Positions 1 through 64,000 of a stretch of DNA of 64,000 nt are shown piece after piece. The stretch comes from Octopus sinensis (Eukaryota). The stretch covers positions 42,532,001 to 42,596,000 of the forward strand of contig NC_043009.1 of NCBI RefSeq assembly GCF_006345805.1, written 5' to 3'. A program made the translations under genes and the position numbers. Every line of letters begins with the position of its first letter. Position 1 is the stretch's first letter. The notes beneath the pieces were generated by a model. That model was not told where the DNA came from. It saw only the letters and a program-made list of their open reading frames with translations, and ran no database searches.

Positions 1-279
1 AAAAAAACATAAAAAGAAGAAATGAAGGAGGGAAGATGTTTCCATTAGTTGTAGTGGTGGTTGGGGGGGGGTGAAGGAGAAGAAGTGCCTGCCAGAAAGG
101 TGTGAAGCTGGAAAAAGGTGAGAGCATATTTTATTAAAAGTCAGTTCAGGCACCAAACAGAATGTAACCAACAAGAGAGGTGCCGAAGTTGTTTGATAAA
201 GTTGCATATGATGTGAAGGTCGGGGGGCCAGGAGATGTGCGCGTGTTTTAGTGAGTGTACGTATTCGTGTACCTGTGTA

Positions 280-313
<34 letters not shown>

Positions 314-461
314 TATAGTTGCTAAGTTGTTTTGTTGCGAAACAGTGGAGGTGATGAGGAGGCTGGATGAAGTGTGGGAAGAGAACTAAGACTACTTAGA
401 GATGACAGAAAAGAGAAAGTAACTCTAAATAGACACAGTAAGAAAGATAAAGAAACAGATG

Positions 462-498
<37 letters not shown>

Positions 499-609
499 TG
501 TGTGTGAGAGAGAGAAGGCAAGGAGAAGTAGGAAGAATATAAAGAAGTGCTAAAAGTGAGGAAGATGAGCAGAACAAAAGAAAACCAAAAATAATATATA
601 TTTACATAC

Positions 610-648
<39 letters not shown>

Positions 649-1384
649 GCACATACCACTATATTTGTATATATATATATATATATATCATACATATATA
701 TATATATATAATATATATATATATATAATATATACATATTTATATATATGTATATATATGCAGATGGTGAGAAAAACGTTTGCGCTGCTGTTTTTTGCCT
801 TTTCTTTTGTGGTATTGAAGAGAAAGATAATTGGTCTTATTTCAAGTTACCCCTTAATCATTCCATTGTATATAAGAATATATATATGTAAGTATACACA
901 CACATACAAGTGTTTATGCATGTATATAGGTGTAATATACATACATACTAACATACATACATATATATATATATGATGGAACCAGTGATATTTTTGTATG
1001 AATGATGAGCTAAACTGAAACAAAAAGAAAGGGAAAAAAAGACAAATAAAAAATATGTTTAAAAAAAAAAAACAACGTAACATCATAGAAATAAAAAAAG
1101 TAGAAGAATATAATTTAGTAGATTTTTATGTGCAGAATAAAAGACCAGTTTTCTTAATCAATTAAAGCGTTTCAGTATCGGCTGAAGTCAGGATAATCCA
1201 ATAATGCAAAAATGGTAACGAATTAATAGAGTGAATGAAGAACAAGAAAAATACAAAGGTCACATCAATTTTCAATTAATTTCAATTAAGAATATCCTCT
1301 TACACTTCTTATTGCCTCTGCTTTCGCTTGTTTTTGTTGACGCAACTTTTCTTTTAATTTTTAGTTGTGCTTTGCATATAACAG

Positions 1385-1803
1385 CTGTTGTTGTTATTGT
1401 TGTTGTTGATGATGTTATTGTTGTTAAAGGTGCATGCGTTACTGTTACAACTGTTGTTGTTTTGTTTACATTGATGATCTTCATTAATTTTTGTTGTTGT
1501 TGTTGTTACTGTTGTTGTTGTTGTTGTTGTTGATTATGCTGTTGATAGTGGTGTATTTGTTGTTGTTACTGTTATTGTTTTTCTTGTTGTTGTTGTTGTT
1601 GTTGTTGTTGTTGCTTATGCTACAACTGCTGTTGTTAGCACCAGTAGTGTTGCTGTTGTTGTTATTGCTGTTGTTGTCAGTGGTGGAGTTTCTGTTTCAA
1701 ATATTGTTGTTGCAGCTATCTTCTTTGTTATTGTTGATGGCATGCTGGTAGTGGTGGTGGTAGGGTGGTGGCTGTTGTTAAGACAGTAGTGGTGGTGGTG
1801 ATG

Positions 1804-1839
<36 letters not shown>

Positions 1840-1916
1840 ATGGTAGTGGTAGCAGTAGTAGTAGTAGTAGTAGTAGTGGTAGCAGTAGTAGTAGTAGTGG
1901 TGGTCGTAGTAGCAGC

Positions 1917-1952
<36 letters not shown>

Positions 1953-2266
1953 AGTGGTAGCGGTAGCAGTAGTAGTAGTAATAGTGGTGGTGGTGGTAGT
2001 AGTATTAGTAGCACTAGCAGCAGCAGTGGTAGCTGCATCAGCCACAGTAGCAGCAGTGGTAGCTGTTGTTGTTGAGACAGTAGTAGTAGTGGTAGTGGTA
2101 GCATTAGTAGTAGTAGTAGTGGTGGTGGTGATGGTGGTAGTAGTAGTAGTTGTTGTTGTTGTAGCAGCAGCAAGTAGCAGCAGCAGCACTAGCAGTAGCA
2201 GTAGCAGTAGTGGTAGCAGCAGCAGTGGTAGCCGCAGCAGCAGTGGTAGCCGCAGCAGCAACAGTT

Positions 2267-2306
<40 letters not shown>

Positions 2307-2500
2307 CAGCAGTGATGGTGATGGAGGTGTTGGTGGTGGTGGTGGTGATGGTGGTAGTACTATTGATGGTAGTGGAAGCGGTGTTGGTGGTAGTAGTAGT
2401 AGTGATAGTGGTGGAGGTAGGTGCTAGTGGTGATAGTTGTGGTGATGGTTGTGGTGGTGGTGGTAGTGGTGGTGATTGTACTGTCAGTGGTAATAATGCT
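1385..2500. repeat. Composite trinucleotide tract (GTT, GCT, GTA, GTG, GCA, GGT)
   Basis: Direct reading of the sequence. Confidence 0.95.
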
Positions 2501-2811
2501 GCTAGTACTTATATATGTTGTCTAGCTCCACTTAGATGGAGTACTGTAATCAATAGTATTCCATCCATCACCTCTCCCCTCTATCAAATGTATCCTTCAG
2601 CTAAAAGTGATTGAGTGCAATATGAAGGACTTTTGGTGCCTATTTCTACCAAGTCAAGCAACCACATCGAGAAACTCCCTTGTTAGTTCAGTATATTACC
2701 AAAATATCTGTTGTTGTTTTTATTATATATTGGTACCGCTGCTGTCCTCTCCTTCTTCTTCAAATCAGGACTCACGCCATTTGCCACAAAGAATAATCTC
2801 TAATTCGAGCC

Positions 2812-3221
2812 TACTCTAAGCTTCTAAGAGTGCGTGTGGAAACTTGAAGATCCACCCACCACACGCGATAGACTGGCAGTTGCATGGGTGCGAAAGCTAC
2901 GTTGTTATCCTCATTCTGTAAATGGTGGCTTTTAACAGGTGGAGAGCTAAACCATCCTGGGGTACAGAGGATTCGCAATCTAGACTAGGGTCTGAAAGTT
3001 TACCACACCATAGTGGGTTACACCATGGTTCCTCTGCTTTGTGACAGAAGTAGGAAGAAAGAGTGAGAGAAAGTTGTGGTGAAAGAGTACAGCAGGGTTC
3101 ACCCCCGCTGGAGCTTAGGTGTTTTTGCTCAATAAACACTCACAATGCCCGGTCTGGGAATCGAAACTGTATTCTTACGACCGCAAGTTCGCTGCCCTAA
3201 CCACTGGGCCATTGTGTCTCC
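2812..3221 (-). mobile_element. SINE type D head with a different tail
   Basis: Head matches 42527-42710 through CCCTGCTGTACTCTTTCACCAC..CTTCCT, then the sequences diverge. Confidence 0.75.
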
Positions 3222-3866
3222 ACTGCTGCTGTTGTTGCTGTTGTTTCTGCATTGCTACAGATTAACATGGATTAAGCTGTCCAATGAAATAAAGGTTATC
3301 CGATGAAAGACAAGGCATGATTCACAAATCCACTTTCCTGATTATGCTGTGTCTCCCACCTAGTTGAACACCAAACTGCACATGTCTATGTGCAGTGACG
3401 AACTGTTTAAAAATGCAATGCAACAACCTGAATATGCTGCACAGTCTCCTGTCTCTTCACTCTCCAATATACTTCTATATGCTCCAAGATTTCGATGGCA
3501 GCGTCAGTAGAGGTAAACAAGGAGGTAGGGGCCAGTTAAATTGTTATAGACACTACCCCTCTGTCATTTATGCAGGGACGCATGCAACAACAATATTTTA
3601 GGAGCTTATGAGATTAAGGATTTTATCATTAAGTTTGTGTGTTTCTTATAATTGTCTAACTTGTATGAGAACGACAGTTTTTTTTTCACCCCCAAATGTT
3701 TTTGTTGTTGTTCTCTGAAATATTCTAGATGATTCTAAGTGTTTAGAAATGTTTTTGTTTTGTTATTTTTTTCATAGAGTGATGGGGACTGTGATCTTTA
3801 ACTCTTTTGTTACTAAATTTCTGTTGAAATATACTACCTTTGATTTAATTATTAAGTAATGAAGAA

Positions 3867-4096
3867 GGCGGTGAGCTGGCAGAAACGTTAGCACGCCGGG
3901 CGAAATGCGTAGCCGTATTTCGGCTGCCGTTACGTTCTGGGTTCAAATTCCGCCGAGGTCGACTTTGCCTTTCATCCTTTCAGGGACGATAAATTAAGTA
4001 CCAGTTACGCACTGGGGTCGATGTAATCGACTTAATCCGTTTGTCTGTCCTTGTTTGTCCTCTTTGTGTTTAGCCCTTGTAGGTAGTAAAGAAATA
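3867..4096 (+). mobile_element. tRNA-derived SINE type A, full length, with 14-bp TSD
   Basis: Head GGCGGTGAGCTGGCAGAA (A box) and GGTTCAAATTCC (B box). TSD TATTAAGTAATGAA at 3850-3863 and 4097-4110. Confidence 0.9.
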
Positions 4097-4377
4097 TATT
4101 AAGTAATGAAAAATTTAGTGAAATAATTTTATCATTATTAAGCTAGTGTTTGGAATAAATTATAAAATTTTAATGACTGATTTTAACTCAGATCACTTTA
4201 GGAATTAAGGAAACTATACTCATACACAGACTAGGGCCCCAAATTAACAACAACCTGGAGGTTGGTAGTTAATACATTATTTAGATGCGTATAGATTCAT
4301 TTTTGATAATATGCTCATCTGTCCTTGTTTGTCCCCTCTGTGTTTAGCTCCTAGAGGGACTATATACATACACATCT

Positions 4378-4429
<52 letters not shown>

Positions 4430-4430
4430 G

Positions 4431-4463
<33 letters not shown>

Positions 4464-4769
4464 CCATGCTTTATTGATAAAGCTGCAAAGACATCACAAA
4501 AACTGTTACTCAGAGTTTCACGTTCCTGTTCGTCGGACAGTTTTGGTTGAAAATGGAACAAAAAATAAGGTTGTTCCATTCTCAACCCAAACTGTCCAAT
4601 GAACAGGGACGTGAAACTCTGAGTAACAGTTTTTGTGATGTCTTTGCAGCTTTATTGATAAAGCATATTACTCTACCTCTGGTATTCACGTACTATTTTT
4701 CCCACCTTGTTTCACATTTATGTGCTTAATCTAGTATATATACTCACATATATATGCATGTATATATAT

Positions 4770-4986
4770 ACTCTTTTACTCTTTACTCTTTTACTTGTTT
4801 CAGTCCTTTGACTGCGGCCATGCTGGAGCACAGCCTTTAGTCGAGCAAGTCGACCCCGGGACTTATTCTTTGTAAGCCCAGTACTTATTCTATCGGTCTC
4901 TTTTGCCGAACCGCTAATTGACGGGGACGTAAGCACACCAGCATCGGTTGTCAAGCAATGCTAGGGGGACAAACACGGACACACAA

Positions 4987-5018
<32 letters not shown>

Positions 5019-5190
5019 TCATATATACGACAGGCTTCTTTCAGTTTCCGTCTACCAAGTCCATTCACAAGGCATTGGTCAGCCCGGGGCTATAGCAGTA
5101 GACACTTGCCCAAGGTGCCATGCAGTGGGACTGAACCCGGAACCATGTGGTTAGTTAGCAAGCTACTTACCACAGAGCCACTCCTGTGCC
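4770..5190 (-). mobile_element. tRNA-derived SINE type B with internal (TA)/(TG) microsatellite
   Basis: Head GGAGTGGCTCTGTGGTAAG..GGTTCAGTCCC, body ..GAAAGAAGCCTGTCG-(microsatellite)-GTGTTTGTCCCC.., tail (GTAAAAGA)n. Confidence 0.88.
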
Positions 5191-5234
5191 TATATATGTG
5201 AATATATATATATATGTGTATATATATTTGTGAA

Positions 5235-5590
5235 GGTGCATGGCTCAGTGGTTAGAGCATCAAGCTTACGATCATAAGGTTGTGAGTTCGAATCCCGGGC
5301 CGGGCTGCGTGTAGTATTCTTGAGCAAGACACTTTATTTCACGTTGCTCCAGTTCACTCAGCTGTAGAAATGAGTTGTGGCATCACTGGTGTCAAGCTGT
5401 ATCAACTTTTGCTTTTCCCTTGGCTAACATCGGTGGCATGGCGAGGGGAGGCTGGCATGCATGGGTGACTGCTGGTCTTTCATAAAAACACTAGGTTGTG
5501 CGTTCGCATGTGAGGCGACTTTCCGCCCAGACTTGAACACCAGAGGAGAACCTCTTAGGTGCACTCTAGGTCATTCATGACTGACGGAGT
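5235..5590 (+). mobile_element. tRNA-derived SINE type C (CORE/Meta-like central segment)
   Basis: GGCTCAGTGGTTAGAGC A box, GAGTTCGAATCCC B box, then TTCTTGAGCAAGACACTTTATTTCACGTTGC..CAGCTGTAGAAATGAG. Confidence 0.8.
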
Positions 5591-5593
5591 CGA

Positions 5594-5790
5594 AGGAGTG
5601 GCTGTGTGGTAAATAGCTTGCTTACCAACCACATGGTTCTTTTACCTTGGACAACACTTTGATGGTTTTGGGTCTGTTGTAAAACCTGTATAGGTGTGGG
5701 ATTATCATCATAGCTTCTACTATAGCCTCAGGCCAACCAAAACCTTGTGAGTGGATTTGGCAGACGGAAAATGAAAGCCTGTCGTATATA

Positions 5791-5830
<40 letters not shown>

Positions 5831-6100
5831 ATGATGATGATGATAATATATATATGTATGTATGTATGTGTGTATGTTTGTGTGTCTGTGTTTGTCCCCC
5901 CCCCAATATTGCTTGACAACCAATGCTGGTATGCTTACATCCCCGTACGTTAGCGGTTCAGCAAAGAGACTGATAGAATAATAGAATAAGTTCTAGGCTT
6001 ACAAAGAATAAGTCCTGGGGTCAATTTGCTCGACTAAAGGCGGTGCTCCAGCATGGCCGCAGTCAAATGACTGAAGCAAATAAAAGAATAATAGAATAAA
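5594..6100 (+). mobile_element. SINE type B
   Basis: Same architecture as 4770-5190; segment after the head replaced or diverged. Confidence 0.8.
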
Positions 6101-6111
6101 AGAATATATAA

Positions 6112-6151
<40 letters not shown>

Positions 6152-6700
6152 TTGTGTGTGTGTATGTTTGTGTGTGTGTGTGTATGTGTATATATATGTA
6201 TATATCTTCCTCCTCAATTCCCTCCTTAACACACCACACTTCTGATTCTTCCAGTCACTCACCTCTTTGTCCTTTTTAATACATAAATATTCTCTATGCT
6301 CACTCTCCTTACTCTCTCCTTACTCTCTCTTTCATACTCTCTCACCTTACTCTCCCTTCCTCTCCACACTTTCCCCCTCTCTCTTTCCTTTCTCTACCTC
6401 CATCATTTTACTCTTCCGCTCTCCTTACTCTTCATTTTACTTACTCTCCTCTACATGCTCCCTTTGACATATACTCTCTCTCTTTCTCCCCTTCTCTCTC
6501 TCTCTTTCCATGACACATCAAGTTTCTATCCCTTCTCTCTTTTCTCACCCTCTCTCTCTCCCTTTTTCTCTCTCTCTGCCTCTCTCTCTCTCTCTTTCCA
6601 TGTCACTTAAACTTTCTATTCCATTTGCTCATCTTCTCAAAAGCGTTGTCATTTTTTAATAAGTTTCCATCTTACACTCTCCACCATTTCCTCCTCCCCA

Positions 6701-6733
<33 letters not shown>

Positions 6734-7196
6734 CTTGTCTCTCACTCTTCCTCTCTCTCTCTCCTTGACTCTCACTCTTCCTCTCTCTCTCTCGCCCACT
6801 CTTTCATGATTCTCCTTTCGATGCCAGCTAAGTGGAGGAGAGCCATATTCTACACATACAGTTCCAGGCTATTATTGACATTTTCTAAACACTTCGTCTT
6901 AGAAAATGTTTCATCTTTTGCTACTTCTGAACGATTCTTGACTTCCCGCCTACCCACCTGTCACCATCACCACCACCACCACCACCACCACCGTCACCAC
7001 CACCACCACCACCACCACCACTGCTATCACCACTACCACCACTGTCACCATTGTCACCAATATCCAAACCATCATTGTCACAATGTCTTCCACCACCACC
7101 ACCACCACTACCATCACCATCACCACCACCACCACCATCACTGTCATCACCACTACCACTACCACCGTCGCCAATATCCAAACCATCATTGTCACA

Positions 7197-7296
7197 NNNN
7201 NNNNNNNNNNNNNNNNNNNNNNNNNNNNNNNNNNNNNNNNNNNNNNNNNNNNNNNNNNNNNNNNNNNNNNNNNNNNNNNNNNNNNNNNNNNNNNNN
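7197..7296. other. Assembly gap (100 N)
   Basis: Exactly 100 Ns, which suggests a placeholder of unknown true size. Preceded by a CAC/CAT triplet tract with a duplicated CCAATATCCAAACCATCATTGTCACA unit. Confidence 0.98.
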
Positions 7297-7299
7297 AAG

Positions 7300-7647
7300 T
7301 ACAATTTTGAGCGTGATCGTACCAGCGTCGCCTTACTGGCACTTGTGCCGGTGGCACGTGAACAAAACATTGGAGTGAGGTTGTTGCCAGTGCCGCTGGA
7401 CTGACTCCTGTGCAGGTGGCACGTAAAAAACACCATTTCGAGCATGGCCGTTGCCAGTACCGCCAGACTGGCCCTTGAGCTGGTGGCACGTAAAAGCCCC
7501 CACTACACTCTCGGAGTGGTTGGCATTAGGAAGGGTATCCAGCAGTAGAAACTCTGCCAGATCAGATTGGAGCCTGGCGCAGCCATCTGGTTCGCAAGTC
7601 CTCAGTCAAATCGTCCAACCCATGCTAGCATGGAAAGCGGACGTTAA

Positions 7648-7683
<36 letters not shown>
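7300..7683 (+). mobile_element. RTE-type 3' UTR fragment with (GAT)n tail
   Basis: Three GGTGGCACGT subrepeats, GGAAGGGTATCCAGC, and a GGACGTTAAATGATGAT tail shared with 43200-43500. Confidence 0.65.
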
Positions 7684-7685
<2 letters not shown>

Positions 7686-7924
7686 TGGAACTTCGTCCGT
7701 CGTTACGTTCGGGGTTCAAAGTCCACTGAAGTCAACTTTGCTTTTCATCCTTCCAGGGTCGATAAAATAAATACCAGTTGAGCACTGGGGTCGATGTAAT
7801 TGACTAGCTCCCACCCTCAAAATTTCAGGCTTTGTGCCTATAGTAGAAAGGATTATATGAATGGAAATTGGTTGTTGTAATAAAGAATTAAGCAAAAACC
7901 AAGAATAGGAGCCTGTCATCTGGA

Positions 7925-8325
7925 GTCTCACCAGACACTTACAGCTTTCTAGTTGTCAGGGAATGCAGCCGATAAAGAATTTCGTATTTGCATTCTATAG
8001 AGGACGAGTAGTGTAGTTTCTCTGGTTGGATAGAGCAAACAGAAACATTACTGGTTCGAGAAAGGTTCAGCATTCATAGGAATGCCTTCAGCCGGGACCA
8101 TCCCAAGACGTGAGAAGAGCGATAATGAAACTGCAGTGCACGCATTTGTTTAGTGTCCAAACATTGTTAATTTGCAAGGCTTTGTCGAACAGCTGGTGCC
8201 GTAAGTAGAACGGATCCGGTTGTCAACGAAGTCCAACGTGAGGATTGCCTCAACCGCCTTTATTTGGCGATGATTTTAAAGGAGATTTTCCTCTGTTTGG
8301 TAGCTATGGCCAAAGAGTTTAAGAG
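7925..8325 (+). mobile_element. Probable L1/Tx1-type LINE C-terminal remnant
   Basis: Decayed zinc-finger-like frame PRRE..ETAVHAFV*CP..L..VEQL..RIRLS. Recognition from memory only. Confidence 0.35.
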
Positions 8326-8356
8326 TGCTCGTGACTAAAATAATTATTATCATTAT

Positions 8357-8435
8357 TGAGTGTGAGAGCAGCGCATGCCATCAAAGTGTACATGATAACA
8401 CTTCTAGTCAGTTAAGATCAGAAGCCATGAGAGCC
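8357..8435. repeat. Internally deleted derivative of the 11757-12288 repeat
   Basis: GAGAGCAGCGCATGCCATCAAAGTG joined directly to TACATGATAACACTTC...GCCATGAGAGCCA. Confidence 0.8.
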
Positions 8436-8436
8436 A

Positions 8437-8501
<65 letters not shown>

Positions 8502-8543
8502 ATTATTTTATTATTATTATTATTATTATCATCATTATTATTA

Positions 8544-8583
<40 letters not shown>

Positions 8584-8600
8584 GATTTTATTATTATTAT

Positions 8601-8822
8601 ATTCAGTAGTTTTATTTTATAGTGTGCTTTCACTTCACTACCGAGCACAGCTCTGTGTGCCTTGGGTATGTGCTGTGATTTGTTGTGATGCTCTGATGGT
8701 TATTGTATGGAAAGTGTTCTGCGTAGGATGTGTGCAGTGCCTAGTAGTGCAATTTTCTGTATGTTATATGTGTTTGTAAGTCCTGGTGTTTTTGTTATGT
8801 ATTTGTCTGAATATTTTTTTTT
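8601..8822 (-). mobile_element. 5'-truncated Dong-type copy (3' end of ORF plus 3' UTR), young
   Basis: Reverse complement matches about 56410-56632 with only about five differences counted by eye. It sits inside (TTA)n arrays. Confidence 0.9.
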
Positions 8823-8883
8823 TTAATTATTATTATTATTATTATTATAATTTTTATCATCATCATCATAATCATCATCATCA

Positions 8884-8916
<33 letters not shown>

Positions 8917-8926
8917 TATCATTATT

Positions 8927-9343
8927 ATTCAGTAGTCTTATTTTTATAATGTGCTTTCACTGCACTACCGAGCGCAGTTCTGTGTGCCTTGGGTATGTGC
9001 TGTGGTTTGTTATGATGCTCTTATTTTTACTGTATTGAAAGTGTTTTACGTAGGATGTGTGCGGTTCCTAGAAGTGCTATTTTCTGTATGTTATATATAC
9101 TTGTTAGTCCTGGTGTTTTTGTTATATATTTGTCTGATTACATTTTTATCATATCCAATACACCTACTATGATAGGAATTGTTTCTGCTTTTAGACTTCA
9201 CATTTGAGTTACCTCTATTTCCAGATCCTTGTATTTTGAAAGTTTTTCCGTTTCTTTTAGAGAGACATTGTCATCTTTTGGTATTGATACATCGATTAGA
9301 AAGTTTTTTTTTTTCTTGGCGATTTCTGACAACTATATCCGGC
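8927..9343 (-). mobile_element. 5'-truncated Dong-type copy, more diverged subfamily
   Basis: Minus strand encodes RPDIVVRN..FLIDVSIPKDDNVSLKETEKLSKYKDLE and carries a similar 3' UTR ending ACTGAATAAT. Flanked by TTA/CAT arrays. Confidence 0.85.
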
Positions 9344-9875
9344 TATATATTATCATCATCATCATCATTATTATTATTATTATTATTATTAATATTATTA
9401 TTATTATTATTAGGCAAGTGGCAAAGCTAGTAATGCACTGAAGTGGGCTAGTGAGAAATTAAAATATGAGAGGGACATGAAGAGGGGGTTTGGTTGTATG
9501 CAAAATACATAGTTACACTAGTTGGAAGCGACAGATGTGTCAAGACTCGTGCATAAAATACAAAAGTAAAACAAAAACAAATACACAAACTTTATAGAAA
9601 CTTCGAAGAAGGATTTTGTGAGTAAGAATAATCCTTCTTCGATAAGACGTGGGTTCATTTGTCTTTGTTCTTTTAAGATTTCTTTCTTTAAAAAAAATTA
9701 ATTAATAATTCTTTTTCAAATACAAAGAAATTTGTCCAAAAGCACACCCTCACACCCACACACCCACAGATGTATACATATATATTTATGTAAACATATA
9801 CATATATTTATGCATTTATGCATTCACACACACACACACATATATATATATACATATATACACACATATATATAT

Positions 9876-10088
9876 TCTTTTATTCTTATATTTGTTTCAC
9901 TCATTTGACTGCGGTCATGCCGGAGCACTGCCTTTAGTGATGAAATCGACCCCAGGACTTATTCTTTGTAAGCCTAGTATTTATTCTATCGGTCTCTTTA
10001 CGGGGGACGTGAACACACCAGCATCGGTTGTCAAGCGATGATGGGGGACAAACACAGGCACACAAACACACACACACACACACATACA

Positions 10089-10137
<49 letters not shown>

Positions 10138-10296
10138 GACGGGCTTCTTTCAGCTTCTGTCAACCAAATACACTCACAAGGCTTTGGTCGGCCCGAGGCT
10201 ATAGTAGAAGAAACTTGCTCAAGGTGCCACGCTGTAGGACTGAACCCAGAACCATGTGATTGGGAAGCAAGCTACTTACTACACAGCCACTCCTGC
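9876..10296 (-). mobile_element. SINE type B
   Basis: Same architecture; internal (CA)n/(TA)n. Confidence 0.82.
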
Positions 10297-10687
10297 ATGT
10301 ATGTATGTAAGCACGAATGTATGTATGTATGTATGTATGTATGTATGTTATGTATGTATGTATGTATGTATGTATGGATGGATGGATGGATGGATGGTTG
10401 GATGGATGAATGCACATTTATACATACGTGCTCACATCATACAAAATACATGCATACAGCAAATATGCTTACATTCATACATACATACGTACTTATATAT
10501 ACATACTCACATATACTTACATCCTTCCGTCCATCCATCCATCCATCCATCCATCCATCCATCCATACATACATACATACATGCTTACATACATGCTTAC
10601 ATCCATCCATCCATCCATCCATGCATACATACATACATGCATACATGCATACATGCATACATACATACACACGCACACACGCACACA

Positions 10688-10730
<43 letters not shown>
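10295..10730. repeat. Composite (ATGT)n/(ATGG)n/(CCAT)n/(CATA)n/(CA)n microsatellite
   Basis: Direct reading of the sequence. Confidence 0.95.
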
Positions 10731-10732
<2 letters not shown>

Positions 10733-10947
10733 GGTATTCTTTTCTGTTGGCTGGTTTAAAGAGAGACGAAGGAAACTCAAGAGACTCACTTGATAAACCG
10801 GTAAATTTTTATTTAATAAAAATGCCTTAATTACATAAACATGTTAATATTATGAACGTGTTCCACTTCATTATCCCTTTATATATATATATAATACATT
10901 TCTTACAAACATAATCATCATAATCATCAATAACATCATCATCATCA

Positions 10948-10990
<43 letters not shown>

Positions 10991-11017
10991 CATTATTATC
11001 GTCGACAAAATGCTGAG

Positions 11018-11488
11018 AGGCATTTTGTCTTCGTTTACATTCTGAGTTCAAATTCTGCCAAGGCCGACTTTGCGTTTCGTGTTTTCGGGGTCAATAAAAC
11101 AAATGCTAATAGGATACTGGGGTCGATGTAATTGACTTATCGCCTCCCCCCAAAATTGCTGGTCAACATTTGGTAGTTTCAGGCAGCGTTGTGTGTTCTT
11201 TTCTGTTGTTGGGAGTGTGCAAACACTTCCCGGTATTGTATTTTGTTAGTTTTTTTTTCTCTTGAAGTGTGGTGCATCCTTTTGTTGTATTACTGTTTGC
11301 ATTCTGTATTGAATGTGTAATGCATTGGTTAGGCGGATTGCTGGTGGAAGTTTATTCCATTGGATAATTGCTGTATAGAGTGTGTCTTGTGTTTGTGGAT
11401 TGCTTTGTTATGGTTGTATTATTGAATTGATAGTATCTTGCGTAGGATGTGAGCTGTTCTTAACAGGGCTATTTTTTGATTATTATTG

Positions 11489-11531
<43 letters not shown>

Positions 11532-11742
11532 AGCGGTGAACTGATAAAATTGTTAACACCTTAGGTGAAATGCTTGGCGGCATTTCGTCCATCTTCCCGT
11601 TGTGAGTTCAAATTCTGCCGAGGTCGACTTTGCCTTTCATCCGCTCGGCGTCAATGAAATAACCAGTTGAACAGTAGGACCGATGTCATCAATTAGCCTC
11701 TTTCCCTCCAAGTTTCAGGCTTTGTGCCTATAGTAGAAAGGA
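11018..11742 (+). mobile_element. Two type-A SINE copies (about 11018-11170 and 11531-11742) flanking the Dong fragment
   Basis: CTGAGTTCAAATTCTGCC..GTCGACTTTGC cores. Confidence 0.7.
11161..11479 (-). mobile_element. 3' tip of a third Dong-type family with a different 3' UTR
   Basis: Minus strand reads QKIALLRTAHILRKILSIQ* (compare QKIALLGTAHILRRTLSIQ* at 56532), followed by an unrelated C/A-rich UTR. The 5' end abuts a (TAA)n array. Confidence 0.7.
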
Positions 11743-11756
11743 TTATTATTATTATC

Positions 11757-12288
11757 ACTGAATGAGAGAGCAGTGCATGCCATCAAAGTGACACTGAGGT
11801 ACAAACATACGAAGCCCATCATGACTATCCGTCTGATAAGAATACACTAGGCACATGCATCACAACCATACGTGCGCAACATGGTGATCTCATATCAAGA
11901 TAAAAAGTGGATGGCCTTGCAGATGGGGCCATTTTCTTCAGATTGAGTAGCCCATCCCGCTCAAAAGTTCCCTGAATAAGGTTTGCTTAAGGATGTTGAA
12001 CGAAACACCCATGTTTCCAGAAGTGAATTATCCCAAACCCAAAGAATTATCCCAAACCCCTACGATACTCCCACATTACTTCTTCTCGTGATCAGAGATG
12101 CACATATCATCAACCACAACGGGACATGCCTAACTGGTTATGGTCAAACAACTGACAAGCAAACCTGTTGGTATTGAGGATAATATTTGCTGTAGCCCAT
12201 CTTTTATGCCAAGACGAAACAATGTACATGATAACACTTCCAATCGGTTAAGATCAGAAGCCATGAGAGCCACTGCCTGGTACTGCAT
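11757..12288. repeat. Unclassified about 530-bp interspersed repeat
   Basis: Its ends recur fused at 8357-8435, and an internal part recurs at 61755-61858. It sits in ATT microsatellite context. Confidence 0.75.
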
Positions 12289-12308
12289 TATTACTGTTAT
12301 TATTATTA

Positions 12309-12321
12309 TTAATTATTATTT

Positions 12322-12362
<41 letters not shown>

Positions 12363-12531
12363 ATGTGGTGGAGACAAAGTTGGAACTCTGTCCATAAGGG
12401 AAACTACAGGAAACTCATCATCATCATTTCTCTCTTGCAAGAGAGCATTTGTTTCCTCTCCACCACTAAGCTTAACATCCTTTCCATAATCAGAGAAGTT
12501 TCTTATACCCAACACGTGTGCAGATAACTTC
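12309..12531 (-). CDS. Candidate terminal coding exon of an unidentified minus-strand gene
   Basis: CTAAT branch-like motifs and a CCACAG acceptor. Phase-2 frame open for 73 codons of non-repetitive, protein-like sequence (KLSAHVLGIRNFSDYGKDVKLSGGEETNALLQERNDDDEFPVVSLMDRVPTLSPPH, then poly-N) to TAA. No homologue recognised. Confidence 0.45.
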
Positions 12532-12653
12532 CTGTGGATAGACATTAGATGAAATATAATTAGTCAGTAATTAAACTAAATACTAACACACAAGCAGACG
12601 CACACATGTACACACACACACACTCACACATACATATTTGTATGTATGTATGT

Positions 12654-12702
<49 letters not shown>

Positions 12703-12857
12703 TGTCTGTCTGTATATATATATATAGCGAGAGAGAGAGAGAGGAGAGAGAGAGAGTGAGGGAGAAAGAGAGGAAAGTGGGGAGAAATGGAGATATATAT
12801 ATATTAGTTATGTGTGTTTGAGTGTATGGTCTGTATATATGTGTGCACGTGCATGTG

Positions 12858-12900
<43 letters not shown>

Positions 12901-13099
12901 ATGTACGTAAGTATATAAATATATTATACAAAACACAGACATATATGTGTATCTATATTTACATATATATATTTAGATATATATACAAATATACCGATAT
13001 ATATATATGTACGTATGTATATGTATGTATATATATATATATGTGTGTGTGTGTATGTGTGTGTGTGTATGTGTGTGTGTGTGTATGTGTGTGTGTGTC

Positions 13100-13131
<32 letters not shown>

Positions 13132-13444
13132 CACACACAGATATATTTACACACACGCACACACAAACAAACACACATGTACATACAGTTACACAATCCC
13201 ATATACATATAACCGAATGAACATAGATTTGTAAGTATATCCCAGTAGAGAAAAAAAGCTAAACTAAGAACTTGGCTGGTGCCAATTGCATTAATTAACT
13301 TGCACACGTATCATTAATTAAAATAAAATAAGTAATAATTTTTTAAAAGATGCAAATAGAAGATCCATGCACTACTTAATCCCATCCCACTCTTTCTTGT
13401 GCTGATAATGATGATGAAGGGTGAGGACAGAGGTCCTGCTGCTG

Positions 13445-13776
13445 CTAATGATGGTGATGATGATGATGATGATGATGATGAGGAGGAGGAGGAGGAGGAA
13501 GTGGAAGAGGAGTAGGAGGAAGTGGCAGAGGAGTAGGAGGAGACGAGCAGGAGGTAGAGGTGGAAGGGGAGTAGCAAGAGTAGAGGAGAGGGAATGAGGA
13601 GGAAAGGGTGGAGGGGGAATGGGGTGGAAGAGGAATGGGGTGGAGGAGGAGAAAGGGGAGCGGGAGTAAAGGGAGGTGACAGAAGGGGAGGAATGCAACG
13701 ATGATGACAATAATGACGACAACAACGATGACAGCCACTGTGGTGGTGATGACGACGATGACGATGATGATGAGAG

Positions 13777-13826
<50 letters not shown>

Positions 13827-13865
13827 ATGATGACGATGAGGATGGCAATGATGATGAAGAAGATG
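13445..13865. repeat. Composite GAT/GAG/GCT/GAC triplet tract
   Basis: Direct reading of the sequence. Confidence 0.9.
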
Positions 13866-14094
13866 GTGGCAGGGTTTCTTTTAACTGAATTTTTTTTTTT
13901 GTTGCTTTTCCTCAACAAATTCTCTGCAAAACACAATCCAAAATCCAGAATTTACCGAAGACTAATTAATTTCTACAATTGTCTTTATTAACTTATTGCA
14001 CTTTCTTCCCTTCTTCCCCATTACCAGACTTTTGGTTAATTCCTGTAACAGTATTTAATTGTTGTTAGCCATAATAAGAGCAAAAACAACCCTC

Positions 14095-14168
<74 letters not shown>

Positions 14169-14692
14169 TTATCTGTTAATCGATTTATCTCTCTACCTAT
14201 TAATTAATTTATCTGTCTGTTAATCTGTTCATTTGTATGACTGTCCATCAGTCTATCTATATATCTTCACTTTTTCTGTCTGTCTTTGTCTGTCTGTCTA
14301 TCTACTTATCTATCTATCTGTCTATCTTTCATCATATTGAACCGTTAATTCCTGCTCATTTTTTCCTTTCTCCATTCTTTTTTCGTTCTCTCTCCATTTT
14401 TCCCTCACGATCTTTTTGTCAAAGGGCATAGTCTTGAAATGTCAAAGACTTTTCCATTCTTCCCAAGCGTCAAACTAGTACACCTGCTTGTTGTTCCCTC
14501 AAATGTTTATATATGAATATAACACACACACACACACACACAGATACACGCACACACATATGTGCACTCGCAAATACATGCACTCACACACATTCACATT
14601 AACACACATGCAGATATCAGAAACACAGGCACATATAGACATGGATAGTGGAAGCTGTCTCACCAACATACACCTTAATGTTTGCTTGCATG

Positions 14693-14752
<60 letters not shown>

Positions 14753-14756
14753 CAAG

Positions 14757-15605
14757 ACAAAAGTAATGTCGGCTTTAAATTTTGGCACAAGGCCAGCAAG
14801 ACCAGGAAAGGTGGATAAGTCAATTACATCAACCCCAGTGTTCAACTGGTTGATATTTCTTTATCGCCCAAAGGGGGCTAAACATAGAGGGGACAAACAA
14901 AGGCAGACAAAGGGATTAAGTCGATTACATCGACCCCTATGTGTAACTGGTACTTATTTTATCAACACTGAAAGGATGAAAGACAAAGTCGACCTCGGCG
15001 GAATTTGAACTCAGAACGAAAACCGGTAGACGAGATACCTTTTCTACTCTAGGCACAAGGCCCAAAATATTTTGGAGAGAGGACCAGTCGATTAGATCGA
15101 CCCAGTACGCAACTGGTACTTAATTTATTGGCCCTGAAAGGATGAAACGCAAAGTCGACCTCGGCTGAATTTGAACCCAGAATGTAATGACAAACGAAGT
15201 ACTGCTAAGCGTTTCGCCCAGCATGCTAACCCTTCAACTGGTTCTTATTTTATCAACCCCAAAAGAATGAAAAGGCAAAATCGGCTTCATCAAAATTTGA
15301 ACTCAGAACATAAAGAAGCAAAATTCTTAACAGCATTTTGCCTCATGCTGACAATTCCATCCGTTCAATGCCTCACTAGAGAAAAGAATACTGGTTTGAA
15401 AATTTCACACAAGATCAGCAATTTAGGGCAAGAGACCAAGTCGATTAAAGCAACCCCAGTGCTCAAGCGGGTACTTATCTTATCGACCTCGAAAGGATGA
15501 AAGGCAAAGTCGATCCTGACAGCATTTGAACACGGAATATAAAGACAGACTAAATGTTGTTAAGCATTTTGCCGGAAGGGCGATGGTTCTGCCAGTTCAC
15601 CGCCT
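14757..15605 (-). mobile_element. Tandem cluster of type-A SINE copies
   Basis: Repeated GAAAGGATGAAAGGCAAAGTCGACCTCGGCGGAATTTGAAC-like cores in one orientation. Confidence 0.85.
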
Positions 15606-15928
15606 TAAATACAAAAATGTATTATTAAAATTTTTTAAAAACTGATAAAAAATATAACCTGTGGAAGCACTCTGCATAATGCCTGCACATAAAACCAGGT
15701 GGTGGGAGGGTTTCGAAAGAGAAGAGATGCTCATTTATACATAAGGGTGAAGCTGTTCCAAATCCAAATGTGTTTGGTCCATTATGTCTCCCCAGAGTGA
15801 TATTAGAAAAGGGATAGATGTATCCAAAGGCACTCCTGGTATTACCTCAGTATGTATGGTTCTTGTTATAAGCTATACAGTAGTGGGTAATTTAAAAGGT
15901 AAAACCGTGATTTAATATATATATTTAA

Positions 15929-16060
15929 AAAATGATAAGAAATTGAGCAATAATAACAGTTTGTAAATCATTGGCGTTTTAAAGTCATCGTTATTAAATG
16001 ACTTTAAAACACCAATGATCTACTTCTAACTGTTATTAGTGCTCCATTTCTTATCGTTTT
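15929..16060. repeat. Foldback palindrome (about 60-nt arms, 9-nt loop) between (TA)n tracts
   Basis: 15967-15988 pairs with 15998-16019 (21/22), 15951-15961 with 16028-16038 (11/11), and 15929-15949 with 16040-16060 (about 20/21 counting G-T). Confidence 0.9.
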
Positions 16061-16566
16061 ATATATATATATCTTAATTAGCCCTATTCACGATATCATA
16101 AGTACTATTCTTTTTCTAGACGTATTGGTAATTCCAGTTTTATTTTAGTACTAGCTTCATTTCACTACTATTTACACACCTTGGTTCCCTTTGTATAGAA
16201 ATAATCCATAAATATTTCCTTAGATCACTGATAGTTCATTCCTTTACCAATCGACTTCAAGCTCCAGGTTTGCAAGACTCTAACTTATTGAGCCTTCTGG
16301 CCTCATCTCGAGGCCCAGTTCTTTCCTCTTTACTCCACCCTTCGTTTATTTTATTACATGCACTTATATTCACTCTATGTGCTATGAAGACGACGAATAT
16401 TATTTTCGGAATTTCTTTCGGAAGCACCGACTCACATTGGGGGCGGAAACGGCTGTAAGAAATGTTATGTCACGTTTTGTATTAAAAAGTAATCGACTGA
16501 TGTTGGTCAATTTGTTTCTTTGTTAAAAGTTTTCTCCATTTTCTGATGATATATATATATATAGTT

Positions 16567-17003
16567 GCAGGCGTGGCTGTGTGGAAAGAAGCTTGCTTTA
16601 CAATCTCATGGTTTCGGGTTCAGTCCCACTGTGCGACATCTTGGGTAAGTGTCTTCTACTGTATCCTCAGCCGACCAAAACCTTGTGTGTGGATATGGTA
16701 GATGGAAACTGAAAGAAGCCTGTCGTATATATATATATATATATAGTATTTATTTATATATTTATGTGTGTGTCTTTGTTTCTGTGTTTGGTCCCTCCCA
16801 CCATCACTTGACATCCGATGTTGGTATGTTTATATCTCTATAACTTAGCAGTTTGTTAAAAAGAGACTGATACAATAAGTACTAGGCTTACAAAGAATAA
16901 TCCCTGGAGTCGATTTCTACGACTAAAATACGCCTTAAGGTGTTGGTACTCCAGCATGGTTACAGTTAAATGACTGAAACAAGTAGAAGAATAAAAGAAT
17001 AAA
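16567..17003 (+). mobile_element. SINE type B
   Basis: Same architecture; abuts the Tc1 left TIR. Confidence 0.8.
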
Positions 17004-17011
17004 GGACTATA

Positions 17012-18277
17012 CAGAGGTTGAATAAAATAATGGAATTACCTAGCATCATAGCATCATAATTTTGAAATATCTATAAAACCATCAAAAGCTTGTTTATTTT
17101 TGTTTTTTTTAATTTATTATTAGTGTTGCTTAATATGTTTTGCTAAAATTGCTGTTTCTTTTCAGATATCATCAGAAAAGGTAATTAAATTCATTAAAAT
17201 GACAGATCTATCAAAATTTCAAAGAGGTCAATTTGTTGGTGCTCGAATGTCAGGCACTAGCGTAATGAAAACAGCTGAAATGTTTGGTATATCAAGTACG
17301 GTCTCGAAAGTAATGACAGCCTTTGAGAAAGAGGGAAACACCTCCTCACCCAAACAAAACTCCGGAAGAAAACCAAAACTTTCAGATAGGGACCATCGGA
17401 CTCTTACGCGAATTGTTAGAAAGGATCACAAAAGTACAGCTCTTAAAATTACTGCAGAACTTAATGACCACCTCGAGAATCCAGTTTCCACAAAAACTGT
17501 TCACCAGGAGCCATACAAAGCTTGATTTCACAGAAAGGCTGCAATCAGAAAACCACTGTTTTCAAAAACAAACATTGCAAAGCGTTTAGATTGGAGTAAA
17601 ACCAACAGAATTGGTCCCTAGAGAAGTGGGAGGATGTTATTTTCTCGCACGGGTCTTCTTTTACCTTATTTCCAACCACCGGCCAAGTATACGTATGGAG
17701 ACAGCCAAAAGAAGCATTTGTCCCAGACTGCCTTCTTCCGACTGTTAAACATGGAGGAGGATTTGTGATGATCTGGGGAGCTGCATCTTGGAATCTGCCA
17801 GCCCAATGGTTTCCCTTCGTGGCAGAATTAATCATCAAGACTATTTAAGCATTTTATCTGATCAAATTCATCCAATGATTGCAGGAATGTTTCTGGAGGG
17901 AAACGCAATTTTTCAGGATGATAATGCATCAATTTACACAGCTAAAGTTGTTACTGAATGGCACGAGGAACATTTTAGTGAAGTTGAACCTCTTATCTGG
18001 CCACCACAGTCCCCAGATCTCAATATTATTGAACATTTATGGTGCATTTTAGAAAATCAAGTAAGGAGTCGATATCCTCTACCATCATCACTACATGACT
18101 GGAGATTGTTTTAGCTGAAGAATGGACAAAAATTCCTTTGGAAACAATTCAAACTTTGTACGAGTCCATACCTCATAGAATTCACGCTGTAATTACTGCC
18201 AAAGGCAGTCCTAATCCATATTAAAATAAAATTTGTTTGAAATTTTAAGGTGTTTCTATTATTTTGTCCAACCCCTG
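17012..18277 (+). mobile_element. Tc1-superfamily DNA transposon, full length but pseudogenised (DD36E spacing)
   Basis: About 30-bp imperfect TIRs (CAGAGGTTGAATAAAATAAT.. / ..ATTATTTTGTCCAACCCCTG) with TA target sites. Transposase fragments: HTH with GRKPKLS, TVKHGGG, FQDDNA, WPPQSPDLNIIEHLW. Stop at 17523-17525 and frameshifts. Confidence 0.92.
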
Positions 18278-18289
18278 TATATACTGTGA

Positions 18290-18385
18290 ATTGGTTTGCA
18301 GACATTGGAACTTGGCACAGTTCTGTGGCTTTGTCAGTTCTTCTCAAACCATCTAACCCATGCCAGTATGGAAAATAGATGTTAA

Positions 18386-18417
<32 letters not shown>

Positions 18418-18440
18418 GATGATAATGATGATGATGATAT
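18290..18440 (+). mobile_element. RTE-type 3' tail fragment
   Basis: CCATCTAACCCATGCCAGTATGG...GTTAAATGATGATG, the same tail as at 43450-43500. Confidence 0.55.
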
Positions 18441-18717
18441 ATACATGGTGTGGGCTTAATACCAATGGCAGATGTTTGAGCAACCAAGGCATATAAGTTT
18501 GTTTTAATGATGGATTGCACCTCATCAGTTGCCAAGCCTTCAGTTAGGTCATAGTAGTTTCGCTGTAACATAGTATGTTCACATCCCAGTAACTTAGCAG
18601 TTCAACAAAAGAGACCAACAGACTATGTAATAGTTTTAAGTACAAGGCTTAAAACTATTACTACTGTGGTTTATTCATTGGACTAAAAACCATCTTCGAG
18701 GCAGTACCCCAGCATGC

Positions 18718-19290
18718 CGCCCCCTCAAAATAAGGGTAGAGGAGCATCGCAAATCTGTGACACTAGGAGATATTGATAAATCGGGTATAGCTGATCATGT
18801 ATGGAAAAACAGAGACCACCTCCCCCTGTGAGACGTAGTTAAAATAATAGACGGAGATGACCACTAGAAAGTACGAAAACTAAAAGAAGCAAGACATATG
18901 CTAGGACACAACAACCTCCTAAGCAGACCGAATGCAGATATAAGTAGTATATGGGAACCGGTATTAAGGAAGGATATGAAAATAATAATAATAATAATAG
19001 CCCTAGGAGTCGGGAAGACACTCGGCAAGAAATGGAAGTAAATTTGAAAGAAGAAGAAAAAAGATAACAATAATAATAATAATAATAACAACAACAACAA
19101 CAACAACAATATCGAAAAATAGTAATGAGAACCCAGGTTCGAAATTTCCCCAAGATACCTGAAGAAGGCTGGAGGGTATATCAACCGAAACGTTGTGTTA
19201 ACAACAAACAAGATGAGGACAAATATCCGTCAAATGTAAATAATGTAAATATTGTACATAATTCCTCATCTCTTGAATATAGAACTGAAA
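18718..19290 (+). mobile_element. Penelope-like element 3' remnant (GIY-YIG C-terminal part plus 3' region)
   Basis: Reads RPLKIRVEEHRK..KSGIADHVWKNRDH..KIID..RKLKEARHM with two stops, the typical PLE GIY-YIG C-half. A hammerhead-like motif lies downstream. Confidence 0.8.
19154..19199 (+). ncRNA. Minimal type-I hammerhead ribozyme motif (PLE type)
   Basis: Stem I GATAC/GTGTT; core CTGAAGA plus an extra A; stem II GGCTG/CAACC with one mismatch; GAAA; palindromic helix III AACGTT; GUU cleavage triplet. Confidence 0.65.
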
Positions 19291-19844
19291 AGATAAGGTA
19301 TCAAGCTGGCAAAATTGTTAGCGGAAGTGCTTAAAAGCTTTTCATCCCTTTTTATGTTCTGAATTCAAATTCCACTGAGGTTGACTTTGCCGTCGATCCT
19401 TTTAGAGTTGATAAAATAGGTACCAGTTGTATACTTGAGTTGATGTAATCAATTCACACCTCACTCCAAAGTTTGCTGGTCTTGATCTAAAATTGGAAGC
19501 CAATATTAATTTTAATATAGGGCTAATGCATAGGAACTTCTGATGAGAAATTGTCACTTAACACAGTTAATCAGATCATCAAATAAAATCCATTTTAAAA
19601 TATGTTGTTTATTTCAGAGCAGAAAGAACAATACAGGAGGTTTTTGGTGCAATTTCTGAAAATGGCAAAAAGTAAGGGAAAGAGGAGAACAAACACTCCT
19701 CATGGATTATTACCAAGCTGAAAACATAGTGTGAAATTGCAGAACTAAGGAAGAGGGGCAGATGGGAATGTTGCATTGAGGAATGGTTTAACCATTTCGT
19801 TATATCTCTTTTGAAATGCATTGACTTTGTTTCAATTAAATTTG

Positions 19845-20157
19845 CACTCCGCCGGTTATGAAGATGCGGGTTCCACTTGATCTGATCAATGGAACAACCT
19901 GCTCGTGAATTAATATGCCAATAGCTGAGTGCTCCACAGAAATGCGTACCCATAATGTATTTCCTAGGAAGATTCAGGGAGACACAGAATGTGACATGGC
20001 TGGCCCTTTCAAATACAGTTACTACTCATTTTTGCCAGTTGAGTGGACTGGAGCAACGTAAAATAAAGTGTCTTGCTTAAGGACACAATGCACCACTGGA
20101 AATCGAACTCACAACCTTACAATCATGAGCTGATTACCCTAACCACTAAGCCACATG
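19845..20157 (-). mobile_element. SINE with C-like head and tail X
   Basis: Head resembles type C; the tail GAGCAGGTTGTTCCATTGATCAGATCAAGTGGAACC..GGAGTGC is shared with 42800-42864 and 63622-63690. Confidence 0.7.
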
Positions 20158-20159
20158 GA

Positions 20160-20334
20160 AAATAATGGAGAATTTGTATTATTAAGTTGATGTAATGTTT
20201 GGAAGAAATAAACAAATTTTGATGTAAAGTTACACAGGAGATACTACACTGTTGTTTTATGTTAAATTACTTGAAAACAAGGAATTTGTACCACAGAATT
20301 AGGGACGATCTCAGGTAGGTTGGTATCAAACGGG
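20160..20334. mobile_element. Partial TTAA-type MITE (right end ...GGG|TTAA)
   Basis: Ends GGTATCAAACGGG-TTAA. Its interior resembles the SINE-interrupted element at about 3797-4245. Confidence 0.45.
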
Positions 20335-20712
20335 TTAAGCATATTAGTTAAGGGTAGAAACAGTCCATCTGACGGGTTTCCGTTGAGTAGTTAACTTAGG
20401 AAAGATGATAGCAATGTAATTCGATCAATAATTTTCATGTACTTAAAAGAAAGATGGCTGATATCTAAACAAAAAATACCCTTATTCCTTTATCAGATTC
20501 ACAGAAATGGAATGTTTTTGATGAAGCATCCTTTTTAGCTTTGATAAATGTGCCAATACATACATACATACATACATACATACATACATACATACATACA
20601 TACATACATACATACATACACATGTGTGTGTGTGCATGCATATCAAATTTTAAGATATGTGTATTATGTCATTTTATTTCTCTTATGTGTATGATATAAA
20701 AGAATATGTTTA

Positions 20713-20743
<31 letters not shown>

Positions 20744-22288
20744 GCACACACACATATGTATATACACAATATGATTATATGATTTGTACGTTATCCAAAT
20801 GATATAATATATATCATCTGGATATATTTATCATTTTATCCTTTTTAAATATAGTCAACATGTAGTATCATTTTCTCTAAACATTACATTCTTCATTCTT
20901 ATCAAATATCCGGCTTATATCAAATTTACCTATAGACATACACATATACACACACACATATCATACACATACACTCACATACAAATATTTACAAACGTAC
21001 ATACATACTGACAAATATATGCATGCACCAAAATAAACACATATAGTTCATATAGACGTTAATTTAAGATGGCTTCCTGCTAATATCCAAAAATTTGGAC
21101 AGCTATTTTCAACAGAATTTTGCCATAGATCTTGTACCAAAATATAAGACGGCACTGTGACAGAGGATGTCTCACTTTACTAGTGTTTTGCCTGTTGTCT
21201 CACAAAAAGACATTAAAATGTTACTCTAGGTCTGCAAATTGAACTTAGCTCTGCTTTTCTGTTCATTATTGGTGCAGCAGTTTCAAAATAAGATACTTCT
21301 CCGTCAAACGTAAATTGCACTATTTTTGACATATATTGTATGGTGTACTTCTGTCCAAGATACAATATGCAATGTGCTTCAACAGTGTAGTATCTCCTGT
21401 GTAACAGTGTTTGAGAAAACCTTATGTACTAGTATAACCTGGTATTAAATGTGTTTTCATTTATGTTGATGCAATATACACAACTACAATCCTTTTCGTC
21501 AATCATTTAAACACTGGTTTTACAGGAGACATAAATTTGTGTTTACACCAACTTCATTCACCTTTTCTAGATTGTGATATTAAAACAGCTTCTAAGATGG
21601 CAAGCTGGCAGAATAGTTAACATGCCAAGCAAAATACTTAGCAGGATTTCCTCCATCTTTATGTTCTGGGTTCAAATTCTACCAAGCTCAACTTTGCCTT
21701 TCATCCTTTCAGAGTCGATAAGATAAGTACTAATCAAACACTGGGTTGATGTAATTGACTAACCCCTGACTCAAAATTTCTGACCTTGTGCCTACAGTAC
21801 TAGTGTTGATGCAAATGATTTGTCCCCTCCCTTGAAATTACTGATCATCTGCCAAAAATTGGAGACCGATATTATGAAAGCTTATTATTTCATTTCAAAG
21901 ACGAATTTGTAGCATAACTAATTTTATTGTGTGGGATGTGTAATCTACAACGAGTGTTTATGGAAGTGATTATTGATTAAGGAGTTAGTTACACTGGCCA
22001 CAGCTTTTCTTGCTCTATGGTGGGTTGAACCAAATCATATATCTATGTCTTACAGAAGAATAGTTACTGTTTCCAATAAGTTATATACTGTCAAATCTTT
22101 GAAGAGGTTATGCATGAAATCTTACTTGTAATTAAGCCAGTAATTGTATAAGGTTACTTCATTGAATTATGGCACGATTATTTGCAAATAACTGTAGGCA
22201 TTTTCTTAATAACATTTGTTGTATAGGTGGCATCCAGGCATGTATATATATACATAGATACAAACATACATACATACATACATACATG

Positions 22289-22351
<63 letters not shown>

Positions 22352-22503
22352 ATATACATATACATATACATATACATGTGTGTATATATATATATGTATA
22401 TATATATATATGTATATATATATATGGTAAATGAAAGACAGGAGATGAAATATATGAGAATTTATTGTTAAACATGACAATTGTTTCAACACATCTAACG
22501 TCT

Positions 22504-22622
22504 TCACCATATTCACCAGACCTTGCACCAACTGGTTATCATGTTTTCCTGGCATTAGACAACTTTTTGCAAGGAAAAAAACTTCAAATCTGAAGATGAA
22601 AAAACAGTCTTACGTGATTTCT
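22504..22622 (+). repeat. Duplicated internal fragment of the adjacent mariner (PYSPDLAP region)
   Basis: Matches 23552-23672 nearly base for base over the first about 90 nt. Confidence 0.85.
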
Positions 22623-22699
22623 TATGCACTAAGTTTGACAGTCGTTAACTCTAATGTTTTATCCTGACAATTCTTTGTTTTATTATATTGAAGAGTTAA

Positions 22700-23846
22700 A
22701 TCATCACTTTTCGAAATGCAATTCATGATGTCTGATTATATTGTGAGTTTTCTCTTGCAAATCAATTTTAGTGAACCCTTGAATAGATAAAAAAAACTCA
22801 TGTTGTTTATGAATATGAGTTCTGTCATGGAACCAATGCATCCCAGACAGCTCAAAACATCAATAAGGTGTTTGGTGAAGATGTGGCGAATGAGCGCACT
22901 GTATGTCGATGATTTGAGAAGTTCTGGTCTGGTGACTTTACTCTTGAAAAATCAGCCTCATAATAGACCTGAGACCAAGTTAGATAATGATGAGCTGGAA
23001 ACTGTTGTGGTAGTGGATACATCTCAGAAAGGTTTGATGTTTCGATTCCAACTGTATCGAACCATCTGAAACAAATCGGCAAGGTAAAGAATCTGTACAA
23101 GTAGATACCACATGAACTGAACAAGCATCAAATAACACGTAATCTGGATACTTTTTGTTCTTTGCTGTCACAGTATAAAAGTGAACCATTTTTGCATTGT
23201 ATTGTTATGTGTGATGAAAAATGGATTCTTTTCAACAATAGCAAGCATTTTGCATGGTGGTTGGATAGAGACGAAATGACAAAACTCAATCCAAAAAAGT
23301 GTATTCACCAAAAAAAGCTAATGGCGTCTGTTTGGTGGTCCAGTGCTGATATCATCCACTACAGCTTCATGAGACCTGGTAAGTCAATTACAGTGGATGT
23401 ATACATGGGATGATGAGTGAACTTGCAATTAAACAATCGAGATTGGTCAATAGAGACTGGCCAATTCTCTTGTAAGACAATGCTCAACTATGTGTTGCAC
23501 AAAGAATGCTATTCAAATCACAGGAACTGAATTTGGAAGTACTCTGTCATCCACCATATTCACCAGACCTTGCACCAACTGACTATCACGTTTTCCAGGC
23601 ATTAGACAACTTTTTGCAAGGAAAAAAACTTCAAATCTGAAGAAGATTCAAAAACAACCTTTCGTGGTTTCATCACCTCTTGCTCTCCAGAATTCTTCAC
23701 TACTAGTATAAATAAGCTACCGATAAAATGGCAAAATTGTGTTGATAATTTAGGTGCATACTTTAATTACCTGCATTACTTTTTGTTGCGATAAAGTAAA
23801 ATAAACTTTTATTTCAAAATCAGACATTACATTCTTAACGACCTGA
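22700..23846 (+). mobile_element. mariner (DD34D) transposon fossil
   Basis: Fragments YEYEFCHGTNASQTAQNINKVFGEDVANERTV, IPHEL, CDEKWI, KLMASVWWS, DNA...HPPYSPDLAPTD (34 residues between the Ds), and KWQNCVDNLGAYFN*. Right TIR-like end ...AACGACCTGA-TA; the left end is degraded. Confidence 0.88.
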
Positions 23847-25310
23847 TATATATGCAGCAAGGATATATAATGTTGAATCTAATTCTCTGATTCTTTCTCA
23901 CTAATACTATAATTACTATGTTTTGATACCAAAACAGTGGGGATAAGTTTGTAAAGCATCATTTTCCTTACTTTATTTCATGCATATTGTTTTATGATGG
24001 TATTATACAAACTGGTTATACTGGTTTTAAATTTTGGCACAAAGCCAGCAATTTTGAGAGAAAGTCCAAGTCAATTACATCAACTGCAGTGGTTAATTGG
24101 TACCTATTTCATTGACCCCACAAGGATGAAAGGCAAAGTTGACCTCGGTGGAATTTGAACTCAGAACATAAAGACGGACGAAATGAGGCTAAACATTTTT
24201 GACCACTGAAGCAATGCTTCTGCCAGATTGCAGCTTTACTAGTCGTATTAAAACTTAAAAACTTAAAATTAACACTTAAAACAACTCCTACTTTAAAATA
24301 TAACCATAAATGTCTATAAATGTACGTAAGTAATGCTTTGATTAAATAAATTTAATTAATTATAATCATTTTATTTAATCCTCAAATTAGTCAAGCTATT
24401 CATCTGCCTCTTCATAGCACTTCGAAACTAATCAAAAACTGTCAGTATTTCAATATCATCACAGCCATCCCCCTTCTCACATATAACTTATGAAACTCTC
24501 CCTAAGCTGGCATATGGTAAACTACTTTAGAGATCTTTCATATGTGTATATATGTGTGTGTGTGTACATATATGTATACTTATTTATGTATATCTCATTC
24601 TTTGATTGCGATGTATGAATTACAACACACTTCAGACCCCATGCAGAGTAATTTGCTTAATGCTCCAAACTTCCGCATATCACTGCATTTATGGCTGAAA
24701 GATGGAAATTATTGAGACATTTGATGAAAACAGAAAAAAAAACAGAGAAAAATGAATAAAAATAATAATAATAATCTGATATGCATAGTTACTAATTTAT
24801 GTAACATTGATATATAAAATTGCAATATGAAAGAACTTCCATATTTTAAATTTAGTATAAATCTTTTCTGAAGATATATTTAGAATACATAAAATAAACT
24901 CATTGCTAAGCATATATTTAGATAAAAAAGGAAAACAACTAACAGATATATATACATACAAATACACCTATGCACTCAGATTTATTTGTATATAAGTTCA
25001 TATATATATATACACACACACATTATATATATATACGTATTTATATATCTGTATATATATTTGTGTACATATGTATATATGTATATATATGTATATATGT
25101 GTATATATATTTATATGTCTGTCTGTCTATCTATCTATCTATCAACACAATCCCTATTGATCGTTTTTTTTTCTTTCCTTTTTAAGATCCCTTTTGATCG
25201 AAAACCTAACCCACTTCTTTTTTTCTCCCCAAAAAGAAAAGCTATAATTTGTAATTTGTCCCGTCTGTGTTCAGCCCCGTGTGGCTAATAAAGAAACATA
25301 TTTATCTATC

Positions 25311-25363
<53 letters not shown>

Positions 25364-26301
25364 ATCAACAATATTGAAGACACATATACAAAGTATGTGT
25401 TTTGCCAGTTCATGGCGAGACTGTGATTATAGGTGTAAGAGAATATGTTCTCATCATTTCCCTTGATGCTAAAACACCTGGAAGACATGTTTACAAATGC
25501 ATATAGATAGCTATATACATATATAAACTACATTTTAATCAGAGCTTATTATACTGTGTTCATATATTTATATACCTTTATGTATCAAATCCAATAATGC
25601 ATGCATGCATGCACACACACTCCCACACACAAACATTTACATATATATGAATATATGTATATGGGCACAGGAGTGGCTGTGTGGTAAGTAGCTTGCTTAC
25701 AAACCACATAGTTCTGTGTTAGGTCCCAATGAGTGGCACCTTGGACAAGTGTCTTGTCAGTGGATTTGGTAGACAGAAAACTGAAAGAAGCCTATCGTAT
25801 ATATGTGAATGTGTATGTGTGTGTATGTTTATGTGTCTGTGTTTGTCCCCCACCATTGCTTGACAACCGACAGAATAAGTACTAGGCTTACAAAGAATAA
25901 GTCATGGGGTCAATTAGATTGACTTAAGGCAGTACTCCAGCATGGCCATAGTCAAATGACTGAAACAAGTAAAAGAATATGTGTGTGTGAGTATATATAT
26001 ACGCACACACATATTTATATCAATGTGTATATGTATATGCATATTATATATGCCTTTATATTGTGTTTGATATACAGATGTTATGCGTATTTCTTGAAAC
26101 TGTATATAATCATTTATAAATTAGATATAAAAACTGAAATTATGCATATCAAATGGTATTTAAATTCAATAATAGGGAATGAATATATACAATTATCCTA
26201 TCAATATTTGCATATATTATAATATATTATATGTTTATATACATACAATCAGGTTACATACATACATCTATAAAGATATATATGTATGTATATATATTTA
26301 A

Positions 26302-26519
26302 CCCTTTAGCATTCAGATTATTCTGTAAAATGTAAAGCTTATGTATTCACACCATGTAAAATTAATCCTGCATCATTTCATGACTGAGATTTCAATGATG
26401 TGATTGTTTATTTTTAAAATGACACAATGAGGTAGCTATGAATGACCATATCTGACTAGTTTGAACATAAAATAGGTAAAATATTTTGGCCGGATATGGC
26501 CGGTTTAAACACTAAAGGG
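26302..26519. mobile_element. TTAA-flanked (piggyBac-type) MITE
   Basis: TTAA|CCCTTTAG...CTAAAGGG terminal inverted repeats; the right TTAA is mutated. No coding capacity. Confidence 0.7.
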
Positions 26520-26526
26520 ATATATG

Positions 26527-26567
<41 letters not shown>

Positions 26568-27327
26568 TCATGTAAGCACTTTAAATTTCTTTTAAAACAT
26601 TTTATTACATTTAAATTTCCATCTTACAAACTGAAATGGGAGCTTGACAAAATTAACTCAATTAGCATCGAATAATGGTTTCATATTCCTTTTATAATTA
26701 AGATCTAAACTGTTAATATATGAATGCGAAAGAGATAGCTGAATAACTGTAAACCTACTTTTGGGCCACCCTGAATACAAGCACACACACATACACACCC
26801 ACACACACACACACATATATACATGCATCTGTTTACAATGATATGCTGCATGTTTCAACTTAAATCTTTACCTTTCTTTGCATACAATTATATTTTTGTG
26901 TATGCAAGTATGTGTATAAAAAAGATAATGGTAATACACAGTGTGTATACAATCACACGAGGTAGAATAAATTAATAAGAGAAAAGAAATCTTTCCTAAC
27001 TGGGTAAATTAAGTACATCGCGTTCTTATTATTGTAGTTTTTGTCATGTTCTTTTTTTTTAAATTGTTTTTTCTTTTTTTATTGATGAAATCTTTTTCCT
27101 TCAGTTGTCATCAAATAGTTTCTCTCATTTTTTTTTTGTTAGAATTTTATTTTAAAATTTAAGTGAAATAGAATTGCAAAAATATAATTTCAAAATAAAA
27201 TTCTCACACCTCTTGTATATTCTTTTCCTTTTTGTTGTTTTCCTGTATATAAATGTACGATTTGTATCATATGTGTGTGTGTGTGTGTTTGTATGTGTGT
27301 ATATTTATGTGTGTGTATGTATATATT

Positions 27328-27431
<104 letters not shown>

Positions 27432-28247
27432 ATATATTTATGTGTATGTGTGAGTGTTTATGTGTATGTATCTATATTAACAGAAAAATATAACCCTATT
27501 TTATTATTTTATTATTTATTTATTTATTTATTTATATGAGAATCTATTCCATACTTGCAACAAATAATGGTTAAAATTTAAAGGATAAAAAGCAAAACAA
27601 GTCCTTCGGAAACATACTTTTTAAATTATGTTTTAAAATCTTTTCAAATACAAAGAAAATGACAGAGAGAAAAAGAGGAGGAGAAAAGAGTGAGGAGGGC
27701 TGGCGTGAGAAAAAGAAAATGAATGAGTGTGAAAAAGAAGGAGAGAGAGAAAGAATGAAAAAGAAAGAAAAATGATTTAAATCATTACCAAATGACAGAC
27801 AACAAAATTTTAAAATAAAATAAAATAAAATAAAATTACTATTGACCAAATTTAAAAAAGAAAAAAATATATTTGTTTATTTGTTTATTGCTTATTTTTT
27901 ATTTAATTTATCACCTCCACCTTTCCCTCCCACTCAATCCACCTCCTTCCTCCTACACTTTCCTGCAAATATACAAATAATTGTGATCCAATCTTGGAAA
28001 GAGTAAAATTTAATTTTATAATATTATTTTTTATTCAAATTTATTCAAGGAATTATTTATTTATTATTTCATTATGGAAGCGAATGTTTTTGTTTCTTTT
28101 TTGTATTTTAATCATTTTTATTCATTTTCAATTTTCCTGTTTTTTATTTTGTTAAACCTAAATTCATTTCTTGTAAAATTTCTCTCTCTCGCTTTTGCTC
28201 TCTTTTTCTCTCTCTCTGTTTCTCACTACCTGTCTGTTTCCTCATCT

Positions 28248-28271
28248 ATCTATCTATCTATCAATCAACCA

Positions 28272-28342
<71 letters not shown>

Positions 28343-28361
28343 AATCTATCTATCTATCAAC

Positions 28362-28402
<41 letters not shown>
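28248..28402. repeat. (TCTA)n tetranucleotide array
   Basis: Direct reading; similar arrays at 14096-14166, 25308-25360 and 31685-31755. Confidence 0.95.
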
Positions 28403-28404
<2 letters not shown>

Positions 28405-28546
28405 ATACATTGACACCCTCTTTCTCCCTCATTGCTTATTTTCTCTGTTTCACTTTCTCTATGTTTTCCTGTCTTTCACAATCTCATTCTCATTTCATTC
28501 CTTCTAGATTCTTCATACTATTCTTTCTTACTTGATCTCTCTCTCC

Positions 28547-28577
<31 letters not shown>

Positions 28578-28850
28578 CATTTTATGCTCTACATACCTGC
28601 ATGCATACACCCACACATACATACATATACATATATTTGTGTGCATATATACATGTATATATACATATATACACACATACATATATGTATATATATATAC
28701 ATATACATATATATGCATATATATATGTTGTTCCTACAACTGCATTTGTCTTTGTTTTTCTATAAATTTCAATTATATATATATATATATATATATTTAC
28801 CATTCTCTCCCTTTCTTTCTTTCTCTCTTTCTCTCGCTCACTATGAATAT

Positions 28851-28940
<90 letters not shown>

Positions 28941-29129
28941 TATGTACCCATCCATCTGTAACTGTCTATCAATCTCCCACTTTCACTCTTCATGTTAGCT
29001 TTGAAATTTTTTTTCTCTTCAATTTTTCTAATTGAAAACATCAATATCTGTTTAATGAGTTAAACGAAACAGAAGCATTATTAATAATCTCATATGACTG
29101 TGTACATATATGTACACATACATATATAC

Positions 29130-29182
<53 letters not shown>

Positions 29183-29231
29183 GTATCTATATATATGTAT
29201 GTATGTGTGAATGTATGTATGTATGTATATA

Positions 29232-29267
<36 letters not shown>

Positions 29268-30128
29268 TGTATGTATGTATATAACCACACAAACACACAG
29301 AGATATGTATATATATTTATGCACATTGTGTATTTGGTTTTTTTTTTTTTTTGCTTTGTTTACTTTTAGCATATTTCGCATAAACCCTTACTAAGGGCAT
29401 ATTTAGCACAAATAAACTCTTTGGTAAAGACAAATTTAGCTGAAAAATGCAAAATCTAAAAATTATTTACAGCAATAAATAAATTATTTGTTGTATTATT
29501 TTAAATGATTTGTTACACAATTAATTAGATATGTAGTATTTTAACAAGAAAAATATTTCTTGCAGGAAAACACATTAAATGAGTGTAGTAGTGTGTGCAT
29601 GTGTTTATGTGCATGTGTGTGTGTGTCTGTATGTATATGTGTGCATGTGTGAAAGTGTTTAAAATGTTTCCTTGTCTTTTCCTATATCCTACTCTATAAC
29701 AGCTACCCACATGTACACTCTCTCACAAAGCATTCAGCAAATGCAGGCAGACAGACACACAGAATATAACCATAGTTTATCAATGTCATTAAGGTAAACA
29801 AATTGAATATCCAGTCTAGAAAAAGTGCCATGCAGTGCACTAAATATAAAGTATCAAAATTTTAAACACAGACATTATTATATTGAAAGCACTTCAATGA
29901 AATTTCCAATTAGAACCAGATGTTTATGCATCAGTTTATGCATAAAATATGTATATACACACACATGCACACACACACACACACACGTATATATATATGT
30001 GTGTCTGTGTGTGTGTGTGTGCATATATATATATATATATGTATACAAGGATATGTTGTAAGAAAGCTTGCTTTGCAACCATGTAGTTTTGGGTGCAGTC
30101 TCACTGCACAGCATCTTGGGCAAGTGCA

Positions 30129-31625
30129 TTTGCCGGAATTTACCGGAATTTGCCGAGATTTACCGGAAATTGAAGGAATTTGCCGAAGACTACCGGAATT
30201 TTTCACAAAGATTGCCGGAGATTACTGGAGTTTACCAGAGATAGCAGGAGATTGACCCCAAAATTTTGAAAACTTTTTAGGGAATATTTTGAAAACTTTT
30301 TGGGAAAATTTCAAAAATTTTTGGGAAAATTTTCAAAAATTTTGGGGAATAATTTTCAAAAATTTTTGAGAAAAATTCTCAAAAACTTTTGGGATAAATT
30401 CTGAAAAATTTTTGGGAAAAATTTTCAAAAAGTTTTAGGAAAAATTTTGAAAAAGTTTTGGGAGAAATTTTGAAAAATCTTTGGGAGAAATTTTGAAAAA
30501 TTTTTGGGAAAAATTTTGAAAATTTTTGATGAAAAGTTTTCGAAAGTTTTTGGTGAAAATTTTGAAAAATTTTGGGGAAAATTTTCAAAAATTTTTGGGG
30601 AAAAAATTCCAAAAACATTTGGGAAAAATTTTCAAAACTTTTTGATGAAAAATTTTCAAAAATTTTTGTGGAAAAATCTTCAAAACTTCATGGTGAAAAT
30701 TTTCAAAAATTTTTAGGCAAAATTTTCAAAAATTGTTGAGAAAAATTTCAAAAACTTTTGAGGGAAATATTCAAAAATGTTTGGGAAAGATTTTCAAAAA
30801 TTTTTGAGAACAATTTTCAATAATTTTGGGGTAAAAAATTTCAAATATTTTTGGGGAAAATTTTCAAAAACTTTAGGGGAAAAAATTTCAAAAATTATTG
30901 GGGAAAATTTTCAAAAAATTTTCTAAAAATGTTTTAGGAAATTTTCAAAAATTTTTGCGAAAAGTTTTTGAGGAAAATTTTCAAAAACTTTTGGGGAAAA
31001 TTTTCAAAAAACTTTTGGGAAAATTTTGAAAAATTTTGGGGAAAAATTTTCCAAAACATTTTGTAAAAATGATTGCCGGAGATTCTCGGAAATTGCCGGA
31101 ATTTGCCGGAGATTGCCGGACATTGCCGCAGTTTTCCGAAAATTGCCGGAGCTTGTTGGAATTTACCGGAATTTGCCGGAATTTACCAGAATTCAACGGA
31201 ATTTACCGGAGTTTGCCGGAATTTGGCGGACATACCGGAATATGCTGGAAATTGCCGGAAATTGCCGGAGATTGCCGGAGATTACCGGAGTTTATCGGAG
31301 ATTGCCGGAGTTTGTCGGAATTTGCCGAAGATTACCGGAATTTGCCGGAATTTGCCGGAGATCACCGGAATTTGACAGTATTTGCCGGAGATTACTGGAG
31401 ATTGCCGGAGATTACCGAAGTTTGCCGGAGATTACCGGAAATATTCGGAGTTTGCCGGAATTTGCCGGAGGTTACCGGAGATTACCGGAGATTGCCGGAG
31501 AATGCCGGGGTTTGCCGGAGATTGCCGGAATTTGTCGGAGATTCTGGAGTTTGCCGGAGATACCCGGAGTTTGCCGGAGATTACCGGAGTTTGGGGAAGA
31601 CTTTCAAAAATTTTTAGGGAAAATG
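30129..31625. repeat. Two-component 10-bp-periodic minisatellite (TTGCCGGAAT-type and AAAATTTT-type blocks)
   Basis: Block A 30129-30255, block B 30259-31069, block A 31071-31590, short block B 31591-31625. Confidence 0.95.
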
Positions 31626-31694
31626 CCCATGCACAAACACGCAGAACTCATATATATATAGATAGGTAGATAGTTAGCTACATTGATAGATAGA

Positions 31695-31726
<32 letters not shown>

Positions 31727-32346
31727 TAGATAGATATATAGGTAGATAGATAGATTGATTGATTGAAAAAGGTGTGTATGTATATTTCTGCTTTTGTTGT
31801 CCCCACATACCCTTGACAATGTATGTATCTGTAATTTAGTGGTTCAGCAAACGAAACCACTAGAATAAGTACCAAACTTGTAAAAAATTATAAAGTACTA
31901 GGATCGTTTTATTGGAAATGCTTCAGAGCAGAGCTCCAGCATGGTAATAGTCCTATGACTGAAAGAAATAAAAGATAGAAAAAATATCTTTGAATTGTTC
32001 CAACACATACTACATTTATATTAAATTTATTTCACAGTCTCTGTTGAACTTTTTCATCCTTTGAAGTTGATTTAAAATATTAATTTTCTTTTGCAGAGAA
32101 ATCAACATTTTTAATATTTGAAAGATGATTTAGCCTGTTTAAAGATAATATTATCTAAAGAATATGCACCAGTTTTGGGTGCTTCACTATTGAAGACATG
32201 TTATGAAAACCAAAAGAGTCATGTCTCTGTATGTATAAAGTAAAAGAAATATAAAACTTCAACCAAAATCAAAGCCATAATAAAGAGAAAATCTGCAAAC
32301 TGGGTACCACATAAACAGATAGAAACCATTTTATGTGCATATCTAT

Positions 32347-32510
32347 AGGCGTAGGAGTGCCTGTGTGGTAAATAGCTTGTGTAAGTACTACATGGTTCCG
32401 GGTTCAGTCCCACTGCGTGGAACCTTGGGCAAGTGTCTTATACGATAGCCTCAGGCCAACCAAAGCCTTGTGAGTGAATTTGGTAGACAGAAACTGAAAG
32501 AAGCCCATCG

Positions 32511-32549
<39 letters not shown>

Positions 32550-32780
32550 TTGTATGTGTGTGTGTATATATGTTTGTGTGTCTGTATTTGTCACGCCAAC
32601 ATCGCTTGATAACTGATGGTGGTGTGTTTACGACCCCGTAACTTATCGGTTCGGCGAAAGAGACCGATAGGCTAAGTACTAGGCTTACAAAGAATAAGTC
32701 CTGGGGTTGATGTGCTTGATTAAATGCGGTGCTCCAGCATGGCCACAGTCAAATGACTGAAGCAAGTAAAAGAGTAAAAA
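32347..32780 (+). mobile_element. SINE type B
   Basis: Same architecture; followed by the PLE-type element. Confidence 0.85.
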
Positions 32781-32782
32781 AT

Positions 32783-32813
<31 letters not shown>

Positions 32814-32823
32814 ATATATACAT

Positions 32824-33035
32824 TCAAAATGTGACCGCGTGTGTACCGTTGGCGATTTTTTCCTCGGTCTTCCCTTCTTTGGATCTTTCCTTTTCCTATG
32901 TTTCTGATGAAGAGTTCTGGTCGAAACGTTAAACCCTCTTTCTTTCCTTCTTTCCTGAGCATCCAATAATACTATACTTGTTCCACGTCCTCGCGTTGTT
33001 GTGTTTTCTCTTTGTGTTTTCATGTTTGGATTAAC
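32824..33035 (+). mobile_element. Short non-coding Penelope-type element carrying a hammerhead motif
   Basis: Pyrimidine-rich about 210-bp element between (TA)n tracts, containing GTTT-CTGATGA-AGAGTTCTGGTC-GAAACGTT-AAAC. Confidence 0.55.
32900..32934 (+). ncRNA. Minimal hammerhead ribozyme motif with degenerate stem II
   Basis: Stem I GTTT/AAAC; core CTGATGA; GAAA; helix III palindrome AACGTT. Stem II has only about 2 clean pairs. Confidence 0.55.
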
Positions 33036-33037
33036 TT

Positions 33038-33068
<31 letters not shown>

Positions 33069-33104
33069 GCATGTGTGTGTGTATTTATATGTAGATATAT
33101 ATAT

Positions 33105-33413
33105 ATAGAAAGAATGAACCTGTGTCCACTTCAAGCACTACTTACTGGAGAATTGGATCTCCCTGTTTGCTAGTTAGACCACTTCAGGTCTATCAGAGTG
33201 GTTCTTCCTCTGGTTTAGTGGAAATAACACGTCTTCATTAACGTTTCATTGTTAAGATGTTTTTCTCGTTTTCCAAACGTTCTCTCACATCTGTATGTAG
33301 AAATTAAAATTTTTTGTCTTTTCATATAGAGTCTGACAAGCTGTCCTCAAGGCTTTGGCTTTGTGGATCTAAAACCTTGGGTGATTCTATGTCCAAGATA
33401 TAAAACTTTGTTG

Positions 33414-33473
<60 letters not shown>

Positions 33474-33690
33474 AAGTTATAAATGACAGAGATATAGTTT
33501 GATGAAATTTTATCTAACAATAAAAAAATTCTAATATCACAACAAATTGTTTCATAACCTAAAAACATGTAAATGACTTGATTTGTAAGGGGACAGGAAT
33601 TCAGCTTACCCAGAGTGCAAACGACATAAGGTGTCAGCTTGTTCAACACAATGAAGGGCTAAATCCTGATGTTAAATCAAATGACAAATT
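33105..33690 (-). mobile_element. Possible degraded Ty3/Gypsy RT-RNaseH fragment interrupted by (TA)n
   Basis: KVLYLGHRITQG resembles the V.YLGH.I motif. It is preceded by a decayed DI-IF segment and followed by CERTF, in the expected order. Confidence 0.3.
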
Positions 33691-33698
33691 AAATCTAT

Positions 33699-34178
33699 AT
33701 ACCTATTTCTTTATTGCCCACAAGGTGCTAAACATAGAGGGGACAAACAAGGAGAGACAAAAGGATTAAGTCGATTACATCGACCCCAGTGCGTAACTGG
33801 TACTTAATTTATCGACCTCCCCCCCCCCCCGAAAGGATGACAGGCAAATTCGACCTCGGCGGAATTTGAACTCAGAAGGTAGCGGCAGACGAAATACTTA
33901 TTTCTTTACTACCCACAAGGGGCTAAACACAGAGAACAAACAAGGACAGACAAATGGATTAAGTTAATTATATCGACCCCAGTGCGTAACTGGTGCTTAT
34001 TTAATCGACCCCGAAAGGATGAAAGGCAAAGTCGACCTCGGCAGAATTTGAACTCAGTACGTAGCAGCAGACAAAATACCGCTAAGCATTTCACCTGTGT
34101 GCTAATGTTTCATTAGCAGACGAAATATCATTAGGCATTTCACTTGGCATACTAATGTTTCTGCCACCTCACTGCCTT
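33699..34178 (-). mobile_element. Head-to-tail multimer of type-A SINE
   Basis: One headed unit plus a second unit starting at GTATTTCGTC (junction 33897/33898), followed by a degraded extra head. Confidence 0.85.
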
Positions 34179-34599
34179 AAATCTATATACATTAAATCTA
34201 TATTCCATCTCCACCACCATCACCATAACTGCAGGACTGGTACTGTATGACAGGCTTCTGCACAGTTTCCATGTACTCATAAAACTTCGATCGACCCAAG
34301 GCAATTATAGAAGCTAGGTACCCAGTGTGCCACACACAATGAGAGCAAATACAGAACCACATAAATGCCAAGGGATCTTCTTAACAATTGCACTGCATGA
34401 CCATGTTTTATACCTGTGTCTGCATCTCTGCCTCTGTCTCCAGCTTTCCCATTACATGCGCAGAGAAGTTCTACATTCTTTAAACAGCTTTGGTGCTTAG
34501 CATTCTAAAGTAACTCAACTTGCTAGTAATTGGTTGGAAATGATATGACAGTACTATCAAAGAAAAATAACCAATGTTTTAGGAAGGTTTTGTAAGGGA

Positions 34600-34631
<32 letters not shown>

Positions 34632-35329
34632 GTAATAGTAGTAGTAGTAGTAGTAGTATTTTCTTGTTCTGTTTCTTGTAGAAGACAGAGAATCATTGCA
34701 ATTTTAAACATGTTTGTTTCTTCGACAGCTAAATACGTGCTATCAATTAAAGATAGTAAAAAAAAATACTGTTTAAATAATTAATTTTCAACTTTTCACA
34801 AAAGACAAAAAAAGAACTCAATTATAAGTGTTCCTTTTTAGTGAAAGGGTTGCGATTTGTTTGTTTGTTTGTTTGTTTGTTTACACATTTATTATTTTAT
34901 TTTATATATATATATATATATATACACATGTATATTTTTGTTTTGTACTTGGCTTTTATTTTAACTAAATCAGTGTCCTAAAATACATGTAAAGTTTCTC
35001 TGCAGATCCAAATCTATTTTTATTTCTCTAAAAAAAAAAAATTAAAATTAAAATAAATTAAAATAAAAAAAATTTTTAAATAAATGATAAAGTAAAATAA
35101 ATTTTAAAAATGAAGTAAAATAAAATAAAATGACAACAACAATAACCAAAGGTGATTGGTTAGTTTAAATATTTGACTGAAATGATTAGCCATCATCTCA
35201 AGTTTTAGCATTTGGAATTTGAAGATTCTTTGTTGGATAAAAGGAATGCCTGGAACTGAAATCATTCCATGTCAAAATGATTATTTTCCATTGGTGGAAT
35301 ACACACTTTCTCTACTATTTTTCGCTGAA

Positions 35330-35356
35330 TTATTATTATCATTGTTATTTTTATTA

Positions 35357-35387
<31 letters not shown>

Positions 35388-36060
35388 CATCATTATTATT
35401 ATTATTATTATTATCATTTTATCATAATTATTGTAGTTGTTTTTCATCATCATCATTATCATCATCATCATCATTTTTATTATTATCATTATTATTATAT
35501 TATTATTATTATTATAATTATTATTATTATTATTATTATTATTATCCTAATTATTGTTGTTGTTGTTGTTATTATCATCATCATTATTATTATCATTATT
35601 ATCATAATTATTATTATTGTTGTTGTTATTATCATCATTATTATTATCATTATTATCATTATTATCATTATTATTATGTTTTATGTGTATAATGAATGGC
35701 TATTTCAGAAGCAGTTCTTTTTTTATTTTAATACCATTGTTGTCCGATGTCGAATGTCACCACTATTGTTGGCAATGTTCCCAGTAGTATTGTTGTCCCT
35801 AGAACCAACATCACAATTACTGCAAATGACTGCTGCCATCGTTGTCTTCATCGTTGTCATCATCATCAGTGTCACACCCATCATCAACATCAGTGCCATC
35901 ATCATGATCACCACAACCATCACCACTATCATCATCATCATCAGTTTCATCATCATCCTCATCACCACCAATAGTAGCATTGCCATTATCCCCATGACCA
36001 CTGTGATGACCATCCTCCTTCTCCTTTTCATCATCATCATCATCCTCATCATCATCACTG
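35330..36060. repeat. Composite TTA/TCA/TTG triplet tract
   Basis: Direct reading; pure (TAA)n also at 36485-36668 and (TTA)n at 48268-48512. Confidence 0.92.
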
Positions 36061-36502
36061 TTGTTCATTTTTGTTTTGTTTTTTGTTTTTTAATATTTTG
36101 TACTTTCTGAAGATTAAATTTTCTGATATATCACAATACCAGTCATATATTCTATTGCAGCCAATGGAATATAAAATATTCCCATGCCTAGAGGTAATTA
36201 CTTGTGTCAGTTGCTACCCTAATTTGTTCAAATTCTGACAAACTCCACTTTCGCTTCCATTCTTTTGATATCCACAAATAAATACCAGGCCCCAGATTTT
36301 ATGGGGGGAGGGTCTAGCTGATTCCATTGACGCCATAGCTTGACTGGTATTTATTACATCAACCTTGAAAGTGTGGAAGGCAAAGTTGACCTTGGTGGAA
36401 TTTGAACTTAGAATGTAAAGATAGAAGAAATGCTGCTAAGCATTTTGCCTGGCATTCTAATGATTCTACTAGCTTGCTGCCTTAATGATAATAATAATAA
36501 TA

Positions 36503-36544
<42 letters not shown>

Positions 36545-36582
36545 TAATAATAATGATAACAATAATAATAATAGTAATAATA

Positions 36583-36670
<88 letters not shown>

Positions 36671-37055
36671 CTAGAAAAGCACTTGGAGAGCACAGACCTC
36701 CACCAAGCAGCTCATTTCCACCCATATACACGCATGCTGAAAATCGCCCAATTTCCCAAACCAGTGGATTTGTGTGTGTATGTGTGTGTGTGTGTATACA
36801 CACACACACACATATATATGTGTATGTATGTATATATGTCTTTGTGTCTGTTCTTTTCTCCCCATCACCCCTTGACAACCGATATTGGTGTATTTACATC
36901 TCTGTAACTTAGCAGTTCAGTAAAAGATACCAATAGAGTAAATAGTAAGCTTTAAAAAAATAATTTCTGAGGTCCAATTGTTTGACTAAGAACCTTCAAG
37001 ATGGTGCTCCAGCATGGCTACAATCAAATGACTGAAACAAGTAAAAGAATATTTA

Positions 37056-37284
37056 TATTGAGTTGTCTGGAAAGTTTGTGCCGATTTTTAAAGGAAAGAA
37101 AAAGGTCAATAAATACTTGCCATTACATTTTTAATCAACCAAATATGAACCATTTTGTTGAACAATGCGTCTCCATCTTTCTTTTAACTTGAAAATACCC
37201 TTTTCCCAGAACTGAGTTGCATGGGAGGGTAAGTCGAAAGGTAAGCTGCTATAAATTGGCATGAACTTTCCGGACAATCCAATA
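37056..37284 (-). mobile_element. mariner-derived MITE (internal deletion derivative)
   Basis: TIRs TATTGAGTTGTCTGGAAAGTTTGTGCCGATTT and AAATTGGCATGAACTTTCCGGACAATCCAATA. The minus strand retains the transposase C-terminus FWEKGIFKLKERWRRIVQQNGSYLVD*. Confidence 0.85.
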
Positions 37285-39716
37285 CATAGCACATGTTTAG
37301 ATGCTGGTCACTATAATAAATGCCACGATTTCAACCTTTTATAGTGACAGTGTGTTCGATACACTTGGTTCACTGGCACATGGCATTCTGAGACACTGGT
37401 GTTACAACATGTATCTTGTCAGACAGAAGCTGCCAAAACTTGAAGCCTAAATGAAGCTGCTGGGCTGCTGGTTTTGTTTATTCTTTCAGTTAACAAATTC
37501 TTTGCTGATAAGTGCTTCTTTCTGTCAATCTTATTTCATTAGTGTTTTTGTTATTTAATGATTTTGGTTATTTTACTGATTTTTCTGCTTTATTTTTTTT
37601 CTTTACATGTGTGAAATCTCAAGAAATTGCTGGTGCTATCTTTCCTTTCAGTTTTGTCAATGAAACTAAAATAAATATGATTTCAAATTTTGGCCAGCAG
37701 TTTGCAGGGAGTCTGCACTTTATTTTATCAACTCTGAAAGAATGAAAAGCAAAGTTGATCTTGGCATGATTTGAACACAAAATGTAAAGTATTAGAAGAA
37801 ATACCACAAATCTCTTTGTTCAACACATTAATGATTCTGCCAACTCACTGCCTTAAAACTAGAATAAATTAAATAAATTACATGATTTTCTTAATTAGAA
37901 TATTTATCAATTTCATGATATCTAGGTTAGATTTTGATGATTAATGCCATATTGAACCTGATCTCGCAAATATATTTTATTCAGAAACTACATCTAGGAC
38001 TAAATTACCCAATGTGTTCTAATATTTTTACTACAGTATGGTGTGATTTTAAGGAAGATCTTGTTCCTATCTTTTAATAGATAGAATGATCTCACAGAGG
38101 CCTCATATTGTTGGTTCTTCTCCAGATCAGTTTACAATGTAGATATAATAACAGAAGATCTTATTGGGTAAGATGAATTGAAGAGGTGAAGCTAGTGTTT
38201 TATCTCACACAGGAAGTTAGCAGAGAGAAATAAACAATGAAGAGTATCAGATTATAAACTGTACTTTGAGATAATTGTAGCACTTTATTTCATGGACAGT
38301 TCCTTGTTACATCTATCATATCTTATTTTGTTATTTCTAAACTGTTTTAGAATATGAATACATTTGTATGCCGTAGGGGAGATGTGTGTTCTGATAGAGC
38401 AGAATAACAATTTTTTTCTCTCCCATAACCAAATATCTGGGCCTTCTCAAATGGTTAACATTTGAAGTCTTTATTCTACATGTTATTAATTTTTATCAAT
38501 TCAATTTTTATCTAAAATTTACCCACTAATTTTCAGAGACTCTGGCTTTATCTGTTTTTGCAAAGTTTGCAATATGTTTATAATATAATGGGAACAGGCA
38601 TGGCTTGTAGGTGCAGGTATGATTATGCGATAAGAAGCATGCTTCCCAACCAAATGGTTCTAGGTTCAGTCCCACTGCGTGGCATCTTTGACTACTATAG
38701 TCTTGGGCCAACCAAAGCCTTGTGAGTGGATTTGGTTGACGAATATTAGAAGAAGCCCATCATATAATATATAAGTGTGTGTGTGCCTTTGTGTCTGTGT
38801 TTGTCTTCTACCACTACCTGACAACCATTGTTGGTGTGTTTATGTCTCCATAACTTAGTGGTTTGACAAAAGGGACCGATAAAATAAGTAACAGGCTTTA
38901 AAACAAACATAAATAAGTAAATAAGTACTGGGATCGATTCCGTCAGCTGAAAATTGTTCAATGCAGTGGTGCCCCAGCATGGCCACAGTCTAATGATAGA
39001 AACAAGTAAAAGATAAAAAATAGAAGATGATATTTTTATCTAAAATTTAGTAAGAAATAGAATGGTGGCACTGGTCATTTTATGGCAAAATCTCAGAGAT
39101 TGCTTGTAGAAGAAAGGTAACTACAACTCATGGGTTATCGACAGAAGAGGAACCTGGTGCAAATGTTTGAGTAGAGGGAACTTTGCTTAAAGCACCCCAT
39201 GACCAAAGTAGTGATGTACAAACCAAGTTATGGATTTAGACTTCAGAAATGAGTTTATTAGGAACAGAAAACGATGTGTTGGGATGATCTAGCCTTTCCT
39301 AAGACCATTAAGAAGAAATGATAAAACAGAAGAAAGTTAAGATGAGATGCTAAAATAAAACGATATCAAAGTCTGATATTCAATTAACCAACAAATTATG
39401 ACCAGCACTAAATTCTTTACTGTCCTCCCATCAATATTTAATTCCAGAAATGTATGTATAGATTTATTTTGGCCTGACAAAACATCTGAATTAACTGATT
39501 CTACCACACACACACACACACACACACAAAGAAAAAGGAAACAAAATAGCCTTATCAAATTAACACCAACATGTCATCAGCCCTTATTTTATTAATCCCT
39601 GGTGGGATATCAGGCAAAATTAAACAAAACACCCAAAAAAATTCTAAAGATAGAAAAGACTAAACTAAATACTGCCAAGCATTTATTCAACCCCAACTTT
39701 TGCTATTTAAGTTTGC

Positions 39717-39788
<72 letters not shown>

Positions 39789-39885
39789 TGTGTGTGTGCA
39801 TGCGCACATGTGAGTGTGTGTGTATTTGGCAATTCTCTGCCCTTCAAATCATAGATATAAAAATTCTAAATCAATAACATGCAAA

Positions 39886-39925
<40 letters not shown>

Positions 39926-40499
39926 ATGTATATATATATATATATGTGTGTTTTTTTTCAGTTGTTGTTTGAGTATTGGAAACAAGCCTGTATAATTTAG
40001 TAATATCCATGTAGTTTTCCAGTTATCTGTGACCTCAAACAGTCTATTATTAAAAACAGGAAAAAAAAAGCTTATTTTGTTTCATGCAAATAGAAAAGAA
40101 TAGAAACAAAATAACAGCTTTTTGCATATGCACACAACATAATAACTTTGGCACTTTATATTCTCCTTGGCTAGCGCCTCGACATAACAGCATGTTAATC
40201 CCAGTTGATTAAATAAGCTTCTTACGAAAAGATTTCAGATTTACAACAGATGTGTAATATCATAGACCACAGCTCTGTGTTTGAAACTTATCTTTATTCA
40301 CTTAGTACAAAGGTCGATTGTGGAGGTGAGATAGCTGTGTAGTGTAAGGTGTTGGTGACCACTTATCAACCTACTTTCATAAAGGCCACTAGTTCAAATC
40401 TCATTCAGGTATTTTGTTTTGTTGTATTTCTGGTCAGATCTTTTTATTCTACTTTGTCTCAGCCTACTCCAACACCTGAAGTACTTTGACAATGACCCT

Positions 40500-40844
40500 G
40501 ATTGATTGTCATGGATTATCATCGATTACGTTTGAACCCATTAGATGAATTGCGGTGTCCATATAGTGTCCAAATCTTCAAAATGTTTCTCTCTTTTTGA
40601 TACAGTTGAAACATTCCCACCAAAGATTTCTAATTTCATCCAAACTGTGTGTGCAAAAGATCTTGCAGCATTTAGAAAGTAGGCAATTTTTAAATCGCTG
40701 TGTTCCACACATGTCTTTTTATTTCTTGTGTTAGCATTTTATCTGCTCTTGGGGAGGGGATCTGAAAGAAATAAAAACCATTTAATTGGTTTAAAGAGAG
40801 TAATATACTATAATTAAACATCCTCAAATACCCTTCATACCCTG
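40500..40844 (-). mobile_element. 5' fragment of an IS630-Tc1-mariner transposon
   Basis: TA-CAGGG terminus at 40844. The frameshifted N-terminus MLTQEIKRH / EHSDLKIAYFLNAARSFAHTVW..KREKH..TPQFI resembles HTH regions of Tc1/mariner-type transposases (recognised from memory). Confidence 0.55.
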
Positions 40845-40846
40845 TA

Positions 40847-40884
<38 letters not shown>

Positions 40885-42090
40885 CTCACAGGCACATAAA
40901 TATATATATATTTATACATAAATATATATACATACACTCGCACATAAATATATATATATATACATATTTGTACAATATATATATAAGAAGTTTGCTTCTG
41001 AACCACATGGGTCTGAGTTCAGTCCCACTGTGTAGCAGCTTGGGCAAATGACCTTTACTATAGCTCCAGGTCGACCAAAGCCTTGTATATAGATTTGGTA
41101 GATGGCAACTGAAAGAAGTTCATCATATGTATGTATGTTTGTATGTAAATATGTTTGTGTCTTTATGTCTGTGTTTGTTCCCCACCACCACTTGATAACC
41201 AGTATTGGTTTGTTTGCGTCCTTATGACTCAGTGTTTTGACAAAAAAAAAAGTGGCCAATAGAATAAGTAACAGGTTTTAAAAAAGAATGAGTATCAGAG
41301 CTGATTTGCTTGCTCATACTCTCAAAGGTGGTACCCCAGCATGACTGCAGTCCAATGACCAAAACAAGGAAAAAGCAAAATGTACATACACCCACACATA
41401 TGTCTAATGCTGAAGGAAGAATATTCTATACCATTGTAGGCATTTACATTTAATAATGTTTATATTTTGGATGAGTCTGTCTCTTGCTACTCAGGAATAT
41501 TAGAGTTTGCCTGTGCACTCAACATGTTCATTAGGCAAGTTAGAGCTATTACGATGTGATCTAAGAGAGACTTGGCTGCTATTTCTAGTATATCAAGTGA
41601 TCCCATAGAGGTACCCTTATTAGTTTGGATAGTTTTGTAACATATATTTCTTTAACAAAAAGATCTCATAACAGAATTTGAACTGAATATAAATTTTACT
41701 GAATGATTTCATAGGTTAGACGACAAACGTAAAATAACAGCTTCTCTCTACTAAATATGGTGTGCATAACATTAATAAATGCTGTGGAGAATGGACGGGG
41801 TAAATTTGGAATTCTATAGCCATTATTTACGACTCACCTTTCAGGGTGGTAATCAGTGAACTTAAGCAATGTCTTTTTTTAACTTTACCCCCTGGGAATC
41901 TCATCTTTAAGCACCAGTATTTCTCTCCAAGTATTATTGCTTGTCATGAAATACATTCAACAACTAACATAAACATATTACTAAAATATTCCCTCTGGGA
42001 TCCTACCCACCCATTTTTTTTACGAGTGATGTAAATACATATATACATACATACATAGTACACACGTATATATGTATGTGTGCATGTATT

Positions 42091-42138
<48 letters not shown>

Positions 42139-42357
42139 CAAAATAAGCAACAAGGATATCCAAGGTAATGTAGTACAATCGTTTCATGCTACTTCATTTT
42201 ATTAAACAATGCAAGTATTACATCATTAAGAACATGGTAGTAGAAGGTCCTTCCCTATGTGTAGATATTTTTTATAAATTTTGCTGAACTTATATATATA
42301 TATATATTATATATATACATATATATATATATATACATGTATGTATGTATATATATA

Positions 42358-42404
<47 letters not shown>

Positions 42405-42448
42405 CCACACACACACAAATACTTGTATACATATATTCAAATATATAT

Positions 42449-42494
<46 letters not shown>

Positions 42495-42526
42495 CATATG
42501 TTTATGCAAATATTATGTGTGTATGT

Positions 42527-42864
42527 GGAGGCGAAATGGCCCAGTGGTTAGGGCAGCGGACTCGCGGTCATAGGATCGCGGTCTCGATTCCCAGACGGAG
42601 CGTTATGAATGTTTATTGAGCGGAAACACCTAAAGCTCCACGAAACTCCAGCAGGGGATGGTGGCGAACCCTGCTGTACTCTTTCACCACACCTTTCTCT
42701 CACACTTTCTTCCTGTTTCTGTTGTACTTGTATTTAAAAGGGCCAGCCTTGTCACACTCTGTGTCACGCTGAATCTCCCCGAGAACTACGTTAAGGGTAC
42801 ACGAGCAGGCTGTTCCGTTGATCGGAACAACTGGAACGCTCGTCGTCGTAACCGACGGAGTGCC
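42527..42864 (+). mobile_element. SINE type D head with tail X
   Basis: GGAGGCGAAATGGCCCAGTGGTTAGGGCAGCGG head, TCGATTCCC B box, tail X. Confidence 0.8.
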
Positions 42865-42924
42865 ACGATGTGTGTGTGTGTATGTATATGAAAACACACA
42901 CACACATTTACGCACGCATATTCA

Positions 42925-43500
42925 CACAACGAATTTGTTGCTGTGTTCAAGAAGGAAGACTGTGCTGATTTGGTCATGTGATACGGATGGATGCCGAGAG
43001 CTGCATAAAGAAGTGCTGATTTCTCAAAATAGATGAAACCCATGGAAGTGGGAGACCTAGGAAGAGATGGAACGAAGTAATGAAAAATGACCTCAGACGC
43101 TGAACCGTCATTCAAGGACCGAGATACCTAGCGCCTTGCTTTAGTCAAGAAAGCCTGTACCATGCAACAGAAGCGTTAAGACCAGTTCCCCTGGTGGCGA
43201 GGATAGACCTGCAAAAGTCCTGCGCTGGGGCCACATAAAGGCACATGTGCAGTGCCACGTAAAAACACCCATGCAGATCCACGTAAAAGCACTAGTGCGG
43301 CGGCACGTATAACGCCCGTGTGACGCCATGTAAAAGGATCCACCACACTCTGTAAGTGGTTGGCGTTAAGAAGGACATCCAACAGTAGAAATCATGTCAA
43401 ATCAGATTGGGGTCTGTCGCAACTCCTCGGCAAGCCAGCTCTGGTCAAGCCATCCAACCCATGCCAGCATGGACAATGGACGTTAAATGATGATGATGGT
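42925..43500 (+). mobile_element. RTE-clade LINE 3' end
   Basis: RLC*FGHVIRMDAESCIKKC...GSGRPRKRWNEVMKNDL (RTE C-terminal signature), followed by a 3' UTR with CACGTAAAA repeats and a (GAT)n tail. Confidence 0.75.
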
Positions 43501-44598
43501 GTATGTGTATACACATATATGTATACAAGTATATACATATATATACACGTATACATATATATATATACATGTGAGCATACAGAGAGAGAGAGATATATAC
43601 AGGTATATATAAAGTGTGTGTGCGTGTGTGTGTGTGTGTGTGTTGATAGATTGATATGCATAAGAGTAGATATAGCTGTTTGGTTAAGAAGCTCGCTTTG
43701 CAAACACGTTGCTTCAGGTACAGTTCCATTGTACAGTACCTTGGACAAGTCTCTTCTACTATAGCATGAGCCAACCAATGCATTGTGATTGAATTTCCCA
43801 GATGGAACCTGTGTGGAAGCATTATGTGTGTGTGTATGTGTGTGTTGTGTGTGTTGTGTGTAAACCTACATGATAGAAATACAAACATGGTGAATTTAGC
43901 TTTAAAGAAATTATCAACAGCCTAAGCCGATTTTCAAGCCTTATTGAGCTCTCATCAGAGGTATCTACATTTGACAAACTCAAGAGAAATAAGCAGTCAA
44001 CAAATAGGCACTCAACAAATTCAAGAGCTTCAGAAAACAGCAGCAACTAATCTGCATACCAAAAGTTTTTAACACTTATATATACATACACACGCAATAA
44101 ACATTGGATATGTAGTAGAGAAGTTCATTTCACCACCACGTGGTTTGGGATTCAGTTTCACTGCACATCACTTTGGACAAGTAGCTTCTACTTTAACTCC
44201 AGTCAACCAGCACTTTTTGAGTGGATTTGGTGGACAAAAACTGCACACATATAGACACACGCAAACATACCATTGTATGTATGCGCGCTTGGTGTGTTTG
44301 TGCGTGTTTTCATGATGTCGCATGCTAATTGTAAACAAATGTCACTGTCATAAAAGCGATGTCAGTTTTTTGCGGTCTTCTGCGAAAAGCATGTCGGATA
44401 ATTACATTGCTCGTGTGTGAAAATAAAAATATAATGAAAATAAAAACTGGGGGTAGGGAAATGGTAACTTACTAGGAAACAAGTTAGAGATGGCAGCAGA
44501 AAGAGCAGCTGGTCGTAGAATATCTACATCAACAAATTTCTTATGCAAACGTAGAAAGTGTACATTAAAATGATGATGACGACGACGACGACGACGAC

Positions 44599-44638
<40 letters not shown>

Positions 44639-44744
44639 ATGATGATGTCGATGATGATGGTGACAATGGTGATGATGACGATGATGATGATGATGATGAT
44701 GAAATATATATGTCTATGTATGTATATATATGATTGTATATATG

Positions 44745-44812
<68 letters not shown>

Positions 44813-45756
44813 ATATGTATGTATATATGTATATATATTACGTGTGTATATATGTGCGTGTGTGTGTACATATAAATATGAAAGTACCTATATATGCGAG
44901 TGTGCCCATAGGCGCACCAACGGATGCACGCACACACACTCAAACACACACACACACCACACACACACACGCACTCACACACACACACACACACACGTAC
45001 ATTCACTAATTACCACAACTATATCTTCTCCTTTTGCTAATTTTATCCCAATTCTAATCTAAACATCTCTTTCCATATAGTGCCCACCCTCCAGCCTCTT
45101 ACCAACTCCATTACTTCTCTTCTTACCCTTAAGTACCATACATAGCAGCTTTTCCTTCCAAATCCTTGTGTTACCATTTTTATCTTCATATATTCCACCC
45201 AATTCTATATCGTCAATAACATTATTATTCCAACGCCATATCCGTTCTTCACAGAAATCCGTCACAGTACCCAGGGGAAGTTTTTAAGGGTTTCTCTTTT
45301 CCTCTTTGCAAGTATAATGTTTATGATATTTATGAGTAGGGTATAATGATGCTTGTGAAATTCATGCCTTTCCGCATAGTGTTTAGTTTAGCTACGTAAG
45401 TGAAGCAAAATGAGGTTCTTTACAATAACCCTTGGAGCAAGTCCTTACTCTTCGGAACAGTATTTTTCTGGAATCTTCTCCCTGCTAATGTCTTTCCTTT
45501 TATCTTTTAAATTTTACTTGTTTCTGTCATTAGACTGCGGCTATGCTGGGGCACCACCTTGAAGAATTTTTAGTCGAATGGAACAATCCCTATATTTTCT
45601 TTTGTTAAGCCTGGTACTAATCCTATTGGTCGCTTTTGCCAAACCGCTAAGTCACAGGGACGTAAACACACCAACAGTGGTTGCCAAGTAGTGGTGGAGA
45701 CAAGCATACACAAATTCACACAAATATATATATATGTATGTGTGTGTGTGTGTGTG

Positions 45757-45905
45757 TGTGATCATCATCGTTTAACGTCCACCTCCCATGCTGGCATGGG
45801 TGGAGCAGTTTGACAGGAGTCAGCCAGGCAGAAACCTGCACCAAACTTCTGTGACTGTTTTTGGCAAGATATTTACAGCTGGATGCCCTTCTCAACACCA
45901 ACCAA
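45757..45905 (-). mobile_element. RTE-type 3' tail fragment
   Basis: Reverse complement of the same tail (ATCATCATCGTTTAACGTCC...GGATGCCCTTC). Confidence 0.55.
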
Positions 45906-46084
45906 CCAACCACCCACCCAGCAGAGTAGCCTACATATATGTGTGTGTGTGTACAAGATGAGCTTCTTTCAGTTTCCATCTACCGTATCCCACTCACAAG
46001 GCTTTGGTCAACAGCCTCAAGCTCGTCGGTCACGTGGTGTGTGTTGCAAGTAAAGAAAAATATAACTTCAACTATTAAAACAAC

Positions 46085-46119
46085 AGCTACTACTACTGCT
46101 GCTGCTGCTACTGCTGCTG

Positions 46120-46151
<32 letters not shown>

Positions 46152-46176
46152 GCTTCTGCTGCTGCTACTACTACTA

Positions 46177-46208
<32 letters not shown>

Positions 46209-46221
46209 ATTACTACTACTA

Positions 46222-46253
<32 letters not shown>

Positions 46254-46260
46254 ACTACTA

Positions 46261-46292
<32 letters not shown>

Positions 46293-46294
46293 AT

Positions 46295-46345
<51 letters not shown>

Positions 46346-46346
46346 A
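46085..46346. repeat. Alternating (CTA)n/(CTG)n triplet tract
   Basis: Direct reading of the sequence. Confidence 0.95.
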
Positions 46347-46392
46347 TAGTAGTCTCTCGGGTCTGGGAAAGATGGTACTGCAGTTCTTAATT

Positions 46393-46621
46393 TATTTACT
46401 GCCCACAAGGAGCTTAACATAGAGGGGACAAACAAGGACAGACAAACGGATTAAGTCGATTATATCGACCCCAGTGCGTAACTGGTACTTAATTTATCGA
46501 CCCCGAAGAGATGAAAGGCAAAGTCGATCTCGGCGGAATTTGAACCCAGGACGTAGCGGCAGACGAAATACCGCTAAGCATTTCGCCCGGTGTGCTAACG
46601 TTTCTGCCAGCTCTCCGCCTT
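46393..46621 (-). mobile_element. Type-A SINE, full length
   Basis: Close match to 3867-4096 on the reverse strand. Confidence 0.88.
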
Positions 46622-48325
46622 ATGGTTTATAGTGATCAAATGTTCGTGCAGCACATTAGCTCACCCGCTCCATCGAATCGCCATTTCCTGTAGAACGGGG
46701 AACGGTGGTGCAACACGATATATGTCGAAGTGATCGCATGCAAAGCAACGTGAGAAGTGATTTTCAAGAACACAACGCACCACCCGTTTCAGGAATCGAA
46801 CCTACGATCTCCCTTGAGCGTGAGCTTAGCATCTTTACTACTAGACCATGCGCCCTCACACTACTACTACCACTACTACTGCTACTACTACTACTATACT
46901 ACTACTACTACTACTACTACTTCTACTACTACTACTACTATAGTAGCAATATCAATGGCCTCTGTTTCTCGAAACTGGCAGGTCCCATACCTCCACCAAT
47001 TAGGTAACCCTGACCCGCACACCATCTCTCATCACTATCGTTGTGCCCAGCCACCTCGAGACTACATCACCAAAAATAGGCATCTTCCTCCTCAGAACAT
47101 TGACCCTTCTGGACTCTGTTCTCTGTCCATGTCTTTCCTGCAGGTGCTGATCTGCAATAGTTTAAACGGAATATTAACGGTATCGATCACTGGTCATAGG
47201 AACTGCAATGACCACTGGTACTATCTTGTACCTTCTAATCATTGTTGTTGCATCCACTTTCCCATCATGACACTGCACTAATCACTATCCCTAATTCTTC
47301 TTCGCCAGAACCTCATACCTCTGGACACTCCTCCCTATTTAGGTCTTTCTTGCTGGTCGTGTGTTCCCATTATTGGTATCAAGTTCCTCACCGGTCTTGA
47401 TATAGTGCCCATGATCTGCAACGATCATGGACACTATATCACTTCACCACCCATCATACTTGTTTCAGATGAGTGTCCAGCTTACCGATCTTGAAGGGTC
47501 AACAAAATTCAAGGGCACTGACCCTTCTGCCAGGATCAGCAAGTAAAAAGCAGAAGAAAAAAGAAAAGAAAGCTGACAGCAACGCAGTATACGACTTACA
47601 GTAGATTTAGAACTCAAACTCTATAGGTTGATATTCCAGCATTACATCCACTGAACCAATTAAGCGTTAGCCATTCACCCTTTAGCCTTCATAGGTATCA
47701 ACTTAGAAAACAGTCTTGTACGAGTTTATTTAATAAACTCTAAAGTAGGGCAATGAAAACTTGTATAACTAAGATGACATTTATTTCCTAAAACAGATCA
47801 GATCGGCATTGTATTTCTTTTCCTTTTCCAGAAAAAACAAAAAAAAATTTTGTTTTAAATTTTCATTTCATTTTATCACTTTGCCTAAAGCTTCCAGGAG
47901 TGACCTTTTATCATTTACACAGCCATTAATATCTATAGCCTGCAGTATTATATCCTCCGAATTGCTATTCAATGTTGTTTTTTTCCCCTGTTATATATAT
48001 GTATGTATATATATATATGCATGCATGTATGTATGTGCATGTATGTGTGTGTGTGTGTCTATGTGTTTATATGTATTATGTATGTATATGTAGTTGTAAT
48101 CAGTGTCACAAGATATGTTATTGTGTTCATATGATCTTTTGTGTGAAAGAAAAATGACGAAACTAAAGGAAAGTTTTCAAGGAATTTTTAGAGAAGTCAC
48201 CAGAAGGAAAAAAGAGTAACAAACACGACAAAAATATAAAACACTCCAAAAGTATTTATAACAACTACCATTATTACTATTATTATTATTATTATTATTA
48301 CTATTATTATTATTATTATTATTAC

Positions 48326-48361
<36 letters not shown>

Positions 48362-48447
48362 CATTATTATTATTTCTTTATGCTTCATTCGTTAACAACA
48401 ATTTTTTTGAAAATTGTTTCATAGTTATAATTACTATTTTATTATTA

Positions 48448-48512
<65 letters not shown>

Positions 48513-51380
48513 TCCTTTTCAAAGTGTAAAATGTGATAATATATCAAAATTTTCGAACTGTGAGAATGATATTTGTCTTCAATAATTCTATTCACAGTTA
48601 TTTGTTTTCTTCAACACAGAAGATTTCCATTCACATCATTATCGCCAATTCACACTAACAAACTATAGTAAATTTTTCATACAAGTTTCTGTTTTCTGTT
48701 TTTTTTAATTTTTCTTTTCTTTTTTTGCATTAAATTTATGAATTAATAGCTTAGAACCTGGAACTGTTTTTAATGCTGACTTAGGAGGAATAAATGAGAA
48801 AAAAATTGCCGAGTAAATAATTAATAAGAACATTGTCGAACAATCATTATAATTTGTGAAGATTATTCAGCAGGATGCTGAAATCTTAAAGCAATGATCA
48901 AGTAAGTTTAATTCCTGTATGTTGTAGATTTCTCGCTTGGTTTATTTCAGTAATATCTACGGGTGCATTTCAAAAATTACCTTTCATTGCTTGTAGGATT
49001 TAGAGCACTTTGGCAAAAAGACATCGTCATTTACAATTCCTCAAACACTATAATTGGTAACTTTCCACAAACGGCATTCGTTATCCAGCTGGTAAAATGC
49101 AGAAAATAACTGGCAACATTTTGAACCGTGGTCTGTGTTTGAGCAAAACTAGAGAGAAAAATCAGCAATAAGCCTTTCTGTCGTTGACACAGTCTTTTCT
49201 TTATTTTCTACAAGGGCTCAGAGACACTAAAATACGAAACTTTTATAAGGAGTTTCAAATAAAAAACAAAATTAAAATGTGAATTGTGAAAGGCAAATTT
49301 ACTAATTCGAAAGGAAATGATGTATTAAGCTTTTAAAAATACATTGAGATTTCATAGACAGAAAAAATATAATATACATTTAAAAGGAGAGTAAAAATGG
49401 GAGAACAGATTGAGTTTGGGCTCTCAACAACCTTAAACGACAATCAATTATCGAATTGGTTACAAATGTAGCCAAATGCACCAGTAAGGATTTTTAGGAC
49501 ATTTGATGTTAAAAAACCCATCTTCAGGGTATGCTTACCGAAGTTCAATATGATATCTTAGTTTCAATGCCAATTCAATCTGCCAACAAACTATTGTAAA
49601 TTTTTCATACAAATTTCCCGTTTTCTTTATTTTCTTTTCCTTTTTACATTAAATTTATGAATTGATGCCCTAGAAGATGGAATTGGTTTTAATGTGGACT
49701 TAGGAATAATAAATGAGAAAATCTAACAATCTATCGTTTGCATTTTGCCAATATTCTGAATCTAACAGTTTTTGTGACATTCTAACTTCTTTTGACTGTC
49801 TGTGACTCTGCAGATGCGTAGTTCTGTCTATCAATTGTTTCTTCGATATTTGAATGGCAAAGAGTTTTAGTGCATTTTCGTCATTATTTTTTTTTTTAAG
49901 ACTGGGGGCATCGTTGTTATTTGGAACAAATTTTCCCTGATTATATTTCTTTACATTGAATTTTTTAAATTTTTTAATGAGTCTTTTCTGTTTTCTTTTC
50001 ATGTTTCCACTGAAACATTTTCATCTGCAACTATTATTTCTCCCCCACTACAAGATGATGGAGCGGTACTACTGGTTGGTCCTATTAAGATTTGAGACAC
50101 TTTTTCATACTGGTTTCACTCTTGCCATCCTTAGAATTTTGGGTGATAGGGTTCTGGAAACTGGAGTGCGTTAGGTTTATTTACCTATTTTATAATTATG
50201 CATGTTTTATAGTGATTTAACTGAGTTTTGTTTTCCTTTTTAGCTTAATTCTTCCAGGAATTCGACCCAGAGATGATTCTTACCACAACAAATATAACAA
50301 CTAGGCTTTCTATTTTGCATAACTAATCCTCTATGTTTTGCTGCTGTCAACTATGCTCAGTTCTGATATGACTCTGTGCTCTTTGGGAGTCATTAGCACT
50401 TTCAAATCCATTTCAATGGACTTTGACCATGCATCACCATTTGTAACCTTCTTTTGACCTCTCGCTCATACAATGATACAAAAGTAATTTCTAGACACAG
50501 ACCTATTTTGATTCTGATGTCTTTTCTCTTCAGTTTCGTAATTCTTCGACCCATGTACTGGAGTACAGTTGTATAGCCTAAGATATGTTTAATAATTTTA
50601 GCCTGTGTTCTGGCTGAGTTTTCAGTGTTGAGAGTACAGCAGAGTGTCACATTATTTGTCTTCTTCACAGATAAGAATTACTCCCGATATGCATTGAAAA
50701 GCTTGTTGTACTATTTAACGCAAGGAAATATTAAAATTTAATCCAATTACATCTTTTCCATACAGGAATGTATAATTCTTTTCCCGTTTTCTCTCCACGA
50801 TTAGCTCCTGTGGCAAAGAAATTCCGTTCCGTTTGTTACGTATTTTAAAAACTCACTTCTTTTGTCTTGTAACTGAGATAGCTCTAAAAATTCTTTATGA
50901 AGGAAGATTTGCATTAACACCACTATCTTTTGAATGAATTATATTAACTAACCCCACATCTGTTATCGTTACTACTGTCGCTATTTGCTATTTTACCTGT
51001 TTGAGAGTTTGAGATATTTTTTATTACTTATTCACTAAACTGTTAATTTTCCTCTTCTTGTTGTATATTCATATGTGTTTTTTTTATTCTGTAAGTTTTT
51101 CTTATTGCAATGTACACTTGTTTAGCATAAATGCTTTGGGTGTGAAAATGTTGAGTGTGTAAATAAAATTTTATAAGTTTTGCAAAATAAATTGTTTGTT
51201 TTATCTCACATTCAACACACCGCGGTATTGAGGACAGGTTTTACTTAGGTAACACTAGTCTTTTTTTTCTTTTTCTTTTTTTGCAAGTACTGAAATTCTA
51301 TTTGGTAATACTAGAACACAATTTTACCTAGAGAGAAGAAAAAAACATAACTTCACATGATGAGAAACAAATATAATAAC

Positions 51381-51426
<46 letters not shown>

Positions 51427-51437
51427 TAATAATAATC

Positions 51438-52651
51438 TTAAAGCATGAAAAGAAGACGTCCTACTCAATAACAAAACAGGCGAGGAAATATCTAAGTGAA
51501 TTCTAAATACATCTAATCCCAGAATTAGATGTACTGGAAATAGGCACAGAAAAAGCTAAACATGAAAACCCTTGTTAAAACTGCTGCCTTAGATATTCTT
51601 TCTGACAAATAGTCAGAAAAACGTTTCGATGGCAAATACCCCGAAAGGGCTAATAATGCTGATGTTGACAAAGCCTTTATCCATTAACAGTTAGTGTCAT
51701 CTGGCTTAAAATCATAGACGGAGGGGTTTATCAATGCCTACCTACAAGAAGCTATCAGGCCAACATCTTAAAGAACGGCAAAACCCCTTGTTGTGTATGT
51801 AAACAGCGGACTGAAACCATCAGTTAGGTTGTCTCCATGTACAGCCTTTTTGCGCTTACAGAGTATTTCAGCAGGCATGATAGAGTGGCACAGTATATTC
51901 ACTGAGTAATTTGCAAAGACCTGGAACTGCCCCATTATAAAAACTGTGGGAACCCAAACCACCTTTAGTGCTTGAAAATGATCAGATCTCACTCCTTTGG
52001 AACTTTACTGTTGAAACTGACAGAAAGATAGATGCAAACATGCCAGACATTATATTGAAGGATTTCAGACAAGAATCATGTTTTTCATCGATATGACTGT
52101 CCCAATCAACATAAATGTATCTGTCAAGACCTACCAAAAGCTGAGCAAATATAAAAACCTTCAAATAGAAATTGGCAAACTGTGGAATCTCAAGACTAAA
52201 ACAATACCTGTTGCCATAGGTAACCAAGGAATGATACCAAAAGAGGCTGATTGCGACCTACCTTAGATACCAGGAAATCCCAAAATGGAAGAAATTCAAA
52301 AGATAGTGCCCATGGGATCTGCTCATATCCTACGAAAATATTGTCTATATAATTCCAAAAACATTTTAATCTGTGAACATTGTCAAAAATACTTTTAAAT
52401 GTGCATAATAGCAAACACCTTTTTACTGTCATCTGATGATCTCAATATCATCTTATCGCCAAAGTATTTTTTTTTTTAAATTTGGAGTTTTCTTATATGT
52501 TGACAAACATTCTCTAGAACAATACACAGTGCAAAACTAAAACTATAGCACCCTAGTATTAACACCAACTTGAACTTCTAACTGGTCTCTTGAAGTCTCT
52601 AGGTGAGACTTTGAGTCAACTTGTACAACTACAAAGCAAAAACCAAACATG
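51438..52651 (+). mobile_element. Degraded 5'-truncated copy of a second R4/Dong-type family
   Basis: Translates piecewise to GKYPERANNADVDK..SSGLKS*TEGFI, DANMPDII, FIDMTVP..KLSKYKNLQIEIGKLWNLKTKTIPVAIG and QKIVPMGSAHILRK. These are colinear with the C-terminus of the neighbouring element. Bounded by TAA arrays at 51378-51437 and 52651-52703. Confidence 0.8.
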
Positions 52652-52662
52652 TAATAATAATA

Positions 52663-52703
<41 letters not shown>

Positions 52704-52706
<3 letters not shown>

Positions 52707-55700
52707 GGACACCGGGGACGTTTAAGATGTAAGAAGGAAAATACAGAGCTCCGAAATCTATCCACAAACATCGAAAACAAGGACACCCTATGGAGCCAAA
52801 GATTTACTAACAAAGAATTGGACTATATCCGAGTAAGTAATACTAATTGAAATTTATTACTATTTCCGAAACGAAATGATGTATTTTGACTCGATATTAT
52901 CTCCACCTCTAACACAACACATGTAAACATGCGTGGAACAACACGATCATCCCCGACCTCAAACACCATGTACAAAGGAACTACGAAGAAATTAAATGCC
53001 ACCGATACTATTCAACCCAAGAATAACAATCGAGCGGTACGTACATTAAACCTACAACAAAAAATGTGCGAAAAACTACACGTGCGAAATAATGTGACAA
53101 CAGAAATAAACGGACCGGTACCCTACGAAAATGACGACCGTCAAAATAATGGGCCGGACGTTGTACCTCATGTCCCGCAATTAAAACCCAAAAGACGTAA
53201 ATGGACACGTGAGGAATACATTTCTATCTTACACGCATACTTCACAGCAATGCTCTACCCACAAAATGAAAATACAACAACACATACATATAAAATATTG
53301 AAGGAAAATAATAGAGATATAGACTTGGATACAGCAATGAACCCTAATAAATTAGCTAACGTACGAAGATACATTCTCAAAGCCAAACAAATATCAGAAA
53401 TAGAAATAGAACATTTAAAAGAAAAAATACACCAGGAAAATGTAGATAGAAGCCACACAACAATGCCCAATAATATAAACACTGAAACTGTAAAACACGA
53501 AGACAAACGCAACATTCCCAACAAACACGATGTAAACAACGAAGGGGAGCCTAAAGATTATGATAATATAAAAAATAAAATAATCAAAGAACTGAAAACC
53601 ACAGAGCCCAAAATGGACCACCGACCATACCTCCCAAGAATAAAAATAAACGCAATAACAACACCAATTATAAACAACATAAACCTAGCCGTCACTGAAC
53701 TAGCCACTGAAACAAAAAAAGTGATATCACTGAACTAATGACTTGATATACGCAGCAGCCACTGCAGCCACAAAAGAAACTGGATACTCACCCAAACCCG
53801 CCCAAACAGGAGTACCACCACCCAAACAAACCCTGTGGATAAATAACATCCAAAACAAAATTAAAAAAATTAGAAAAGACCTGTCGATTCTTAATGAAAT
53901 CAGCAAACAAGCAACGCTACTAAGCAACAAAAAGAGAACAAAAATGCTCCGCAAATATAACATCACAGAAAAAGATTTGCCGGAGATAAAAGAAAAGCTG
54001 AAGCAAGATATCCTTGCCAAAGCTCAAAGGATCCGCCGGTACGAGAAACGCCAACGCTTCTTTGAACAGAACAAAAAGTTCAACTCCGACCCCAAAAAGT
54101 TCTACCAAGAACTGGGCAAAAATAAAATAGAAGTCACTGCAGCACCAACGGCAGAAGAATTGGAAGAATTCTGGAGAGAAATATGGTCGGCGAACGAACA
54201 GCCAAAAAAAAGGAGTATGAAAATAACAAACTCGGCATCTGAACAACTTGGACCCCCATAACAACTGAAGAGGTCACCCAGGCACTGCAAAAACTAAGCA
54301 ACTGGAAGGCACCTGGGCATGACAAGATCCCCAACTTCTGGTTGAAATATCTAACAGGAATGCACAAAAAGCTGGCTGAAAACTTTAACAGCATACTAGC
54401 AGAGCCAGAGACAATGCCTGAATGGCTCACGAAGGGGAAAACCATCTTAATTCCCAAATCAAATGAAACAACAAAACCAGAAAACTACAGACCAATAACC
54501 TGCCTCCCTACTATGTTCAAGCCACCTGGACGAAAACAAACTGTTCCCAGAAGAGCAGAAAGGATGCCGCAAGGGCTCATATGGCTGTAAAGATCAACTA
54601 ATGATTAATAAAGCCGTAACTGAAGACAGCCACAGAAAGAAGAAAGGCCTCAGTATGGCCTGGATTGACTACAAAAAGGCGTTTGATAGCATCCCCCACA
54701 CATGGATCCTCGAAACACTAGCCATTAACAAAGTAGCACCAACAATCATAAAATTCATAGAGCACTCTATGAATAAATGGCAAACAGTCCTACACCTCCA
54801 AACAAAAGAGGGACTCATGAAAACCAAAGACATCCCCATTAGAAGAGGAATATTCCAGGGAGACACGCTCTCTCCACTCCTTTTCTGCTTGGCACTGTCA
54901 CCTCTATCTGATATGCTAAATAGAACTGGATGCGGATATAAATGTTACGGCAAAACGATCAGCCACCTTTTATATATGGATGACCTAAAACTATACGCTG
55001 CAAATGACAAACAGCTAGAAACACTATTAAAGACAGTTCATAGATTTACCAAAGAAATAGATATGAAATTTGGATTAGAAAAATGCGCCAAAGTAACCAT
55101 GAAAAGAGGAAAACTAGTTAAGAGTAACAACATCACACTAGATAAAACCAATGAAATAAAAGAATTAGACCAAAGCCAAACTTACAAATACTTAGGAATC
55201 CATGAACTAGATAAGACACAACACACACAAATGAAAGAGAAAATAAAAAAGAATATTATAGACGAGTTAGATCAATACTAAAAACAGAGCTCAATGCTAA
55301 AAACAAGATAATAGGTATCAACACTTTAGCTGTCCCAGTTATAAGTTACAGCTACAATATCCTTAACTGGACACGAAATGAACTGTCCAAAATAAATAGG
55401 AAAACAAGAAAAATACTGACAGGATCTAGGATGCATCACCCAAAATCTGACATAGAAAGACTATATATACAACGTATAGAAGGTGGTAGAAGCCTTATAC
55501 AGCTGGAAAACTACTATAAAATAACCACCATACGACTGCAAAAATACCTACTTCAGAAGGAAGGAAAACTGATCCAGATAGCAGCAAAACACGAGCAAAA
55601 CAAAAAACTGTTCTCAGTATTTAAGGAAGCTGACAAATACAAACAAGAAATCATACCACCTAATAAACACAAAGAAGAAGAAGAAGATGATGAAGAAACA

Positions 55701-56626
55701 ACAAAAGCTATAAAACAAATGAAATCCAAACTAAAAATAGAACAGCAACGAGCCATGATAAAACGATGGCAAGAAAACCCCTTCATGGTAAATACTGCAC
55801 TAAACTAAACGCAAAAGAAATAGACAAAGAAAAATCCCAGCAATGGTTGAGAAGCTCAGGACTCAAAGCAGAAACAGAGGGATTTTTAATTGCAGCACAA
55901 GACCAAAGCCTCCCCACCAGAAATTACAAAAACATGTAATGAAAAGAAATATTACAAGTAACTGCAGAATATGTGGAGATGGACAAGAAACAATAAATCA
56001 TATTATCTCTAGCTGCCCAGTCCTGGCTAAGAAGAAATATATACACAGACATGACAGAGTTGGAACCTACATACATTGGAAGCTATGCCAACATTATGGA
56101 ATAACAACAGAAAAAAGATGGTATAGGCACACACCAGAAAAGGTCACAGAAAATGAGAAAGCAACCATACTCTGGGATATGCCGATACACACAGATAGAG
56201 AAATTAAGGCCAACAGACCAGATATAGTTGTCAGAGATCATGAAGAAAAATAATGCTTTCTAATTGATGTATCAATACCGGCAGATGACAACGTGTCTCT
56301 AAAAGAAATGGAGAAACTCTCAAAATACAAAGACCTGGAAATAGAGATAGCTAGAATGTGGAACCTGAAAACAGAAACAATTCCTATCATAGTAGGTGCA
56401 TTAGGCATGATAAAAAAATATTCAGACAAATATATAACAAAAACACCAGGACTTACAAACACATATAACATACAGAAAATTGCACTACTAGGCACTGCAC
56501 ACATCCTACGCAGAACACTTTCCATACAATAACCATCAGAGCATCACAACAAATCACAGCACATACCCAAGGCACACAGAGATGCGCTCGGTAGTGAAGT
56601 GAAAGCACGCTATAAAAATAAAACTA

Positions 56627-56632
<6 letters not shown>
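52704..56632 (+). mobile_element. Near full-length R4/Dong-clade non-LTR retrotransposon (single ORF with RT and RLE endonuclease), disrupted
   Basis: ORF pieces 52929-56532 show an N-terminal Myb-like RRKWTREE segment, RT motifs (KAPG, NYRPITCL, WIDYKKAFDSIPH, GIFQGDTLSP, YMDD, YKYLG), CCHC knuckle CRICGDGQETINHIISSC, RHD, and RPDIVV...LIDV...K..KY endonuclease motifs. Flanked by (TAA)n on both sides (52651-52703, 56631-56702). Confidence 0.93.
52929..56532 (+). pseudogene. Disrupted RT-RLE polyprotein of the Dong-like element
   Basis: Consecutive ORF-track fragments (52929, 53743, 54342, 54601, 55431, 55843, 56293) line up in domain order. They are separated by frameshifts, an apparent deletion after LPTMFK, and a stop at 56251. 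Confidence 0.9.
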
Positions 56633-56690
<58 letters not shown>

Positions 56691-56704
56691 TAATAATAAT
56701 AATT

Positions 56705-57275
56705 CTTTCAAATTTTGACTGAAGTCCATCAGTTGTGATGTGAGGATCAAGTCGATTATATTGACTCCAGTAATTGACCGGTACTTTGTTGTTATGAACC
56801 ACGAAGGGATGAAAGGCAAAGGTGACTTTGACAGTATTTGAACTCAGCACCCAAAGAGTTGGAAGTAATGCTGCTAAGTTTTTTGTTTGATACGCTAACA
56901 ATTCTGCCAGATCGACTTAATTAAATAATAATGAGAAAGAAAGAAAGAAAGAAAGAAAGAACGAAAGAAAGAAAGAAAGAATTGCCCGCAACAGGATTTG
57001 AAATCAGAACGTAAAGAGCCAGAACAAATCATTTTTTCCTGCCAGTTCACCTCTCTGATAGCTTATGATAATACTTTCTATTATAGGCACAAGGCCTGAA
57101 ATTTTGTGCGAGGGGCTTGTTGATGATATTGATACTAGTACTCCAATGATACTTATCCCATCGATCCCGAAAGGATGAAAGGGTAAGCCGAGCTCGGTGG
57201 AAAAAGTGTACTCAGAATGTAAAGACATACGAAATAAGTAGGGATGCTAGCAATTCCGCTAGCTCATCGCCTTGC
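56705..57275 (-). mobile_element. Degraded type-A SINE copies
   Basis: Diverged GGATGAAAGG..GAACTCAG cores. Other diverged copies lie at about 7687-7858, 19295-19500, 21597-21860, 24022-24235, 36230-36483, 37660-37855 and 61002-61212. Confidence 0.65.
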
Positions 57276-57381
57276 CTTATGATGATGGACTCCCCCGTCG
57301 ACGATGATGTGTGGGCGTTCAGCTTTTTGCCGAACGATTTGCACAAGTGATTTGTTTATAGTGTTCAAATGTTTGTGACAC

Positions 57382-57775
57382 ACTTTACTCTTTTACTCTT
57401 TTACTTGTTTCAGTCATTTGACTGCGGCCATGCTGGAGCACCGCCTTTAGTCGAGCAAATCGACCCCAGGACTTATTCTATTCTTTGTAAGCCCAGTACT
57501 TATTCTATCGGTCTCTTTTGCCGAACCGCTATGTGACGGGGACGTAAACACACCAGCATCGGTTGTCAAGCAATGCTAGGGGGACAAACACAGACACACA
57601 CACACATATATATATACATATATACGACAGGCTTCTTTCAGTTTCCGTCTACCAAATCCACTCACAAGGCATTGGTCGGCCCGGGGCTATAGCAGAAGAC
57701 ACTTGCCCAAGATGCCACGCAGTGGAACTGAACCCGGAACCATGTGGTTGGTTAGCAAGCTACTTACCACACAAG
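57382..57775 (-). mobile_element. SINE type B, well preserved
   Basis: Close match to 4770-5190. Further partial or diverged copies lie at about 25667-25978, 30056-30126, 36840-37048, 38597-39015, 40985-41372, 43675-43825, 44105-44245, 45510-45710 and 61612-61745. Confidence 0.88.
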
Positions 57776-58261
57776 CTCACTTTATCCTTAAAATTGACGT
57801 TGTCTGAACAGGTGCACGGTGTACCACACGTCAGGTGTTGAAGTGATCGCATTGCAACGTGAGATGAAGTGTTTTGCTCAAGAACACAATACACTACCCG
57901 ACCTAGGAATTGAAACTACGATCTCACGATTGCGAGTGCAACACCCTAAACAATAGGCCATGCGCCCTCAAGATGATAATAATGATAGAATAAATAAAAA
58001 AAGTAAAGTTACCTTCTCCAGCCATTACTGGTTCGTAAGAGCCAGTTTCCCGATTTCATGGCGTATGTATTCTCCACCAGGATAGGACACCGGTCCGTCG
58101 CAGGATTACTCACTTTTGCCAGCTGAGTGGACTGGAACAATGTGAAATGAAGTGTTTTGTTTAAGAACATGAGTCATCCGGTCCAGGAATCGAAACCACA
58201 ATCTTACAATCATGGAACCAATGTCCTAACCACTCAGCAATGCGCTTCCACGATAATAATG

Positions 58262-59106
58262 GTTTCAAATTTTGCCTGAATGGTAACAATTTGAGGGGAG
58301 GTGGTACTTAATTTATCGATCCCAAAAAGATGAAAGGCAAAGTCGACCTCGGCGGAATTTGTACTCGGAACTTGCACATAGGCGAAGTGCTACAAAGCAT
58401 TTCGCCCAGAGTGCTAACGTTTCTTCCAGCTCAACGCCTACCACAATGATAATCTTTTCTACTCGAGGCACAAGGCCCGAAATTTTGGGGAGGAGGTCCA
58501 GTCGATTAGATTGACCCTAGTATGGAACTGGTACTTAATTTATCGACCCCGAAAGGATGAAAGGAAAAGTCGACCTTGGCGGAATTTGAACTCAGAACGT
58601 AAAAATAGACGAAATAACGCTGAGCATTTCGCCCGGCATGTTAACGTTTCTGTCAGCTCGCAGTCTTCCACAATAATAACCTTTTCTACACTAAGCACAA
58701 GGCCCGAAATTTTGGGGGAGGGTGCCAATCGAGTAGATCGACCCCCAAGGCACAGCTGGTACTTAATTTATCGACCCCGAAAGGATGAAAGGCAAAGTGG
58801 ACATCGGCAGAATTTGAACACAGAACGTAAAGACAACGAAATACTGCTTAGCATTTTGTCCGGCGTGCTAACGTTTCTTATTTCTTTATTGCCCACAAGG
58901 GGCTAAACATAGAGGGAACAAGCAAGGACAGACAAAGGGATTAAGTCAATTAGATCGACCCCAGTGCGTAACTGGTACTTAATTTATCGACCCTGAAAGG
59001 GATGAAAGGCAAAGTCGACCTCGGCGGAATTTGAACTCAGAACGTAACAGCAGACGAAATACCGCTAAGCATTTCGCCCGGCGTCCTAACGTTTCTGCCA
59101 GCTCGC
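58262..59106 (-). mobile_element. Array of about four type-A SINE copies
   Basis: Four consecutive cores with tRNA-like heads, of two tail subtypes. Confidence 0.85.
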
Positions 59107-59641
59107 TGCCTTCCTTCCACAATAATAATAAAAGAACAATATTGTTTTCTGACAAAGTTGCAATACTTCAGTTTAGGGACCAGAAGTTAGTTGAAAATAT
59201 ATATCAACCCCTGTACATGACTGGTATCCCGAAAACTAAGTAGCAGGAGCAGTAGTATTATATATAGAGAGATATTTTGGCTCTCGTTCCTGGATAAAGT
59301 TAAGCTGTCCTTACCTTTTATGGATAAATGATGAAGGTGCACCACATTACTCATGCACCAAAACCTTCTGATGTGGTGTAAATGAGTTGCAGCTGCAATC
59401 TAAATTTGCACCTTTAATTCTTCGAATTGTATTACTTACAGATTTGCAATGTATACCTGTAATATATATATATATATAGAGAGAGAGAGGGGAGGTGAAT
59501 ATAATGCATAACAATGTGTATATGTGTGTGTGAATAGATGTGTTGAGCATGTGCGTACATATGTATGTGAGTGTATGTGTGAATTCATGTGTGTGCATGA
59601 GTGCGTATATATATATTATATATATATATATTATATATATA

Positions 59642-59694
<53 letters not shown>

Positions 59695-59951
59695 ATATAA
59701 ATATATGTATGTATGTATATATGTGCATGTCTGTGGGTGTATATGTGTGTGAATGTATGCGTGTTGTGCATATATCTGTGTATGCGTGTATGTGTGTGGG
59801 TTGGAGAGTAAGTGCTCTACGACGTTGAATGTAGCAAAGTAAAACCGACCTGAATAATAATAATATGCAACAATAAATACGGAATCTGGTCTATCTAGAT
59901 GGCAACAACATTTATTTATTAACGAATACTACCAGGAGGAGGAGGGGAAGG

Positions 59952-59959
<8 letters not shown>

Positions 59960-59983
<24 letters not shown>

Positions 59984-60062
59984 AGAAGAAGAAGAAGAAG
60001 AAGAAGAAGAAGAAGAAGAAGAAGAAGAAGAAGAGAAGAAGAAGAAGAAGAAGAAGAAGAAG
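59960..60062. repeat. (GAA)n tract
   Basis: Direct reading; a second (GAA)n at 61954-62040 grades into GAT/GAC. Confidence 0.97.
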
Positions 60063-60308
60063 ACAACAGCATCAATCACCTGCACCACATTATTTTCTTA
60101 ATCTTAACCCATATATGACCATTAAAAGAATGAAGTCTTGAAATTTCAATGTAGTCAGATCAAACCTTATGGCAAGCTTTCACAATCCGGAAGAGAAGGA
60201 CAGTATGCAACTGCTAGCTACAAGTGTCGACTATCTACTGGACATTTCGTATGCTCAGTCATATGTTTCCTGGCGAGTTCATGTCCAAACAAGTAGGAGC
60301 AGGTTTAA

Positions 60309-60720
60309 GGCGGCGAGCTGGCAGAAACGTTAGCACGCCGGGCAAAATGCTTAGCGGTATTTCGTCTGCGTTACGTTGTGAGTTCAAATTCCGCCGAGGT
60401 CGACTTTGCCTTTCATCCTTTCGGGGTCGATAAATTAAGTACCAGTTACGCACTGGGGTCGATGTAATCGACTTAATACCTATGTCTGTCCTTGTTTGTC
60501 CCCTCTGTGTTTAGCCCCTTGTGGGTAATAAAGAAATAGGTATTTCGTCTGCGTTACGTTGTGAGTTCAAATTCCGCCGAGGTCGACTTTGCCTTTCATC
60601 CTTTCGGGGTCGATAAATTAAGTACCAGTTACGCACTGGGGGTCGATGTAATCGACTTAATACCGTTGTCTGTCCTTGTTTGTCCCCTCTGTGTTTAGCC
60701 CCTTGTGGGTAATAAAGAAA
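60309..60720 (+). mobile_element. Type-A SINE dimer
   Basis: Unit 60357-60539 is repeated almost identically at 60540-60720. Confidence 0.9.
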
Positions 60721-62574
60721 TGAGTATGAGCAGGTTTCGCGTTGCGAAAGCGCAACCAGGGATATATATAGCTTTTAAGACAAAGATTCCAATTTTCCTC
60801 AATAGTTTTTGAGCACAGAAAGCTATGTTCTAACAGAACACCTCCTAGTATTAACTCCAATGCTTATTTTATGAATCACTGAAAGACGAAAACCCAGTCG
60901 TCATTAGAGCATACCAGCTAAATATGTAAACGTCTTTAAAAAAAAGCAATGCAAGGTCTATAGTTTTACCTGATTTTACCTGATTTGTCTACGAATTTTA
61001 AGGTGGCGAGCTGGCAGAATCACTAGCACGCCGGACAAAATACCTAACTGCATTTTGTCCGTCTTCACGTTTTGTGGTCGAATTCTGCCGAGATGAAGTT
61101 TTGCCTTCTAACCTTTTGGATTTGATAAAATAAATACTCGGGTCGACGGGTCGATGTAATCGACTTAGCCCCCCCCCCCTCACCGAAATTGCTGGCCTTG
61201 TGCCAAACTTTGATGCCAATATGTCTACTAGCTTTCATGTTTAACGATAGCGTCTAATAAAGTCAACGGGCTTGAAATTTGAGAGGAGGGCCATTTAGTT
61301 GACCAAATAAATGGACGATAGTATATCACTAGTACTCTGTTTTATCCAGTCTTGGAATGGAACTGAAAACGTAAAGAGCTGGAATTGGAATAAATTAGGT
61401 AAGGCATTTTGTCCAACGCTTCAACAATTCTTCCAATCTCCCCCATTTTTAGGCATCTGAGACCTTGTATGTATATTAAAAATTATAAGGATAGGAAGTT
61501 GACAGAGTCATTAGAACATCAATCGAGATGATTTACAGTAACTGTTTTGAATATTTGTATGTTCTTAGTTCAAATCCAGCACAAGCCAACTTTGCCTTTC
61601 ATTAAATAAAGCGGTTCGGCAAAAGAGACCGATAGAATGAGTACTGGGCTTACAAAGAATAAGTCCCGGGGTCGATTTGCTCGACTAAAGGCGGTGCTCC
61701 AGCATGGCCGCAGTCAAATGACTGAAACAAGTAAAAGAGTAAAAAGAGAGTCAAGCTGGGGTACAAATATCCGAAGCCCAATATACCCATCATGACTACC
61801 CGTCTGTTAAGAGTACACCAGACACAAGTTTCACACCCGTATGTGCGCGACATGGTGATTGGTCGATACCGTCGGCCTCCAGTACGAAACAGGTACTTTA
61901 TTTTGCCGAGTACGAAAAAATGAAACAGCAAAGCTGACTTCAGTAAGGAAGTAGAAGAAGAAGAAGAAGAAGAAGAAGAAGAAGAAGAAGAAGAAGAAGA
62001 AGAAGAAGAAGAAGAAGAAGAAGAAGAAGAAGAAGAAGAAGATTATGATGATGATAATGACGACGATGGTGACAATGGTGATGACGACGATGATGATGAT
62101 TATGGTGATGATGATGACGGCAACAATGATAAAAACGACGATGATGACGATGATGTGTCGATGATGATGATGATGACGATGACGGCGACGACGACGACGA
62201 CGACGATGATTTCCGGTGTCATAGTCGTGCGAATGTTGAAGTATGAAAAGAAAAGACAACACAATAAAGAAATAAATTAATTAAACAACAAAAATAAAAT
62301 TATTACAAATCTTAATAACTGCAAGCAAAAATTATTGATCTGCTAAAGTAAATTATGTCCAAATATAGTAAATTATATAAAATAAGGAAAAAAACAGAAC
62401 AAAACAAAAAAAAAAACAAGATTTTATCGAGAACATTACAAAACACACTTCAAAGAAGAGAAGTTCTTTCTTTGTATGAAAACAATTAAAATATTTTGAT
62501 ACAACTTTTAAATTGGTAGGTTTGCTGTTTTTAGCGATTAATTGGCAAATTTGTCAACTGCTGATACTACTAAT

Positions 62575-62579
62575 ACCAA

Positions 62580-62649
<70 letters not shown>

Positions 62650-62768
62650 ACTACTGCTGCTGCTGCTGCTTTGTATGTTTTACTTTGTCTCTTGGTTTAT
62701 ATCACCATCGTCATCATCGTCATCATCAACATCGTCGTCTTCATCCTAATCGTCATCATCATAGTCAG

Positions 62769-62811
<43 letters not shown>

Positions 62812-62920
62812 GTCGTCGTCGTCGTTCGTCGTCATCGTCATCTTCATTGTCATTGTCAACATTAAGTGTCGTCGTTGTCATTCTCTTCGTCCTCCTCTTC
62901 CTCCTCCTCCTCCTCCTGAA

Positions 62921-62951
<31 letters not shown>

Positions 62952-63249
62952 GACATTATCAGTAGCAACATTACTGTCATCATCATCATATTCAGCAGCA
63001 GCAGCAGCGGCAGCTTCACTGTCCACCTCCACCTCCTCTTCATCATCATCAACAACACCGTCATCAACGACAACAACAACAGCAGCAATAACAACAATAA
63101 CAACAACAACAACGACAGCATCATCCTTCATCTTTTACTGCATTCTTCCTTATTCTCGGTGCTCATCCTATTATTCCAGTCAGTTATATTGTTCTTTATC
63201 TTGTTCCACTGCTCTAATTACCATACTACCAGTGCGACGTAGTAGTAGT

Positions 63250-63315
<66 letters not shown>
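62575..63315. repeat. Composite CTA/CTG/CAT/CAA/GTA triplet tract
   Basis: Direct reading of the sequence. Confidence 0.92.
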
Positions 63316-63460
63316 TTTATTTTTTATTCATTTATTCACTCGGCTAATTAGCCAGTTAAGAAACTAAAACAATGATAACAGCAACAATAACAATCACAAC
63401 CAGCAATCCAACACTAAACGCTAATACATATATATGCATATATAAATATACATACATACA

Positions 63461-63545
<85 letters not shown>

Positions 63546-63723
63546 TCTGTGTGTGTGTTTGTATATATGTATATGCATGCATATATATATATATATATAT
63601 ATGTGGGGGGGGGGGATGGAAGCACTCCGTCGGTTACGACGACGAGGGTTCCGGTTGATCCGATCAACGGAACAGCCTGCTCGTGAAATTAGAAATAATC
63701 TTTCTATTTAGTGTGTATGTGTA

Positions 63724-63833
<110 letters not shown>

Positions 63834-63850
63834 GTATGTATGTATGTATA

Positions 63851-64000
63851 GCGCATGACTCAGTGGTTAGAGCGTCGAGCTTACAATCGTGAGGTTGTGA
63901 GTTCGAATCCCGGACCGGGCTGCGTGTTGTGTTCTTGAGCAAGACACTTTATTTCACGTTGCCCCAGTTCACTCAGCTGTAGAAATGAGTTGCAACGTCA
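63851..64000 (+). mobile_element. SINE type C head (runs off the window)
   Basis: Near-identical to 5237-5385. Diverged minus-strand relatives lie at about 46680-46855, 57815-57965 and 58020-58250. Confidence 0.82.

What the first reader, a model, noticed from the sequence alone, without database searches (positions are those of the whole stretch)
30124..31634. Two-alphabet 10-bp-periodic array (CCGG-rich blocks alternating with phased A/T-tract blocks)
Seen: an A-B-A-B layout. A units (TTGCCGGAAT/TTACCGGAGA) place AA/TT and CCGG in antiphase every 10 bp and form a dense CpG/CCGG island in CpG-poor DNA. B units (GAAAATTTTC/AAAAATTTTTGG) are quasi-palindromic A4-5/T4-5 tracts at about helical period. 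The array interrupts a type-B SINE right after its head and is bracketed by GTGCAT (30124) and ATGCAC (31629). Established: 10-bp AA/TT with antiphase GC favours nucleosome wrapping; phased A-tracts bend DNA; nematode PATC sequences and Helitron/Foldback internal minisatellites have similar periodicity. Inference: a mobile or amplifying chromatin-architectural module (positioned nucleosomes beside a curved or nucleosome-poor segment) that no standard feature class here explains.
Basis: partly seen in the sequence, partly recalled or inferred. Interest (0 to 1): 0.75.

Follow-up and report, generated by a model that had tools for sequence, protein, structure and literature searches.

The report
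Two-part minisatellite inside an old SINE
This is a real 1.5-kb compound tandem repeat, a 10-bp CCGG-rich array alternating with a 23-bp A/T-tract array, that lies inside an old, decayed SINE copy; it is an ordinary class of sequence, with no sign here of mobility or a dedicated chromatin role.

Summary
The A-B-A-B layout is real. A1 (30127-30259) has about 13 degenerate 10-bp units. B1 (30260-31062) has about 35 units of 23 bp (GGGGAAAATTTTCAAAAATTTTT). A2 (31063-31593) has about 53 units of [G/A][A/T]TT[G/A]CCGGA. B2 (31594-31625) has about 1.4 B units. A2 has a strict 10.0-bp period and, with A1, holds 40 of the window's 89 CCGG sites.

B is not "about helical period". Its period is 23 bp (half-period 11.5), and it has essentially no AA/TT power at 10.0-10.7 bp.

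The GTGCAT/ATGCAC bracket is at chance level: 5.9% of random site pairs show a 6-bp inverted repeat. The array replaces about 70 bp of a SINE copy that is 75-79% identical to consensus and keeps 1 of 11 consensus CpGs. A2 keeps a CpG in about 46 of 53 units, so it is much younger than its host.

There is no other A or B copy and no inverted partner in the 64 kb. No HINE, foldback or MITE termini are present.

The same 10-bp unit occurs in marine-eukaryote contigs, where one dispersed foldback-like family carries it. It also occurs in unrelated bacteria and in a viral contig, so shared ancestry is not shown.

Verdict: a compound minisatellite evolving by local slippage and unequal exchange. Its units happen to match the classical nucleosome-positioning and A-tract motifs. 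It is a new member of a known kind, of modest interest.

The parts
30049..30126 (+). Head of the host SINE (consensus positions 6-82), ending ...CTTGGGCAAGTG
   Evidence: Alignment to the consensus of six other copies in the window: 79% identity, 0 of 2 consensus CpGs kept.
30124..30129 (.). GTGCAT, the left half of the 6-bp inverted bracket. GTG belongs to the SINE; CAT runs into the first A unit (CATTTGCCGGA).
   Evidence: Read directly. An inverted 6-mer at such edges occurs in 5.9% of random site pairs.
30127..30259 (+). A1: about 13 degenerate 10-bp units (ATTTGCCGGA / ATTTACCGGA / GATTACTGGA ...)
   Evidence: TRF period 10/20. Unit segmentation gives a mean edit distance of 2.8 per 10 bp. 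It has 7 CpG and 5 CCGG.
30260..31062 (+). B1: about 35 units of 23 bp, consensus GGGGAAAATTTTCAAAAATTTTT (two palindromic A/T tracts plus a G run)
   Evidence: TRF period 23, 34.8 copies, 78% matches. Segmentation. FFT peaks at 11.5-11.6 and 23. R5Y5 probe gives 103/116 at period 11.5. ssDNA folding z = -7.9.
31063..31593 (+). A2: about 53 units of 10 bp, [G/A][A/T]TT[G/A]CCGGA; CCGG/CpG-dense; three phase slips
   Evidence: TRF period 10, 52.5 copies. Per-position composition. 35 CCGG, 46 CpG, CpG o/e 1.49. FFT peak at 10.02. R5Y5 probe gives 102/116 at period 10.0. ssDNA folding z = -7.6.
31594..31625 (+). B2: about 1.4 B units (GGGGAAGACTTTCAAAAATTTTTAGGGAAAATG)
   Evidence: Match to the B pattern at 31596-31617. 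The A-to-B junction aligns with the A1-to-B1 junction, and the A unit is broken at the same phase (after xxTTG) in both.
31626..31649 (+). Unassigned 24 bp (CCCATGCACAAACACGCAGAACTC), including ATGCAC at 31629-31634
   Evidence: No significant similarity to the missing SINE segment (p about 0.86).
31650..31763 (+). (GATA)n microsatellite at the position of the SINE's internal microsatellite zone
   Evidence: TRF period 4, 28.5 copies. Alignment to the SINE consensus.
31775..31983 (+). Tail of the same SINE copy
   Evidence: 75% identity to consensus, 1 of 9 consensus CpGs kept.

Best explanation
The feature is a compound minisatellite: two unrelated short-unit tandem arrays side by side. One has a 10-bp CCGG-containing unit and the other a 23-bp unit made of two palindromic A/T tracts.

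It lies inside an old tRNA-type SINE copy in repeat-rich, apparently non-coding DNA. My recollection of the SINE suggests an octopus-like genome, but I did not verify this.

After the SINE inserted, a seed carrying an A-to-B junction arose or was captured at the cost of about 70 bp of SINE body. The seed was duplicated once, giving A-B-A-B. The blocks then grew and decayed independently by replication slippage and unequal exchange:
- A1 is short and decayed.
- B1 expanded to about 35 units.
- A2 expanded or was homogenised most recently.
- B2 stayed at about 1.4 units.

The sequence has no dedicated function. Its physical properties are by-products of the units:
- A2 is a strict 10.0-bp R5Y5 / (A/T)3NN(G/C)3NN array, predicted to give strong rotational nucleosome positioning.
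- B is an 11.5-bp-phased A4-5T4-5 array, predicted to follow a superhelical rather than a planar curve.
- Both are dyad-symmetric and prone to hairpin or cruciform formation.

Shown: the anatomy, the periods, the position in the SINE, the relative ages, and the absence of transposon termini. Inferred: the slippage and exchange mechanism, the duplication of the junction, and the chromatin behaviour.
For: - Head-to-tail units with variant repeats at three polymorphic positions and a conserved core are typical of minisatellites.
- The blocks differ in degeneracy: A2 shows about 7% change at core positions, B1 about 4.1 edits per 23 bp, and A1 2.8 edits per 10 bp. This fits independent turnover rather than one imported block decaying uniformly.
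- The host SINE is 75-79% identical to consensus and keeps 1 of 11 consensus CpGs. SINE copies at 93-97% identity keep 12-15 of 16. A2 keeps a CpG in about 46 of 53 units, so its expansion is far younger than the host.
- The array contains 57 runs of four or more T on the SINE strand. Pol III terminates at such runs, so the array cannot have been retrotransposed as part of the SINE and must post-date it (plus established Pol III termination).
- Both A-to-B junctions break the A unit at the same phase and align at about 73%.
- There is no other copy or inverted partner in 64 kb.
- The bracket is at chance level.
- No Rfam family, tRNA or real coding signal is present. The 193-211-aa ORFs are artefacts of a stop-free 10-bp unit.
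- Identical 10-bp units arise independently in bacteria and in a viral contig.
Against: - I could not search the source genome, so copy number is unknown. A multi-copy element with constant ends is not excluded.
- About 70 bp of SINE is missing, which simple in-situ slippage does not explain.
- A family of dispersed elements in marine-eukaryote contigs carries the same unit. Some show A-array/spacer alternation and a B-like motif next to the array. This hints that A and B may travel together.
- CpG sites in A2 are not more mutated than the neighbouring C/G positions. This could mean protection from methylation rather than youth.
Confidence: 0.68

Rival explanations
1. The block is a copy or one-armed remnant of a non-autonomous mobile element whose body is made of short tandem repeats. 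Candidates are foldback-like elements, tandem-repeat-containing MITEs, Helentron/HINE-like elements, or a re-integrated rolling-circle/eccDNA concatemer of an [A about 530 bp - B about 800 bp] unit. On this reading it inserted into the SINE with a 70-bp deletion.
For: - The edges inside the SINE are sharp and SINE sequence is lost.
- The layout partial-A / full-B / full-A / partial-B is what a 1.1-unit excerpt of a longer (A-B)n periodic donor would look like.
- Marine-metagenome contigs L001 and L008-L012 carry GATTGCCGGA arrays inside a dispersed element lying in different introns. That element has a leader of reverse-complement units about 70% complementary to the array and a shared trailer.
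- L008 alternates A arrays with spacers ending GGCAAAAATTTCAAAAAATTGCCGG. L014 has a TTACCGG array followed by A5T10..A5T7.
- Mollusc HINEs and MITEs that carry internal tandem repeats are documented (PMC7492417, PMC3879986).
Against: - There is no leader, trailer or subTIR, no 3' palindrome module and no target-site duplication. There are no inverted A units anywhere in 64 kb.
- Outside the 10-bp unit itself, similarity to the metagenome family is only at E about 1.
- The same unit also occurs in unrelated bacteria and a viral contig, so unit identity can be coincidence.
- The very different ages of A1 and A2 do not fit a single imported block.
Confidence: 0.22
2. One reading: the block is a selected chromatin-architectural module, with positioned nucleosomes on A next to a curved or nucleosome-poor B. 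It would act as a boundary, a phasing element or an unmethylated CpG island.
For: - A2 scores 102/116 on an R5Y5 probe at 10.0 bp and B1 scores 103/116 at 11.5 bp. Both are extreme outliers; the 99.9th percentile elsewhere is 77-79.
- The B unit equals the GRAAATTTYC and AAAAATTTTT motifs of PMC3097165.
- CpG is retained in A2 within CpG-poor DNA.
Against: - Conservation, a second copy and an associated gene or promoter could not be shown here.
- The periods are 10.0 and 11.5 bp, not the 10.2-10.5 bp expected for optimal wrapping or planar bending. Scores at 10.4 bp fall to 82 and 78.
- A1 is decaying freely.
- The array lies in a dead SINE among microsatellites and a LINE fragment.
- Any tandem repeat with a 10-bp unit shows 10-bp phasing by construction.
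Confidence: 0.05
3. The array is an assembly artefact or contamination.
For: Long low-complexity arrays are error-prone in assemblies, and their length may be wrong.
Against: - The array is flanked on both sides by the two halves of one SINE copy of the host genome's own family.
- The units are individually mutated rather than identical.
Confidence: 0.03
4. The A array is a transcription-factor landing pad: an array of ETS-type CCGGAA cores or another CCGG-reading factor.
For: A2 contains 12 CCGGAA and 21 CCGGAG. GGAA-core arrays are known to recruit ETS-family proteins (my own knowledge).
Against: - There is no CCGGAAGT optimum; the count is 0.
- There is no nearby gene or promoter evidence.
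- I did not test this further.
Confidence: 0.02

Closest known systems
Compound or interrupted minisatellites (variant-repeat minisatellites)
   Same: Head-to-tail units of 10-23 bp, interspersed variant repeats, blocks of different unit type abutting one another, and growth by slippage and unequal exchange.
   Different: Both unit types are dyad-symmetric and match nucleosome or curvature motifs. The array lies inside a SINE and has replaced part of it.
Trifonov-type 'strong nucleosome' sequences and their tight clusters: 10-11-bp tandem repeats of R5Y5, (GRAAATTTYC)n, (AAAAATTTTT)n. Motifs are from PMC3097165; the cluster papers are from my own knowledge.
   Same: GGAGATTGCC matches R5Y5 at 9 of 10 positions. 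The B unit is GAAAATTTTC + AAAAATTTTT. Both give extreme R5Y5 probe scores.
   Different: The periods are 10.0 and 11.5 bp rather than about 10.4. No chromatin data exist for this locus. The described clusters are mostly centromeric or heterochromatic in plants, nematodes and mammals.
Non-autonomous Helentrons (HINE/DINE-1) and tandem-repeat-containing MITEs of molluscs (PMC7492417, PMC3879986, PMC4067079)
   Same: Short satellite-like arrays dispersed in a mollusc genome, with a microsatellite next to the array.
   Different: There are no left or right modules, no 11-12-bp subTIRs and no 3' palindrome. The known units are about 100-170 bp, not 10 or 23 bp.
Foldback elements (arms built of 10-, 20- and 31-bp tandem repeats in Drosophila FB; my own knowledge), and the foldback-like family seen here in Tara Oceans contigs (L001, L008-L012)
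   Same: 10-bp unit arrays with 20/30-bp higher-order variants. The metagenome family has an identical unit, GATTGCCGGA.
   Different: The window copy has no inverted arm. Homology beyond the unit is not shown.
C. elegans PATC (periodic An/Tn clusters)
   Same: Phased A/T runs over hundreds of bp in non-coding DNA.
   Different: PATC are loosely 10-bp phased and are not a strict tandem repeat. B is a strict 23-bp unit with 11.5-bp phasing.

Membership tests
Minisatellite / compound tandem repeat | Head-to-tail copies of a 10-100-bp unit, many copies, far above chance | tested here: met
   TRF: A2 period 10 x 52.5 copies, B1 period 23 x 34.8 copies. Motif counts are 33 and 26 against about 0 expected.
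Minisatellite / compound tandem repeat | Variant repeats interspersed along the array, with degeneracy differing between blocks (local turnover) | tested here: met
   Positions 1, 2 and 5 are polymorphic and the core TT.CCGGA is conserved. Edit distances are A2 2.0, A1 2.8 and B1 4.1 per 23 bp.
Helentron non-autonomous element (HINE) | 5' and 3' subterminal inverted repeats of 11-12 bp in left and right flanking modules (PMC7492417) | tested here: not met
   The only inverted repeat at the edges is 6 bp, which is at chance level (5.9%). The array abuts SINE sequence within 10 bp or less on the left.
Helentron non-autonomous element (HINE) | Short palindrome or stem-loop in a conserved right module of about 60 bp; insertion at TT; no target-site duplication | tested here: not met
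   No conserved right module exists. The 24 bp after B2 show only a 3-bp GGG...CCC stem. The junctions are G|CATTT and ...ATG|CCC, not TT.
Foldback element | Two long inverted arms made of short tandem repeats | tested here: not met
   All 33 A matches are on the + strand and there is no reverse-complement A unit in 64 kb. By contrast, the metagenome family has a leader about 70% complementary to its array.
MITE / TIR DNA transposon | Terminal inverted repeats plus a target-site duplication of a superfamily-specific length | tested here: not met
   The 6-bp inverted repeat is not significant. The only flanking direct repeat is AA or the palindromic TGCA. About 70 bp of the target is deleted rather than duplicated.
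Dispersed (multi-copy) repeat | Further copies elsewhere in the same genome with the same ends | not testable with these tools
   No eukaryotic genome collection is available. There is no further copy in the 64-kb window. Artefact-ORF searches found only foreign contigs.
Strong-nucleosome (R5Y5, about 10.4 bp) sequence | High match of about 115 bp to the R5Y5 / GRAAATTTYC periodic probe | tested here: inconclusive
   Scores are 102/116 (A2) at period 10.0 and 103/116 (B1) at period 11.5, but only 82 and 78 at 10.4. The window mean is about 65 with sd 3-5. No nucleosome data are available.
Intrinsically curved phased A-tract DNA | A-tracts repeated in phase with the helical repeat (10-10.6 bp) | tested here: not met
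   In B1 the AA/TT power is 0.0-0.2 at 10.0-10.7 bp against 5.1-7.1 at 11.5-11.6 bp.
CpG island (Gardiner-Garden/Frommer criteria) | At least 200 bp, G+C at least 50%, CpG o/e at least 0.6 | tested here: inconclusive
   A2 is 531 bp, G+C 49.9%, o/e 1.49. It is formally borderline, and the CpGs all come from one repeated CCGG. Methylation state is not testable here.
Part of the SINE as retrotransposed | The sequence can be transcribed through by Pol III | tested here: not met
   The array has 57 runs of T4 or more on the SINE strand. Six other SINE copies lack it.

The most novel reading that the evidence does not exclude
A and B together are the cargo of a widespread, undescribed family of foldback-like non-autonomous elements of marine invertebrates. 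Its arms are 10-bp (A/T)3NN(G/C)3NN arrays with adjacent A/T-tract palindromes. Such elements would be mobile carriers that seed strongly nucleosome-positioning, CpG-retaining DNA into introns and repeats. The octopus-like locus would be a one-armed derivative in which the A/T-tract spacer expanded into a 35-unit array.
Probability: 0.08. Interest if true: 0.6.

Novelty: new member of a known kind. Interest (0 to 1): 0.3.

Why it matters
If it is only a compound minisatellite, it matters little. It would be a likely length-polymorphic marker, a local CpG/CCGG cluster that could mislead CpG-island or HpaII-based analyses, and a natural sequence with near-ideal 10.0-bp rotational phasing that could serve as a nucleosome-positioning test substrate.

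It would matter more if genome-wide searches show that A and B travel together with fixed ends. That would link transposition to the spread of DNA with extreme nucleosome affinity in cephalopod genomes, whose repeat biology is under active study.

Tried and rejected
- Coding: the 193-211-aa ORFs across A2 are artefacts of a stop-free 10-bp unit (30 bp gives the decapeptide LPEIAGDCRR in all frames). Their database 'homologues' are translations of other 10-bp minisatellites.
- Known RNA or tRNA: nothing reached Rfam gathering scores and ARAGORN found nothing.
- An exact scan of JGI metagenomes with a 2-unit A pattern gave only 2-4-unit hits in high-GC bacteria, which are irrelevant.
- The B-unit exact pattern gave no hit in viral contigs, and a B-derived ORF gave no protein hit.
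- Literature search by sequence strings for the A unit, B unit and SINE gave nothing relevant. The recent Octopus vulgaris repeat paper does not mention such arrays.
- In-situ birth of the A unit from the missing SINE segment: the best local match is CGGAAATTGAAGGAA against CGGAAACTGAAAGAA, at p about 0.03 before correction for six tests. This is not convincing.
- Paralogy of the two A-to-B junctions: they align at about 73% with the same unit phase, but a junction 50-mer matches inside B1 better than it matches the other junction, so this is only suggestive.
- Higher-order repeat in A2 or B1 beyond 10/20 and 23 bp: none found.
- Identifying the organism through a LINE RT fragment: the best NCBI hit is 74% identical, from assembly GCA_024449705.1, with no name returned. 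The octopus assignment rests only on my recollection of the SINE.
- Looking up the window's own ORF in the contig index: not on record.

Full report
**What is there**

The window is AT-rich (35% G+C, CpG o/e 0.58) and crowded with microsatellites.

Between 30127 and 31625 lie four abutting tandem-repeat blocks:
- A1, 30127-30259: about 13 degenerate 10-bp units.
- B1, 30260-31062: about 35 units of 23 bp, consensus GGGGAAAATTTTCAAAAATTTTT.
- A2, 31063-31593: about 53 units of 10 bp.
- B2, 31594-31625: about 1.4 B units.

The A unit is [G/A][A/T]TT[G/A]CCGGA. It has three polymorphic positions and an almost invariant TT.CCGGA core.

Both motifs are confined to this interval and to the + strand. 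There are 33 and 26 matches where about 0 are expected. The array holds 40 of the window's 89 CCGG sites. A2 has CpG o/e 1.49 against 0.57 for the rest.

**Periodicity**

A2 has a sharp spectral peak at 10.02 bp, with TT/AT and CC/CG/GG in antiphase.

B1 is not 10-bp periodic. Its peaks are at 11.5-11.6 and 23 bp, and AA/TT power at 10.0-10.7 bp is essentially nil.

With a 116-nt R5Y5 probe, A2 reaches 102 matches at period 10.0 and B1 reaches 103 at period 11.5. The window mean is about 66 (sd 4-5) and the 99.9th percentile is 77-79. At 10.4 bp the scores fall to 82 and 78.

A matches the classical (A/T)3NN(G/C)3NN pattern. B is literally GAAAATTTTC + AAAAATTTTT, the nucleosome-pattern motifs of PMC3097165. 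However, B is off the helical phase, which predicts a superhelical rather than a planar curve (inference).

Both blocks are strongly self-complementary as single strands, with z = -7.9 and -7.6. This follows from their palindromic cores.

**Context**

The array sits in a copy of a roughly 400-bp SINE that occurs at least seven times in the window.
- The head (30049-30126) ends at consensus position 82.
- The tail resumes after a (GATA)n tract, at 31775-31983.
- About 70 bp of SINE body is missing.

The host copy is old: 75-79% identical to consensus, with 1 of 11 consensus CpGs left. Copies at 93-97% identity keep 12-15 of 16. A2 keeps a CpG in about 46 of 53 units, so its present form is far younger than its host. 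A1 is intermediate.

The array carries 57 runs of T4 or more on the SINE strand, so it cannot have been part of a Pol III-transcribed SINE. It therefore arose or arrived after the SINE inserted.

**Mobility**

The GTGCAT/ATGCAC bracket exists, but a 6-bp inverted repeat is found at 5.9% of random site pairs. These hexamers are also twice as common here as base composition predicts.

There is no target-site duplication, no flanking module and no reverse-complement A unit in 64 kb. The defining features of HINEs (subTIRs, 3' palindrome, TT target; PMC7492417), of foldback elements and of MITEs are therefore not met.

**Relatives elsewhere**

No eukaryotic genome collection was available. I therefore used the artefact ORF across A2 as bait. 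It retrieves translations of other 10-bp minisatellites.

Contigs L001 and L008-L012 come from two marine metagenome assemblies, one of them from Tara Oceans (PRJEB4352). They carry GATTGCCGGA arrays inside a dispersed element that lies in different introns. The element has a leader of reverse-complement units about 70% complementary to the array and a shared trailer. In L008 the A arrays alternate with spacers that end in a B-like GGCAAAAATTTCAAAAAATTGCCGG. L014 has a TTACCGG array followed by A5T10..A5T7.

This is suggestive, but similarity to the window outside the 10-bp unit is only at E about 1. The same unit (GTTTGCCGGA or GCTTGCCGGA, at least 5 copies) also occurs in unrelated bacteria and in a 394-kb viral contig. 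Unit identity alone therefore does not show common descent.

**Interpretation**

The best reading (about 0.68) is a compound minisatellite that evolves locally by slippage and unequal exchange. An A-to-B junction was duplicated once: both junctions break the A unit at the same phase. The blocks then expanded and decayed independently. The origin of the seed is open. It could be filler DNA captured during repair of a break in the SINE, a fragment of a repeat-bearing element, or in-situ birth.

A mobile-element origin is the main rival (about 0.22). A selected chromatin module is possible but unsupported (about 0.05).

The feature is a new member of a known kind. It is notable mainly for how cleanly its two units embody the textbook nucleosome and A-tract motifs.

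Noticed in passing
L001:1350-1975; L008:360-1160; L009:290-690; L010:770-1320; L011:2060-3334; L012:1330-1850: A dispersed, foldback-like non-autonomous element in contigs from two marine metagenome assemblies (ERZ908233, a Tara Oceans assembly, and ERZ27287341). It has a leader of about 250 bp made of roughly 60-bp repeats holding reverse-complement units (..AGTCTCCGGTAAGTGCCGGCA..). This is followed by a GATTGCCGGA array of variable length (over 900 bp with a 30-bp higher-order repeat in L011) and a conserved trailer (..GTGTTTGCCGGAATTAYTGACACTT.ATGACCAGTATG). It lies in introns of different genes (a calmodulin-like gene in L001 and an LRR gene in L010). The host organism is unknown.
   Followed up: partly
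L014:120-300: A 10-bp xxTTACCGGx array of about 17 units, followed directly by A5TAT10CACA5T7C4. This is an A-then-B-like arrangement in an unrelated metagenome sample (ERZ2272404).
   Followed up: no
L016:7861-7905; L017:1190-1400; L018:4854-4898; L019:3279-3323; L020:1736-1770: The same 10-bp unit (GTTTGCCGGA, GCTTGCCGGA or GTTTACCGGA) repeated 5 to about 20 times in unrelated bacteria (an Alphaproteobacteria MAG, a Spirochaetaceae MAG, Bacillus sp., Pedobacter steynii) and in a 394-kb IMG/VR contig. I did not establish whether this recurrence exceeds chance among 10-bp repeats.
   Followed up: no
L013:1-300 and 560-730: Another compound minisatellite in a metagenome contig: an AATTTACCTG array abutting a GGTTCACTTG array, followed by 8-bp CTGTAGAC / CTGTACA arrays.
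   Followed up: no
window 4700-5190(-), 16565-17060, 25665-26160, 32350-32840, 40965-41460, 57300-57785(-): Six further copies of the same roughly 400-bp SINE, at 79-97% identity to their consensus. Retention of consensus CpGs falls with age, from 15 of 16 at 97% identity to 2 of 16 at 79%. This indicates strong CpG decay in this DNA.
   Followed up: partly
window 52929-56253 (+): A degraded non-LTR retrotransposon. The ORF at 54601-55281 hits RVT_1 (E = 2.9e-23) and the ORF at 55843-56253 hits zf-RVT. The CpG-richer stretch at 53-64 kb coincides with it.
   Followed up: partly
window 8482-9137: A 327-bp unit present twice (83% matches), itself built of (TAT)n and (ATC)n microsatellites.
   Followed up: no
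window 30120-30135: The left junction GGCAAGTG|CATTTGCC is a 16-bp near-perfect palindrome with one G-T mismatch. It is formed by the end of the SINE head and the first A unit.
   Followed up: no
window 26486-26505: GGCCGGATATGGCCGG: two CCGG sites 10 bp apart, the only other 10-bp-spaced CCGG pair within 25 kb of the array. It does not match the A unit.
   Followed up: yes
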